A DNA stretch of 63,995 nt, filler included, from Basidiobolus ranarum (lineage: Eukaryota), in assembly GCA_040143965.1 (NCBI GenBank). It is 7 parts of 7 records of this genome, joined end to end, with 100 filler letters (N's around TTAATTAATTAA, not from the genome) between each part and the next. Parts side by side here need not be neighbours in the genome. Positions count along the whole stretch, not along the records: positions 27,753 to 36,876 come from JASJQH010000869.1; 6 more parts are not named here. The stretch is one strand, 5' to 3'. Of this stretch, positions 1 through 63,995 are shown piece after piece. The position numbers were made by a program, and so were the translations under genes. Position 1 is the stretch's first letter; the number at the start of each line of letters is the position of its first letter. The notes beneath the pieces are model-generated. The model did no database searches. It had not been told where the DNA came from and saw only the letters and a program-made list of their open reading frames with translations.

Positions 1-103
1 AGGTAGACCTACGAGGAGCAGGGGATTTGATTTCCATGTGACCAGACACGGAACCTAAAAGGGCGCAGAGAGACGCAGCGATCAAGCAAGGTACACTTCT
101 CAT
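1..103 (-). CDS. 5' end of a secreted histidine-brace protein, probable AA11-type lytic polysaccharide monooxygenase (runs off window start)
   Basis: Manual translation from ATG at 103: MRSVPCLIAASLCALLGSVSG|HMEIKSPAPRRST. A 21-aa signal peptide is followed by His1 and an HMxxxxPxPR start typical of AA11-like LPMOs. TATATATAAA lies on the minus strand at 171-180. Not in the ORF track. Confidence 0.6.
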   Translation of the reverse strand, partial: MRSVPCLIAASLCALLGSVSGHMEIKSPAPRRST

Positions 104-543
104 TTTCTATTTGGCCAGTTACAACTTGTAAACGGATAAGATGTTCTTTAGAGATGTGAACTTGGAGCCTTTTATATATAAAAATGAGAGAATTACAAAA
201 GGCAGTACAAGCGATTCAAGGTATCTTCTAATTTAGATTCTCATCAAGCATCTTAAAATTGGAGTAACTACGATTCCCTCCCAATCCACTCTTTGTCCTA
301 CCACCAAATTTCCGGGATGCAGTAGATGATTTCCAGAGGGATATTTGCTAATGCTAATTCGTGTGTAACAATCAAACAAGTATTACATTAAACTTGAACC
401 TCAACTATATTGAGATCACCAAGGATACTGGATTTTTTGCTGTTATAACCCATCTGGATCGATTAGGCTAGTTACCATCAAAATGTTGAGGAGTACAGCG
501 TTTCCATAGATTTGGGTTCCTTCCAATTCTGTATATTTGGCGG

Positions 544-618
544 TGTACTTGAGACTGGATACTAGACTAGATGCTACTCATTAATGTACTTGAGACTAGA
601 CTGGATGCTACTCATTAA
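544..618. repeat. imperfect tandem duplication (~35-41 bp unit x2)
   Basis: TGTACTTGAGACT...AGACTRGATGCTACTCATTAA occurs twice in tandem. Confidence 0.7.
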
Positions 619-1231
619 TTAACAAGTGAAAGGGTCCTCTAGATATGGGAACTCTGTTGCATGACATCTGCATTTCTCACACGAGTTGAGCACTTTTTGC
701 CTTCAATAGATCGATTTATGAGGGTTTTTTTGCCAGTACTCTTCATCCTAGTGAGTATTCCACCATGCCAAAGTCACGGGGTATTGGATAATACAACTAT
801 TTGAAGATTAGTTGCTCTAATTCTTGGTAGAAATGTAGTTAGAGTCATAAAAGAAAACTGATTGTGGAAGAGCGCAGCTATTACCCATAATATATATAAT
901 CTTTTTCCCAGCTACCCTCTGAGCGGCTTACCCGCGTTAACATAATGATTTTAGCTACTTTTTTTCCCTCTCATTATATCTCAATGGCCAAATCATCTTA
1001 TCTTATACGCCTAGTCATTGTTGGATGCTACCTGTTGCATAGTATCCCTCCTCCAAGAATCAGCCAACGCTGAGTACACCTTATTTGTTTGCAACTTATC
1101 TTCAAAAACTCTCTTTTGATATACACTGTGGCTCAGATTCCATCATTCTTGGCGATATTATACACACTTATGTTCAGTCCAGTGAATGAATCAGCTTTGA
1201 GCGCAACATATTTTTTACACTAAGGTTTTAC

Positions 1232-1534
1232 TGTTGAAATTAGCATTGCCTAAACACCTATATAGTCATATAAAGCTTAGTATCTAGTTATCCTATATTG
1301 AACCAAGATATCTCCCATTATTCTCATGAGGAATTTACTTGGAAGTTTGAAGATATATAGATTTTGATAACTTGTGCTAGAAGCCCCAAACTTTGGACAC
1401 ATCTTCCTGGGATCTTCCTTAACATATCTTACATGTTTGTTTACTTACACCCTGACAGAACTCTAAATGTCAACTTTCAACCCAATAAATCTAAGTGAAA
1501 ACCACCTCCAACAGGCTCCCAAAATATTTTGATA
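1232..1534 (-). mobile_element. solo LTR, Ty3/Gypsy family A (decayed)
   Basis: Runs from TGTTGAAATTAGCATTGCCTAAACACCTATATAGTCAT to CAACAGGCTCCCAAAATATTTTGATA; reverse complement of the LTR at 7670-8016. Confidence 0.85.
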
Positions 1535-3659
1535 ATAACAGGCCAGTACTTGCATAAGTTGCAAAATAATCAACTGTTGATAAGCAGTGAGGTGCAATAT
1601 GTTCTTTGTTCCAAATAACAAAATTGCTGCTTTTGGAGTAAACAGATTTTACGTTAAAGCAAGTGAATAACAAAGGAACCTGAAGTTGCATTAAAGAACA
1701 TTTTGGTATTCAAACCTACCTTAAAACAATTTATACAATGGTTTTTCTTTAATTATCCACCGCAATCACCAGGCAAGGTACCATTTTTTTCTTTGAACTT
1801 AAAACGTTATTAAGTAAAGCTAAATTCCGGGCTCTTTATACTTCTCAATACTTGAGTATTAAGACAAATTGCTATAAAGTTGGTTTTTTTGAATGTTTAT
1901 TTTTTATTTGATTGTGAATGTGTAGGCAATGCTGCTCATAGTATCATATTGATCCGAGTTAACTGACGCAATTTAGCTACATAGTACTACAAAATATGGT
2001 ACTGAGGAGTTTTAAAAATAACTTGGAGCTTGTTATGGCACAAAACAGCATGATCGCGCTAGACAAGATATAAGGTTTTTTGAATCATGGATCAAATAGC
2101 CCTAATACTCATGCTTATATATAATCACTGACAATTGGCATGAAAATATGTGAAGCCCAACAAATATATGAGATACAGATTAGGCTAAAGAACTGAGTCC
2201 ATTAATGAACTGGATTGTATATGTGGTTTCTACTTGCCGTAAACCTCTCAGTAGTTAAGAATTGTTACAATTTCAGCTTTTCTTGGCAGCTACAATACCC
2301 TTGGTAAGACAAGAAGTATAGTATGATACTCTTGCTTAATATTACATTTCGAGGCCCAGGGTGATTCTGTTCTTGCAAACTATGGTAGCCATACAGGTGC
2401 ATATCAGTAGAAGAATTTCATTTCCTCAATTTACAGAATTAAATCAAGTAACACACTTTGACTAATAATCATAATTTATACGTTAAATACATGCGGAATT
2501 AAGTGGAAAAAAAGACTTGCAAACTCATATTCAATATAACGCGGATTAATCAAATTAAAGACAAAAAAATTGAAGTTATGAGAAATACTTTTACTCGGGG
2601 AAGAAGCTTGTGAATCCATGAAAGTTAGGCAACTTTGATATATATTGAAAATAATAAAAGCTGCTCAAATAGAGAGTCAAACGTATGAGGGACATGGTGG
2701 TAGTAGTGTTTCTGAGGTGTTCATGGTAGCAATAAGGCAACCTATTCAATTGGATAAACACCTGCGTCAGTTAGATTATGTATTTAACTGCAACGCGCAT
2801 CATTAGAAGTGATGTTGAATCTCAACAAAATTGACTACAAATACCTCAGTATTATATCCATTAATCGAAGAAATTCTATTGGTAGCTCCAAATGTTATTT
2901 CAACAATAGAGAAAACTCGTGTGATAAAAGCACGCGACAACTACTTGCTGTGGCTGAACTCCTACACTGTTCAGATAACCACAATCTTAAGCCAGGTTAC
3001 AACCAACACTTCGAGCCCAAAATCCAGTTAGAGACTGTTCCAATTTAATTGATGTATAAGCAGTTAAGAGCCCTTCGGTTTCTCGCGTACCATGAATGAG
3101 TTTAGATCTGTAACAACCTCACGCTTAGATCGTGGGGAGCTCTAGTGTTTGAGATAGCGGTAACTGCCATTGAATCCCGGGTAATGTATAACTTTTATCC
3201 GCCTCAAAGCATCAACAAATACTGAGCAGCGTCAGTTACCAATGGTTATAAATAATTCCTTAGATACTCTCATCCCCAAATTGGGTAGTCACCGAAGTTT
3301 CTATACATTCGTAAAGAAGGTTGATTTACTTACGACAACAACCTACAATTCACCCATCCATAAGCAACTTTACTGGATTTCATTAAACTTTCCATTGGAA
3401 TGGAATGGAATGAATTGGACTGGGTGAGATGATCGAGTCCCAAAAACATCGATTATCCGAAAGTCTTTGTTTTGAGAATACTCCTAAAGAACTTCGGTTT
3501 TGTTACTTGATTGGAGGAAGAATGGGGCAGATTCTTTATTCCTATATAAGCGATAAGGACCGAGGGCAGAACCACTTTTCTTTCCTTCTATCTGTAAAGC
3601 TCCGTTTTCTTTCTGCCAGTACGGAGACAAGTTGACTGTATAAAACCCATTGATCTTTC

Positions 3660-4907
3660 ATGATGAAATCCTCTAGACTTGGTGAAAGACGGTGGTGTAC
3701 AATAATCGCATTGGTGGTGGTGGTGATTGGGTTACTTTGCCTGTTCATTCTGTATCCAATTCTTGATGACAACAAACCCACCAACCCCTCTGGTCTCTCT
3801 ATCCATCACATACGCAGGCCTAGTGTTTGGATAGATAGCGACACACCGGAAGAGTGGCGTAGCCTCAATTTTAGCAACACAAATTTTGATCTGGTATTCT
3901 CGGATGAGTTTAATCAAGATGGTCGTTCATTCGGACCAGGTGAGGATAAAGCCTGGGAAGCGGTGAATCTACCTAGTCGTCTGCCTGATCTTACATCGTA
4001 CAATTCAGATGCAATAACTACACAAGGTGGTAGTTTAGTGATTACGTTGACAGCGGATCAAGACAACTCGCAAACTTATTCATCTGGAATGCTTCAATCT
4101 TGGAACAAATTTTGCTTTACTGGTGGCTTTATCCAAGCGAGGGTTTCCTTCCCAGTGAATAGTCAAGGATTATCTCCATCCCTTTGGACCATGGGCAATC
4201 TGGCCCGACCCGGATATCCTGCCACCACTGATGGTGTTTGGCCTTATTCTTATGACTCCTGTGATGCTGGTATAACACAGCAACCACCAATTTCATCCCT
4301 CCATAGTCAAAAACTGAACAAGTGTCTGTGCAAGAACGATGACACGCCATCTCCTGGCAAAGGAAGAGGAGCCCCAGAAATCGATTTAATAGGGACAAGA
4401 GGGATGGAGTTCTCACAATCGTTTAAAGTAGCTCCATTTGATAATATTCACCAAACAAATGAAGAAAAAACTGCAGAGGTCTTGTCAGCCAACATTTACA
4501 TTCCTAACGACAACTATCACACATATGGATTCAAATATCAGCCTGGACCAGATGGTTACATACAGTGGTACCATGATGACTACGCGAAACACAGAATGAG
4601 TGCAAATGACATAGGGCCCGACCCATCAACAAATGTAACCCAACGATTAATTCCCGAAGAACCTATGTCGATTATTGTCAACCTGGCCGTAGGCAAACTT
4701 TTCCAATCAAACGCGTTACCAGTGACTATGAATGTAGACTACATTCGAGTATATCAGGATCGCAAGTCAATCAATATAGGCTGTGATCCAGAAGCATTCC
4801 CAACTGCTGCTTATATCAAGAAGCATAGTGACATCTATAATAACAGTAGCTTAACTGCATGGCCACATTCTTTCCCTGGCTACTCTTTTTCTGGAGTGTG
4901 CGTGTGA
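3660..4907 (+). CDS. KRE6/SKN1-like GH16 beta-glucan synthesis-associated type II membrane protein
   Basis: N-terminal TM helix; motifs LVFSDEFN, SGMLQSWNKFCFTGG, WTMGNLARPGY, WPYSYDSCDAG, GRGAPEID, IPEEPMSI, VDYIRVYQ; single exon. Confidence 0.9.
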   Translation: MMKSSRLGERRWCTIIALVVVVIGLLCLFILYPILDDNKPTNPSGLSIHHIRRPSVWIDSDTPEEWRSLNFSNTNFDLVFSDEFNQDGRSFGPGEDKAWEAVNLPSRLPDLTSYNSDAITTQGGSLVITLTADQDNSQTYSSGMLQSWNKFCFTGGFIQARVSFPVNSQGLSPSLWTMGNLARPGYPATTDGVWPYSYDSCDAGITQQPPISSLHSQKLNKCLCKNDDTPSPGKGRGAPEIDLIGTRGMEFSQSFKVAPFDNIHQTNEEKTAEVLSANIYIPNDNYHTYGFKYQPGPDGYIQWYHDDYAKHRMSANDIGPDPSTNVTQRLIPEEPMSIIVNLAVGKLFQSNALPVTMNVDYIRVYQDRKSINIGCDPEAFPTAAYIKKHSDIYNNSSLTAWPHSFPGYSFSGVCV

Positions 4908-6599
4908 GATCTCTCTTAGCACAAATAAATCGCTAGTGTTTGCATTACGTGGGTTATAATTGTATTCTGGCCTAAGCCACATTGCTCAGTATTTAGGGTT
5001 GAGAATTATCACTCTCATTTGTACAGTATCGACCCGATCTAACCCAATGAAATCCATATAAATGAATCAAAACAAATCCATATTAGTCTTATCAAATACT
5101 CTTTGGATTTCTCTTTCTTCCTCACAATAACAATCTTTTTCAAAAACTTGATTAAAACATCTCCTTTTTTGTCTATCCGAGGGTCAGGATAAAAATATTT
5201 CTCAATTATCCAATCACATATGCTAACTCGTGATGAAATGAAACCTATTTTTAGCTCACTCCGATCAACTGATGATTCAACTGGATAGCCAATAAAATGG
5301 ATTGAATATTAATTCCATATTTGACTTGATTTTCATGCGATATCATGCATTACCCTGATCAGAAATGGTCTAGTCTTGATTGAAGCTATTACTGATCAGG
5401 TTAAGGCGAAGAGAAAATCCAATATTAATTCTCATGCTTGAGTGGATCGAAAATACCTCTTCTTCAGATTCCAACATTCATATATACATATTCCATTTAT
5501 ACATCAATTCTACTACCAACAGTAGTCCATGAAATCAATATGTGGAGCAATGTTAAAGCATAATCGTATCACGAATGGATCTGCGGTGATCGACATGACA
5601 AGTAAGTTTATACTATTCAATCGAATATTCGTAGGTAAGAGTAAGGCTAGTTTCAACCTTTTATGGTTGGTATAATTCTGCCTATAACTCTATAAAAACG
5701 TCTTCACATAGAAATTGCTTGACTGTCTATCATATCTCTTTTACGGATGTAACTCATTGATGTTATTATTATACACTTTCAGCCGGACGGAATGTCAATA
5801 CAACTTTGCTTTTAATGAAGTTAGGAACCTTATATGGTAGAACTAAGATCTGGTAGATTGGAGATTTGGTCTTTATGACGTTACATATGCACATATACGA
5901 AATGATTGTTATGGTTTGCAATTATCCAGAGAAAACAAATATCTTGACAATAATATAAAATGACGCTACTGGTTCTGCTGGAAGGTTAGTAGTTAAGCAA
6001 CTTAGTGATATACTGCTATAGATATATGATTTGTCTTTTTTACACTACTATGTGAGTTATATGTCTCTATCAAACTCATAGTCTTAAGTAATTACGGAAT
6101 TCCGCGGAGCATACAATCTTTGAGCACACAATTCACTCTCTGGAATGTGTCTTCTTAAGTGGTAGTTGACCATTGTCAAGTACCATGAATATTAGAAAGA
6201 GTACGACGTAGAATTGAGTGCTCCCGGTATGAGTGTCTCAGTGTTATAATTGAGAAACCTGAAACTGATCTCGTGGGAGTAACGATCTTCAAGGATCGGC
6301 TAGGTTCAGGTGCACTGGTTGGAGGCTGATCATGACGTTTTTAGCCGGACTTTTGATAAGTATTTGTGGTTAGATATGAGCTTAATGCTAATATAAGAGC
6401 ATAACTTTGATGAATAGATAGATATGTAATAGCACAATAAGCAATCTCTAATATTTTAACTGTTCTGATAACAGCAATACGCTTGAAAATTTAAATCTAA
6501 TATAAGATGCATCAATATCGGTAATTCATTGTGTTCATATTACTCTATTATGGGTACACACTTGAGGATTCCATACGCTAACATTCTTCAATCAGAGAC

Positions 6600-7150
6600 A
6601 ACACATATCATATATCTCAGAAATAACTCATTTTTCAACTGTATTTCTTCTCTTCTTACAAGTTGAGCTTGGCCAATACTACATTATTGATTAGCAAATG
6701 AGATCATGGTAAACTTGTTGGAGGATCTAGACATAAAGGGGGTAGATTTTGTACATTGGAGGTGACATAATTCTGATCTTGGCATAGTCATCCACTGCAA
6801 ATGGAATTCTTCTATTATTAGAATATGACATCATATCTGCTATGCCATCCTTTCTTGGCAATCTTGTGCTAGTTCATCCCAGTCACCTTATATGGAAGTC
6901 TTGTTCTTTAGAATATTCCATGAAATATAACCAATCATGTCTTCTTACAAATAGTATATTTCTGCCAAGACCTTCCATGGAAGGTCATCTGATCATCCTT
7001 ACATCTTCCCCCTTTGTATTGGTCCTTGTAGTCCCCAACACCCCAACACTTGAACTTGTCACAGCATATTTCCTATTCAGTATATTATGTTTCACCCTGC
7101 AATATCTATATAAGCTCCCTGTTTTCCTTGATTAGTCCTCAGTCTGATTA
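6600..7150 (-). pseudogene. possible highly decayed non-LTR retrotransposon endonuclease relic
   Basis: Weak APE-like remnants on the minus strand (ILQGET resembling LQET, GDWD resembling GDFN) with many stops; CpG-poor. Confidence 0.25.
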
Positions 7151-7669
7151 ACACCAGTTTTCAATAGAGATTCTTGCTAAAGTATCTTCCCTATCCAGTC
7201 TTGTCCTTCCTTGTGATCTACATCCAAGTTCCTTCCTGCTATCTAACCTCTTGTCTCTGTTTCCAGTCCTTGTCCAGGACCTTTTTGTGACAGTTTGATC
7301 AGACTACTTACACTTGCTTGTAGACCTCTCTCTATGCCTGTTCTCTAACCTTAAAACCTCTCAAGATTGACTTCCCTCTAATAACCAATCTTTCCCAAGC
7401 TTCCCTGCTAAGGCAAAGGTACCTTTCATCTATGGATAACTGCTCAAAGTGAATCCTTGTCAAGTCACTACTGGTTAAGTTTACAATTGTTTTTGATCAA
7501 AGGAGCTTTAGTATTTGATCAAAATCAAAGGACATTGATATCAGAATATTCTTTTGTCAAGATGCCAATTATTTCTTCACCAGAAAGTTATATATTGCAT
7601 TGTGATTATCATTCCTAGGGAAACTTGTGGTTATAAAACTTCCTCCTATAACATAGTAGGTACTATGTT

Positions 7670-8016
7670 TGTTAAAGTATTTGGGAGCCTGTTGGAAGAG
7701 GTTTCAAGAATTAGAGGAATTGGTAGTTTTCACTTACTGATTTATCAAGTAGAAAGTTGACATTTATAGTTTTTCAAGATGCAAACAAACTAATGTATAC
7801 AATGTGTTAAGGAAGGTCCCAGGAGCATGTGTGCAAAGTTTGGGGCTTCTAGCACAAGTTTGAAAAAACTATATATCTGAGAACTTCTAAGTTGATAAAA
7901 ATATCCCAAGTAAATTCAACTTAAGAATAATGGATAATATCTTAGTGTATTATAAGATAACTATGTACTAAGCTATATATGACTATATAGGTGTTTAGGC
8001 AATGATAATTTCAACA
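7670..8016 (+). mobile_element. 5' LTR of Ty3/Gypsy element family A (347 bp, TG...CA)
   Basis: TGTTAAAG...TTTCAACA termini, followed 21 nt later by the gag ATG; five related copies elsewhere in the window. Confidence 0.9.
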
Positions 8017-8037
8017 ATATCTATACCAGCCCCCACA

Positions 8038-9162
8038 ATGGAAAATATTAAGCTAGCTCTTGCTCAGTTTCAACAAGAAAATTAAGAACTTTGTGCTTCT
8101 GCTGCTCAAGTACAGAATTCAGCTCCACCTAGCTATCCTGCAAATCCAAATCCTGAACCAAAGATCTCCTTGCCTAATAAGTTTGATAGGACTTGCCAAA
8201 ACTATTGTGCATTTATCTACGAAGTAAAACTCATCATCCAGCTATATCCCCATTGATACCCCTCCAATCATACAAAAGTAGGCCTAGTGGGAACACTATT
8301 ATCTGGAACAGCTCTATCTTGGTTTGCTCCTTTGATGGAAAGTTAATCTCCACTTCTTTCCAACTTCCTTGCCTTCCATGCTGAGCTGGAAGCTACATTT
8401 GGAAATGTTGACAAGAAATGAACTTTGGCTACCAAGCTTGATGCACTTAAACAAGGGTCAAAGCCTGCATCAACTTATGCAGCAGAATTTTGCCTCCTTG
8501 CCTGTGATATCAATTGGGGAGTTTCAAAATCAAAGACCTACAAGATGGAAAACTATTGAAATTAGCATTGCCTAAACACCTATATAGTCATACATAACTT
8601 GATACTTAGTTATCTTATAATTCAATAATATATTATCCATTATTCTCAATTATAATTTATTTGGAATGTTTTTACCAACTTTGAAGATCTCAGATATATA
8701 GATTTTCAAACTTGTGCTAGAAGCCCCAAACCTTGAACACATGCTCCTTGGACCTTCCTTAACACATTCTATACATCAGCTTGTTTACATCTTGACAAAC
8801 CTATAAGTGTCATCTTTCTACTCAATACATCAACCTATGAAAACCACCAATTTCTTTAATTCTCCAAGCCACTTCCAACAGACTCCCAAATACTTTTACA
8901 AAAGCAACCACCATTTAGGCCTATCTATGGGCGGGACCCAGCCAGAGCTCAACATTCTGAAATATTATATAGCAGAAAATCTGGAGAATAGATTTATCCA
9001 ACATTCAAATTCTCCAGCAAGATCTCCATTCTTATTAGTGAAGAAAAGGGGTTGATCCCTTCATCTCTGTATGGATTAACAAGGCCTAAATATCATTACA
9101 GTCAAAAATTGATACCCCTTGTCATTAATTAACTCACTCTTTGAATATCTTGTTGCAGCTAA
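8038..9162 (+). pseudogene. decayed Ty3/Gypsy gag plus start of reverse transcriptase; internally deleted and truncated by contig end
   Basis: gag remnants: PEPKISLPNKFD, VKLIIQLYPH*YP, KVGLVGTLLSGTALSWFAPLME, LACDINWG. RT remnants: QPPFRPIY, YIAENLENRFIQHSNSPARSPFLLVKK, LHLCMD*QGLN, KN*YPL. Stops and frameshifts throughout; no protease seen. Confidence 0.85.
8554..8900 (-). mobile_element. solo LTR family A nested in inverse orientation inside the gag-pol relic
   Basis: Full-length LTR homology; flanks AAAAC / AAAGC look like a decayed 5-bp TSD; the RT reading frame resumes after it. Confidence 0.85.
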
Positions 9163-9262
9163 NNNNNNNNNNNNNNNNNNNNNNNNNNNNNNNNNNNNNN
9201 NNNNNNTTAATTAATTAANNNNNNNNNNNNNNNNNNNNNNNNNNNNNNNNNNNNNNNNNNNN
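9163..9262. other. artificial contig linker
   Basis: N44-TTAATTAATTAA-N44 (stops in all six frames). Confidence 0.99.
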
Positions 9263-10179
9263 ACAATAGCCGGGCTTTAAAGCTAAGCGTTGAATCCATT
9301 CCCAGTTCCAGGTCAAGCGTATGACGGCTCCTTTGCGGCAACTTGAGCACTCCTGTGACACTTCCTCATACTCGAACGGAAATCCCGATACCTGTCGATT
9401 TCACAATCGCGATTGGAAATTGGGAGATGCCGATGATTGATAATATTAGTTGAGAAAGGGGTTGGAAATGGGCCTCTTAGAAATGAGGTAATCCGAAACA
9501 TTGCTTTTGGCTAAGAAAGGTCACATTTCATATCAAGTTTGAGGCATTGATATTCCCATCATGTGAGAGGGGCTTGAATTCACTGCTTTTTCCCAACATG
9601 AAATCTGGCTAATCTGTATTGTAAGAGCTTGCAAGATGAGCATTGTACGCTGCTGAGCATCAATCCGGATTAACTTATGGTCAAATAAACTGAGCATCGA
9701 CCTTTGTTGCCAGTGCAAAAAACCTCAACAGTTGGCGTCACTGGTAAGGGAAGGGATGTCGACTGCAGAGAGCTGGAGACCCGCTTACGGTTCACAGTCT
9801 TTGCTGAATGTTCTATAACCTGCATACACTTTCGCTTGATTTCACATTGATCTACCTTTTGTCGTGACAATTACGTGAGAAAGCTCCATATATACCTCAC
9901 ACGACTTCCAGTGTGACATTGTTTTTTACGTTATAGTTTGAGTCACACTGCTGGTATTACTAATGCTAACATCGGGGAAAAGGGAACCAGGCCACGCTTA
10001 TATGAGAATATGGTGATTAATTGGAAATCAGTGAGATCATGATTTCATGCGTAGAGAGTGAATAACAACGAGGATTCGCACGATCTTCTGACGTTCATCC
10101 GAAAGTCATGATTTTGATATGATCAATGCCAATTATAACTAGTAGCTGTCTACTTTCCACTCAGTTACTTTTTGATATA

Positions 10180-12064
10180 ATGAAAAATCCTTCCATCGCT
10201 CGAGTTAAGCAAATTTCTGGCCATATTAGTAAGGTAACTAGGTTATATTTCTTTGCATCAACCACCGTGCTCTTCTAACCTGCACCAATGCCTCCCCTTT
10301 AGTCCACGAACACGGAGAATGGCCTCGATAAGGAGCAGGTTCGTACTTAGTTGACCTGGAAATAGATACCAGAATATCGCTTAAATTTAATACTAAACTG
10401 GTTTCCAATATTTAGAAGGAAGTTTTGTGTCAAGAGCTGCATGGTGGCCGCCTATTCATACTAAATAGGCCAAAGGTGCTCAATTCATTGAACCTTTCAA
10501 TAATACGTCAAATATATCCTCAACTTAAGGTATTTTTATTTTGCAAAAGCCCTTTCTGTCAAAAAACCTTCCCATTTAAAGTCACTTAAGTAGAATTGGG
10601 AGAACTCAGATAAATGCAAAATCATAATCATAAAGTCCAGTACTCCTAAAGCATATTGTGCTGGTGGTGATGTAGTTGGTGAGTCTTCATGTCTCTTTCT
10701 CCAAAAGTTGCCAAGCAAACACTAAATATTATTGTTTAATAGAGGTTGTTAAAGGGGTAAAAAATCAGGATCCGAATGCTATTAAATTTTTTGAAGAGGA
10801 ATACCTCTTAAATTATTCACTTTCAACCTTAAAAACTCCACTTGTATCATTCATTAATGGTATCACTAGTAAGCGACCGTTTTTGGTTCTTAACTGCCAA
10901 GTCGATGTGCTAACTTATTCTTGTTAGTGGGTGGTGGTGTTGGTCTATCCGTTCACTCTCCGTTTAGAATCGCTACTGAAAGTACTCTGTTCGCTATGCC
11001 AGAGACTAAGATAGGATTTTTGCCTGATGTTGGTGGCTCCTTTTTTCTCCCCCGACTAGATGGAGAGACTGGCACGTATCTTGCTCTAACGGGAGAGAGA
11101 CTTAAGGGCGAAGATACTTTGTGTGTATCCTTAGATGTAGATAATAGAAATCAAAACCATACTAACTTTATACAATATATTGGTAGATATGCAGGTATTG
11201 CTACTCATTTTGTCCCTGCTGCACGACTCGATGCATTGGAGAAATGCCTATGCGAGCTTCATACCTCAGACCTTGAGATAATTAATTCGACAATTGAGAA
11301 GTTTGTATCAGAACCAACTGGACACAAGTATTCACTTGCTAAATACCGCGATGTTATTGACAAGTATGAAATCATTTCGTAATAATTCACAATCATAACA
11401 AGAAAAACCAACGAGTGACCTGTTTACTTTAGTTGCTTTCATTTCGACACGATGGAAGAAATTTTCGAAGCGTTGGAAAAAGACCAATCGGAATTTTCTA
11501 AGAAAACCCTGAAAACCTTGAAAGAGATGTCACCAACAAGTCTAAAGGTTACTCTACGTGCTCTTCGTTCTGGCAGAAAATTGGATATTGCTTCATGTTT
11601 CCAAATGGAGTATCATTTGGTTCAATCTTTCTTGGTAAGTTTGCGGTGCAATCGTTTTATTCCTAAAATAATTACCGCTGAAGTGACTCGATTTATTTTC
11701 GAATTAGGCGGATCATGATTTTGCCGAAGGAGTGAACAAAGCTCTTGTAGCTAAAACCCGAGATCCCAAATGGTCACCTTCTACTATATTCGATATCAGC
11801 GATAAAGAGATACTTGAAAAATATTTCACGGTGAAGCATCCATACTCACTTGAGCTTTCCACCGCTTCCTCGTATCATGAGTATCCACATCGCCATTTCG
11901 CTCTTCCAAGTGAGGCCGAGATATACGACGCCTTTATTGCACAAAAGTCACTCAAGTTAGATAAAAAAACGATCATTGAACAGCTCACATCTAATCATCA
12001 TGGCAAACGGGGTGTGTTGGAGAAAGTTCTGGAAGTAGTTGATAGAAAGAAATTAGCCCACTGA
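10180..12064 (+). CDS. HIBCH: 3-hydroxyisobutyryl-CoA hydrolase, mitochondrial (HIBCH/EHD3 family), multi-exon
   Basis: Exons encode LNRPKVLNSLN, AYCAGGDV, GGGVGLSVHSPFRIATESTLFAMPETKIGFLPDVGGSFFLPRL, MSPTSLKVT, DFAEGV, PKWSP; GT-AG introns. Confidence 0.92.
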
Positions 12065-12565
12065 AGAGCCAACTCTGGAGGAACCTTTGATATCACAATT
12101 ATATCCATCTTGATATCCGCTAGTGAATCGTGATGACTTGTTATTAAAAATAAAAACCACTCATCTTATCTGACTAGCAAATGCTGCACCTTCTTGTCAA
12201 TTCATTAATCTTGCATATCATTTGTAAATCTGTAGTCATTCTATCAGTTTAGGAACTAAATCAAATAATGGGATGCTCAGAAGCCCATGGTAATGATCTA
12301 TCAATAGATTTCAAGGATTCTGATGTCAGAACACATAGGGTTCCCTTCCATTTCGAAAGCTACAAAAAGTAATGTATCTCCATGGTTTTTTTAACCCTAC
12401 TTTGATACCATTCCTTTAAATCCATTAAGAATGTTTACCAATTGTACCATTAAAAAATGTTAGGCTACTTGGATACGTAATAAACAAGTACAGATCTTAA
12501 TAATCATCATTTTTATTTTATATTGGCAGCTGGCATTTGTAACTAAAATCTATATGTAAATATGC

Positions 12566-12724
12566 AATATGTGCACAAAGTTTGGGGCTTCTAGGACAAG
12601 CTCTCAAAATGTTCAAAGTCAATTCCTCTTGAGAATAGTGGGTGCTATCTTAGTTCAATATGGAATAACTAAATATTAAGCTATATATGCCTATATAGAT
12701 GCTTAGGCTATGCCAATTTCAACA
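12566..12724 (+). mobile_element. partial LTR family A (3' half)
   Basis: GTGCACAAAGTTTGGGGCTTCTAG...AATTTCAACA matches the 3' half of 7670-8016. Confidence 0.8.
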
Positions 12725-12729
12725 ACTTC

Positions 12730-13500
12730 CATAAGCAATCCTCTATCTGCAATTTACTCTGACTCCTTCAAATATCTCTTGAACATTGCTTAATTCACTC
12801 TATACTAGTTTGTTCTTATAGTTGGACCACTATGAATACAGTTTCGTTCACTAGTTAGGGATTTCACCAAGTTAGGAATAATTCCAAAAAGATCTTTACA
12901 GAACTGACCATCTCTGTAAGTACTATAACAAATATTCTCTCTAACAATAATAGGAGGATATAAACTAGCGAAATTCATACAAGCACAATTCTCATACATT
13001 CCAGAACATAACCCTAATTACTTATCAAATACTCTTGCTGAAACAGTGATATAGGTAGTTTTTTATTCAAAGGTTACTTTTCTACCATTGAAATTAGCAT
13101 TGCCTAAACACCTATATAGTCATATATAGCTTAGTATTTAGCTATTCTATATTGAACTAAGATATCACGCATTATTCTCAATTGGAATTTACTTAGAAGT
13201 TCTCAGATATATAGACTTTTAAAAGTAGCCCCAAACTTTGCACACTTGTTCCTGGGACCTTCTTCAACACATTCCACACGTTAGTTTGTTTACACCTTGA
13301 CAAAACTATAAATGTCAACCGAATACTCAATAAAGCAATAAGTGAAAACCACCAACTTCTCTATTTCTCCAAACCACTTCCAACAGGCTCCCAAAATACT
13401 TTAACATCTACTTCACTGCCTCCCACTATACCATGATTAAGCAAATTGAATACCTACATTGTCAACTAAAGGAACTAGACTGGTTGCATTTTCACTAGCT
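12730..13500 (-). pseudogene. fossil family-B DNA polymerase fragment, interrupted by a solo LTR
   Basis: GMYENCACMNFASLYPPIIVRENICYST...GIIPNLVKSLTSER matches PolB region II (DFxSLYPSIIxxxNICxST). Colinear remnants: VPL and VFNLL (13439-13475), GYVLE (12999-13013), VFIV (12828-12839), KLQIE (12741-12755). Confidence 0.75.
13086..13406 (-). mobile_element. solo LTR family A with perfect 5-bp TSD TCTAC
   Basis: TCTAC at 13081-13085 and again at 13407-13411 flank a full LTR copy. Confidence 0.92.
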
Positions 13501-14849
13501 TCTGTTGGACTTAAGAAATAAGTAGTAATATGATGTTGAGACATCGAGTATTCTTCTATAACTGATGATTATTTATTATTTTAATGTGTAGTAAATGCAT
13601 AAAGTCAAGCTCCATGAGGGTTATCAGTTGAATATGCCAACTTCTAGGTCCAAAAGAGGCTGTAAGGGAAAGAAACGTGGACACCTGTATATTCAAACAG
13701 ATCATTGTTGAATAATCTCACAGCTCAACTTGATAGTTAATCCATCCCGGATAAGCCAAGGTGAGATGGTTCTATTCGAATATGCTTCATCCAATATAAG
13801 TTGCCATCTGTTTATGAATCATCATTCATGAAAGTCACTCCACATTTGAAACATCAACTCTGATCCATGTAAAATCACCCCTGATAGATTAGGTAAAGCG
13901 GTCGTCGTTGGTGACAGATCCTTGAAATAGTGTCTACTCTACCAATCCCTAACTTTGCCAAGAAAACTATTGGGTGATAGTGCTTAAAGCAAGAAAAAGC
14001 CAAGAATACGAAGAATCTGGTCAATACACTGGCTATCTTCTCATATCCTGTCCCGCACATCGAATTACGCTCTAGGAACGTTTCTCAAGGTGAAGCAGTG
14101 GCACACAGCTAATGACAAGTAAGGTAACTGTCGGAATTATACAGGCATCATACTCTATGGCACAGCAGTAGCTCCACACAAATTCCTCATTCCCTTAAAA
14201 TCCTTCAAATATCCCAAAACCCAATCCAGTAGAACAACTGAAACTAGGAATTCCCCCATCAATACTAGCAAAACAATACGAGCAACCTCATACAGAAAAC
14301 ACTGTCTCATCTCCACTAATACTCCTGATAATTTAGAGCTACGATTTGCACACCTCACTATCCCACCCTACACACTGTTGGTTGAAACCTCCTTACGTAC
14401 TCCAATACACAGTCTGCAGCTTTTCGTACAAAACCCTCATTCACAAAAGCATCTCTAGAAAGCGCAGGGAACAGCCCGCCAACTGCTAGTTGAGAATCAT
14501 ATGAGAATAAGGTAGAATGGATGCATTGAGAAATCAGTACTAGTGCAGTGATAGGAAGAAAAGCGACCTTCATTCCACGATCATCTAAACGAATCAAATA
14601 CATGAGCAAGGTCGCTCCAAATACGCTACAGGGATCAAGAACTTGATAAATATGCATTACAAGCAGTGCTCACTCGCAGTGTTATTCGGATAAATTGTAG
14701 CTAACTGTTTTCAGACTGCAAATATTCTCAGGTTCCTTTGGTTAAAAAAAATCCGAGCAAACCTCGTCACGATAAGGTTTTGCAGAATTATTTTTCATTT
14801 TAATGCATGAAAGCGCAGCCCTACTTGGGATTGATACCAATTTGCTGAG

Positions 14850-15330
14850 TGGTTTCATGATGCTTTTGGTAATTCAGGATCGACTGGGTGAGCACAGAGT
14901 ATACATATGGCCTGGTCACACAAGGGTATTGGGTAATAGCATGTACCTCAGGTGGATGCTTAAAAAGGCGATGTCTCTGTCTATTTTAAATCTACGGACA
15001 ATATGCGCAATTAAGGCAATGGTTTTATTGGATTCTATTGATTAAGCTGAGAGCCAGTCTCATCGATTCAGACCATTTCCGTATTTGGTTAAAGAATTAT
15101 GTCAACAGAGGCCTGATGGGGTATTTCCACTCTGGATTTGGCCACTCGTGTGTACGGTAATTAATGGCTCGGGGAATACTTCTGCTTAATTGCTGCCCAC
15201 CTATTTGGTAGAATAGACTTACCGGCCAAATGAGGGCTGAGCGCATTGTAGAGATGTAGAGGATCTAAGGCATGGCGGTGGGCTTCCTCAAGGCTGTCTC
15301 GTCTGGAAGTTAGCTACGCCTGGTCGTACA
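14850..15330 (+). pseudogene. decayed non-LTR retrotransposon RNase H / C-terminal fragment
   Basis: WPGHTRVLGN...LKKA resembles the RNase H motif WxPGHxGxxGNExADxLAK; downstream LLPT...C...EDxxH-like remnant. Confidence 0.45.
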
Positions 15331-18300
15331 TTGCTCTGGATTAGCTCGTGTAGGATCCATCGTAAACCTGTTCAGACAATCGAAATGGACTGGCCAATAT
15401 CAAACAAACAAACGAAGCTCAATCATATTGTTTAGGAAATTCTGAGGAAATCACTGAGGCACCATTCAGGTTTGCAGCCCTCATTATTTCCCATACATTC
15501 ATCAGGAAATTGCTGTAAAACCTTTCACACCATAGCTACCAACTTCTAAACTGGATGTGTATCGGACTTTGATCTCCACATCTGGTTATTGTCGCATCAT
15601 GCCTTGATCCTGGCAAGAGGCTTCTATAATGACGGAGAATTTTCTGAAACGGGCCATTTCCGCTTCACATGAGTAAGGTTCCCACCAAATGGTACACTCT
15701 TGCAGGTGATGGGGGTACTCAAGATCAATGCGCCAACTTGGCATGTTTCTGTGGGTGATGTGTTGAAAATCATTTCTGGCCTTAAAGCTGCACAATTTGT
15801 GGAAGCAATGTTCTCATGACCGTCCCATCTGGCCATTGTTTGGGCTATTAGGTGCACACATGGCTCCTAACTTCTTGATTTCATATTAACCCATCTAGAA
15901 CTAATGATGCCATGATAATCTAAAGAGCTATTGCCGTATGCGGATGGGAGTTATTGTTATGGATCTTGAATGTACATAAACGTATTGCATGGTGTACGAG
16001 ATGTAGAACCACGTTAGTCAGTTTCGCAATGGAATGTCCCTTAAAGTATCCTATTTGAACGACCCGAGCATTCTGCGTCACCTGTATCAATCAGACAAAC
16101 ATATATGATGATCTCGACTTCCGGTGTAGGTTGACAAGGTTCAGGTCTAAGATCCAATTTGTCCCACTTTTTCCAACCTCTGCAGTATTCCTCAGATGAT
16201 GAGATCATGGGAAAGGAAACCGGACTATAGTTGCTAGTCTCAAATTGAGGTGTTTGTCATGTTTAGGTTAGTGGCAGGCGGCCGCATAGGGGATATTATG
16301 ACGAAGCCATCTGAATTCACCAGTCTTCCTCACCATCTCGTGAGCAAGGAAGACTTACTCTACAATTATGTTTAGGGGTCAATTGAGAATATGATCGGTC
16401 ACTTGTAGCGTTCCAAATGCTTACGAAAATAATTCACCTTGTTACAGCAAATCTTTTGCTCCACTTTAATTGAGCCACAAGACGTTGTCTTACTCTGCAT
16501 GAATGTCTACTGAGCTGTCTCTCACTCTCGTTATTGAAGTAAGGTGAAACTTATTTACTTTCCACTTTAGTGGTATTGCTTCCCCTCTTCAAATGTGCAG
16601 AATCACAGTGGATCCTGTCTCAAACGAATCCCAACAACCACTGGGAGCCTACAATGCAATCTGCAATCCTTACTGCACTGACAACATCGGGGATTCATGG
16701 TCTGTTTATTGTTTAGAATGCTTGTTAAATGGGCGCTAACATACAAACAATAGGCACTAGCTAACGAGGTTGTGTAGACCTGTTATGTGCACTCTTTACG
16801 ATGACCTCCTGCAAAGTCTGGATAGATTAGTAGATGTATAGTCTGTGCTTTTGCTGCTCGCATAGCATAGTACTCTAAGGAATCCCGTTGTTTATACTTG
16901 CTCTCTCCTCCCCCTAACCTTACATCCATATCATGACTCTCCGCCTTTTTCTATATTGGATAGAACTACGAATGAAGTGAAGCTTAAAATATGCGTAGAT
17001 GGATGAGGTCTGAGGCAGATGCTATGCAGAGCGTTTTCAAAAATAGCCTTTTTACAAATTACAGAAATGGGCCCACAAATTAGTACGCCTCAAGCAAATT
17101 TGATCAACTAAATCATGATGACAAATCCAAGATAATTATGGTTTTGGTTCAGAGGATCTAACATCATTGGTACTTCTATTTACGTACGATGTGCACATTT
17201 GTGATGATTTGGGATATTTCCGAATGGTTGATGAATAAGAAACGGACCTTGCTAAAATGGACGATTCAATTGATTTGTTTATGTAATTTAGCATCGTCCT
17301 ATGGTGGGATCACTAATTTGTACGCTATTTCAATTTAAGTGAAGGGCTGTCCATGTACTCTGGTTACCTTCTGTTACTGTACTTCTGCCCCACATTTGAT
17401 TCATCGTTCAACCAGTTTGTGTAGCCTTCAAATCTGGTCTTATCTCTTCTTCTGCGTATGACTAGAAACTTGTATACTAGCCATATTTCGACTTAATTTG
17501 GTCATTTCCAATTGAATTCTCTTCCGCACTAGTAAGCAGGTGAATCTGTTTGCGAATAGATTATTTGACACGTATTCTTGTTTCTGGTCACTGTTTGTTG
17601 GTAATTTCGTAGAACATAGGGATTACTTTGTTAGGATGATTGAAATAAAACCCGGAGCACCCCCCTGTCCGTTGTGAACTGAAGGGTAAATGAGGCTGAG
17701 AATAAGACATGTTCTCAGAAATATATTCGAACGGAGTGTCCCAAATAGCCTCAGAAATCACCTTACATGCAACCATATTGAAGATACAAACACTTCTGGA
17801 CGAATGAAAGCATCCAGCCATGATTTAAAATAGTTACACATCAGCCCATCCATTGTAGTCAAGCTTTTTCCAAGCCAAAGTGAGCCAGCTGGGGTGGCAC
17901 ACGACCCATTAGGAAACGATGAATTATACAATAGTCAACAATAGACGCCATTTCCTTCGAAAAAGTGGTGGGATTTGGGAATTCGGTTGGAACGAAGATT
18001 CATCACAATAAAGTTTATCATATTTGGGGAATACCCCTTCCCCGTATTTCATATGGATGCCGTTGGTCGCTTTGGATCCATCGTAAATCTATTTCCGACA
18101 TCATACCAATACCACCGTTGATCCCAACATCCTCTTTCAACTTCCCTCCCCCCTACTGTGACCCAGATGGTTATTCATACCGATGTACCCATTCTCAAGC
18201 CGTACAATGATCCCCTCTGGTGCGCGGGATTGGAGGGGATCGATGCTCATCTATTTACACCACCCACTTAGTTGATTTCCTTATGAGATATCTTCTGGGC

Positions 18301-18410
18301 AGATGATCTCTTGTTGATGTACGAAAACCGGGATGTGGGCGCTGCTCAAGTGAGTTTTTCATGAATTTCCACCACTTTCATTGGAACGCTTTACATGGGT
18401 GATGTCAAGT

Positions 18411-18510
18411 NNNNNNNNNNNNNNNNNNNNNNNNNNNNNNNNNNNNNNNNNNNNTTAATTAATTAANNNNNNNNNNNNNNNNNNNNNNNNNNNNNNNNNN
18501 NNNNNNNNNN
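18411..18510. other. artificial contig linker
   Basis: N44-TTAATTAATTAA-N44. Confidence 0.99.
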
Positions 18511-20045
18511 ATTTGGTTGGTAGATCATCGGTAAAATAAAACGTACCATGTTCAGTCTTTATGACACTAGCCGAAAGAGGAGCAGTGTTTTCTGCTACAG
18601 ATCCATTACTTTTACCATTGGTGCTGTGTGTAGATTCTTTCTCCACGACTTCACCGCTTTCGACGCTTCTTGACTCCTGGCCGGTCATCTTTTTGGGAAT
18701 TCTATAACCTCCAAGAGACGAAGAATCTCTAGGCGCTCTAGGTTTTCGTGTGGTAGGTGTTGAAGCATTGTCATTTGATGGGGTGTCTTTAGCGCTAGCA
18801 CTGGATCTAGCCAAAGAGCTAGACTTAGTGGCAACATTTCTTGATGAGTTACGTGAATCGGTAGGTGAGTCTCTTGGGGCCTCAGCAATCCTCCTCCGAG
18901 AATAATCCTTTTGATGGATCTCCTCGGCTGCCTCAGTAGCTCCATTGTTTTTATCACGATCAGGTGTAGCTTCTGACACTGATTTTGGTAGAACCAATCC
19001 GTTTCTTTCGGGGGCATCTGGAGGTAAATTAAGTCCATCAAATGCCTTCAAGGCATTTAAGGAAACTGCTTCTTTTTCTTTCGCGGAATACGCCTCCCAA
19101 TCCTTTATTTTCACCTCTTTAAATGATTCTGCTTTCAAAGACCAAATATCGCCTGTTACCGTTGCCACCTTCAATAAAATCGTGATCAGACAAATGATCT
19201 ATCACTTCGTAAAACCATTATGATTACTAACCGAATTTAACGTCTTAATCAATTCATCTTTTGGTACTTTCATCGTCATGGCTAAGTTTCCTTGAGCCAT
19301 CGGATTGATGGCTAGTAGCTGAAGAATCCGTGTACGTAGTGGGATATTACTACTAGGCTTTCCGCTATCTTTTGAAGAGGTTGCAGAAGGTACAGAATGA
19401 GTAGCGGAGGTGGGTGCTAAACGTCTGGTAGTAATAGGTGCAGTTTTTAACTGAGTAGGTCTTTTCATCCTTTGTGGTTCAACTAAAACAAATGATATCT
19501 TGTTTAATCCGAGCTATAGTAATTAGTATAAATCGTATCAAAAAATCACCTTCTTTATTATCTTTATTGAGAAGGAGGCTCCTAAAGAGAGTTGGTTAGA
19601 TAACTAAACCTTTGAAAGAATTTTCAACAATAAAACTATCACTTACTTTCTTGAGTCCAGTCTTCCAGTAGTTCTTTCTTTTGTTTTTTCCCCTATCTCT
19701 CTTCTAACTGTCAGTTTATGCGTCATGTAACCAATAACTTGTAAATTTTCGGAAGAGTTGGTTTGTTGATATACTTCAACTGGTTGCGTTTCATCTACTT
19801 TATTGTACTCAAAAGCGGTATTTCCAAACCGAATTTTCTTGAAAAATAAAGGAAAATATTGAATATGAAAGAAATTAACGCGAAATAGAACGTAGGCTTA
19901 CCTGATCTGCACCAAACTGTATTTTGATGGATTTTTCTTTGGAATGAGTTAATAGTTCTAACAAATCCTCTGAAAGTCTGATTGACATAACCCTACGCTT
20001 GTTAGGGTTAAGTGTGTTCAGAGTGACTTTAGAATTGGTAATCAT
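18511..20045 (-). CDS. ELL: RNA polymerase II elongation factor ELL homolog, multi-exon, 3' end cut by contig end
   Basis: ATG at 20045 (MITNSKVTL...IRLSEDLL...IQFG); ELL winged-helix-like segment PLRTRILQLLAINP...VA...WSLKAESFKEVKIKDWEAYSAKEKE; low-complexity linker follows. Confidence 0.75.
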
Positions 20046-20573
20046 TGTTTTCGTTTGATCAATTAGTTCAAAGGAAATCTAAGGATTTAGTGTATGCTCA
20101 ATGAAAGTTGTATATTTATAATCTGTGGTTCAATCAAGGCAAGTGTTTAAGAGTTATTACGCTTATACTTGCACCTATTTACAACAATAAGTAGTTTTGT
20201 GAAGGATTCGAGAGGAATGGTATATCACTACACTTAAATCTACCCTGAAATTTCAATTCTTTATTGCCAATCATATCTTTCTATTCATTGGTTTAATATT
20301 ACAACGGTTACTTGGAATTCGATAATATTCATTGGATTAAAATTATCCGTATCTAATAAATATCTGATTTCGAATTGGTGAACATAAACTTAAAGACGGG
20401 TGGATAAAGCTCATCATGTATCTCTTCATAATCCAACGAAGGCTTGAAAGATAATAATTGAAATGTTTATTATTCAATGTGGGAGGGGAAAATAATGTCA
20501 TGTCATGTCATGGAAGGCGGCTTTTTAAGTACAAAGAGAAGATATAACCGAAGTCTAAGTACATCATTCTCAA

Positions 20574-21204
20574 TTATCTGTAAATTGGATTGGCTTTCAA
20601 ATGAATTGGAGTTTCTCCTTCAGGAGTGCCCGAGACGTTCTTTTCAAGTCCCTATAAAATCAAGGAAAGTCTCAATACATATGCTACTAGTAGTGCTCTT
20701 TGGTTTCTGAAAATCAATCAACTTACAAGCTTGTTAAATACACATTCATTCAACTTCCTCTCTTGCCCACGACAGGCATAATACTCGAAATCATTGTTAT
20801 CCAAGCAAGTATAATGGCTTTCAAACTCTTTACCACAGTTTTCTTTCATCTTTTTAAGGCTAAATATGAAATAAAGTTAGTTTTCAAGACTTGATAAACT
20901 AGTATTATCGAAAAGGGCGGTAAGAAATCTTGGAATAAATGGAAAGTTTGGGGACTTACAGATCAACAACGCAACGAGTAACCTTTCTGCCTTCCTTGAG
21001 ACAATGTTTAGGATCGTTATTCTCGGCCTTGCAAAGCATAAAGTCTTCGTTATAGTCCTTGCAGTAAGCACCAATAAAGAAAGCGGCCGAAGTTAAAGGA
21101 GCTGAGGTGGCACCAACTTCAGGTACCGAAGGTACCTCCGCAGGCATCGACATCGGCTCAACAGAGCTAATAGTGCAAAGGTCGGGATTTCCGGGAGCAG
21201 CCAT
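20574..21204 (-). CDS. NDUFA8: NADH:ubiquinone oxidoreductase subunit NDUFA8, 3 exons
   Basis: EVGATSAPLTSAAFFIGAYCKDYNEDFMLCK...CLKEGRKVTRC; exon 2 has further CX9C motifs; ends PIHLKANPIYR*. Confidence 0.93.
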
Positions 21205-22041
21205 TTCAACTATGTATGTATTTTCAAGTTATAATAAAAAACCAGGGGAAACAGAGAATTTGATGGTTCAGTAATTCGAAGATGTCAAATTGAGCAAAAT
21301 AGCAAGTATACAAAAGGTTAAAAAACACGTAAAATATAAGGAGAGTTCAAGGGAAGAGAGAAAGAAAAGAAAGGTTAGTTCAAATCCAATAAAAAAAGTT
21401 CACATTCTACAAAAGAGATTACGAAGACTTACCCAACAAAGAACTCTTAGAGAAAGTTTCCGACTCACGAAGATTGTAAAGTTTCCAATAGCAATCTCAC
21501 CAATTCTTAACCCCATCTCATTTCTCAATTCCCCAAGGTTAATCATCCTTGGGACGGGGTTTTTTTCTAACCATTTCAATTTTTTCTCGATTAGATTTCC
21601 CATTTATATATCAAAGTAGTTTAACCTGTATTCCCCAGATAAAATCTACTATACAGATGGATATAATAGTCAGTGGCATATAGACCGCACACACGCAATG
21701 GTAAATTGTGAATAAAATTCCAATGTTTATCTATTATGCGATCAGGCATTGCATTCTCTCCTCAACATTGTGCATACAAAAATGGAAATGAAAATTCAAC
21801 AAGTAGACTAGAATCCTATTCCAATGTAAATTAAAGCTATAATGTGGTAGTAAAGTAATAAGGTAAATATTTGGGTTCAAAAGAAGAGAACACGAATAAA
21901 TTAATCGATTCCAGAGCTGAAATACATGAACGAAACGGAGTAATATCAGCCTGCGCTTGTTGTAAAGAGGCAAAAATATGTAGCTGGTTCATGATCAAAT
22001 CTTGAGACTAGAACGCCTACTGCCTATTGCTTAGAAGCAAT

Positions 22042-25000
22042 CTAGGTAGTTGGACTATTCGGCGACTCGTTCGCATCCTTAGAAACACTGAGGACAGTAT
22101 CTCCATCAACAATGGGATCAGGTAAATGCGTTGTCTGTTGATCAACCTCTACCCTCTCAGGAATCTGGATTGAATCTTCATGTTCGTATTCTTCGTGGGG
22201 CTCCATTTCATTTGGGGTTTCTTCGCTTTCGTCTTCCAGAGAATTCAACGAAGGTTCCATCTCATTGTCTCCACTCGAGCCTCCAGATGGATGAACCAAA
22301 TCATAAACATCCTCTTCATACTCCCCACTAGTTGGTCTCACTATTAGGGTTCAAATCATATAGGTTAGATACGTGATGAGTGTGTTAATATTGAAGAGAG
22401 GAGAATAAATGTACCTTGTAACCCTATCTCCATTTTGACCATATTCTCAGGTGCTGCACCAGCATAGATAATACTGTTACGGTTATTTCTGCCGGCCCTA
22501 TCTCTCAAAATAGAACGAAATTGGGGGTTTTTAAATTTTGATATTGAAGCGGCAAATTGCAACTCATCAAAGCTTTGGGCCTCTTCTTGTGAGTCGGGTT
22601 TCGTAAATATATCTGATATACTTGAGGGTTCAGCAATGCCAGTCTCGTCAACGAGAGCTTTTGTTTGCGGGTTGCTTTCTTGAGGAGCTACAGGAGGCTC
22701 TTCTAAATCGTCTTCTTGGTCACTATCATCAATGGTTCTAGGAGCAGCGAAACCTTGATCATTTACCGAAAAGATATACTCAAACTCAGTCATCAAAAGA
22801 TTGAATACTCCAGCAGGAATACCCAAAGTTGGAGAAAATACTATCCCAACATTACGGACTGTCATCTTGTTGATGTCCGAATGCTGAACGATTCGGATCA
22901 AATGGGCAATCAGGCATCGTAAAAGGGAGTAGTTGGCTAAGGGTAAAGTGGATACTAATCGTCCGAGTTCGTTAACTCGCTCTTTGCGGTTCAATAAATC
23001 TATCAGTCAAAAAGATTAATACGCATATCGATATTCTGATTACAAACATGTACACACCAATTACGTGCAGGAAATCTTGGTGCAACTCATGTGTCAAGAC
23101 ACTGGTCGGCAATTCACGTAAATATAGCTTGAGTAAGCCGGCAATAGCATGGACATCATAGTAAACTCCTGATCCCAGCAAGTTAATATCCACTTCTAAT
23201 TTGTGCGTTTAAGTAAGAAATTAACTTGTATCGATATAAGTGATTTAATGTTAAAATACCGTGATCGAATTTCTCTCTTAGTATTTTAATCGCAGCGGAG
23301 CTACCAGATAAGCGATATATTCCCTCCTCTTTGTGAGCTATATGGGGGTTAGTTTAAGTTGGAATATGGGTCTACAAATGAATCAACAAACATACCTAAT
23401 TTCGCATCCAGGTACTCGATACAACGATATACTACGGCGGGTAATTCATATCCATCTTTAACACGAGATATTTCAACGGCTCTTTCAAGAGGAACTCCAA
23501 ATACTGGAGCGGAGTGTACTTTGCTTTTACTGTCTTTTTAACCAATGGGAACTTGTCTTAGATTATTAATATTAACGAGTATAAATAATGATAAAGAGGT
23601 CTTACCACCGCTGCTGCTAGAAAAGATTTTCTTTCCCCAATGGAAAGTCATCCGACCTCCCTTCTTAGGTTCTTTGTCTTTGTTTAACTTGGCCTGAGCA
23701 TTGCTGATCAAATTTCCGGCAAATGGTTTCTTGAGGAAATTTGGCTGAGGTAGCCCACTAGTTCTTGAAGTAGGTGAGACGGGCTGTTGGTCTAACACGG
23801 AACTATCTTTCGGAGCTGTGGAGGAGGAGGCGATTGATAATCCCGAGGGGTTAGTGGGTGGATCTTTTAATGAGGTGCTTTTCCGATGAGTCTTCAAAGT
23901 GTCGGGGGCATCCCTTATGATGGCACTGGGGTTTGTATCAATATTGGGTAACCCTTTTTGAACAGATGTAGATGTTGGCTGAGAAGAGGCTTGAGCGATT
24001 GGGTTTGCCGGCGCAGAAGCTTGAGATTGCTTCGTAGAATCAACCCTAATAAATTTCTTTAATTTATCCTTTGTCTTGTTCCCATTCTCTGCGTTTAAAT
24101 CTTGTGGTGAAACTGTTGGTAAAGTTGGAGATGGAGTTACGGATGGGGTTTTTCCAGGCGAAGTGTAGACTAATAGAGAGGTCACCCATTCGTCGCGTTC
24201 TGCATCGCTATCAGCACAGAATATGTGGCGATGTACTCCAATTCCATTTTTCTTTGGCTCTACTATCATGAAAGCATGGCGATAGGAATCATCACCCAAA
24301 TCCATATTGGCTGATTGTTTGGAAATTTGGCAATTCGAAAGCTTTATAGATCCTAAGTTATACCCATCCTTGCTTTCGAAATAATTGAGAATTGGACTTT
24401 TTAGTGAAAAATATCTACGCTTCCATCCCCCAAAATTCTTCCCTTTCTTGGTCAGATACCCCTCCTTGATTCCATTGATTTTCTCCTGTCTTCTTGGACG
24501 TTGAGTGAGATTAGTTGAGAAGAACTCGCATACATCACGTGTATCTACCATATTCAAAACAATAAGATGTTGAAGATATTGCTGTAATGCTAGTTTTCTC
24601 TGGTCGACTTTCGATGGTGCATGAGTGGCAAAAAGATTTTTATCAGGAAGTTTCCCAATTTGATTCACAATGTCTCGAGGTTGTGTTACTTTAAGCTTGT
24701 GATAAAAAATACGATGTTTAGCATTAATTGAATAAGCCTGGCTTCCTTGTAAACATGCTTACCTTGGCATCTAAAGCAAGAAAATCAGAGTATAGTTTCT
24801 CGATCGTCCATAATTCCACCTCTCCCGAAGCTTCTTTCTTCAGAAGAGCAATCAAGAACACCAATACCTCCTTTCCTTTCGAATTGACCTTTACGGTAGA
24901 GCCATTGACTTTTACATCCACTCCAGAAAGAGATCTCAAGCCAGTTAGATCGACTAATGGTTCAGAGCTTTTTCCTGTATTTGATAAACCAAGGTTTTGG

Positions 25001-26091
25001 CTCGAGTCATCCCCCATTTTAGAAATAGGTTCAGTTTGTGCCGTAGTAGTAGAGGATAAATCTTCACCTTGCTGCTCAACTTTCATAAAGTTGGAGCCAT
25101 CATGAGCTTTGTATTCTCCATCTTTATCAAAATCTTGGCCCATATCCAGACTTTCACTTTCCGCTCCTGATAGTCCTTGATCCGATGTAGAAGAAATGCT
25201 ACTTTCTGATATATTCAACTCGTTCATTTGACTTAAGTCTATTTGCTCATATGATTTTTGCTCTGAAAGCGCTTGTGATTCTGTAGTATTACTTGGTTCG
25301 ACGAGAGTTTCGGTTTTCAAAGCGTTAGCCTCAACGGGGGCCTAATAAGACAATAATTCAATAAGTATATCATATTTAATAATTACACACATTATCTTAA
25401 CTACCTTTTCATTTTCCCCACTTGCATCAACACTTGGGTGTTTATCGTAGGCAATTTGAACTTCAGTGTTTTGAGCGATCGTAGTAATAGGCTCCGCGCC
25501 ATGTTCAACAGTAGTGGAATTGGTATTTAAAAGTAGACCAGTAGAAGGATCAACAGAACTCTTTCGTTCTGACGGAGGAATTTCGCCAAGAATATGTGCC
25601 GGAGTATCAGGGTTAATGAGCGTTTCCGTATCTTCAGGGCTGCAATCATTTACCTGAGAAGATAAGTGTGGTTCACCATTTAAATCATCAACAGGAAATA
25701 TCGAGAGATTTAAAGCATTTTCGTTTTGAACTCGACTTTCTGACGCGGCAAAAGACTCAACAGGGATGGAACTAGGTTGACTAGCATGAATATCATATTC
25801 TTTTTTCAGAGTGGTTATGGTGGTATCAGTTTGAAATAAAGTTTCGTCAACTGAATCTTGCGAATTCCATCTTTCTGACAGTTGAGTTTTTAACAGTTCA
25901 TTATTCTTTGTAGAAATAGCTTTCAGTTGATGAATTATGAGACGTTGTTTCTCGATGATTTTCCATAATTGACCATTTTGAGTTCTGAGTGCGTTTCTTT
26001 GAGCTATAACTTGACGTAGATAGGATTCTGTAGTCATATCAGGAGGTACTTCACACTCAAGTTGTATTTGTTGCAAAGCATCTGACGCCAT
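22042..26091 (-). CDS. Bem3-like Rho GTPase-activating protein (coiled coil, PX, PH, RhoGAP), multi-exon
   Basis: PX: EKLYSDFLALD, LPDKNLF, RKLALQQYL. PH: KEGYLTKKGKNFGGWKRRYF. RhoGAP: EGIYRLSGS, DVHAIAGLLKLYLRELP, NKMTVRNVGIVFSPTL. Confidence 0.9.
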
Positions 26092-27652
26092 CTCTTGTGC
26101 TTCTTTAGCAAAAACTATAGTATGAATTCAACCAATGATTATCACGGATGCTGATAAGTTACTTGTAAAAGTAAGATATATACAAACAGTCAAACAAGAA
26201 AAGAGATTGACTAAATTATTTGGTAAATTCACGAGGTTGAGAAATTCTCGACTGTTGGTAGAAGAGCTAAACGATAACACCAGTATTAGGGAAGCGTAGA
26301 GGAGTAGCGTTGGAAAGTAAACAAGTTGCAGCCAAATAGGTACGCGAATAATGCAAGTCTAACTTGATGCCTAATAGATTAACAGATCTATTCACCAGGA
26401 AATAATTATATGTTGATTGGTGGATATGAATAGGGGATGAATAGAAATAAGGTTAACATCATATTATGTAGAAATATCCTATGTCCATACGTTTCACCAC
26501 TTAGACATTTTGCTCTCTTTGTTTACTTTGTCTTGGTTAAGTAATGTCATACAAATATCAGTGATATATTCACAGTCCCTCAAAATATATACAAAAGTCA
26601 TGTAACACACGGGTTTCAGCTTGAGTTTAAGATTTTCTAATTTCCTGCAGATCTCCAGCACTACCCTCACTCACTTCCCTCTTGCTCCCACTTTTACTTG
26701 ACAACATCGATTGTCCATATGCATCTAGTCAATCGATTTCCCGCCAACATCTCTTTTGTGGTAGATAATAGATTGTTCCTATTCAATAAGCAAAATATAG
26801 AGTTACGAGTTGAATTGAATCCAATATTTCTTATGTGCGCCATTTGCTGCATGAGTGATGGTCATTGCTTTTAAACACTCTGTCAATGTTAGTTAAGGGA
26901 TGATCTACTTTTGATGTAACTGCTAAGAGTAGGTGTGATTTTTGAATCTGAGTTAGGATTCGGGTATATTGGATAAGCATTGTCACAGCAAAGCATCGTC
27001 ACAGTACTGTCAAAAGATTGTTGAATCGAATCTGTCAAACAACCCAACTCCGAAACTGCCGAGTTAAAAAGCCAGGTTGCCAGCGAGATTGTCAAGACCA
27101 ATCGGTTAAGTAGTAGTTTTTCCGTTTTTCTTACAGTAGGTAACCAAATGATCTAATTGTCTCCGCAGTTTATCTGCTGATACGACCCTGAAATTTGATG
27201 ACACTCCAACTGCGTGTATTAAACCACCTAGATATCTTTTTTCTTGGTGTCACTTGAACAGTGTTATCAGTTCTTAATTAAACCAAGTAAAAGCGAATTT
27301 TTGCATGCTATCATAAATTTTGAAATGAATTGAACCAATAAGATGTATATACTTGGACAGTTGGTCATACTTCTGCTTATGGTCTAAAAAGGATTAGAGT
27401 TCGACTACATCATTCATCAGGTAATCCTCACCCTCACCCAACCCTACCCCTACTCTGGCTGTGTTCAGAATCATTGTTCCTCTCCATTAATCTCACATGA
27501 TTTGTTGGCTGCTAAAATTGTTCATATCAGGTGAGGTATCTGTATTTGGTCCAAAATGAAAACGGGTCATTTAGCCTACTCCATACACACCAAGTCAAAT
27601 GCATTTCAAATGGCAACTATCCGGAATTCCATCTTCCTTTTGGCCTACCAAT

Positions 27653-27752
27653 NNNNNNNNNNNNNNNNNNNNNNNNNNNNNNNNNNNNNNNNNNNNTTAA
27701 TTAATTAANNNNNNNNNNNNNNNNNNNNNNNNNNNNNNNNNNNNNNNNNNNN
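27653..27752. other. artificial contig linker
   Basis: N44-TTAATTAATTAA-N44. Confidence 0.99.
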
Positions 27753-27816
27753 GCTCAGTGGTTAGAGCACCTTGCTAGAGTGAAGGAGGTCCCAGGTTCA
27801 AATCCTGGCCAGACCA
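27753..27816 (+). tRNA. 5'-truncated tRNA-like sequence (anticodon AGA on a short-variable-loop body); pseudo-tRNA or SINE head
   Basis: D arm GCTC-AGTGGTTA-GAGC; anticodon arm CCTTG-CTAGAGT-GAAGG (one G.G mismatch); V loop AGGTC; T arm CCAGG-TTCAAAT-CCTGG; 3' acceptor strand CCAGACC-A. Confidence 0.7.
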
Positions 27817-27885
27817 ATATTTCTCCCTAAATAATTTCAATACTTCCAAGGCTTTCCATACCTTCTTGGCAGTTTTAGCTCTTGA

Positions 27886-28232
27886 AAATTGAATCAGCAT
27901 TGCCTAAACTCCAATATAGTCATATATGGCTTAGTATTTAGTTTCTTATTTCTTGTTTAGATATTGCCCATTATTCTCAATTGGAATTTATTAAAAATAT
28001 TTTTACCAACTTGGAAGTTGTCAGATATACAGATTTTTTAAACTTACACTGGAAGCCCCAAACTTTGTGAACATGTTTCAGCAATCTTCCTTAACATATT
28101 ATACCCATTGACTTGTTTACATCTGGACAAAACTATAAATGGCAACTTTGAACTCAATAAATCAATAAGTGATAACCACCAATTTCTTGAATTCTCCAAA
28201 CCACTTCCAACAGGCTCCCAAATACTCTATCA
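27886..28232 (-). mobile_element. solo LTR family A (decayed)
   Basis: CAGCATTGCCTAAAC...CACTTCCAACAGGCTCCCAAATACTCTATCA, homologous to the other copies. Confidence 0.85.
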
Positions 28233-28517
28233 ATATCTCCTCAAGAATTTTCAGACTACAAGGTCAGATTATATGAGAGTAATCAACTAGTGCATCTATA
28301 TATCATAGTGGGCAGTGAAAGGAAAGCACACATATTTTTATTCCATGAAAATGGGAATATATACCTGACATTATGAAACACTATTACGAGTAGATTCATT
28401 AATCCACATGAGGTTTTGATGAGCTTTTACACCTGATTCTGCTCTACACAGTTAGTGGCAATAAAAGTAATACTGTGTTGGAAAGTTATTGCATTTTTAG
28501 AGTGGTAACCTTTATTT

Positions 28518-28988
28518 TCAGTTATCAATGATGGTCAGAGTTCCAGCAAAAGATTGGGGCTTCCCATTACTTCCAATATATGATAGATCCCCTTGTTTCA
28601 ACATGTCAATAATCATTTGCCACTGACTTTTAACCACAGTAACACAGCCATAGCTAATGATGCCAGGATGTAAACCCATACCATTTCGTCTAACGCCATG
28701 ATCCAAACGCGAATTCCAAGTTTGACCATATCCATAATACCCATTGCCTTCTTGAGGTGGCATTTTTTGATGAAGATTAAACCAATCAATCCTATGGTCA
28801 TCATGAATTTGGTGTTTATCCACTATATAACTGCTCAGCGGGGTGGGTCCATTCTCCTGGGTCTCATCTTCACCTTTAGTGCTCACAGTGCTAACGGTAG
28901 TTGTTTTTCCATGTAAGCTGACATCCAATTTACAGCTGCTACGGTGATAAACCAATTTAACAGCATTAGATTCGTCAATTATTGGCAT
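28518..28988 (-). CDS. DUF2778/Tlde1-like L,D-transpeptidase-fold protein, intronless, probable bacterial origin
   Basis: 156 aa with GPTPxxxYxV, DWFNL, GVRRNGMGLHPGIISYGCVT (H107, S112, C115) and terminal GTLTII; TATAAATA on the minus strand about 45 nt upstream of the ATG. Confidence 0.75.
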   Translation of the reverse strand: MPIIDESNAVKLVYHRSSCKLDVSLHGKTTTVSTVSTKGEDETQENGPTPLSSYIVDKHQIHDDHRIDWFNLHQKMPPQEGNGYYGYGQTWNSRLDHGVRRNGMGLHPGIISYGCVTVVKSQWQMIIDMLKQGDLSYIGSNGKPQSFAGTLTIIDN

Positions 28989-30662
28989 GTTGCGAAGAAT
29001 ACGTGATTTACTGTCAATGTGGAATATTTGCTATTTATAAGTAATAGCTAGGGTGTGGTGGCTTAGAATGCCATACAAATCAATCAATATTGTCTCTAAT
29101 CAAGCCGGCTTTTTGTGTTGTATTGTGATACTTACACTGGGTATTTATTATGAGATTTGTTAATTTGTGCTAAGTATATCTAGCAAGGAAGCAAGATTAG
29201 AGTAGGATTTTAGACTGGAGTCGTAGACATCCTTCCGTATGGTTTCTCCCGGGCTTCTTATTGCTTATTGATACATTTCAAACGCGTTTGAGCTGAAGCA
29301 GTTTTCCTAGTTACTTGCTAATAGATGGAATCCAAGATATTCCAGTACATTTCCTACATCAAATGAATAGATTAGCTAACAAGGAAAAAGGCACTACTAT
29401 CGATTTGACGTCGTTTGGAAGATGGCACATAGCCGCAAACAAAATTTTAGCATTTGATGTATCCCTGAGGATGATTTCGTCAAAGACTTTGAAGTGTTGT
29501 GCTATGCTCAATTTTCAGAACAAAGAGCTCATCTATCTGATCACAAGCACCCCTTCACCAAGCATGTATGACTGACATGGAACAGAATAAAAATTAATAA
29601 ATATACTATGGGATGAGAAGTAAATACATAATCCATCAAGGTAGATGAACCGTTAGAGCAGCTTCTGGATGCTGGTTGCTGCATTTGGCTTTTACCTAGG
29701 GTTCCTCAAAAGTTTAATGTAAAATTGAATGTTATGACAAACTTCAGGCTTTTACAACAATTAGAATAATCCAACAATTTACAAGGTAAGTAGTGACTTT
29801 ATCAAGTCAGCTATTTAGGCCAGCTATACATCAGGTATTGCCCACTGTCGATTTCACTCTAATCTGTGATCTAGGTTGGTTACATATTCCACCGTCGGAA
29901 TGTGTAGTTAATTGTCTAGCAGTACTCTCTCCAGATTCGTCCCTGCTTTGTTATCTTCAGATGTGTTCGCACATTGGGGGCGTACTATTCTCTACGCTGA
30001 TCTCTGTGGGATATAGAATTCAAGCTGGATTTGCTATTTAAACTTGTAGATCTGACAGAACATTCCTACCAACTCCGTTTGTATGAAAGCGGACGCTTTA
30101 ACCTGCATTTGGACTTAGTTATGTCTAGACAAGTAAGAATGGATTGCTCCTTGAGTCACTATTATTGAAGACCGAATTAGGTTTATCATTTGTTCCACAC
30201 CTCCTTGAGCTATATCTAATTACCTGATTTAGATTGATTTTTGATGCTTTGATATTCTAGTCCATGGACCTTTGTCATGTCTTGGTAACTTTATTACACT
30301 CCTTGTACAATCATTTGTCTTCTCTTGAACCCATATTAGAAAATCGGTTCTCAGATAATCATTTACTCAACTCTGTAGATTGAATCTTCCGTTTTGCCTT
30401 TAGGTATTAATAAGAGTCTTCAATCTATTGTGACCATCTCTACATCCTGCCTATTTACCTCTGCCTTCATAAATAAGAAATTTCAAAACGTTAAAGATGG
30501 CTATAATAATTCCAATTGAGTACTATGCCCTGATAGCGCTCTAATGGGTTTTATATTATGATAGCTTGTAATTAGAAGATAACTCGAGACAAGCCATTGT
30601 ACAGTTAGCCCCTAGTTTAAATCTCTATTTATTATTAACACACAATATATAACGAACTTCTT

Positions 30663-31686
30663 TTAATACAACTTTGCACTCTTTATATCTGCGCTATCAC
30701 CGACAGTGCCATTCAGCATATCACTTTCAGCCTTAGATTGGTTCATAGCAAAACATTGCTGTTCAATCAACTCGGGTCGTAAGTACCGGCCTGGGGGAAT
30801 TATGATATAGGCTAGTATGGCAATTAACATCATTAACGAGTCGAATACATAAAAGTACACTTCGTGCGAGATAAGATAGCCTTGATATCCTTGAGCGAAT
30901 TCCGCTATGCGATAAACTGATCGGATTAGAAGTGCTGCAATGTTAATCCAAATTGGCCAGTAAAGAATCCGCCAGTCTGTTGCTCCCTTTTGATCATCTC
31001 TGAGTAGGCGAAATGTGAACTCTGGTGTGCGTTGGACATAGAAAGTCATGATGGAGAAAGTAATGAGAGATGCCAATGCCAAGCTGAGACCAACCAGAGC
31101 AATATTAGAACCTATGCTTGCCACAGATTGAATAGCCATCATACCACCACCCATTGCTTGAACTCCAAAGCAAATAATATCAATTGATAAAAAAGCCTTC
31201 TCGATGACAGCCGGTTGAATAAATTTTGTCCGATAATTGGAACGAAGGATTCTATTGAAGAAATATCAATAACTACTCTTTCACTTCTCTCGTTGGACCA
31301 TAAAAGTAAACACTTACATATTTGCTACTGCCAAATAGCTCCCCAGGGCAATGACAATAGGAGGAAGTAATAAAAATACAGTAGACGCAGCGAAGCTTGC
31401 AATAATTCCATCATTTGCTGGTTGACCAGACCATATACGAATGGCAAATCCTATCGCTTCACCTAGCACAAGAAAATTTGGATTAAACTAGGTTTTTTTG
31501 ATAAAAGCACTGATGTTTCAATTTACCAGCAGCTCCGCTCGCAACTCCATACATATAGCGGGTTTTGTACCGATAGGATTGATAAGAAACAATAACCGTT
31601 AAAATGGCGAATATAACTAGCGCAACAATGGCCAGCGGTATATTAGGATCATAGCGATATAAATTGTAATGAGGAGTGACCGTCAT
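30663..31686 (-). CDS. RTA1-like membrane protein (lipid-translocating exporter family), copy 1, 3 exons
   Basis: YRYDPN, EAIGFAIRI, LLPPIVIA, IDIICFGVQAMGGG, LLIRSVYRIAEFAQG, HEVYFYVFDSLMM; ATG at 31686. Confidence 0.9.
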
Positions 31687-33001
31687 GAGTGCTAAATGAT
31701 ATGCCAAAGAATTTGATAGAAGAGAAGATCTCTGTTACGTGCTTTTATGTGGATTTGCTTTATGCATCTAAATCTGCCACTATCACTAATTTGGCTAGCG
31801 TTTGTTTGGAAGAACGGCCATTGATCATCCGCTGTAGGGATTTTTTTCTCATTTTACTAAACAGAATTCTATTTATAACTCAGTTCGTTCTGCCAAGAAA
31901 TCAACTTCTATACTGATCGTTGTTGGAAAAGCTAGATACACTACCAAGTTTAGCCTTTGCTTCCTTGGCGTTTGGATAGATCTCTAAGGTGTCGGAATAA
32001 CGGGGAAACATGTACTCTAACCTTACCACTAGGACTACAACTATATATCTGAAACATCGTGTAAGCGAGAGTTCAGTGAGCAACAAAGTTTGTAACATGG
32101 ATAATTACAGTATAACATTATTTGTAGGAGGATATTGTGCTTGCAACATCTCGTTATAAGCTCTGGGAATGTTTGCAACACAAAATATCACATGCCTTAG
32201 ATGAAACGTTTTGGGGGAAGCATTAAAGAACGTATTAGCACATATCAACCACAGATTACTGGCACCAATGAAAGGCCATAAACACGGACAATTTAACATG
32301 CAATAAACCAAAGGTTAGTTAATAGAAAAGTTAACTTATTTGGTTCTTATTGGATGATGAACAGTACTTGGTGGAAATGATGTACTTTTTAACCAAATTC
32401 CAAATTAGGCCACGTTGATTTTAGAATCTTCGCTAGATAATATCAAACCTTTATATCGTAAACCATTGGTGTTTGGAGGATTCTTCGTGAATACATTTGT
32501 CAATAAAAGAAATCGTTCAGAGATACGAAACCCACGGAGCCTTGTCTGTGGCTGAGATAAAGAATCAAACTTCGAAGAAGTGTCCACTCAAAATTTACGT
32601 GTCATCTCTTCTCTGTATTGTTACAATTTAAAAATCGTCACAACTTTATTTTTGGATTTAAATATCAATATTACTGAGAAAACGAGCAAATTACGGGATA
32701 ACGAGTAATAGATACCGAGAAATTTATATTGTATACTATTGTAGTAGTAATATTTAACTATGATTTTTCTGTTAAATCTAGATCATCTAGGCTCATATCA
32801 CAGGAATAGTAATTAAATAATTTGCCGAGCTCTTACCAAGATATATGAAATACGTGTGACTATAAATACTTATTATGTCATTACTCATTCCATCATAAAT
32901 GATTAGCACGCTCTTTGTATAGTATCAGCCATTAACTAATGCTCTGATCCACATTACAACAACCATCCTGGTTAAGTTTAGAAATCAAGGGCTGTATTAA
33001 G

Positions 33002-33121
33002 TATTGATGGAATCAATCGCCTCAAGCACGACATCCCATCTCTCTCATATTCACTGTCAAGGAACTACCTCGTCCTAGACAGGGTTGGGGACTAAAGACT
33101 GACTCAACTTAATCCTGTATC
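33002..33121 (+). promoter_or_regulatory. 120-bp TauD-upstream element, near-identical to 36757-36876
   Basis: Ungapped match with 2 mismatches at offset 3755; contains TGACTCA. Confidence 0.75.
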
Positions 33122-33307
33122 ATCATCACTTGTAACTACTTGTTGAAGTCAAAGATTGAGAATTGCTTTGTTTGGTGGCGTGCTCAAGACAATTCCACAC
33201 CAGAATTTCCCATTATGTGTTTTGGTCAATGCAGATGCCAATAAATAGAGTTCACTTGTCCAAGTACACCTCACAAACGCATCTGCTTCTTCTCAACATA
33301 TCAAATC

Positions 33308-34396
33308 ATGTCTGTAACTATCGAAAGTGTAGCTAATGAAACTCAAAAACTAACCCTTGAGACTTCCAAGAAATTGAGTCCATCCCTCCGAGCATTGTTG
33401 CCTACTTTTCCTAAGGTCGACTCTCCTCCACTTGAAGAGGTCTCTGTGGTTGATCGTGCTTCCAATGCCTCGCCGGAGAAACGGGCCCTCCTAGACGCAG
33501 TGTCAAAAAGAATAGATCTGACCACACACATTGGTACTGAACTGCATGGTATTCAGCTATCACAATTGTCAGATCAGCAAAAGGATGAACTTGCTCTACT
33601 AATTGCTGAGCGAGGAGTAGTCTTTTTCCGTGACCAGGAGTTGGATGTACATCAGCAATTGGAACTGGGTCGTTTCTATGGTCCACTCCATGTTCATCAT
33701 ACAACACCACATCCTGAAGGTCTGCCAGAGGTCCATCTGATCTATCAGGATGAGAATGTCGGAGTAGACAATAGTTACCTTCCCTACCCTGCTTCCCAAG
33801 ATTATTGGCATAGTGATGTGTCCTATGAGTTGCAACCACCTAGCTATACCTCACTAAAAATCCATGTCCAACCTGAAGTTGGCAGTGATACTCTTTGGGC
33901 CAGTCAGTATGCAGCCTACGATAAGCTAAGTACTACATACAAAAGATTTGTGGAGGGTCTTGTAGCTGTGCACAGTGGTGTCGAACAAGCTGATGATGCT
34001 CGTAGAAAAGGTACCTATGTTCGCCGTGAACCGGTCTTACATGAACACCCAGTTGTTCGCACACATCCAGTTACCGGCTGGAAAGCATTGTATGTGAATC
34101 CAGTATTTACCAGATACATCAAAGGAGTGAGCAAGCGGGAATCAGACAGTATTCTACAATTCCTGTATTCCCACATTACTGGAAGTTCTGACCTTCAAGT
34201 TCGATTCAAATGGTATCCAAACTCGGTTGCTATTTGGGACAATCGAGTTACTGTACACACGGTGGCACGTGACTCGTTTGGCTCTTATCGCCATGGAACC
34301 CGAGTGACACCTCATGGTGAGAAGCCATACTATGATGCAGAGAGCAAGAGTCGGGCTGAAGAGTTTAGAAAGAAGATCAAGCAACAAACTGAATGA
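33308..34396 (+). CDS. TauD/TfdA Fe(II)/2-oxoglutarate dioxygenase (Jlp1-like sulfonate dioxygenase), intronless
   Basis: LIAERGVVFFRDQ, WHSDVSYE (HxD), GSDTLWAS, HPVVRTHPVTGWKALYVN, AIWDNRVTVH. Confidence 0.93.
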   Translation: MSVTIESVANETQKLTLETSKKLSPSLRALLPTFPKVDSPPLEEVSVVDRASNASPEKRALLDAVSKRIDLTTHIGTELHGIQLSQLSDQQKDELALLIAERGVVFFRDQELDVHQQLELGRFYGPLHVHHTTPHPEGLPEVHLIYQDENVGVDNSYLPYPASQDYWHSDVSYELQPPSYTSLKIHVQPEVGSDTLWASQYAAYDKLSTTYKRFVEGLVAVHSGVEQADDARRKGTYVRREPVLHEHPVVRTHPVTGWKALYVNPVFTRYIKGVSKRESDSILQFLYSHITGSSDLQVRFKWYPNSVAIWDNRVTVHTVARDSFGSYRHGTRVTPHGEKPYYDAESKSRAEEFRKKIKQQTE

Positions 34397-34483
34397 TCCA
34401 TCTAAATTCGGTGTGCACGAGAAGTTACGTGTGTAGGGGAAGTTTTAAGTGAACATTTAATCTGTGAAGTATCAAATAAATGA

Positions 34484-34557
34484 TGCATTCCATTCATCAA
34501 CTTTTGCACTCCATTCATCAACTTTTGCATTCTATTCATCAACTTTTGCATTCCATT
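34484..34557. repeat. 21-bp minisatellite, ~3.5 copies
   Basis: (TGCATTCCATTCATCAACTTT)n between the convergent TauD and RTA1 3' ends. Confidence 0.9.
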
Positions 34558-34801
34558 CCATATACAATTACAACTCTAAGAAAATTTATACTATTCCTCA
34601 TAGGTATTCATTCGAATAGTAAAAAGGATAAAAATGTGTAATGCTGTCAACATGTATCATAGCCTTATTTATGATGTAGTCAGTTCACATCTCCGTTGTT
34701 AAGTTTCTATTTATTTTTAGATGAACAAAATATTTAATGGAGATTTTAGTGCAGGTCTATATATTAAAGCACGGACTTAATTTAATACAATTTCGAACTT
34801 T

Positions 34802-35749
34802 TCATGCCTGTACCATGGCAAGGCTTGGTTGTTCGACTAGTTCGGGGCGTAGGTACCGACCCGGCGGGATTATGATATAAGCGAGAATAGCAATTAGCAT
34901 CATCAGCGTATCAAAAACAAAAAAGTACGCTTCATGTGAGATAAGATAGCCTTGGAACCCTTCAGAGAATTCAGCTATACGATAACATGATCGGATTAGA
35001 AGTACTATAATGTTAATCCAAAGTGGCCAGTAGAGAATACGCCAATTTGTTGCACCTTTTTGATCGTCCTTGAGCAATTGGAATGTGAAGCCTGGTGTAC
35101 GCTGGACATAGAAAGTCATGACAGTGAACGTAAAGAGAGAGGCCAAGGCTAAGCTGAGGCCCGCTAACCCGATATTAGAGCCAATTTTAGCTATTGAAGT
35201 AATAGCCATCATACCACCACCCGTAGCTTGAACTGCGAAGCAAATAACATCAATTGATAAAAATGCCTTCTCAATGAAAACCGGTTGGATAAACTTTGTC
35301 CGATAATTGGAATACAGGATTCTGTTAGGAAAATATTAATAACCGCTTTTCTAAAGGATCCTTCATAAAGCAAGTACTTACATCTTTGCCACTAATAAAT
35401 AGCTCCCCAGGGCAATGACGATAGGAGGTAGTAACAAAAACAAAGTAGATGCAGCATAGCCTCCAATAATGCCATCATTCTCAGGCTGACCTGACCATAT
35501 ACGAATTGCAAATCCTATGATTTCACCTAGAACGAGAATATCTCGATTAAACTACGTCACCTCAATAACTGTACAACATTCAGACTTACCAACAGCACCA
35601 GCTGCGACTCCATACATATACCGGGTTTTGTATCGATAGGATTGATAAAAAACAATTGCCCCTAAGACTGCAAAGATCACTATCGCAGCAATAGATAGCG
35701 GTACACTGGGGATGTAGCGATAATAGTTATAATGGGGAGCAATAGGCAT
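34802..35749 (-). CDS. RTA1-like membrane protein, copy 2, 3 exons
   Basis: Paralog of 30663-31686 with the same intron positions and shared blocks (YQSYRYKTRYMYGVA, ILYWP, LIAILAYIIIPPGRYLRPEL); ATG at 35749. Confidence 0.9.
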
Positions 35750-36756
35750 GGACGATAGTTGAAATACCAAAGAAATCTAAGAATGTCAACATCTCTGTTA
35801 CGCGCATTTTATATGAATCTGGTTTATGTATGCCATATCTACCACAACATACTCCTGTCACTAATTTAGATCCCAGCATACTGCTATTTCTAATTTAGCT
35901 AGTTCTAGCTGAAAAGAACGGCCATGAATTATCCGATCTAATAGTATTATACTTACATATTCCCTAAATACTATTTGGAATTCTTTTTTAATTCTGTTAT
36001 TATCCGTCTAGAAGGCTTTTTATCATTGCGGAGTCTAACCTGTGGTTTCTGGGAGTTTGAAATCATTTCTTCCCTGAATTACGGACAAATGTATACACCA
36101 ACTTAGCAATTAGGACTAGCTTCAATAGCGACAGTAGTCTATATTGCCTGGATATCCCCGTAAATTATCGAACACAATGACATTTCTGTGTGTTAGAGAT
36201 GGTTATGCTTGTTGTATTTGCTTGAAAATTCCGAGATTATTTATAAAACTGAAAAATTTCCCTCCTTCGATAGACCATTTTTGTAGAGGTTATAAAGAAA
36301 GTATCTACGTCTCTGCCAACAAGGAATTGCTGGCACCAATAGTAAGGTCATAACAACGTCAATTGCGTCTTCTTTCAGAGTATTTGTTATCAGTATCCAA
36401 TAAGTTAAGGGTAATAGGGAACGGGTTATACCATTTAAAAATTAACCCTTTTGGTCAAGGTTCGATAATAATTAAGCGTTCCATAATTTTCACGTGAATC
36501 AGGCGCTTCAAAATCTTCACGTGCAAAGCTCGTTTTTGTTCACTCATATGGTAACAAACCTACCGAGCGTTTATACATATGGAATACCGCAATGAGTATG
36601 GAATATATGTTTGTTATTATTCATTCCATCAGAAGCAAATAACTTATTTTTTGTATACATGTCAACCATCAACTAATGCTCTAACCTACACGAACGTAAT
36701 GTTTATAACTACACTTACCGTCCTGGTTAAGTACAGGTCTACTCCGTAAAATTAAA

Positions 36757-36876
36757 TATTGATGCAATCAATCGCCTCAAGCACGGCATCCCATCTCTCT
36801 CATATTCACTGTCAAGGAACTACCTCGTCCTAGACAGGGTTGGGGACTAAAGACTGACTCAACTTAATCCTGTATC
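36757..36876 (+). repeat. second copy of the TauD-upstream element, running into the contig end
   Basis: Near-identical to 33002-33121; implies a second TauD copy beyond the contig break. Confidence 0.85.
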
Positions 36877-36976
36877 NNNNNNNNNNNNNNNNNNNNNNNN
36901 NNNNNNNNNNNNNNNNNNNNTTAATTAATTAANNNNNNNNNNNNNNNNNNNNNNNNNNNNNNNNNNNNNNNNNNNN
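36877..36976. other. artificial contig linker
   Basis: N44-TTAATTAATTAA-N44. Confidence 0.99.
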
Positions 36977-39865
36977 GTGCAATTAGTATACACATTTGAC
37001 GCTTGGCACGATAGAGCAACATACCAAAGATGAGTTCTCTCGTTTCATTTGATTGATTTCAGTCAGTAGCCGCTCAATATGTTGATTCTTTTCATTGATG
37101 GATTTTTCGAGTTGATTTTGTTCGTTGATGGATTTTTCGAGTTGATTTTTCAGTGTGGCATTGGTGCCATTCTTATGTAACAACTCTTGAGCCGTATTTG
37201 AATCATTACGATGGCTACTAGAATTGCTTTGATGACTCGAGACGCTATGATTGCTTAAAGAAGAGCTAGAGTCTCCGTCGTGATCTGTTCCTATACGGGT
37301 TTGCTTCTACTCGTTTTTAGAATAAATCGTAAATATTGAATGAGAAAGAATTGGTTACCTTTATGCTCTTTCGCAAGCCACGGAGTTCTTTTGATGTCTA
37401 ATGCAAACACTTAATACGTTATCTTTTAGACTTTCTTCAACATAGAGACTCACTTGTTCGTATAATGTTCTAAGATTCTCTTTTTCAGTAGTCAAAGTAT
37501 CTATATGGTCTTGGATGGTCTGGAGCTGCTCTTCGAATTGTTTCATCGCAGCAATTAGGTCGGTCCGCTCCCTTACGATATCAATTATACAGTTAGAATC
37601 ATACTCTTATATCCAGAAAGATTTAAAGGAATTACTTTCGAGTGAGGGATAGCTCCTGTGTTGTTTGCTCTAATTCTTGCGTTAACTGTTATTAAAGTGA
37701 TGGAATTATGAGTAAATCCTTCGATAAAGGTACAATGGAGGACTATACTTCGATCTTCTCTCGCTCCAAATTCTCTATCCGAGCCTTGAATTGTTCTTCA
37801 TCTAACGAACAGTCACGATGACTTGAATCATCCGTTTGGATATTCTTATCCTGAAGTGGATTTTTTTCATCGGCTTTATCTAGATTCGACTTTTGCATGC
37901 AAAGATAAACATTATCATTGTTAATATCGTTCTTCCTTGGATTTAGTGAAAAATCATTGGGATTCAGGCACCTTTTTGTTATGTGATCGTAAATCCTTCT
38001 CCAAAGCCATCTTTCTCACCTCCAGGTTATGAACCTTAAGTGTGAGATCTCGAACTTGCTGGTAGATAAAAATAACGATTTAGTGTCACATTCTTAGGGA
38101 TTTTGGTGGAGATGATATGTTACCTTTTCTAAATCTTTTTGCCGAGCCTCCAGTCGACTCAAAGGCCGAGTTGGTTCTTTCTTCTTATTCTCCATAGGCT
38201 TTCCTAGACTAAGAAGGTCATTTTGTAAACTTTCTACCTCTTTTTTGGTCGTTTTAAGCTCAGCGGTCAAGTCCTGTTGACGGGATTTTGACTCTACATT
38301 TCAAAATAATAAATATACACTTGGGCCATTATATCGTCACCTTTCATTCACTCAATACCTTCAAGTTTGGATTCCATAGACATTAACGACTCGGTTGCTC
38401 GAAGCATAGTCTTTTCAACGTCACCAAGATTTGATCCGTGGAAGGCATGGTGGCTCTATTAGTGGATTTATAACATTACTTATAACATCACTGTTAATGT
38501 TGAGACAACCAATTTAACTTACATCTGAGGTATTATTTAGAATTCAAATTTAGAATTCAAATTTAAATTAATCACTATCGAGTCGGTGAGATAATGTACA
38601 AGAATCTTTGGCACTTACCCTTTGATTCTAAACAGCCATCGTCAAGCTGAGTTAAAAGATTCTCAAGCTTAGCTAAACTTTGGAATAGACTTCCAGACCC
38701 ATCTTTCAATTCACTCAGCTGCTTGTCTTCAGCCTCGTTTCCTTCTCTCTCTTGCTTTAGATCCTAAATGACTTGTTATTCAACTGTTCAAAAAATACTT
38801 GGAAATATTTTAATTACATGCTCCAGTTCAAGAATGTGCTCTTGTAAGCATTCAACTTGAAGTTCGAGTTGCTTGATTTTTTCATTCTCCATAACACCCG
38901 ATCTTTCATTACTAGAGTCCGAAAATGAGGCCTCAGCCTTTTCTTTCTCTAAACTACTTCCAAATCTAGTAATTTCTCTCTCGCGGGTTTCTATTTGACT
39001 CCGTAGCCTTAAAATGGTATTTTGAAGTTCTCGGTGGCTATTTTGAATTCGGTTCTTTTCGTCTACGAGTTGTTGTATCCTCCTTTCACTCAGTTGCATT
39101 AAATCTACTATATGAGGGTCGACAGGATTTGGAAGGGGTAATGTTTTGGATTCTGTTACTTCTGTATAATCTGATATTGTCAGAGCTGGATATTCAATAA
39201 AACGAGTCAACATCAGTACTAACCAATCTCCGATGTTAGAGCTATTCTGGCTGGATACATGGTCATACCAACTGCCTTTTTCTCTAAAGTCTATGGTTAG
39301 TGAGAAATCGTCATATTAGATAGCAAAAAGACGTACCTAAAACTCTATTGCGAATCAAGAAATCTTCTAATTTTTTTTGTTCAGCTCGAGTTTTTTCACG
39401 CTCTTCTTGAAGCTTTAGATTATATTGTGTGGTCATAAACCGTATATTTTCCAATTCAATTTCATGCTCCTTCTTGATACGAGATATTTCTCGTTGAGTA
39501 TCCTCATATCTGTCTAATCCAGTTACTAGCTCATTATGAAGTTGGTTGTTTTCTGCAGTAAGTTTGGATACTTCGTTTCGCAAATTTCGGTTCTAAGTTG
39601 GAATACATGGATAGCATGATTAGCTACAGAGATTCTAATGCTTCATTCTTCCCGTAAGGTATATGACATTTCGTACCTGAATTTCGTTCGTGTTATTCTC
39701 GACATCGACTAATTGCTCCTGTAATAATTGACAAGTTTCGGAGATGTGACTCAAATCTGACAAAAGACGGCTCACCAGTGTGGTACTCTCTCTATCAAAG
39801 GGTTCTGTGTAGCCTAGGGTTCTCAGTCTGTCAGCTAATTCTTCGTACGTTTCATTTGTCACCAT
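36977..39865 (-). CDS. CEP135: CEP135/Bld10 centriolar coiled-coil protein homolog, multi-exon, 3' end cut by contig end
   Basis: N-terminus YEELADRLRTLGYTEPF..ES..LVSRLLSDL, then KLTAENNQLHNEL, IRFMTTQYNLKL, DPHIVDLMQLSERRIQQL, QIETREREITR, QLELQVECLQ; colinear with the CEP135/TSGA10 N-terminal blocks as I recall them. Confidence 0.8.
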
Positions 39866-40124
39866 CTTTACTACAGGCAAGACCTGTGTACCAAAAGAGT
39901 CGTATTTCGTGAAATGAACAAATACACTATGTTTACTGATACTCCAACATTGAGTATTGATTGGATTTGAGGGTTATTTTGATTTTATAAAATCGATTTG
40001 GTAGAACGATCCTATTCAACAATTCACGGTTTTGATTATTCAATGTGATTGAAAATTACCTCGAGTTCTGGTTGATTGCTTAAATAAAAGACTTCAATTG
40101 AATGAAGTTCCAGTGGCTAACATC

Positions 40125-42146
40125 ATGTTCACTGAGACTCGCCTCTTTTGCTATTTGTGGGTGTTCAGACTCGTGAATGCATACTTGAATCAGACTTTCT
40201 TCGTACCCGACGAATACTGGCAAACTCTTGAAGTTGCTCATCATTGGGTTTTTGGATATCCTTTTTATTGAGTATCGTTAGAGTATCGTTAAAATCATTT
40301 CACCATTCTCTTAAACCATTTTCCTTAACAGCTATATTACTTATGGTTATTTAACCTGGGAGTGGAAGGAAAAAATACGAAGTTTTGCACATCCGCTCAT
40401 TTTTGCTATCTGTTTTGAGATACTAAAACTATGTCGACTAGACGATACAAAGTGGCTGGTAGGAATAGATTGAGCTAAATATCGAATTTAAACATCAGCA
40501 GTATTAATTATCGTCAACAGATAGTACTTCCCTACATTATTCAAGCGTTCTTTGCCGCTTTATTGGATCTATATACATATAAAACGGCCAACCGAATTTT
40601 TGGAAGCATTACCGCTAAATTCACTGTATCCTTATTATATACAAGAAAAGAAATAGGAGATAGTTTTCACTTTGTTCACTTACCCCAAAAAAGCTTTCTT
40701 AACTTGTTGACTAGCTCTTTTGCTCCATCATTTCATGGTTCAATTTCTTTTGTTCCACGCGTTTACTCGCAAACTCTTTGGAGGCTTCTTTAACTATCAT
40801 GGCATTATACTACTGGCCATTCACAAACCTTATCGCAAATCTGCCTCATGAAGTATGGTTAAAGTAAGCTGATGTTTCCTTTTTTGCATCAATAGTTTGA
40901 CAGAAATTACTAAACATTCAACCATGTTTATAGACAATTATCCAAGGCTCTCTCACTTGCAGTGCTAGCATGTGTACTTCGTCCTACTACCGTCGTCATA
41001 TGGATATTCCTTGGGTTGGTACTTCTCGTTAAGAAAGCAAATTACTTTTTACCAATCATTTATAGAGTCATCACTATTGGGTACGTATTTGTACGTTGAT
41101 ACAAGTCATGAGATTCCTTCAAGTTGATTTCTATTTTACTTAGAGCACTTGGTGTTGCTGGAATGGTTACGATTGACTATGGATTCTATGGAGAATGGAT
41201 ACTGGTTCCATACAATTTTTACGATTTTAATGTCACTCGAAATATCAGTCTATTTTACGGCTCACATCCATGGCATTGGTACCTATCCCAGGGATTACCA
41301 ATCATATCCACTACTTTTATTCCCTTTTGGATCTATGGAGCCATAAAATCAAAGCACCGAGAGCTCTTCTTTGCTGCCATCTGGGTATCCTTTGGCTACA
41401 GTTTACTTGGACACAAAGAGTTTAGATTCATTTATATCATCTTACCCATCTTATTGATGTACTCGGGCCACGGACTTGCTTATTTAGTGACTAACAAATG
41501 GAGAAGCTATAAAGTTCACTTGCTTCTATTCTTGGTCTTAACTAATGTACCAATGGCCATATATATGTCACAAGTACATCAGCGTGGAGTGGTGGATGTT
41601 ATGGATTATCTCAAGCAAGAGGCACATCGTACTGATTCAAATGGCCAGTCACCATTAAAAGATATTGGTTTCTTGATGCCCTGTCATTCTACACCTTACT
41701 ACGCTCATCTGCATAAGAATATCAACATGTGGTTCATTACCTGTCAGCCACCGCTTAAGTAAGATTCCCATCTATCAATATATGCTTACATCGATCCCTA
41801 TATGCTTATATGCATGTTTCAATTATGTAGTCTTACCTCAGCCAACGATTACAAAGATGAAAGCGACGTATTTTATGAAGACCCGTTAGGATTCTTGAAT
41901 ACCAACTTCGAACCTAATGGCTCAAGAAAATGGCCATCTCATTTGGTCCTCTTCGAGGCCCTGGTCGAGCAGATTCGTCCGAAACTTGCAGCACATGGAT
42001 ATCACGAGGTAGTTCATCTTTAATTTTTTTATCGGCATATCAACCCATTCAATAACTTTACTTTGGCTTAGTGTGCACGTATCTTTAATTCCCACTTCCA
42101 TGATGATTCTCGTAGAAATGGTGCTGTCCTAGTGTATTGTATGTAG
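40125..42146 (+). CDS. GPI10: GPI mannosyltransferase 3 (PIG-B/Gpi10), multi-exon
   Basis: [81 protein letters not shown]. Confidence 0.95.
40256..40340 (+). other. U12-type AT-AC intron
   Basis: 5'ss ATATCCTTT, branch point TTCCTTAAC (40321-40329), 3' AC; removal restores [11 protein letters not shown] in frame. Confidence 0.93.
40626..40714 (+). other. U12-type GT-AG intron
   Basis: 5'ss GTATCCTT, branch point TTTCTTAAC (40695-40703), 3' TAG; removal joins [13 protein letters not shown]. Confidence 0.8.
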
Positions 42147-42262
42147 GAAGAGGAAGTGGAGGATTACAAGTATGAGAACAATCATGTATTTATTTTTCAT
42201 TCAAAAACTCTTCTCTAGATCGATAAACCAAAGATTTTAGGTTTAGTGTTTCTTCCCTTTGT

Positions 42263-42702
42263 TCATCGATCTAAACACAAAGATGGATCATCTTGATTGA
42301 ATTCATCTCTAGATTTATTACCTTTGTACAGTGGACTGACATAAGAGAGTAACGTGTTCATGGTGTCATACGTTCTTCCTACTAAACACTGAAGATCATT
42401 CTCCACTGTCTGTACCTCTGCCTCAGGCATTATTACTTCAATGATCTTGTCACAAAAACTTAGAACTAGTTCATATAAATTTCTCATACAACGACTCTGC
42501 TTACCTTTAACCCGACATAATTAATCTCGATTGTTAACTTTATCCCTTCCAGAGTACGCAATGTAATCTTTGAGATACGAGTAATGGATGTCGGCTCGAG
42601 GTATCCATTTAGTTGTAGAATCTCTAAACTTTCCAAATCAATGAAATTTTGGATTTGTCTGATAGTAACTAATACACGGTCGCTGTAAGCTCCTACTTTC
42701 AT
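42263..42702 (-). CDS. GSKIP/DUF727-domain protein, 2 exons
   Basis: ITLRTLEGIKLTIEINYVGLK ... YDTMNTLLSYVSPLY resembles DUF727; start codon uncertain. Confidence 0.55.
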
Positions 42703-43275
42703 CGAGTACTTTAGTGTGGGAAGGGAGTCTAGTGTTTATTTGCTAAAATTCATAAAAAGATGCTCATTTTATCTTTATCTCAATATCGAATCAAAGAATG
42801 ATGTACTGTAGTGCTTGATGACAATGACAATGACAGTCACAGCTTTCCTTTGGCTCAACTTTTACCGAGTACAACTGTACTCGTGATGATTGGCTAGGGA
42901 AAATGTTGGAGGAGTCAGGGTTAGGTTGGTACCAAGATCAGTTGACCTTTTTGTTTGCACCAATAAGCATCTTGTATTCTCATATATTAGATGAGTGGTA
43001 ATCTGATCTGTAATTGAAATTGAGGAAAGACGGTCACATTGTGACATGAGAACTGTACTCATGCACAGTGTCTACCAAGAATCAGCATTTTTTGTTGATT
43101 ATCAACACTGAGTTTCAATTACCAAATATGTGAAATTATCGTCAAAATAAGGGTAACCATACTTAATAACTTATTATCTCCTATTCTCAATATTATTAGA
43201 AGCGAGGCTTCTTTCACACTTTTACTTCTGGGTAGTAAAACTCGCTCGTATATTGATATCTTAACGCTGATTAGT

Positions 43276-44418
43276 ATGAAGCCGCTTTTTTCAAAGCCAG
43301 AAGTTCCCTTTCACCGTAACCAGACCATCCCACTATACTTTCGTAAGATGTTTGGCACTTACCGAGGTATATTCCCAAGGATCCCTTCAATAAGAGTCCT
43401 TCTTTGGTCGCTTATTGCCTCTTTTAGTGGAATCAGCTTGGTTGCCGCACTCTCTTATAATGTAGAACCCTTTGTTTCCAAACATCTTCCAACTATTATC
43501 GGATCTTTCGTAAGGAATTTCTTTTCGTGCTTTAGATTGTACACTTCTAGAACCTCACGGTTAAACCAGAGTACTAACTTGCTAACTACTTTGATTATTG
43601 TTAGGGCGCTTCTGCAGTTCTTATTTATGGTGCCGTCGATTCACCCTTGGCTCAACCTAGAAATTTCCGTAAGTTAATCATCTAAAATCAAATAATATCT
43701 GATCTTATAACTAAATCTGAATTCGATAGTTGGTGGACATATAATATCCGCTTTCGTAGGAGTTTCCATTGGAAAAATATGGCTATCTCTATTCAATCAA
43801 CCTGAAGATTTCATATGGCTACAAGCTGCTTTAGCTGTATCCATTTCCATCGTACTCATGCAGATCACTAGAACAGTTCATCCTCCAGGTGGAGCAACCG
43901 CACTGATTGCGGTCTCTAGTGGTCCAAATATATTAAATCTAGGTTACTTGTACATGGCTATACCAGTCTTGTTTGGTACGATTTTGATGCTGGGCGTAGC
44001 ATTGATCATTAATAATATTCAAAGACAGTATCCAATGTATTGGCGTTATCCTCGTAAGCCAGACATCATCATGGAGGGTGACAACGGCTCCACTTGCGGT
44101 AAAGACTCTCATCTCCCACATAGTGTGAATCGTGGTGAAATGTATGAGCCAAGGCATTCAGATGCTAAAGAGCATATAAGCTATGATGATGATCTATCTA
44201 AGCCGGAACTTAAGGAAGCAAAAAATGACAACACACTGAGCCCAGATATAGTGGTACATGTAGAAAAGGAATTGCAAAATGAGAATCTGGAAGCGAACTC
44301 CCAGATTCAATACAGCGAATTAGCAGAAACGTATCGTAAAAAATATGAAGAAGCTCAGGTTTACCTAAAGAAGTTGGAAAAAGAACTTGAAGCACTTCGC
44401 CTATCACAAGCACAATAA
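43276..44418 (+). CDS. HPP-family integral membrane protein, multi-exon
   Basis: GSFGASAVLIYG...SPLAQPRN...GGH and TVHPPGGATAL. Confidence 0.9.
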
Positions 44419-44575
44419 TCACCTGCTTCTAATCTAAATAATATATATACCCTTTCTATGAATATCTAACAAACATTATAATAGTGAACCAAGGGAATAG
44501 TCAAGTTATTTAATTGAAATTCATGTCTGAGATGTATGTGAAATATGCACTTTGTCGAGATGGCACAGAAGGATC

Positions 44576-45431
44576 TTAAATGCCATGTTTGTGCTTAACT
44601 TCAAAGAGACGTCTCAAGTAAAGAATTTGGAAGATGCAAACGATAACCAATAGTCCTGATTGAATAATGGACCACCATTTGGCACGGTTATTCGTACTTT
44701 CTGCCGCTAATGATATTTAGAATTAGTCCGTTAGTTATTTGAGCGAGTAAAATAAAGTGCAAACTAAAGAACTACTAACTATTACGATGGGTAGCTTCAC
44801 GACTCTTCATATACAATTGTTGGTCTTTGATAAAATTCACTCCTTGAATTAATCTATTTAGCTCTTCTTCCAATGGAGCCAACGCTAAATGAACAACATC
44901 GGGATAGGAAATGCCGAAGTCTTTTGGAATTAATCGAATTGAATTCTTTCCTCTGAAAACTACATACAGCTTTATCACATACCTCCTTCTGAAGACAAGT
45001 CCGCTCCCATTAGCTTTTCTATTTTCGTGATATCATGCACATTCCACATTACTCTTTTATTTGAAAGATAAACGTCATCGTTTGTAAAGCAATATTCATA
45101 ATGCCCAGCCTCCGTGGCCTCAACACCATACTCGCCTTCTGTTTTTCTGTCTGCTTGATAAATGACTTGTGATTGAGGGTTCTTTACCTGCAATTTCGTA
45201 GAATTAGTGAGTGTAAGCATCAAAAATTTATCTAGTAATTTTTATTACTTTAAAATTGACACTCTGTTCTGGTCCATCCACCTCGTACGATACGGCTAAT
45301 CTATCACCAACATTTAGTAATTCATAATAGCATTCGGTAGTTTGGGATGGAAGTGTAACAGTGAAAGAGTATAGACTAGATATAAAAGTACTAAAAATGA
45401 ATAGTAATGTTATGTTGTGTGGTGTTCTCAT
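44576..45431 (-). CDS. p24/emp24/gp25L GOLD-domain cargo receptor, multi-exon
   Basis: Signal peptide; ECYYE; GHYEYCFTN; REATHRN..ESTNNRAKWWS; C-terminal TM followed by YLRRLFEVK. Confidence 0.88.
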
Positions 45432-45709
45432 CTTTCACTTTTCGAGACGTGTAGTTAAAGACGTGTTGAGGTTAATATCACAGGAATTGATTGAATATTT
45501 TGACAAATAATGCACCTCAAATAATTGATACAATGTTTTAATCTAAAATGATAGGAATTTAACAAATCAATTAGACATTTCATAAAATAAATGGGATGCT
45601 CGCAAAAAATTAAAGATAACATCAGACACATGGTAAAAGAAACTTACCACACAGGATTGTATGCTTTTTGAGTTGATCGACTACTGCTAGCTGATGAGAT
45701 AGATACCCT

Positions 45710-45830
45710 TCCTTCTGTACCATTTCTTTTATACCCCTTCTTTTATACCATTTCTTTTTTCCCTTTCTTTTATACCATTATTTTGATACCATTTCTTTTA
45801 TACCATTATTTTTATACCCTTTCTTTATAC
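45710..45830. repeat. degenerate array of TTTTATACC(A/C)TT units
   Basis: About 8 ATACC-cored pyrimidine-rich units near the contig end. Confidence 0.75.
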
Positions 45831-46093
45831 CCGGTGGAGAGAGGTTCCTTCAGTCTGCAAAAACGTTCTGGTCTTTCCCCATTTGAGTGCAAGTTAAAAG
45901 GGATATGTCTCAAGTTTAAAGTAGTAGCTAGGTCACGATTCCAAAGACGAAGGGGTGACTCTTCAGTAGTTACCTTAGTAGTATTGGTCACGACCTTTAA
46001 ACACTGTTGGTTTTTGCACCTGAGCAGATATTAGGTTTGAATTTTTTACTTGCATGTGAGAAGCGTTTACCTTGAAAGGCCATTATGATATAT

Positions 46094-46193
46094 NNNNNNN
46101 NNNNNNNNNNNNNNNNNNNNNNNNNNNNNNNNNNNNNTTAATTAATTAANNNNNNNNNNNNNNNNNNNNNNNNNNNNNNNNNNNNNNNNNNNN
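46094..46193. other. artificial contig linker
   Basis: N44-TTAATTAATTAA-N44. Confidence 0.99.
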
Positions 46194-46243
46194 AAGGGTA
46201 AGGGTATTTATACATGAATAATGTATACAACAGCTGATAACTA

Positions 46244-49200
46244 CTAAGATTTTCTGGTGATACGTGCGGAGAAATTTTTACGTCGATATTGTGTAGTGAA
46301 ATCGGTGAGTAAACGACGTAACCGTCTCCAATGTTGTTCACGAACCGCACTAAAGAAAAGATAATTTAGATATTGTTCGGTATATTATAGTAATAATATA
46401 TGTTAAAGTAAATATAGGATAAAATTGATTGCTTACATATCATACTCAACGAAGAAAGCTTCACGTTCTTGTGAGCTCAAATGCTCATTAGGTAATTGAT
46501 TGATAACAAACCCAACCCATTGACGACTTTCATTAGGGAATACTTCGGCCATAAAGCCTAGTATGGTTCCAACATCACTCACTAAGTCAAGAGGGAAGGT
46601 ATGAATAAGCCCATTAATGAGAAGTCCAATGAAATTCCCTCCATTCTCTTCTAGAGTTCTAGAAATGGGAGCCACTAGAGCAGAGTCTGATTTATGACGT
46701 GCAATGATGGTAAAGAGCTGTGTATAAAATTGTAGAATTGCACTTAGTGCCCGATGATGCTCCAAAGTGAAACCCGCCATACCACATTGAAACACAGGTG
46801 TAAGAAGTGCTGATTGAACAAATGTGGTATACATCTCCTCGATGAAGATGGAAATCATTTGGAAATAATCTTCAACCACTATAAGATTAAGGAATATGTG
46901 TTAACACAAAACCTAATGTAATGGAAAATATCGTCAAGTTTAGAAGCATTACTGACCATCTGGAATCTCCTGAAACCCTTTTTCTTTCACAATTCTGAAC
47001 ATGGAGGAGCTTAGCTTCTCCACAACTGCGAGCAAAGGAATTCCATCTCGTTGTGCTTGTCCAGAATATTGATCGATCGTCTTTTTAGCTACCCATAGAT
47101 AACATCCAAGGCCGGTTCGATCAAAAGTCTCAACCAATCGCTCCAAGAAACTTGGAAGCAGAGGCAAGAACTCTTTACGATAATAAACTACACAACATTT
47201 CAGGTATTTCGAGATGTTTTCTGCCAAGTGGATATTCCCGCCAAAATTGATCAAGAGGTTGTCACATACAGGCCATAGTTCATTAATCAATTGGATCAAT
47301 GGGTTAGCCTCAGATGTGTTGGAAGGAGTTACATACTGGAAGAAAGTGGCGATTTGATCCACAAGATCTATTGACATCAAAGAAATATGGGTAAATATAT
47401 ACAAACAATCATCTACGAAGAAAGCCATTTTCTCTACCTCCAGCTCGACGAATTTCTCCCTCAGAAACGCTTTGTCCCTTACTCGCAATTTCATGTAAAG
47501 CTTGCGCAATGGGAAGACAGAAGTTTTGTAATGTAACTAAGATCTTTTCAATTGGAACGGCAGATATAACATGAGCCAGCGCTTCAGTAATCTCGATCAT
47601 ATCACCTTGGCTTAATGTTTTTGATGCAGACATGTAAAATGGATGCAACTGATTCAGGTAATCTACCAAAAGCTAAGATAATGTCAATATTAAATTCGCC
47701 CTAAAAGTGATATTTACATAAACGAACCAACCATATTGCAGTCTTTACAAAGATATTTCAAAGCCATAGCCGATGCAGCAACAACTTCAGGGTCATCAAA
47801 TCCAGCGGAAATATAGTCTAATTGGAACGGAATGAACTCGGGGTGTTTTGCGGTCCAGAAAGTATACCGGGCAATCACCAGGGTGGCAGCATAGCGAATT
47901 TTAGAGTGTTGAGGAAGGCTAGGCAAAATTTTCATGATTTCTGGTACGATTACATTTTCAGAACTATCGATTTCAGCACCCATCGAACGAAGTGACATTA
48001 ACGGGGCTTCAATTGCCTGCCAATTGCTCTGGTCAAACGATGGGTCTGAGATACATTTAGCAAGTATACTATATGGGCGAGAAAGTGTTTCCTGAGATCC
48101 TAGAACATAGCAGCAGTCCTTTAAAACATCGCCCATTTCATGTCGGAAATTACGAAAATCATCACGCTGTTCAGCCGTCCAAGAATTTAAATCACGAGGA
48201 TAATGGAGGTGCTTGATAATAATATCGATAAGAGACCGATAGATATCGAAAAACTGGGGCTTAACTTGAGCGTATTTCTGATCGCTCAACTGATTAGCCA
48301 AAGAAAACCAAAAGTTAAACGTCATGGGAACAATGTCTAAGCCAGGAAATGCAACACATTCAACAATTCCTTCGATGATTCCTTTGAATGCTTCAAAATT
48401 CTCAATCACCAAAGAAAGATAGGCCTCTCCCGCTTCAGTAAAAATGCGACAAAATGCTTTGTATGCGTCTCCATCGTCAGGATCTATGCGCTTCATCATC
48501 TCACGAAGAGGTGTTAACTTGGGATAGATCTTCTCAATTAAAGGCATGGACTCCTCGATATCTCTAGTTTGATCGATAATCTCACAAACAACATCAACTG
48601 CAACATCAAAAAGATCTTCGGAGTTTAACGCCTCAAATGATAAGTCCAGTAATGGGTTGCCATTGAGTGCCATGATGGGGATATTTCTAGTTTTGAGCCA
48701 GCTGTGGAGACACTTGAACAGTTTAATCTGAACATCCACATTATTTCCTGAATTCAAGTTAGAGCGAATGTCAGTCTTGAAATAGTCCAAATTGAAGGTG
48801 ATAAAGATGCTAAGTTGCCGATGATTAACTAACCGGAGCTTTGTATGTAAACAACTAAAAGTTGAAGAACCTCATTAGAATTGGCGGTCAGAAGCTCCTT
48901 GGAACGTCTTTTGTATTCTTCGTCCTATTAAAAATCATATCATGAGTGGTCAACTCAGAAAGTGCATTGCTTGAAAGCAGTCATACCGATATAGGGACTT
49001 TACGGTCACCGCTTATCTCTTCGGGAAGTACACTAAGAAACTCCAAAAGACAACTAGCTGTCTCAGGGTTAGAGGCATATAGTTGAATCAACTGTTTTAC
49101 GGGATTTTCCCAGTTACTAGTCTGCAAAGCTAAATTAGCAATGGACAGACAGAGTTGAGTGACAATAATGTTGGGGCCAGCTCGAAACTGGTGAAGTAGA

Positions 49201-49588
49201 TTCAATAAAGAATCTCGAAGAGAGTTTCTTGCTTGTGTATCTAGTTCTTTGAGGTCGTAGGTAATCTTAAATAAAGCGCTGATTAATTGAAAAAGAATAA
49301 CAAATCAGGAGAACCATCCACGAACATACTTTGGCCCTGAAAGTCTGAGCCGCAAAAAGACGAGCCTCGAGTCCGACATTATCGTGTCTAATCAGTACAT
49401 CGGCTGTAGTCCAGGCCTCTGTCTACGAAAAACATTTAGCTATGGCTAACTAGAGCAAAGAAAAGGGTTCTTACTGTTTTTTGAAAGTCCTCTAACCATA
49501 TATTTGCCTCTTCTTTGGTTGAGCTGTCAGTATTTCCATAAAGCGCCGAAAGGGCTTGGAGTACTCTATCAATAGCCTCAGTAGACAT
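46244..49588 (-). CDS. MTR10: transportin-SR / Mtr10 importin-beta family, multi-exon
   Basis: ANIWLEDFQK, FAAQTFRAKITYDL, LLEFLSVLPEE, FRNFRHEMGDVLKDCC, EAPLMSLRSMG, IPDVVEDYF; ATG at 49588. Confidence 0.92.
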
Positions 49589-49970
49589 AACGCAACTATG
49601 ACTTGAACAAACGTTAATTTGAATGTATTCGAGTTATATTATGGTTTTATCTTTGTGATTACTACTAAACTATATGCCAATAATATCAGATAGGTATTAT
49701 GATAAATATTGGTCAATTTTTTTTACTTGCCCAACATAGGAATATTGCTTTTTATGCATAATCTAAAATGACCACGCATCTAACCCGAGTGTATGTACGC
49801 AAAACCATCTTCAGCCCAAGAAATATTTAAGAATAATACGATCAATATTTGTGAATGATTGGATGGTAATTGAGTCAAATGTCGAAGCTGATTAAGGAAA
49901 TTCACAATTCATGAAGCTGAAAATTTCTGTTCCTATAATTGTTCGTTAAGCTTTCGGTGTAGAAAGAGAA

Positions 49971-50940
49971 ATGACGACTCCGTCAAACGCACCAGGTGGT
50001 GATTCCAAGTTGTTCGAAGATAACATACAACAAAATGATGCCACCAATGTTCCCCCTAAAGAAATGAAAACCTTTGAACGTTGGAGAAAAAGTATTTTAT
50101 ATATGACAGGACAGCTGGAGGAAGGAGAGAAGAAACAGTACGAAGAGACAGAATTATTACGTATAAAGCAGAAACAACATAGAAAATGTGAAAAATGGAA
50201 GGAGAGACTCATCAAGTACAGTAAGTATGAAGTCATAGCCAGGCTTTGGAAATCAGACATATTGATCAGAGTTTTATTATGTTAGGTCCTATGGTTACTT
50301 TCATGTTGGGTAACCTGGAGAAACAAGGTGCCGAATTCAGAAAAGAACATTTTATTTGCATGGAGTGTGATGAAACCCGGTGCGGTGGCTTTAGCCCTGA
50401 TGGTTTCATAGCCCTTTGTCAAAACCGCTTTATAAGCAAAGCACATATGGAAGATACCATGTCCCATGAGCTTATCCATGCCTACGATCACTGGTAATGT
50501 CAACTATTGATATATTGAGGGAATCAGAGAGCCAAGCAACTAACAATTCTCCTTATCTTAGCAAATACAATGTAGACTGGAATAATGTATATCATGTCGC
50601 GTGCACTGAAGTAAGTGTCCCATTCGCAGGAACGATTGTAGGTGAATAAAGCACTGACTTTACTTTAGGTTCGTGCCGCTAGCTTAAGTGGAGATTGTAA
50701 TTGGCTTATGGAATTAAGAAGAGGGCATTTCAAATTTACTAAACAACATCAGGTTAGTGTGAGCGTTTATATTTAGTCAACATCTGGTGTTAAGTATTCT
50801 ACTTTTAGGCATGTGTTAAGAGACGTGCTATTCTTTCATTGAAGTCCAATCCGGAGTTTGCTGATGTAGCAGAAAAGGCAGTGGGAGTTGTATTCGACAG
50901 CTGTTTTAATGATACACAACCATTTGACGAAATTTACTGA
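49971..50940 (+). CDS. ATP23: mitochondrial inner membrane metalloprotease Atp23, multi-exon
   Basis: GGFSP, LCQN, EDTMSHELIHAYDH (HExxH), HVACTEVRAASLSGDC, CVKRRAILS, CFNDTQPFDEIY*. Confidence 0.95.
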
Positions 50941-51357
50941 TTTTCCATCACAAAGAGCAATCGTTATGGACTTAATAGACATGCATCACTCACATTTCTC
51001 ATTCCATCAAATACAGCACATACACAATCAATCTAAACTTCTATAGTATTATTCTGGCTAAATAAATATGCACTTCCTAAATTGGGGTATTAAATTTCGC
51101 ATTAGGTTTAGCAACGTTTGGTTTTTGAGATTGACGGGCTAGTTAGTTAACATTGCAATGCAAGATTATTTTTTTATTTCCCTTGGTTCAAAGCTGACAT
51201 GGCTCCCAAAATTATCGGGTTTGATTCTTTCGGAATAAGGAAGCGGATGACTGATGCAGAGTTGAGATGGAAAATTAGTAACAACTGTGTATTATTATTT
51301 CCGTATTACTTGCTTTACCATCGACAGTAAAACTTGTAGAGAAGCCATACATAAACC

Positions 51358-52430
51358 ATGCGAGGATTTTTTAGTATCTCATTTATTCTGGCTTGGTAAG
51401 TCATCTAACGCTTAGTTTAATGAAATTAAACAACCTTCAAGCTCTACTCGTGAAAACTTATTTGATTTGAACTTAATAGTGCTAGCTCTCTAGTTTTTGC
51501 TCAAGTCGCCGAGCAAAATGCATATACAGTTGAAGGCACTCTAGCAGATAATGAGCAGTTAAAAGGTCTATTAGGATTTCATCCCATTATTGTGTAGAGT
51601 AAGCCAAGACTTATAATCTTTTTAAATTCTTTAGATTCATTCCAGCTATCTCCTAACGTTCAAGTCACTTTGAATAAGGGTGAATTTTCTGCTTACGTTT
51701 CCAAAGATGGATCTTTCAAAATGTAAAAACATCTCCGCCTGCAATATTTGAAACATCTTCCACTTGTAGCTAAACATTTACCTCATCCATATAGTCAAAA
51801 CGTTCCAGCTGGCAATTGGTTGTTAGAAGTAAGAGACAACATCAACCACTACCCCAAGGTAAATTTATCTTTTGGAATTGAAGATTTAGAAAAGTTGAGC
51901 CTTATCTTTTGTTGTAATAGTTTCGTGTAGAGACTGGCCATCCTAGTTCAAAGGGAGTTAAGGTGTATTACTACTTACCAAGCAGTGAATGGGACCATAG
52001 AGGCTCCATAATCCCTTATCCTCTAAGAATTTCTCCATTCCAAAAGATTGAGTATTTCACAGTAATGATTTTTCATTTTCATCTAAAGCATATGAGAAAC
52101 GACATAACCTTAGATGTTTGATATATTAGGCACGGGAAGGCTTCAGTATTTCTAGTCTCTTCGCCAATCCTATGATGCTTATGATGGGAGTTAGTGTTAT
52201 TATGATGTTCTTGTTACCCAAGATGATGGATAATATTGGTATGTTGTTCACTTGTATTTTTAATTTTGATAATTCCTTACTGAACGATTCATCAACCACC
52301 AGATCCTGATGCTCTAAAGGAGATCCAAGAGAATCAAGCTAGCTCGCAAAACATGATCAAGGAAATGCCCGACATTTCACAAACTCTTGCCAATATGATG
52401 TCACCACAACAAAAACCCAAGAAGAAGTGA
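51358..52430 (+). CDS. EMC7: ER membrane protein complex subunit 7 (DUF2012), multi-exon
   Basis: Manually spliced: signal peptide, DGSF..QNVPAG..LLEV, REGFSISSLFANPMMLMMG, LPKMMDNIDP. Confidence 0.85.
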
Positions 52431-52887
52431 AGTCAATTGGGGTAGAAAGAAAAGGCTGTTCATCTGGCTAGTTATTTACCACTTCCTTTCATTATACTTT
52501 TTAAACGGGGGAATACATCGGTCTATTCTTTCCCTCATTTTTTATTTCTCTTATCGAACAGTTTCTTAGTATTTACTTCCAATAAACACGAATGTCCTTG
52601 TGAATCCATTCCAGACGATTGATTTCTATTGTTTATAGACGATCAACAAAGGATACATTTTTGTTCCCTTGGTCGTCAAGAAAATCAGTTTATTATATAA
52701 AATACGAAGGATTAAGGAATCCAGAGATCCACTTATTTCAATACAAAAAAGAAAAATCGATGGAGGTGAATTCTCGATGTCATAAAAAGGAAGAAGGAAT
52801 TGAGAGAAACGAGGTGATTATTCAAGGTACTCACGGACGGTCATAGTTTATCCAGTTAGAGGAGCTTGAACGTGATGACATTTGTGA

Positions 52888-54471
52888 TTATTGAGTTGGA
52901 TGAAGCTCTTGATAACTAGCATTTGTCTCTTGATGAGAGAATATAAATTCTTCAATTTGCTTCTTTGCTACTTGAGGGTCTGCAGAAATACTATATGAAT
53001 ATACCATCTTTAGTATCCGGCTCAAATATAATATCAATCTATCATGAAGCTACATACTTGTTTAGCTTTGGACAATACTCTCCATTCTTGTATGTAAAGA
53101 ACCTGGGAGACCAATCAATGTCGTTTTCATCTCTTTCTTTAGCGATCTTTCTTTGGTTATCTTCAATGAGAGTTTTCTCATCAGTAGCAAGATCCATATT
53201 CCGGCTCATGAGAGCATTAGTAACCTTAGACCACAGTCTAATAAAAGTTAGTTATTTAGTGTGTCAATGTCATGCTCGAAAGAGATACAACCTTCTGGAC
53301 TCATATTGTTCTTGTTGATCTTCGGGGGCAACAATCTTGGGATATACTTCAGAAACAGTAGCGTCGAAATAGGGAGTCCAAGAGCCCTTGCGGCCGTTCT
53401 ATTGGAACACGTTAAAACTTGACTGGTTGAAAACTGTAGGTACTATAAAAGTCAGGCCAACCTGAACTTGTCTGATTTCCATTTTGTCCGACCAATTTCC
53501 GCCTATTTCAAACAAAACTTCGCCAGTGGATTCTTTCTTAATTGTTCCAGCAATTGCATTGTATGTCCCCGTAAAGAATCCCTTAAGCAGAGAAATGATT
53601 ATTTCTTTTGTTTCAAATGTTTGCATTCAACGTACGTACAACAAAACAAACCTTTGTCTTGAATTCTACATCGCAAATGAAATCATTTTGTGGGCATCTG
53701 ACTGTAACTGAATCACCTAACTCCATCATCATGGTGCCAAAAAGAATACCTCTAGCATAAATGTTTGGATATGTGATGGAATATTCTTCACCGGGGATAT
53801 TCAAGAACCGGAGATTGGTACTGCCTTGAAGCATGCTAGCCGCACTATTTCCCAAGAATTTGGATTTGGGGCTTAATTCACCGGTTAGAGTGAAATTATT
53901 TTCGGGGCAATAGAATGCGTAGGCAGAGATGGGTGGATGATGAGACACTTGTTCGCCAAGGTAAAAGGCCTCTGTTCCGTCGGGAAATGTCCATTTGCAA
54001 CGAAAGTGCTCCCCAAGGACAGGATTATAAGGCTTTTTTACACCCTTGATGTAGAAAAAAGGTTACAGCTCTAATTACGTGAACTATTCTCAAGTCGCAG
54101 GTAAAATACTTACCTTGGGCTGGATATGCCAACCGGATAAATAATATCTAACAACTTGAACAAAACGCTCCAAGGGATCTGCCTCAAGAGAAGTCCTTTA
54201 AGGAAGATATAGAAAAAGCCAGGTTATTAAAGTGTAGTGAAATTGGCGCATGTATGTTTATCAAGCATCTTAAAAATATAAAAGGTATTTACTTTTGAAT
54301 CAGGTCAGGATGACTCATAAAGTCGGTGATTTTCTCCAAAAAACTTCTAGGTTCCAAAACAAATACAGGAAGAGTAACACGAGATAGATCCATTCCACGA
54401 CTCAACTGAGAGATGATCCCCATGAGTATACTGCGAGGTTCCTCATCCAAAACTTCTTTATGTTCACTCAT
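52888..54471 (-). CDS. oxysterol-binding protein-related protein, Osh6/Osh7 type, multi-exon
   Basis: GMDLSRVTLPVFVLEPRSFLE, YLSGWHI, KKPYNPVLGE, EQVSHHPPISA, YARGILFG, EKTLIEDNQR. Confidence 0.92.
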
Positions 54472-55300
54472 GTTGACTGGAAATAACAGTACCTAATTGA
54501 AGCAATTTACTAAGTACAACTTTTGAATAGAAAACGTCAGGAGTACATGTGGAAAACTGTATTGGTAAGTACACACTACCTTCACTAAAACAACCGGTTC
54601 AGTATAGTTCAATAAGAAAATTCGTGATACCTCTACGAATTATAATGGTCTTCCGTAACAAATCTTTAACTGGGGATCGAAAACCCGGAAAATTAGTATT
54701 CTATCGTATGAACAAGGATTGGTGGACAACAATATGATGCAACCAAATCAATCCAGGCATGTAAACTGACAGTTTTCTAGCAAATGTCGGATATTTTCAT
54801 TTCCATGTATCTACAAATTAAGCCTATGATTATGAGCTATGATGCAAGCGTCATTCCAACAATAGTGATTCTCCATAGATTCTGACATCAGCTAAAGATT
54901 ATGCTCATGGATTGCGTATCTTCTAACTTGGAGGTGAATGGTTTATTGTAAGACCTGGACTATATTAATCATCCTGATCTAATTTGATACATTAGTCAAA
55001 AGCCTTGTTTGTATGCTTGCTTAAATGCTTATATATAGTGTAACCTTACCGATAGATGTAGTTTTAACAAATATTCCAAAAGACGATGATGTTTTATTTG
55101 GTATAACCTTATCAAAAGCGACCACACCTACGCTTTTTTAACGAAAATTGTCCAGCCAAGTTGTTGGAAATTACGGGCAAGAGCCGGTGCTGCAAGCCGC
55201 AAAGAAAGTAGAGGTCAATGAGGGTGCTCCCCTTGCTTGTTCCTCAATGAGAGTACTTTTCTCTTCAACCTTTCTCCTTACAAATTCTCATTCTCCAAAG

Positions 55301-55400
55301 NNNNNNNNNNNNNNNNNNNNNNNNNNNNNNNNNNNNNNNNNNNNTTAATTAATTAANNNNNNNNNNNNNNNNNNNNNNNNNNNNNNNNNNNNNNNNNNNN
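55301..55400. other. artificial contig linker
   Basis: N44-TTAATTAATTAA-N44. Confidence 0.99.
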
Positions 55401-55420
55401 ATGTTGATTTACACATTCAG

Positions 55421-56115
55421 ACTGTAACGAAGGTATAAACGGACTGTTTACTCGAGTAGTTACACCGCCTTTACTCTCTAAGATCGGGCTATCTTCCCAT
55501 CACCCCAAGTTTGCTTTTATCGGATACAAGAAGAGTATATTAAAGTGGTTAAGTGAACACCAAGATATCATAGTAGAGTTAAAGAACTCAGCTAGACAAC
55601 GCGATTGCCGAGATGTTACGTTTGAAATCTCCAACGTTTATAGTCTACCCTTTTCCCCTTGTCGTGTTATAGTACGTCCAAGTAAGAACCAAGATTATAC
55701 TGAACCTATACCTGGTTCACCGGAATATTTCGATAGTACTCGTTTGATCGTTATCGAATCGGGAAGAAAGTTAAAAGAAGTGTTACCTTTTTTGGATAGG
55801 TGTTGGTCAGACGGACCTAGATCTCGTTATGTTGTCAATACGGAGGCATTAAATGCTTTAGAAAGAATGGAACGTGAACAAGCGGAAAGTAGAACGGCTT
55901 CTTCAGAGCATGAGAGAACGGAAGGGGAAGCTCAAATCCCGTTCGGTCCATCACCTACTTATCATACTGTAGAATATGGAATACCCCTTGGTGAAGCACC
56001 CACCTATAGAACTATGGATACTGTTAGATCGGTCGTTAACTCATTACCAAGATATAATTCAATCAACCGGGATCGTTTATTAGTTAGAGCTGGTGTTCCA
56101 CGGGAGCAAACTTGA
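55421..56115 (+). CDS. probable terminal exon of an unidentified protein (5' part beyond contig start)
   Basis: About 230 uninterrupted codons after a TTCAG acceptor at 55416-55420, in frame with ORF 55744-56115. Confidence 0.5.
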
Positions 56116-56841
56116 AAGGTTGGGAATTCACTATAATGGCATATCATCACAATCTCTTTCACTGTCTATATCTATCCAAACCTGATTTGTCTTTATCTCA
56201 TCTTCGTTCTGTTTATTCACTGTACTGGCACTGGTACCTACTTGAGATTTTATCAAAATTGGTTATCGTTCGAGTAGTCTACTTTCACTCATGTAAAGTT
56301 CTCTTCCCTCTTTGCCCATTCATTCAGCCATGAACCTCTCTCGGTTTGGTGATTATAAATGTACTTTTATAACTAGCACTATGTTTGTCTTACACTGTGT
56401 TCTAACCCTAATTGATAATTAAACCAATTTTACACGGAGATGTTTTGGATGTTTCCATTCCTTGGTTTTTGTCAGGTTATTTATTGCTAAGATGAACCAT
56501 GCAGTCCAAGCTTGAGGGAACAAGGGTGGGGAATGAGTGGGGTGGGATGTATTCAAGAAGTGAAATAAAAGAAGAAACCGAATGGGTAAAGAGTGAAGGG
56601 AAAGGAAGGGGAAGGAAGAGCGTGAAACAAAAGATGAATGAAACGTATAAGTGGGTTTAGAAGGGTGGTAATAAGATGATAAGTTGCTATAAATCATCGA
56701 CATAGTAAATGTAACGAGCTTCTGGAGTATCGAAACTAGCATTAATAATTTTAAAAAATACAAGGAAGGGTGGCCAACAATGGAGAATAAGTGAAAGCTC
56801 ATAGAAAAATATGTATGTATATTGTATCTAATTGGAAATGA

Positions 56842-58446
56842 TTACTGTTGGAAACTGAAACCACCTTGGGGCATAGAGACATCTGATTGGAATGTGAAGG
56901 CTCCGGTGTTAGCATCAACTTCTGGGGCAAGGCCAGTATCTTCGTCCTCTTCATCACCAAAGTACTTGTCAATGATTGTGTAGGCCTTTTGGTAAATTTG
57001 TACGTTATCATGGATTTGGAGATTGTGGATTTTCTCCATACCACCTGCTTCTTCGATATAAAGAGCGAATTGGTTTTCACCTGTCATCTCCTTATCAAGT
57101 TCACCGACCTTGAGAATGTTCTCAAGACCGTCAAGTGCAACTTGAATGATCTTGTTATCCATACAAGTCAAGAGGTCACACAAAGGCTTGATGCAACCAG
57201 CGCTGACAAGGTACTTGACTTGATCGGGTCTGTTTAAGCCACCTGAGGTAGCATTGGAAACGGCCCAACAAGCTTCCTTCTTGGTTTTGAAGTCAGCAGT
57301 AGAGAGAACGTGAATAAGAGGAGGAATAAGGTTGGCATCGATGACTTGTTGAATTTGCTCAACAGTACCAGCGGTAATGTTGGAGATGGTCCAACAAGCT
57401 TCCTTTCTGATTCCATCTTTAGGGCTGGATAGAAGGCTAAGAAGGGCAGGCAAGCATCCAGAGTTAAGCATAATCTGAGTTTGTTGGTCATCACCAGTGA
57501 CAATGTTACCGACAGCTCTAAGGGCAGGGGTTTGTACTGATGTAGAGGGATGCATCAAAAGCTCGATAAGACGGCGAGATACTCCGGACTCAATAACAGC
57601 TTGAATCTTTTCGTTAGTACCGTCGGACAAATATGAGACAGCCCAGCAAGCATCACCAAGAACCTCATCATCATGAGAATACAATAGTTTGTTAAGAGTT
57701 GGAAGGGCAGGGGAAATGTATTGCCAGTCTGGTTGTGGGTTCTTACCACGGCAGAGATTAGACAAGGTCCAGGTAGCATTACGAATCAAGGAGCTCTTGG
57801 CATTCTCATTGAGTAACTGTAAGAGAGGAGGTAAAACACCGTTTTGAAGTACGTAATCACGGAAGCGGGTGGAGTCACCAGCAATATTACCCAAAGCCCA
57901 AACAGCTTGCTCTCTGACGTCGGGTACAGGGCTGCTTAAGAGTTCAATGAAAATAGGAACAGCACCACTCTCGAGGACAATTTGAGTTTGGTTAGAGGAG
58001 CCAGATGCGATATTAGTAAGGGCCCAAGCAGCCTCAAATTGAAGCAAAGAGTGAGGAGAACGAAGGAACTCCACAAATCTGCTTACAACCCCACATGCAA
58101 TGACCTCTTCAATAGGAGGGTTGGTTTCCTTAGAAAGGAGCTTACGAAACTTGGTGCAGGATTGAAGTTGTTCGTCGACGTTTTCGGAGTATAGACTTTG
58201 AACTAGAGCAGGTAGTTGACCTTCCAACTCGGCAGCCATGGCCATGGCAGCACTGTCATCATCTTCACTGTCAGACATATCACCAGTAGGAACAAGCATG
58301 TTTCTTTTTTTGGCAAGATTTTCTTCACGCTTTTGCTTACGAATCTCCACCTGAGCCTCTTCACGTCTACGTCTTATTTCATCAGACTTGAACAAACCCT
58401 TGGCTTTGTAAGCATTACGTCTGTGTTCGGGAACTTTAGACTCCAT
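56842..58446 (-). CDS. SRP1: importin alpha (Srp1/Kap60), intronless
   Basis: IBB domain [27 protein letters not shown] repeats [38 protein letters not shown]. Confidence 0.98.
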
Positions 58447-59330
58447 TATTGAACAAGTAAGTTAAACGGGTAAAGGTATAACACAACAAGGAAAAAGCAG
58501 AATGAGATTCAATTAAACTGAACGAATGATGGGGAACCACTTTTAAAAATGAAGAAAAAAAACAGTAAATTGCTTGAATTAATAACATTTCATCCTGATT
58601 CTCTGCTAGCATTCTCGGCCATATACCCCACTTTGTAGAATAATCGACTTTATAAAATACATCCTGTAAAATTGGCCCATTTCGGCTTCCACGTATTTTT
58701 CTTTTTAATCCATTAAATCTAGAAGTTTGCTTATCTATAACTAAGAGGAGTAGGTCCTTGTTTATTTACCTTTCATCGAAATACAATGCGAGCCGCAATG
58801 CTTAACCAATAGTAACTGTTCATTGGTTATTCTGATGATCCATTCATTCTATCATATTCGATTACGTTTTGAGAAGAAACTGATTTGACAGCAAAGACTG
58901 GAAGAATATGGTATTTAACTTGCAACAACCATTGGTCAATAATTCATTAGTTGCGCAGACAGAAAATATTAGTGAGTAACAGATCACATGACTGATGATA
59001 AACAATACACATCTTCATGGTCACTCAAAATATCCGGGTTCTGGGAAAGCTACCATTGGATTGAGTGGAATGAAGAGATCCTTTCCAAATGTGGGAATAA
59101 TGCTACGATTAGGTGATTTTGGGCAAGATTTAGCATTAATCAAAGAGCAAACGGTCACTAATGATAATTACTGATTGAATGCAAAGAAACACAATGTCAG
59201 AGTTCTATATAAGGCTCAGAAGGGTGGTTCGGAGTTTGTTGTTAAATCAGGGCGTATTTCCTGGAAAATCTACCTTCGTTACCGTTGTTGACTTTTGAGG
59301 ATCTTACAGCTTCAACACAACTCTTGGTCC

Positions 59331-59805
59331 ATGACCCATCCGTCTAAACCCCGAGCCCAAGTGGAGGATTTGCATGCAGATGAGATATTGGCACTAAATG
59401 GTGCGAGTCTACCAATCGATCAATATGGAAGGTTAAACAGCGCTACTGAGGAGAAGCAAAGTGTAAGTCAAATCTTGGAAGAGAAAAGAAAGAAAAATGC
59501 TACTGCTTCAGCCAAGTTTAGAGACCGACGAAAGCAAAAAGAAAAAGAAATTCTAGATAGATGCAGAGAATTGGAACAGAAAGTGTACGAATTAGAGTTT
59601 AACAATCCGTTCCTAAAGCAAATCAAAGCACTCCAGTTTGAGCTTGATCAGGTACGACTGGAAAAGGTTAGCGCCTTGGACAAACTGAGTTTACTGGAGG
59701 ATGAGGTATTACTGCTTTCCGATTCATTGTATTTCCTATTTCTAATATGTGCCTATGAAGGTTTCCTGGCTCAGAGGCTTGGTGTTCTCTAAAAAAATCC
59801 CTTAA
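59331..59805 (+). CDS. bZIP transcription factor (basic region of MetR/Cys-3 type), 2 exons
   Basis: EEKRKKNATASAKFRDRRKQKE followed by leucine heptads; intron about 59707-59760. Confidence 0.8.
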
Positions 59806-61529
59806 TCGATTTTTCTGTATCCTTACTCCGAGAACTCTAGCAATACTAGAGAGCGCTCTCGTTAAATGAAAACACCAGTAAACAAGGACAGCGATTGCCT
59901 TGATCATTGAACAGAAATATTCATGACATAATGACCGTGTCTATTTTTCATATTCCAGGGTTGCCCTAGAATTTGAAAGTCGAATGACCCAGATAACGGA
60001 TTTTATGGAGGAATCAAGTGTCTTGGATGAAGCGTTGCTTTCTCTTTCGGTACCCAGGAGAATGATACGAAAAAAAAGATTGTGAGAAACAATAGTATAC
60101 TATAAGAGAAGAAGATATCTGTCACGAAGGTATATATATAGACTCCATTCTTTAGAACACATAGATTCCATTATGTTAATCCGTAATTATTTTATTACAG
60201 CTGCTGAAGCGAGATGATAATGTCTAGTTAGTCTGTCTAAAATAAAGACTGCCATATCTGTAGGAGATTAATATTCATTAACGAGTGGTGGATACATGAG
60301 CATTATGGATTGATTTATACATGTTGATCAACTCTTTCTTAAGAAGGATGATGGCATGACAATTAGCTCAAGTAATGTTATTGCTCCACTCCACGTGGGC
60401 TCCAGTTCATGATTTCGTCCCATCTTGTACCATGGGTTATTACCTAATAACTTTTAGTCAGAAGATGAAGTTGTCAAACCAAACATGTGAATGACATGGC
60501 GTTTCTTGGGTTTTCTTCGCTTCTAACCAAACATCAATTGACATCTAGATGAGAATACTAATCAAGCGAAAGTTGAATCTGAATATCACCAAATACCACT
60601 TGTTAGTATCATTTGTATCACTGTGGCTTTCGATAGCTTCGTCAAATAACAAATATCTGGATCAGTTCCTATCTCGCCAACACGTTCGGTTGCTTTCTAT
60701 CAAGTTGTGCCAAGTAGGTTTAGGATAAGTGAGATAATTCCAGTTATTTACCCCTAGAAGTGACATTCGCGTATTCCCAACGAATCAGATAGCTCACCAC
60801 TCTATAATAGAAGCACTTCTATGAAATGTGTATGCACCAATATACAAGCTCAAGAAATCACTTAGAGTAAGGTAACTGATGGCCTGGTAGCTATCGCTCG
60901 GTAATAATGGCTTAGTGGGTAGAAATAACTGGTTCACCAATAGAGAAATACCACGTACCTGAATTAAGTATAGGCTGTCTTCACCGAGTAAAAATCAGAT
61001 AAGGAAGCAGGCCCTAACCCTGGTTCTTCAACAGTTGGATCAATGAGAGTTTATGGGAATATCTCGGGTGATACGATGCACCATCTCCCCAAGCATGCTA
61101 CGTGTCCACAAATCAAGCGTATTCCCCACGTCGTGTGATATTGTAGCCCTCAATTCATTGAACGAGCCTCAAGATTGGTAACTTCGTAGATCAATAGGAG
61201 GCGATTGGCATCAATGGACATAAACTTCGTCAAAGTAGATCAATAGAAACCATTGCCTAATTGGATTCTCTTTGTCTCCTGATATTGCGGCGGGTATCTC
61301 TGGCTGAAAGGGAAGCAAACAGTATAGATAAGGCCCCATAACTTGAATTGTAGATAAGACCCCATAGTTTGAATCGGTTGTATTGTCCGTGTGTCACCCA
61401 GTATGTCCGGACCTTTATCATATAAATAGTGACCGCCGTTATTTAACCAGATACCACCAAAGTTTTCGTAACCTCTTCTCTCCGTTACGTTCCTTTAAAT
61501 AGTCGAGTCACTGACTAGGAAACTGTCCG

Positions 61530-62825
61530 ATGGCAACCATGAAGGCTCAACAGAATGTCAAGGAATCTTCCCAAATCCCTTGGAATACACTTCCACTCCA
61601 CAAAAGAATTCATTGGATTCATACTGTCCTTCTCACACTAACCCCTCTGATCGCCATCTATGGTTACTTGACTACTCCTATTCTTACCAAAACCTTAATC
61701 TGGTCTGTTGTCTATTATTTCATGACCGGCATTGGCATCACAGGTGGTTATCATCGTCTTTGGTCTCACAAGTCCTACTCAGCTGCTCTACCTCTCCAGT
61801 TAGCTTACGCTTTCGTAGGGGCTGGTGCAGTACAAGGTTCCATCAAATGGTGGAGTCGTGGTCACAGAGCTCATCACAGACATACTGACACCGATAAAGT
61901 AAGAACAAAAGTGATGAATGATTCCCTTTGACCATGAAAGCTAACAAACTCATCATTTCTTTAGGATCCCTACAGTGCACAAAAAGGACTGCTTTACTCA
62001 CATATCGGTTGGTTAATCATGAAGCCTGAACCAGGAGCCATCGGTTACGCTGATACTTCTGACTTGAACAAAGATCCAGTGGTCACAGTTCAACACAAGT
62101 ATTATGCTTATTTGGCCCTATTTGCTGGATTTATCTTTCCTACTCTTGTGGCAGGGTTTGGTTGGGGAGATTGGCGCGGTGGATACTTCTTCGCAGCGGT
62201 CGCTCGTCTAGTATTCCTCCACCATTCTACTTTCTGTGTCAACAGTCTGGCCCATTATCTTGGTGAGCAAAGCTTCGATGATAAACATAGCCCCAGAGAT
62301 CATATCATCACTGCTCTAGTAACCTTCGGTGAAGGATACCATAACTTCCATCACGAATTCCCACAGGATTACCGTAACGCCATTAAGTTCTATCAATACG
62401 ATCCAACCAAATGGTTCATTCGTACCTGTTCATTTATCGGCTTGACATACAATTTGAAATGTTTCCCCAAGAATGAGATCACCAAAGGTCAGGTTCAAAT
62501 GGCCGAGAAGAAAATCGGAGATATTAAGAAGACATTGAATTGGGGAAAATCGTTGAATGAATTGCCTCGCTATACTTTTGAAGAGTACCAAAATAAAGTC
62601 AAGGAGAGTGGCCACGCGTGGATTGTAATCAATGGAATCATTCACGATGTAGCCGACTTTATTGAGGATCATCCAGGAGGCCAGGCACTCATCAAATCTG
62701 GTATCGGTAAAGATGCAACTGAGGCTTTCACTGGGGGTGTTTATGATCACAGTAACGGTGCTAAGAATCTAATCACTACCATGCGTGTTGGTGTTATTCA
62801 TAATCCAAACTCCAAAGAGGAATAG
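61530..62825 (+). CDS. OLE1: delta-9 acyl-CoA desaturase with C-terminal cytochrome b5, 2 exons
   Basis: His boxes HRLWSH, HRAHH, HNFHH; b5 motif HPGG; one intron about 61898-61963; TATAAATA at 61421. Confidence 0.97.
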
Positions 62826-63995
62826 GCTTATATGCGTCACACCTCTTCTTAAAAGAGTCACTCAAATCTCTTTACTGTATTTAACTACCATTTACTCTGC
62901 CCTTGCTTCCGTCTCTTCTCCTATAAAAACTATCTAATAAATCGTCCCTAAATGTGTCTTACAGAACCACTAAAGTGAAGGACCCCGCCTCCAATCACTT
63001 CTCTGATTTATCTATAGACAGATATTCCTTTTTCGTACATTCATCGGAGTAACTCCAGGCAAGCATACAAGTAATAAGGGATAAGCCACCCGACAGGATT
63101 TTCGACTAATGACATTCAAGCGGGGAATTCCGAAATCCTTCATCGTGATCTAATGATTTTAGATTGGCTGCTATCCGATGTGATTGCGTACTATTCATCT
63201 ATTCTTTATTGCTTTTTTCCCATGTGTGATGATTCTGCTAAAAAGTGAAACTTGTGCTTACCCCTAACCCTGAAGATTGAGATTGAGATGTTATATGCTC
63301 AACATGGAATGGAAAGGTAATAAACAAATGATGTCATTGAGGTTTAGTCAGTAAAATGTAATAATATATGCCTTCTTTAATTTTACTTGAAATACCCAGA
63401 CAACCATGTACTTGTATCCTTACCACTCACAAACCAATAATTCATTTGATTTAAATATCATTGAAATATCCCTTCATGTATGGATTCTTCGCACTTCCAC
63501 TAAGTTAGTTTTGCATATCTGTAGCTGAAAATAGTCCACTTTTGGTGTAAATATACTCGAATCCCACAATTGCACGAGTTTACAATTTTTTTATAGAAAT
63601 TAAGCACCTACGTTAAAGATACTATTTCTGTGTAAATCCCACTCATACTTGTAAATGAGCCTTTTTGTTATTTACCATTAAACATATAATAGAATGCTTC
63701 ATCTTAAACAACGATATTTTACTAAACGTTAAGTTGGAACCCTCATTTACATTTTACGTATTCAGCAACACTAATTAAGCTATATGTTAATTGGGGAAGG
63801 GGGATGGAATATTTATTTAATATGAGCGGATGTAGGCGCCGTTTGTATCAACCAAAATAGGGAAATGTGGGTATACTTGATACTTCTTCCAACAGATTAG
63901 TTTCATTTTACTTGGCAACTTCAGCCTCAATAGGAATGGATGATACTACCAAGCTTCTCCCACTTTAGCTCTCCAATTGTGGTTATCCTTGTGAT

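Follow-up and report, generated by a model that had tools for sequence, protein, structure and literature searches.

An open reading frame in the fungus Basidiobolus ranarum (GenBank assembly GCA_040143965.1) raises the question of whether a eukaryote has acquired an enzyme directed at bacterial peptidoglycan and, if so, from what source. The original prediction, made from the DNA, was of an L,D-transpeptidase-fold enzyme of the DUF2778/Tlde1 kind, akin to type VI secretion system (T6SS) effectors. The window, that is, the whole stretch of DNA analysed, is 63,995 nucleotides long; it contains pieces of 9162, 9148, 9142, 9124, 9117 and 9107 bp, ordered by size and split by six N44-TTAATTAATTAA-N44 spacers. 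Since separate contigs have been joined to make the window, linkage of the gene (P0001) to any other feature is valid only inside the 9124-bp contig that carries it (Table 1).

The reading frame and its contig

Translation of P0001 recovers the intact, intronless frame of 156 amino acids first described and every motif listed for it: G47-P-T-P-L-S-S-Y54, W69-F-N-L72, G149-T-L-T-I153 and, in the catalytic region, G98-V-R-R-N-G-M-G-L-H107-P-G-I-I-S112-Y-G-C115-V-T117, where Cys115 keeps its original number. Chance does not account for an open frame of this length: stop-to-stop frames of at least 156 amino acids occur 20 times in the window, whereas 100 simulations under a first-order Markov model gave a mean of 0.32 per whole window and never more than 3. 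The composition of P0001 matches that of its host, with a GC3 of 34.4% (24–43% for host ORFs) and a codon index of 0.743 (0.71–0.79). No second copy of the gene was found within the window by tblastn.

Table 1. Features of the contig bearing P0001 (positions count along the window)
Feature	Position	Strand	Remark
Contig with the P0001 gene	27753..36876	.	real 9124-bp contig, bounded by artificial N44-TTAATTAATTAA-N44 spacers
Possible poly(A) signal AATAAA	28511..28516	-	directly 3' of the P0001 stop, from sequence
CDS P0001, intronless	28518..28988	-	156 codons + TGA stop, 0 internal stops
Cys115 codon, predicted nucleophile in S112-Y-G-C115	28644..28646	-	at least 90% of 40 sequences in alignment A1
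His107 codon, predicted catalytic base	28668..28670	-	invariant in 40/40 sequences of alignment A1
Possible TATA box TATAAATA	29032..29039	-	44–51 nt upstream of the P0001 ATG
RTA1a, fungal neighbour gene	30663..31487	-	two reading frames, at least one intron
TauD-family dioxygenase exon	33245..34396	+	PF02668, E 7.9e-60
RTA1b, tandem duplicate of RTA1a ~4.07 kb away	34802..35335	-	PF04479, E 6e-38

A eukaryotic TATA box had been assigned to the gene. The octamer is indeed present upstream of the ATG, but its count in the window is not significant (9 occurrences against 6.35 expected, a count also attained in 19 of 100 shuffles). As a sequence element TATAAATA is compatible with a promoter, yet it proves nothing.

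The neighbours of P0001 on the 9124-bp contig are RTA1 and TauD genes only; T6SS genes and a Tldi immunity gene are absent from it, as the original prediction had noted for immunity. In RTA1a the Pfam RTA1 match is divided over two frames (profile positions 59–206 on 30663–31265, positions 6–52 on 31314–31487), which indicates an intron, and its duplication as RTA1b is apparent from repeat families D2–D4 and D6, at 72–82% identity. The earlier appeal to a contig shared with intron-bearing RTA1 genes thus holds for two RTA1 genes, the first intron-split, on this one contig; it does not hold for the window as a single molecule. The 'host LTR' was not recovered, and only a 126-nt direct repeat is seen (32996–33121 and 36751–36876, 98% identical). 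The case against contamination stands on the fungal RTA1 genes of the contig together with the host-like composition. These observations support P0001 as a real Basidiobolus gene that is intact and sits in a genuine fungal setting.

Family, fold and catalytic residues

Against the Pfam profile PF10908 (Tlde1_dom) P0001 scores 24.0 bits (E 5.5e-5) over 90 residues. As this lies below the gathering cut-off of 30.1 bits, P0001 is, by sequence, a divergent subfamily and not a formal PF10908 member. The DUF2778/Tlde1 identity first proposed therefore survives as kinship to Tlde1_dom and YkuD and as a shared fold, but P0001 on its own stays under the Pfam threshold. Its relatives match more broadly: of 40, PF10908 is matched by 34 and YkuD by 16 at E ≤0.01, and in a Gemmata homologue the scores for the two profiles (34.2 and 28.7 bits, respectively) lie above their curated thresholds. 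A profile of the family pulls out 89 proteins, 43 of which carry a precomputed PF10908 assignment.

P0001 has no match among NCBIfam profiles, and a word-indexed search of 5.8 billion protein clusters for close homologues returned only P0001 itself. The homologue search gave 45 non-self matches, the nearest at ~43% identity; two of these, P0023 and P0038, long proteins with many short matching stretches, were dropped as spurious since neither matched the family HMM. Queried by sequence with P0001, the profile of alignment A1, one relative that carries PF10908 and the Gemmata homologue, the PDB gave no significant L,D-transpeptidase or Tlde1 match, so that the family is tied to solved structures of these enzymes by fold comparison alone.

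For that comparison we used an alignment-based AlphaFold model (pLDDT 92.4, pTM 0.87); a single-sequence model was discarded (pLDDT 34.8). Compared with 48,161 representative PDB chains, the model reached Z ≥5 in 20 and Z ≥8 in 14, the top 20 spanning Z 6.0–12.2 before a sharp fall to 3.2 at rank 21. By title, 19 of these 20 are of L,D-transpeptidase or L,D-carboxypeptidase type; the other, 4xxt, is a peptidoglycan-binding amidase/peptidase fusion. The best match is Pgp2 (Z 12.2, 124 residues aligned, rmsd 3.2), followed by Csd6 (Z 11.4), and Tlde1a (7uma) ranks sixth in this exhaustive comparison (Z 9.6, 110 aligned, rmsd 3.2). A Foldseek-seeded comparison placed 77 of 997 chains at Z ≥8, Tlde1a not being among the best 50 matches listed; the ESM Atlas agreed independently with the fold. 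Together the model comparisons support a predicted L,D-transpeptidase (YkuD) fold for P0001, the fold originally proposed, with Tlde1a among the matches.

The sequence also has the two elements that mark the L,D-transpeptidase superfamily, an (S/T)-x-G-C motif and a predicted catalytic His. Seven residues separate H107 from C115, which agrees with the short His...S-x-G-Cys spacing first noted; one preprint (bioRxiv 10.1101/2020.02.18.954545) describes DUF2778 spacing as shorter than that of YkuD. Across the 40 relatives in alignment A1, W69, Y87, R101 and H107 are invariant, and P50, L72, G109, S112, G114, C115 and T117 are conserved in at least 90%; every one of the 9 eukaryote-type sequences in alignment A3 has Cys115. 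The second His of the (S/T)HGC motif is Tyr113 in P0001, at a position that varies among relatives. On model and motifs P0001 is predicted to be a single-domain, leaderless cysteine peptidase of L,D-transpeptidase fold, related to Tlde1 and YkuD.

Relatives, origin and likely compartment

If P0001 was acquired from bacteria, then its position among bacterial relatives should provide some information about the donor. Homologues were found in Gemmata and Gemmatales MAGs. Closest on the bacterial side are domains that end Rhs polymorphic toxins, together with planctomycete proteins of Gemmata type that bear a Sec signal; the proposed T6SS connection did not emerge from these Rhs and Sec-signal contexts. 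In P0039, P0016, P0004, P0014, P0017 and P0018 a P0001-type domain is C-terminal and follows Rhs repeats or an Rhs-core end motif; P0039 matches RHS_repeat at 120 bits, and P0016 bears the name 'RHS repeat-associated protein'. Among 301 sampled genomes of the phylum to which the Gemmata homologue belongs, 6 matched at E ≤1e-5, only 3 of them over the catalytic domain, which makes the bacterial side sparse too.

In the tree P0001 belongs to a leaderless, eukaryote-type clade of eight rows (Basidiobolus, a chytrid protein, a Physarum transcript, a Tetradesmus-like green-alga protein and four metagenome proteins). Support for this clade is 99/94, and it lies inside a larger one of 30 rows (100/97) made up of Rhs or secreted types, the root having been placed on PF10908-like rows. 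The Physarum member, a transcript, could be a contaminant. On these sequence comparisons a horizontal origin of P0001 appears well supported, and they also support descent of the gene from the toxin domain that forms the C-terminus of bacterial polymorphic toxins of the Rhs type. The original claim of horizontal acquisition thus gains a place within a bacterial toxin clade, but the acquisition is not private to Basidiobolus, given the Physarum, chytrid and Tetradesmus-like members. No orthologue was found among annotated Basidiobolus ranarum proteins, so the gene could be strain-limited or unannotated there. DNA of P0001 relatives had no confirmed match in JGI metagenome contigs (queries: alignment A4 and P0003), nor did a giant-virus or phage vector in viral contigs (queries: alignments A4 and A2).

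Members of the clade differ from their relatives in two further respects. The maximum N-terminal hydrophobicity of P0001 (Kyte–Doolittle, 10 residues) is 0.40, with no hydrophobic stretch, and a missing signal peptide, as first described, is evident against signal-bearing relatives: 7 of 7 full-length clade members fall at 0.26–1.52, compared to 1.89–3.70 in all 21 other relatives checked. Cysteines number 2–3 per protein in seven of the eight clade rows and 5–10 in most other rows. That signal peptide and disulfide cysteines have both been lost speaks for a cytosolic location of P0001. Leaderless and cysteine-poor, the protein is without an obvious route to bacterial walls.

Proposed activity and comparison with known systems

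Considered as a whole, the evidence is probably best explained by a real gene for an L,D-transpeptidase-fold peptidase, derived from an Rhs toxin, that would cleave peptidoglycan stems by means of Cys115 and His107. The thiolate of Cys115, activated by His107, would attack the bond that links D-Ala4 of the tetrapeptide stem to the L-centre of its third residue (meso-DAP or L-Lys), forming a thioester on Cys115 with release of D-Ala. The thioester would be resolved by water (L,D-carboxypeptidase activity) or by an amine or D-amino acid (exchange or transpeptidation), and on intact sacculi the enzyme could deplete cross-link donors and so weaken the bacterial wall. Because P0001 looks cytosolic, we propose that it would meet peptidoglycan inside the cell, on invading or engulfed bacteria or as imported muropeptides, or alternatively once set free by unconventional release or by lysis of hyphae. 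The substrate and activity of P0001, its role against bacteria and its localisation are what we infer, and 'domesticated' and 'antibacterial' are putative descriptions in the same sense; only the intact frame and the conserved residues speak for selection on P0001. A broader proposal, that a captured Rhs toxin domain, having shed signal peptide and disulfides, circulates in eukaryotes as unrelated as zygomycete fungi, chytrids, a slime mould and a green alga as a cytosolic, cell-autonomous antibacterial or peptidoglycan-processing enzyme, is offered tentatively, and we think it rather doubtful.

The same chemistry might also serve metabolism or sensing. As a cytosolic L,D-carboxypeptidase, P0001 could trim imported peptidoglycan fragments from tetrapeptide to tripeptide, for nutrition in the bacteria-rich gut, dung or soil, or to blunt or shape signalling by such fragments. 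Analogues would be the recycling of peptidoglycan in the bacterial cytoplasm and, in aphids, the ldcA gene of bacterial origin, a precedent given in PMC9116674. The leaderless, cysteine-poor state of the clade would suit such a role, as would the rank of the L,D-carboxypeptidases Pgp2 and Csd6 above transpeptidases (Z ~10), although that gap is only 1–2 units. The contig, at 9.1 kb, carries no muropeptide importer or partner enzyme, and the ancestry points to toxins, not to recycling enzymes; this alternative is in our view unlikely.

It is also conceivable that the fold has been repurposed for an intracellular substrate other than peptidoglycan, such as D-amino-acid non-ribosomal peptides, protein transpeptidation, or a conflict or allorecognition toxin. 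A predicted cytosolic location and the loss of the second His (Tyr113) are consistent with this, and DpaA, an L,D-transpeptidase-fold enzyme that has a protein substrate, is among the structural matches. PMC7466969 describes NRPS expansion by horizontal transfer in Basidiobolus, a fungus rich in bacterial-type NRPS genes, but there is no NRPS gene on the 9.1-kb contig, the organisms of the clade share no common secondary metabolism, and P0001 retains R101, H107, S112, G114 and C115, as do relatives active on peptidoglycan. We consider this quite unlikely.

A third alternative concerns origin: the gene might be an old eukaryotic or fungal one, inherited vertically with massive loss, or might have passed between eukaryotes, without acquisition from bacteria by this lineage. 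The leaderless clade is monophyletic, P0001 is fully host-like in composition, and a tree in which Basidiobolus groups with the chytrid as a fungal clade is not rejected (p-AU 0.225), so that more than one number and direction of transfers between eukaryotes is conceivable. Against this, a single clade of all eukaryotic copies is rejected both for 8 named rows (p-AU 1.7e-7) and with the 4 metagenome clade members added (1.7e-4), the groups in these tests having been partly picked after viewing the tree. The nesting among Rhs or secreted-type sequences and the lack of any close homologue in the 5.8 billion clusters point the same way, and eukaryotes make up just 5 of the 29 relatives with known names, from five distant lineages. 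A purely eukaryotic history accordingly seems quite improbable. That P0001 is a non-functional relic, or an artefact of assembly or contamination, is barely credible: the assembly is in short contigs and the protein a singleton in its collection, but the frame is intact at a length simulations rarely yield, catalytic and core residues are all kept at ~43% identity to the nearest relatives, and the composition and the intron-split RTA1 genes on the contig are those of the host.

An Rhs-derived peptidase acting on peptidoglycan would have few precedents. Bacterial wall-degrading weapons borrowed by eukaryotes include Tae/Dae amidases, lysozymes and NlpC/P60 enzymes. Full-text searches of the literature turned up no described eukaryotic enzyme of L,D-transpeptidase fold or Tlde1-like type, and the supplementary horizontal-transfer candidates of PMC7466969 may include P0001; the automatic UniProt label 'DUF2778 domain-containing protein' on a Tetradesmus entry is the only prior trace found. 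If active, the P0001 clade would be a new enzyme class among transferred antibacterial genes, and its leaderless members would pose the question of where eukaryotic cytoplasm meets peptidoglycan stems. Basidiobolus is gut-associated, with noted uptake of bacterial genes (PMC7466969), which makes that question ecologically concrete. Should the cytosolic reading be true, P0001 would have no predecessor, within the literature searched, among L,D-transpeptidase-fold enzymes that work inside eukaryotic cells, and it would give the immunity of microbial eukaryotes a new arm against bacteria that are intracellular or engulfed.

A known system close to P0001 in form is Tlde1a/Tlde1 (PF10908), whose chemistry is that of an antibacterial effector of L,D-transpeptidase fold, according to PMC9638812. 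Both are single-domain proteins (~160–170 amino acids in Tlde1) with this fold and a His and S-x-G-Cys at short spacing, and the Arg of Tlde1a (R115) precedes its His (H121) by six residues as in P0001, a likeness taken from the residue numbers in that source and not from alignment. The His–Cys gap is 9 residues in Tlde1a and 7 in P0001, and the second His (H129) is a Tyr in P0001. Tlde1a is a T6SS effector of Salmonella and other Proteobacteria, whereas P0001 has a eukaryotic host and neither T6SS nor Tldi gene. The Tox-LD-peptidase domains of Rhs toxins (Zhang et al. 2012, PMC3482391), which are the bacterial relatives closest to P0001, share with it a conserved H, S, C signature. Theirs lie C-terminal to a delivery module; in P0001 the domain starts at Met1, the module is absent, cysteines are lost and there is no immunity gene.

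Pgp2 of Campylobacter jejuni and Csd6 of Helicobacter pylori match P0001 over 124 residues, including N-terminal strands that ordinary transpeptidases leave uncovered, at a sequence identity of just 11–13%. They have additional dimerisation and NTF2-like domains, and are periplasmic cell-shape enzymes rather than toxins. The closest parallel in concept, a bacterial weapon for cleaving peptidoglycan housed in eukaryote genomes, lies with the Dae amidases of ticks and other eukaryotes and the NlpC/P60 enzymes of Trichomonas. Those have a papain-like amidase fold in place of the L,D-transpeptidase fold, and, as is known of tick Dae enzymes, they are secreted, whereas the P0001 clade is leaderless; the functions of Dae2 and of Trichomonas NlpC/P60 are known from experiment, that of P0001 is predicted. 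As with Dae-like genes, P0001 nests in bacterial diversity and, within its 9124-bp contig, combines host-like composition with eukaryotic neighbours.

The reading frame and its contig

The gene encoding P0001, the 156-aa protein under study, is an uninterrupted frame of 156 codons from ATG to TGA, and the motifs listed in the original prediction are all found, in the order stated: GPTPLSSY (residues 47–54), WFNL (69–72), GVRRNGMGLHPGIISYGCVT (98–117) and GTLTI (149–153). The window has 20 stop-to-stop frames that reach 156 aa or more, compared to a mean of 0.32 and a maximum of 3 in 100 Markov simulations, so chance would not be expected to produce so long an open frame; those of the window's long frames that were scanned are exons of recognisable genes. 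The possibility that the gene is a relic or artefact is given lower weight. The octamer taken for a TATA box is present, however it occurs nine times in the window against 6.35 expected, and given this lack of enrichment it indicates compatibility with a promoter only. Both RTA1 copies are likewise preceded, on the same strand, by this octamer.

The window is not one molecule: it consists of length-sorted contigs (9162, 9148, 9142, 9124, 9117 and 9107 bp, then one final piece) joined by six copies of a six-frame stop spacer, N44-TTAATTAATTAA-N44. Linkage is therefore valid only inside the contig that holds the gene, and long-range linkage is invalid; the 9124 bp of this contig agree with the length recorded for that of P0001. 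That contig also carries two RTA1-family genes and one TauD-family gene. In the first RTA1 gene (RTA1a), pieces in different frames match consecutive positions of the Pfam model (6–52 and 59–206), which indicates the intron that had been claimed. The P0001 ORF has a GC-content of 40.3%; its GC3 (34.4%) and codon index (0.743) lie within the ranges of 12 other window ORFs (24–43% and 0.71–0.79). This composition, together with the eukaryotic genes of the contig, makes contamination (as previously argued) or a fresh bacterial insert unlikely. The host LTR invoked on the same contig was not confirmed: only a 126-nt direct repeat was found there.

The two copies of this repeat are 98% identical and the second stops precisely where the contig does; the repeat may have broken the assembly, or be the element that was called an LTR. 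The RTA1-family gene and its upstream region are tandemly duplicated about 4.07 kb apart (72–82% identity, repeat families D2–D4 and D6), with the TauD-family gene between the copies. On another contig of the assembly, an importin-alpha ORF matches two B. ranarum proteins at 90% and 85% identity, the next best matches reaching at most 76%, which marks the organism as a Basidiobolus-like zygomycete; two distinct matches hint at duplicated genes in Basidiobolus.

Positions of features in the window and at one bacterial locus
Feature	Position	Strand	Remark
P0001 ORF	28988 to 28518	minus	ATG to TGA
TATAAATA	44–51 nt upstream of P0001 ATG
AATAAA	directly 3' of P0001 stop codon
TATAAATA, RTA1 copies	31870–31877; 36238–36245	minus
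Contig with P0001	27753–36876		9124 bp
Spacers	9163–9262; 18411–18510; 27653–27752; 36877–36976; 46094–46193; 55301–55400		n = 6
Direct repeat	32996–33121; 36751–36876		126 nt
RTA1-family duplicates	30663–31836; 34802–35940
Importin-alpha ORF	56842–58461	minus	other contig
97-aa ORF, Gemmata MAG locus L001	6570–6863	plus	coordinates of L001

Fold, family and predicted catalytic residues

P0001 matches the Pfam family Tlde1_dom (PF10908, formerly DUF2778) at E 5.5e-5 with 24.0 bits, below the curated cut-off of 30.1; NCBIfam and PDB sequence searches gave no match. Among 40 relatives, 34 match PF10908 and 16 match YkuD (E ≤ 0.01), the homologue from Gemmata lies above both curated cut-offs, and the family profile retrieves 89 proteins, 43 of which by our count have a precomputed PF10908 assignment. 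A model built from the single sequence reached a pLDDT of 34.8, and one built with the alignment of 40 relatives 92.4 (pTM 0.87). Comparison with 48,161 representative solved chains returned 20 at Z ≥ 5, whose titles identify them as L,D-transpeptidases, L,D-carboxypeptidases or related proteins, one being a peptidoglycan-binding amidase/peptidase fusion; rank 21 falls to Z 3.2. The matches include Pgp2 (Z 12.2), Csd6 (11.4), M. smegmatis Ldt (10.6), Bd1075 (10.2), the proposed counterpart Tlde1a (9.6, rank 6) and DpaA (8.5). The Foldseek list, a second look at it, and ESM Atlas concur on the fold. We conclude that P0001 belongs to the Tlde1/YkuD superfamily, in which it represents a divergent subfamily; identification as a DUF2778/Tlde1 enzyme stands as regards fold and relatives, whereas the protein's own score falls short of formal Pfam membership.

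Across 40 aligned sequences W69, Y87, R101 and H107 are invariant, and P50, L72, G109, S112, G114, C115 and T117 are conserved in at least 90%. Seven residues separate H107 from C115, compared to the nine described between H121 and C131 of Tlde1a and a far longer spacing in classical YkuD enzymes; the short spacing, noted at the outset, is a distinguishing trait of DUF2778 according to the available text of bioRxiv 10.1101/2020.02.18.954545. Where the (S/T)HGC motif has its second His, P0001 has Tyr113, and relatives vary at this position; since the Tlde1a H129A variant is described as retaining exchange activity (PMC9638812, available text), loss of this His need not inactivate the enzyme. 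The chemistry is most likely like that of Tlde1, Pgp2 and Csd6: within a tetrapeptide stem, Cys115, activated by His107, would acylate on the L-centre carbonyl of the third residue, D-Ala4 would depart, and the thioester would be resolved by water or an amine.

Homologues and ancestry

An exhaustive phmmer search of 1.84 billion representatives (threshold E 0.001) yielded 45 non-self matches, two of them spurious. The latter, P0023 and P0038, were dropped for lack of a family HMM match; they are long proteins (1623 and 989 aa) matching P0001 in 20 and 6 short stretches, and are probably false positives caused by repeats or low complexity. Of 29 matches looked up by name, five are eukaryotic, one is named 'RHS repeat-associated protein' and the names of the others are uninformative. 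A Physarum polycephalum transcript (43% identity) is among the closest, and the metagenome protein P0003 is 46% identical; further relatives occur in Rhizophlyctis rosea (KAJ3042171.1, on a 203-kb contig), Tetradesmus obliquus (A0A383WCX2, labelled DUF2778), Actinia tenebrosa (XP_031550165.1) and Globobulimina turgida (a transcript). Annotated proteins, B. ranarum's included, hold no close homologue. Several bacterial-side relatives have a signal peptide, then an Rhs-core end motif, then the P0001-type domain, and one (P0039) joins RHS_repeat (120 bits) to that domain. Homologues are present in Gemmata and Gemmatales MAGs and are rare in the phylum of the former (6 of 301 sampled genomes match, only 3 over the catalytic domain). 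At the Gemmata locus an ORF of 97 aa that matches nothing in Pfam overlaps the homologue's stop by four bases, a position that would suit an immunity gene; at the equivalent place of the Gemmatales locus (L002), ORFs of 90 aa or more are absent.

An IQ-TREE analysis (59 rows, 152 columns) left out fragments, near-duplicates, rows not spanning the domain, the long-branched P0041 and three of every four PF10908-like proteins. P0001 falls in an eight-row clade (support 99/94) with Physarum, Rhizophlyctis, a Tetradesmus-like protein and four metagenome proteins, inside a 30-row clade (100/97) whose other members are Actinia and sequences of Rhs or secreted type; elsewhere in the tree lie Globobulimina and two EukProt proteins. 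With eukaryote groups partly defined after the tree was seen, AU tests rejected a single clade of the eight named eukaryotes (p-AU 1.7e-7), also with the four metagenome clade members added (1.7e-4); holding the two fungi together was not rejected (0.225). On the basis of this nesting and the rejected monophyly, a bacterial-toxin origin is well supported, with several independent entries into eukaryotes overall, in keeping with the horizontal acquisition originally proposed. Vertical ancestry of the gene carries lower weight. The P0001 clade may have spread by one old entry with losses, by eukaryote-to-eukaryote transfer or by repeated entry from close donors.

The Actinia, Globobulimina and two further EukProt proteins (P0020, P0042, P0123, P0137) have signal-peptide-bearing, cysteine-rich versions of the domain, unlike the leaderless P0001 clade; their placement in other parts of the tree suggests separate acquisitions of secreted forms.

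A leaderless form and its possible role

All seven full-length members of the P0001 clade lack an N-terminal hydrophobic segment (maximum 10-residue hydropathy 0.26–1.52), which extends to the clade the reported absence of a signal peptide in P0001; the segment is present in all 21 other relatives checked (1.89–3.70). Most Rhs-type and PF10908-like rows have 5–10 cysteines at aligned positions, compared to only two or three, the catalytic one included, in seven of the eight clade rows. A Gemmata-like subgroup is also cysteine-poor, so the P0001 clade does not stand alone in this loss. Taken together, the two features point to a reducing, cytosolic location.

Given its toxin ancestry, we favour a role for P0001 against bacteria, encountered either within the cell or once the protein has been released. 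Participation in muropeptide catabolism or signalling, or action on a new endogenous substrate, is given lower weight. What the original prediction observed has been confirmed, and its interpretation partly supported.

Full-text literature searches turned up no paper describing genes of Tlde1-like type or of the L,D-transpeptidase fold in eukaryotes. In the available text, the DUF2778 superfamily is placed in alpha-, beta- and gamma-proteobacteria (bioRxiv 10.1101/2020.02.18.954545) and Tox-LD-peptidase is listed from bacteria only (Zhang et al., PMC3482391); papers that deal with horizontal gene transfer in early-diverging fungi, Basidiobolus included (PMC7466969, bioRxiv 10.1101/2021.12.02.471044), mention neither transpeptidase nor peptidoglycan in their main text. 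Borrowed antibacterial wall enzymes are a known phenomenon; new to it are this class of enzyme and a form without a leader. Dae enzymes are secreted, whereas the proteins of the P0001 clade are predicted to be cytosolic.
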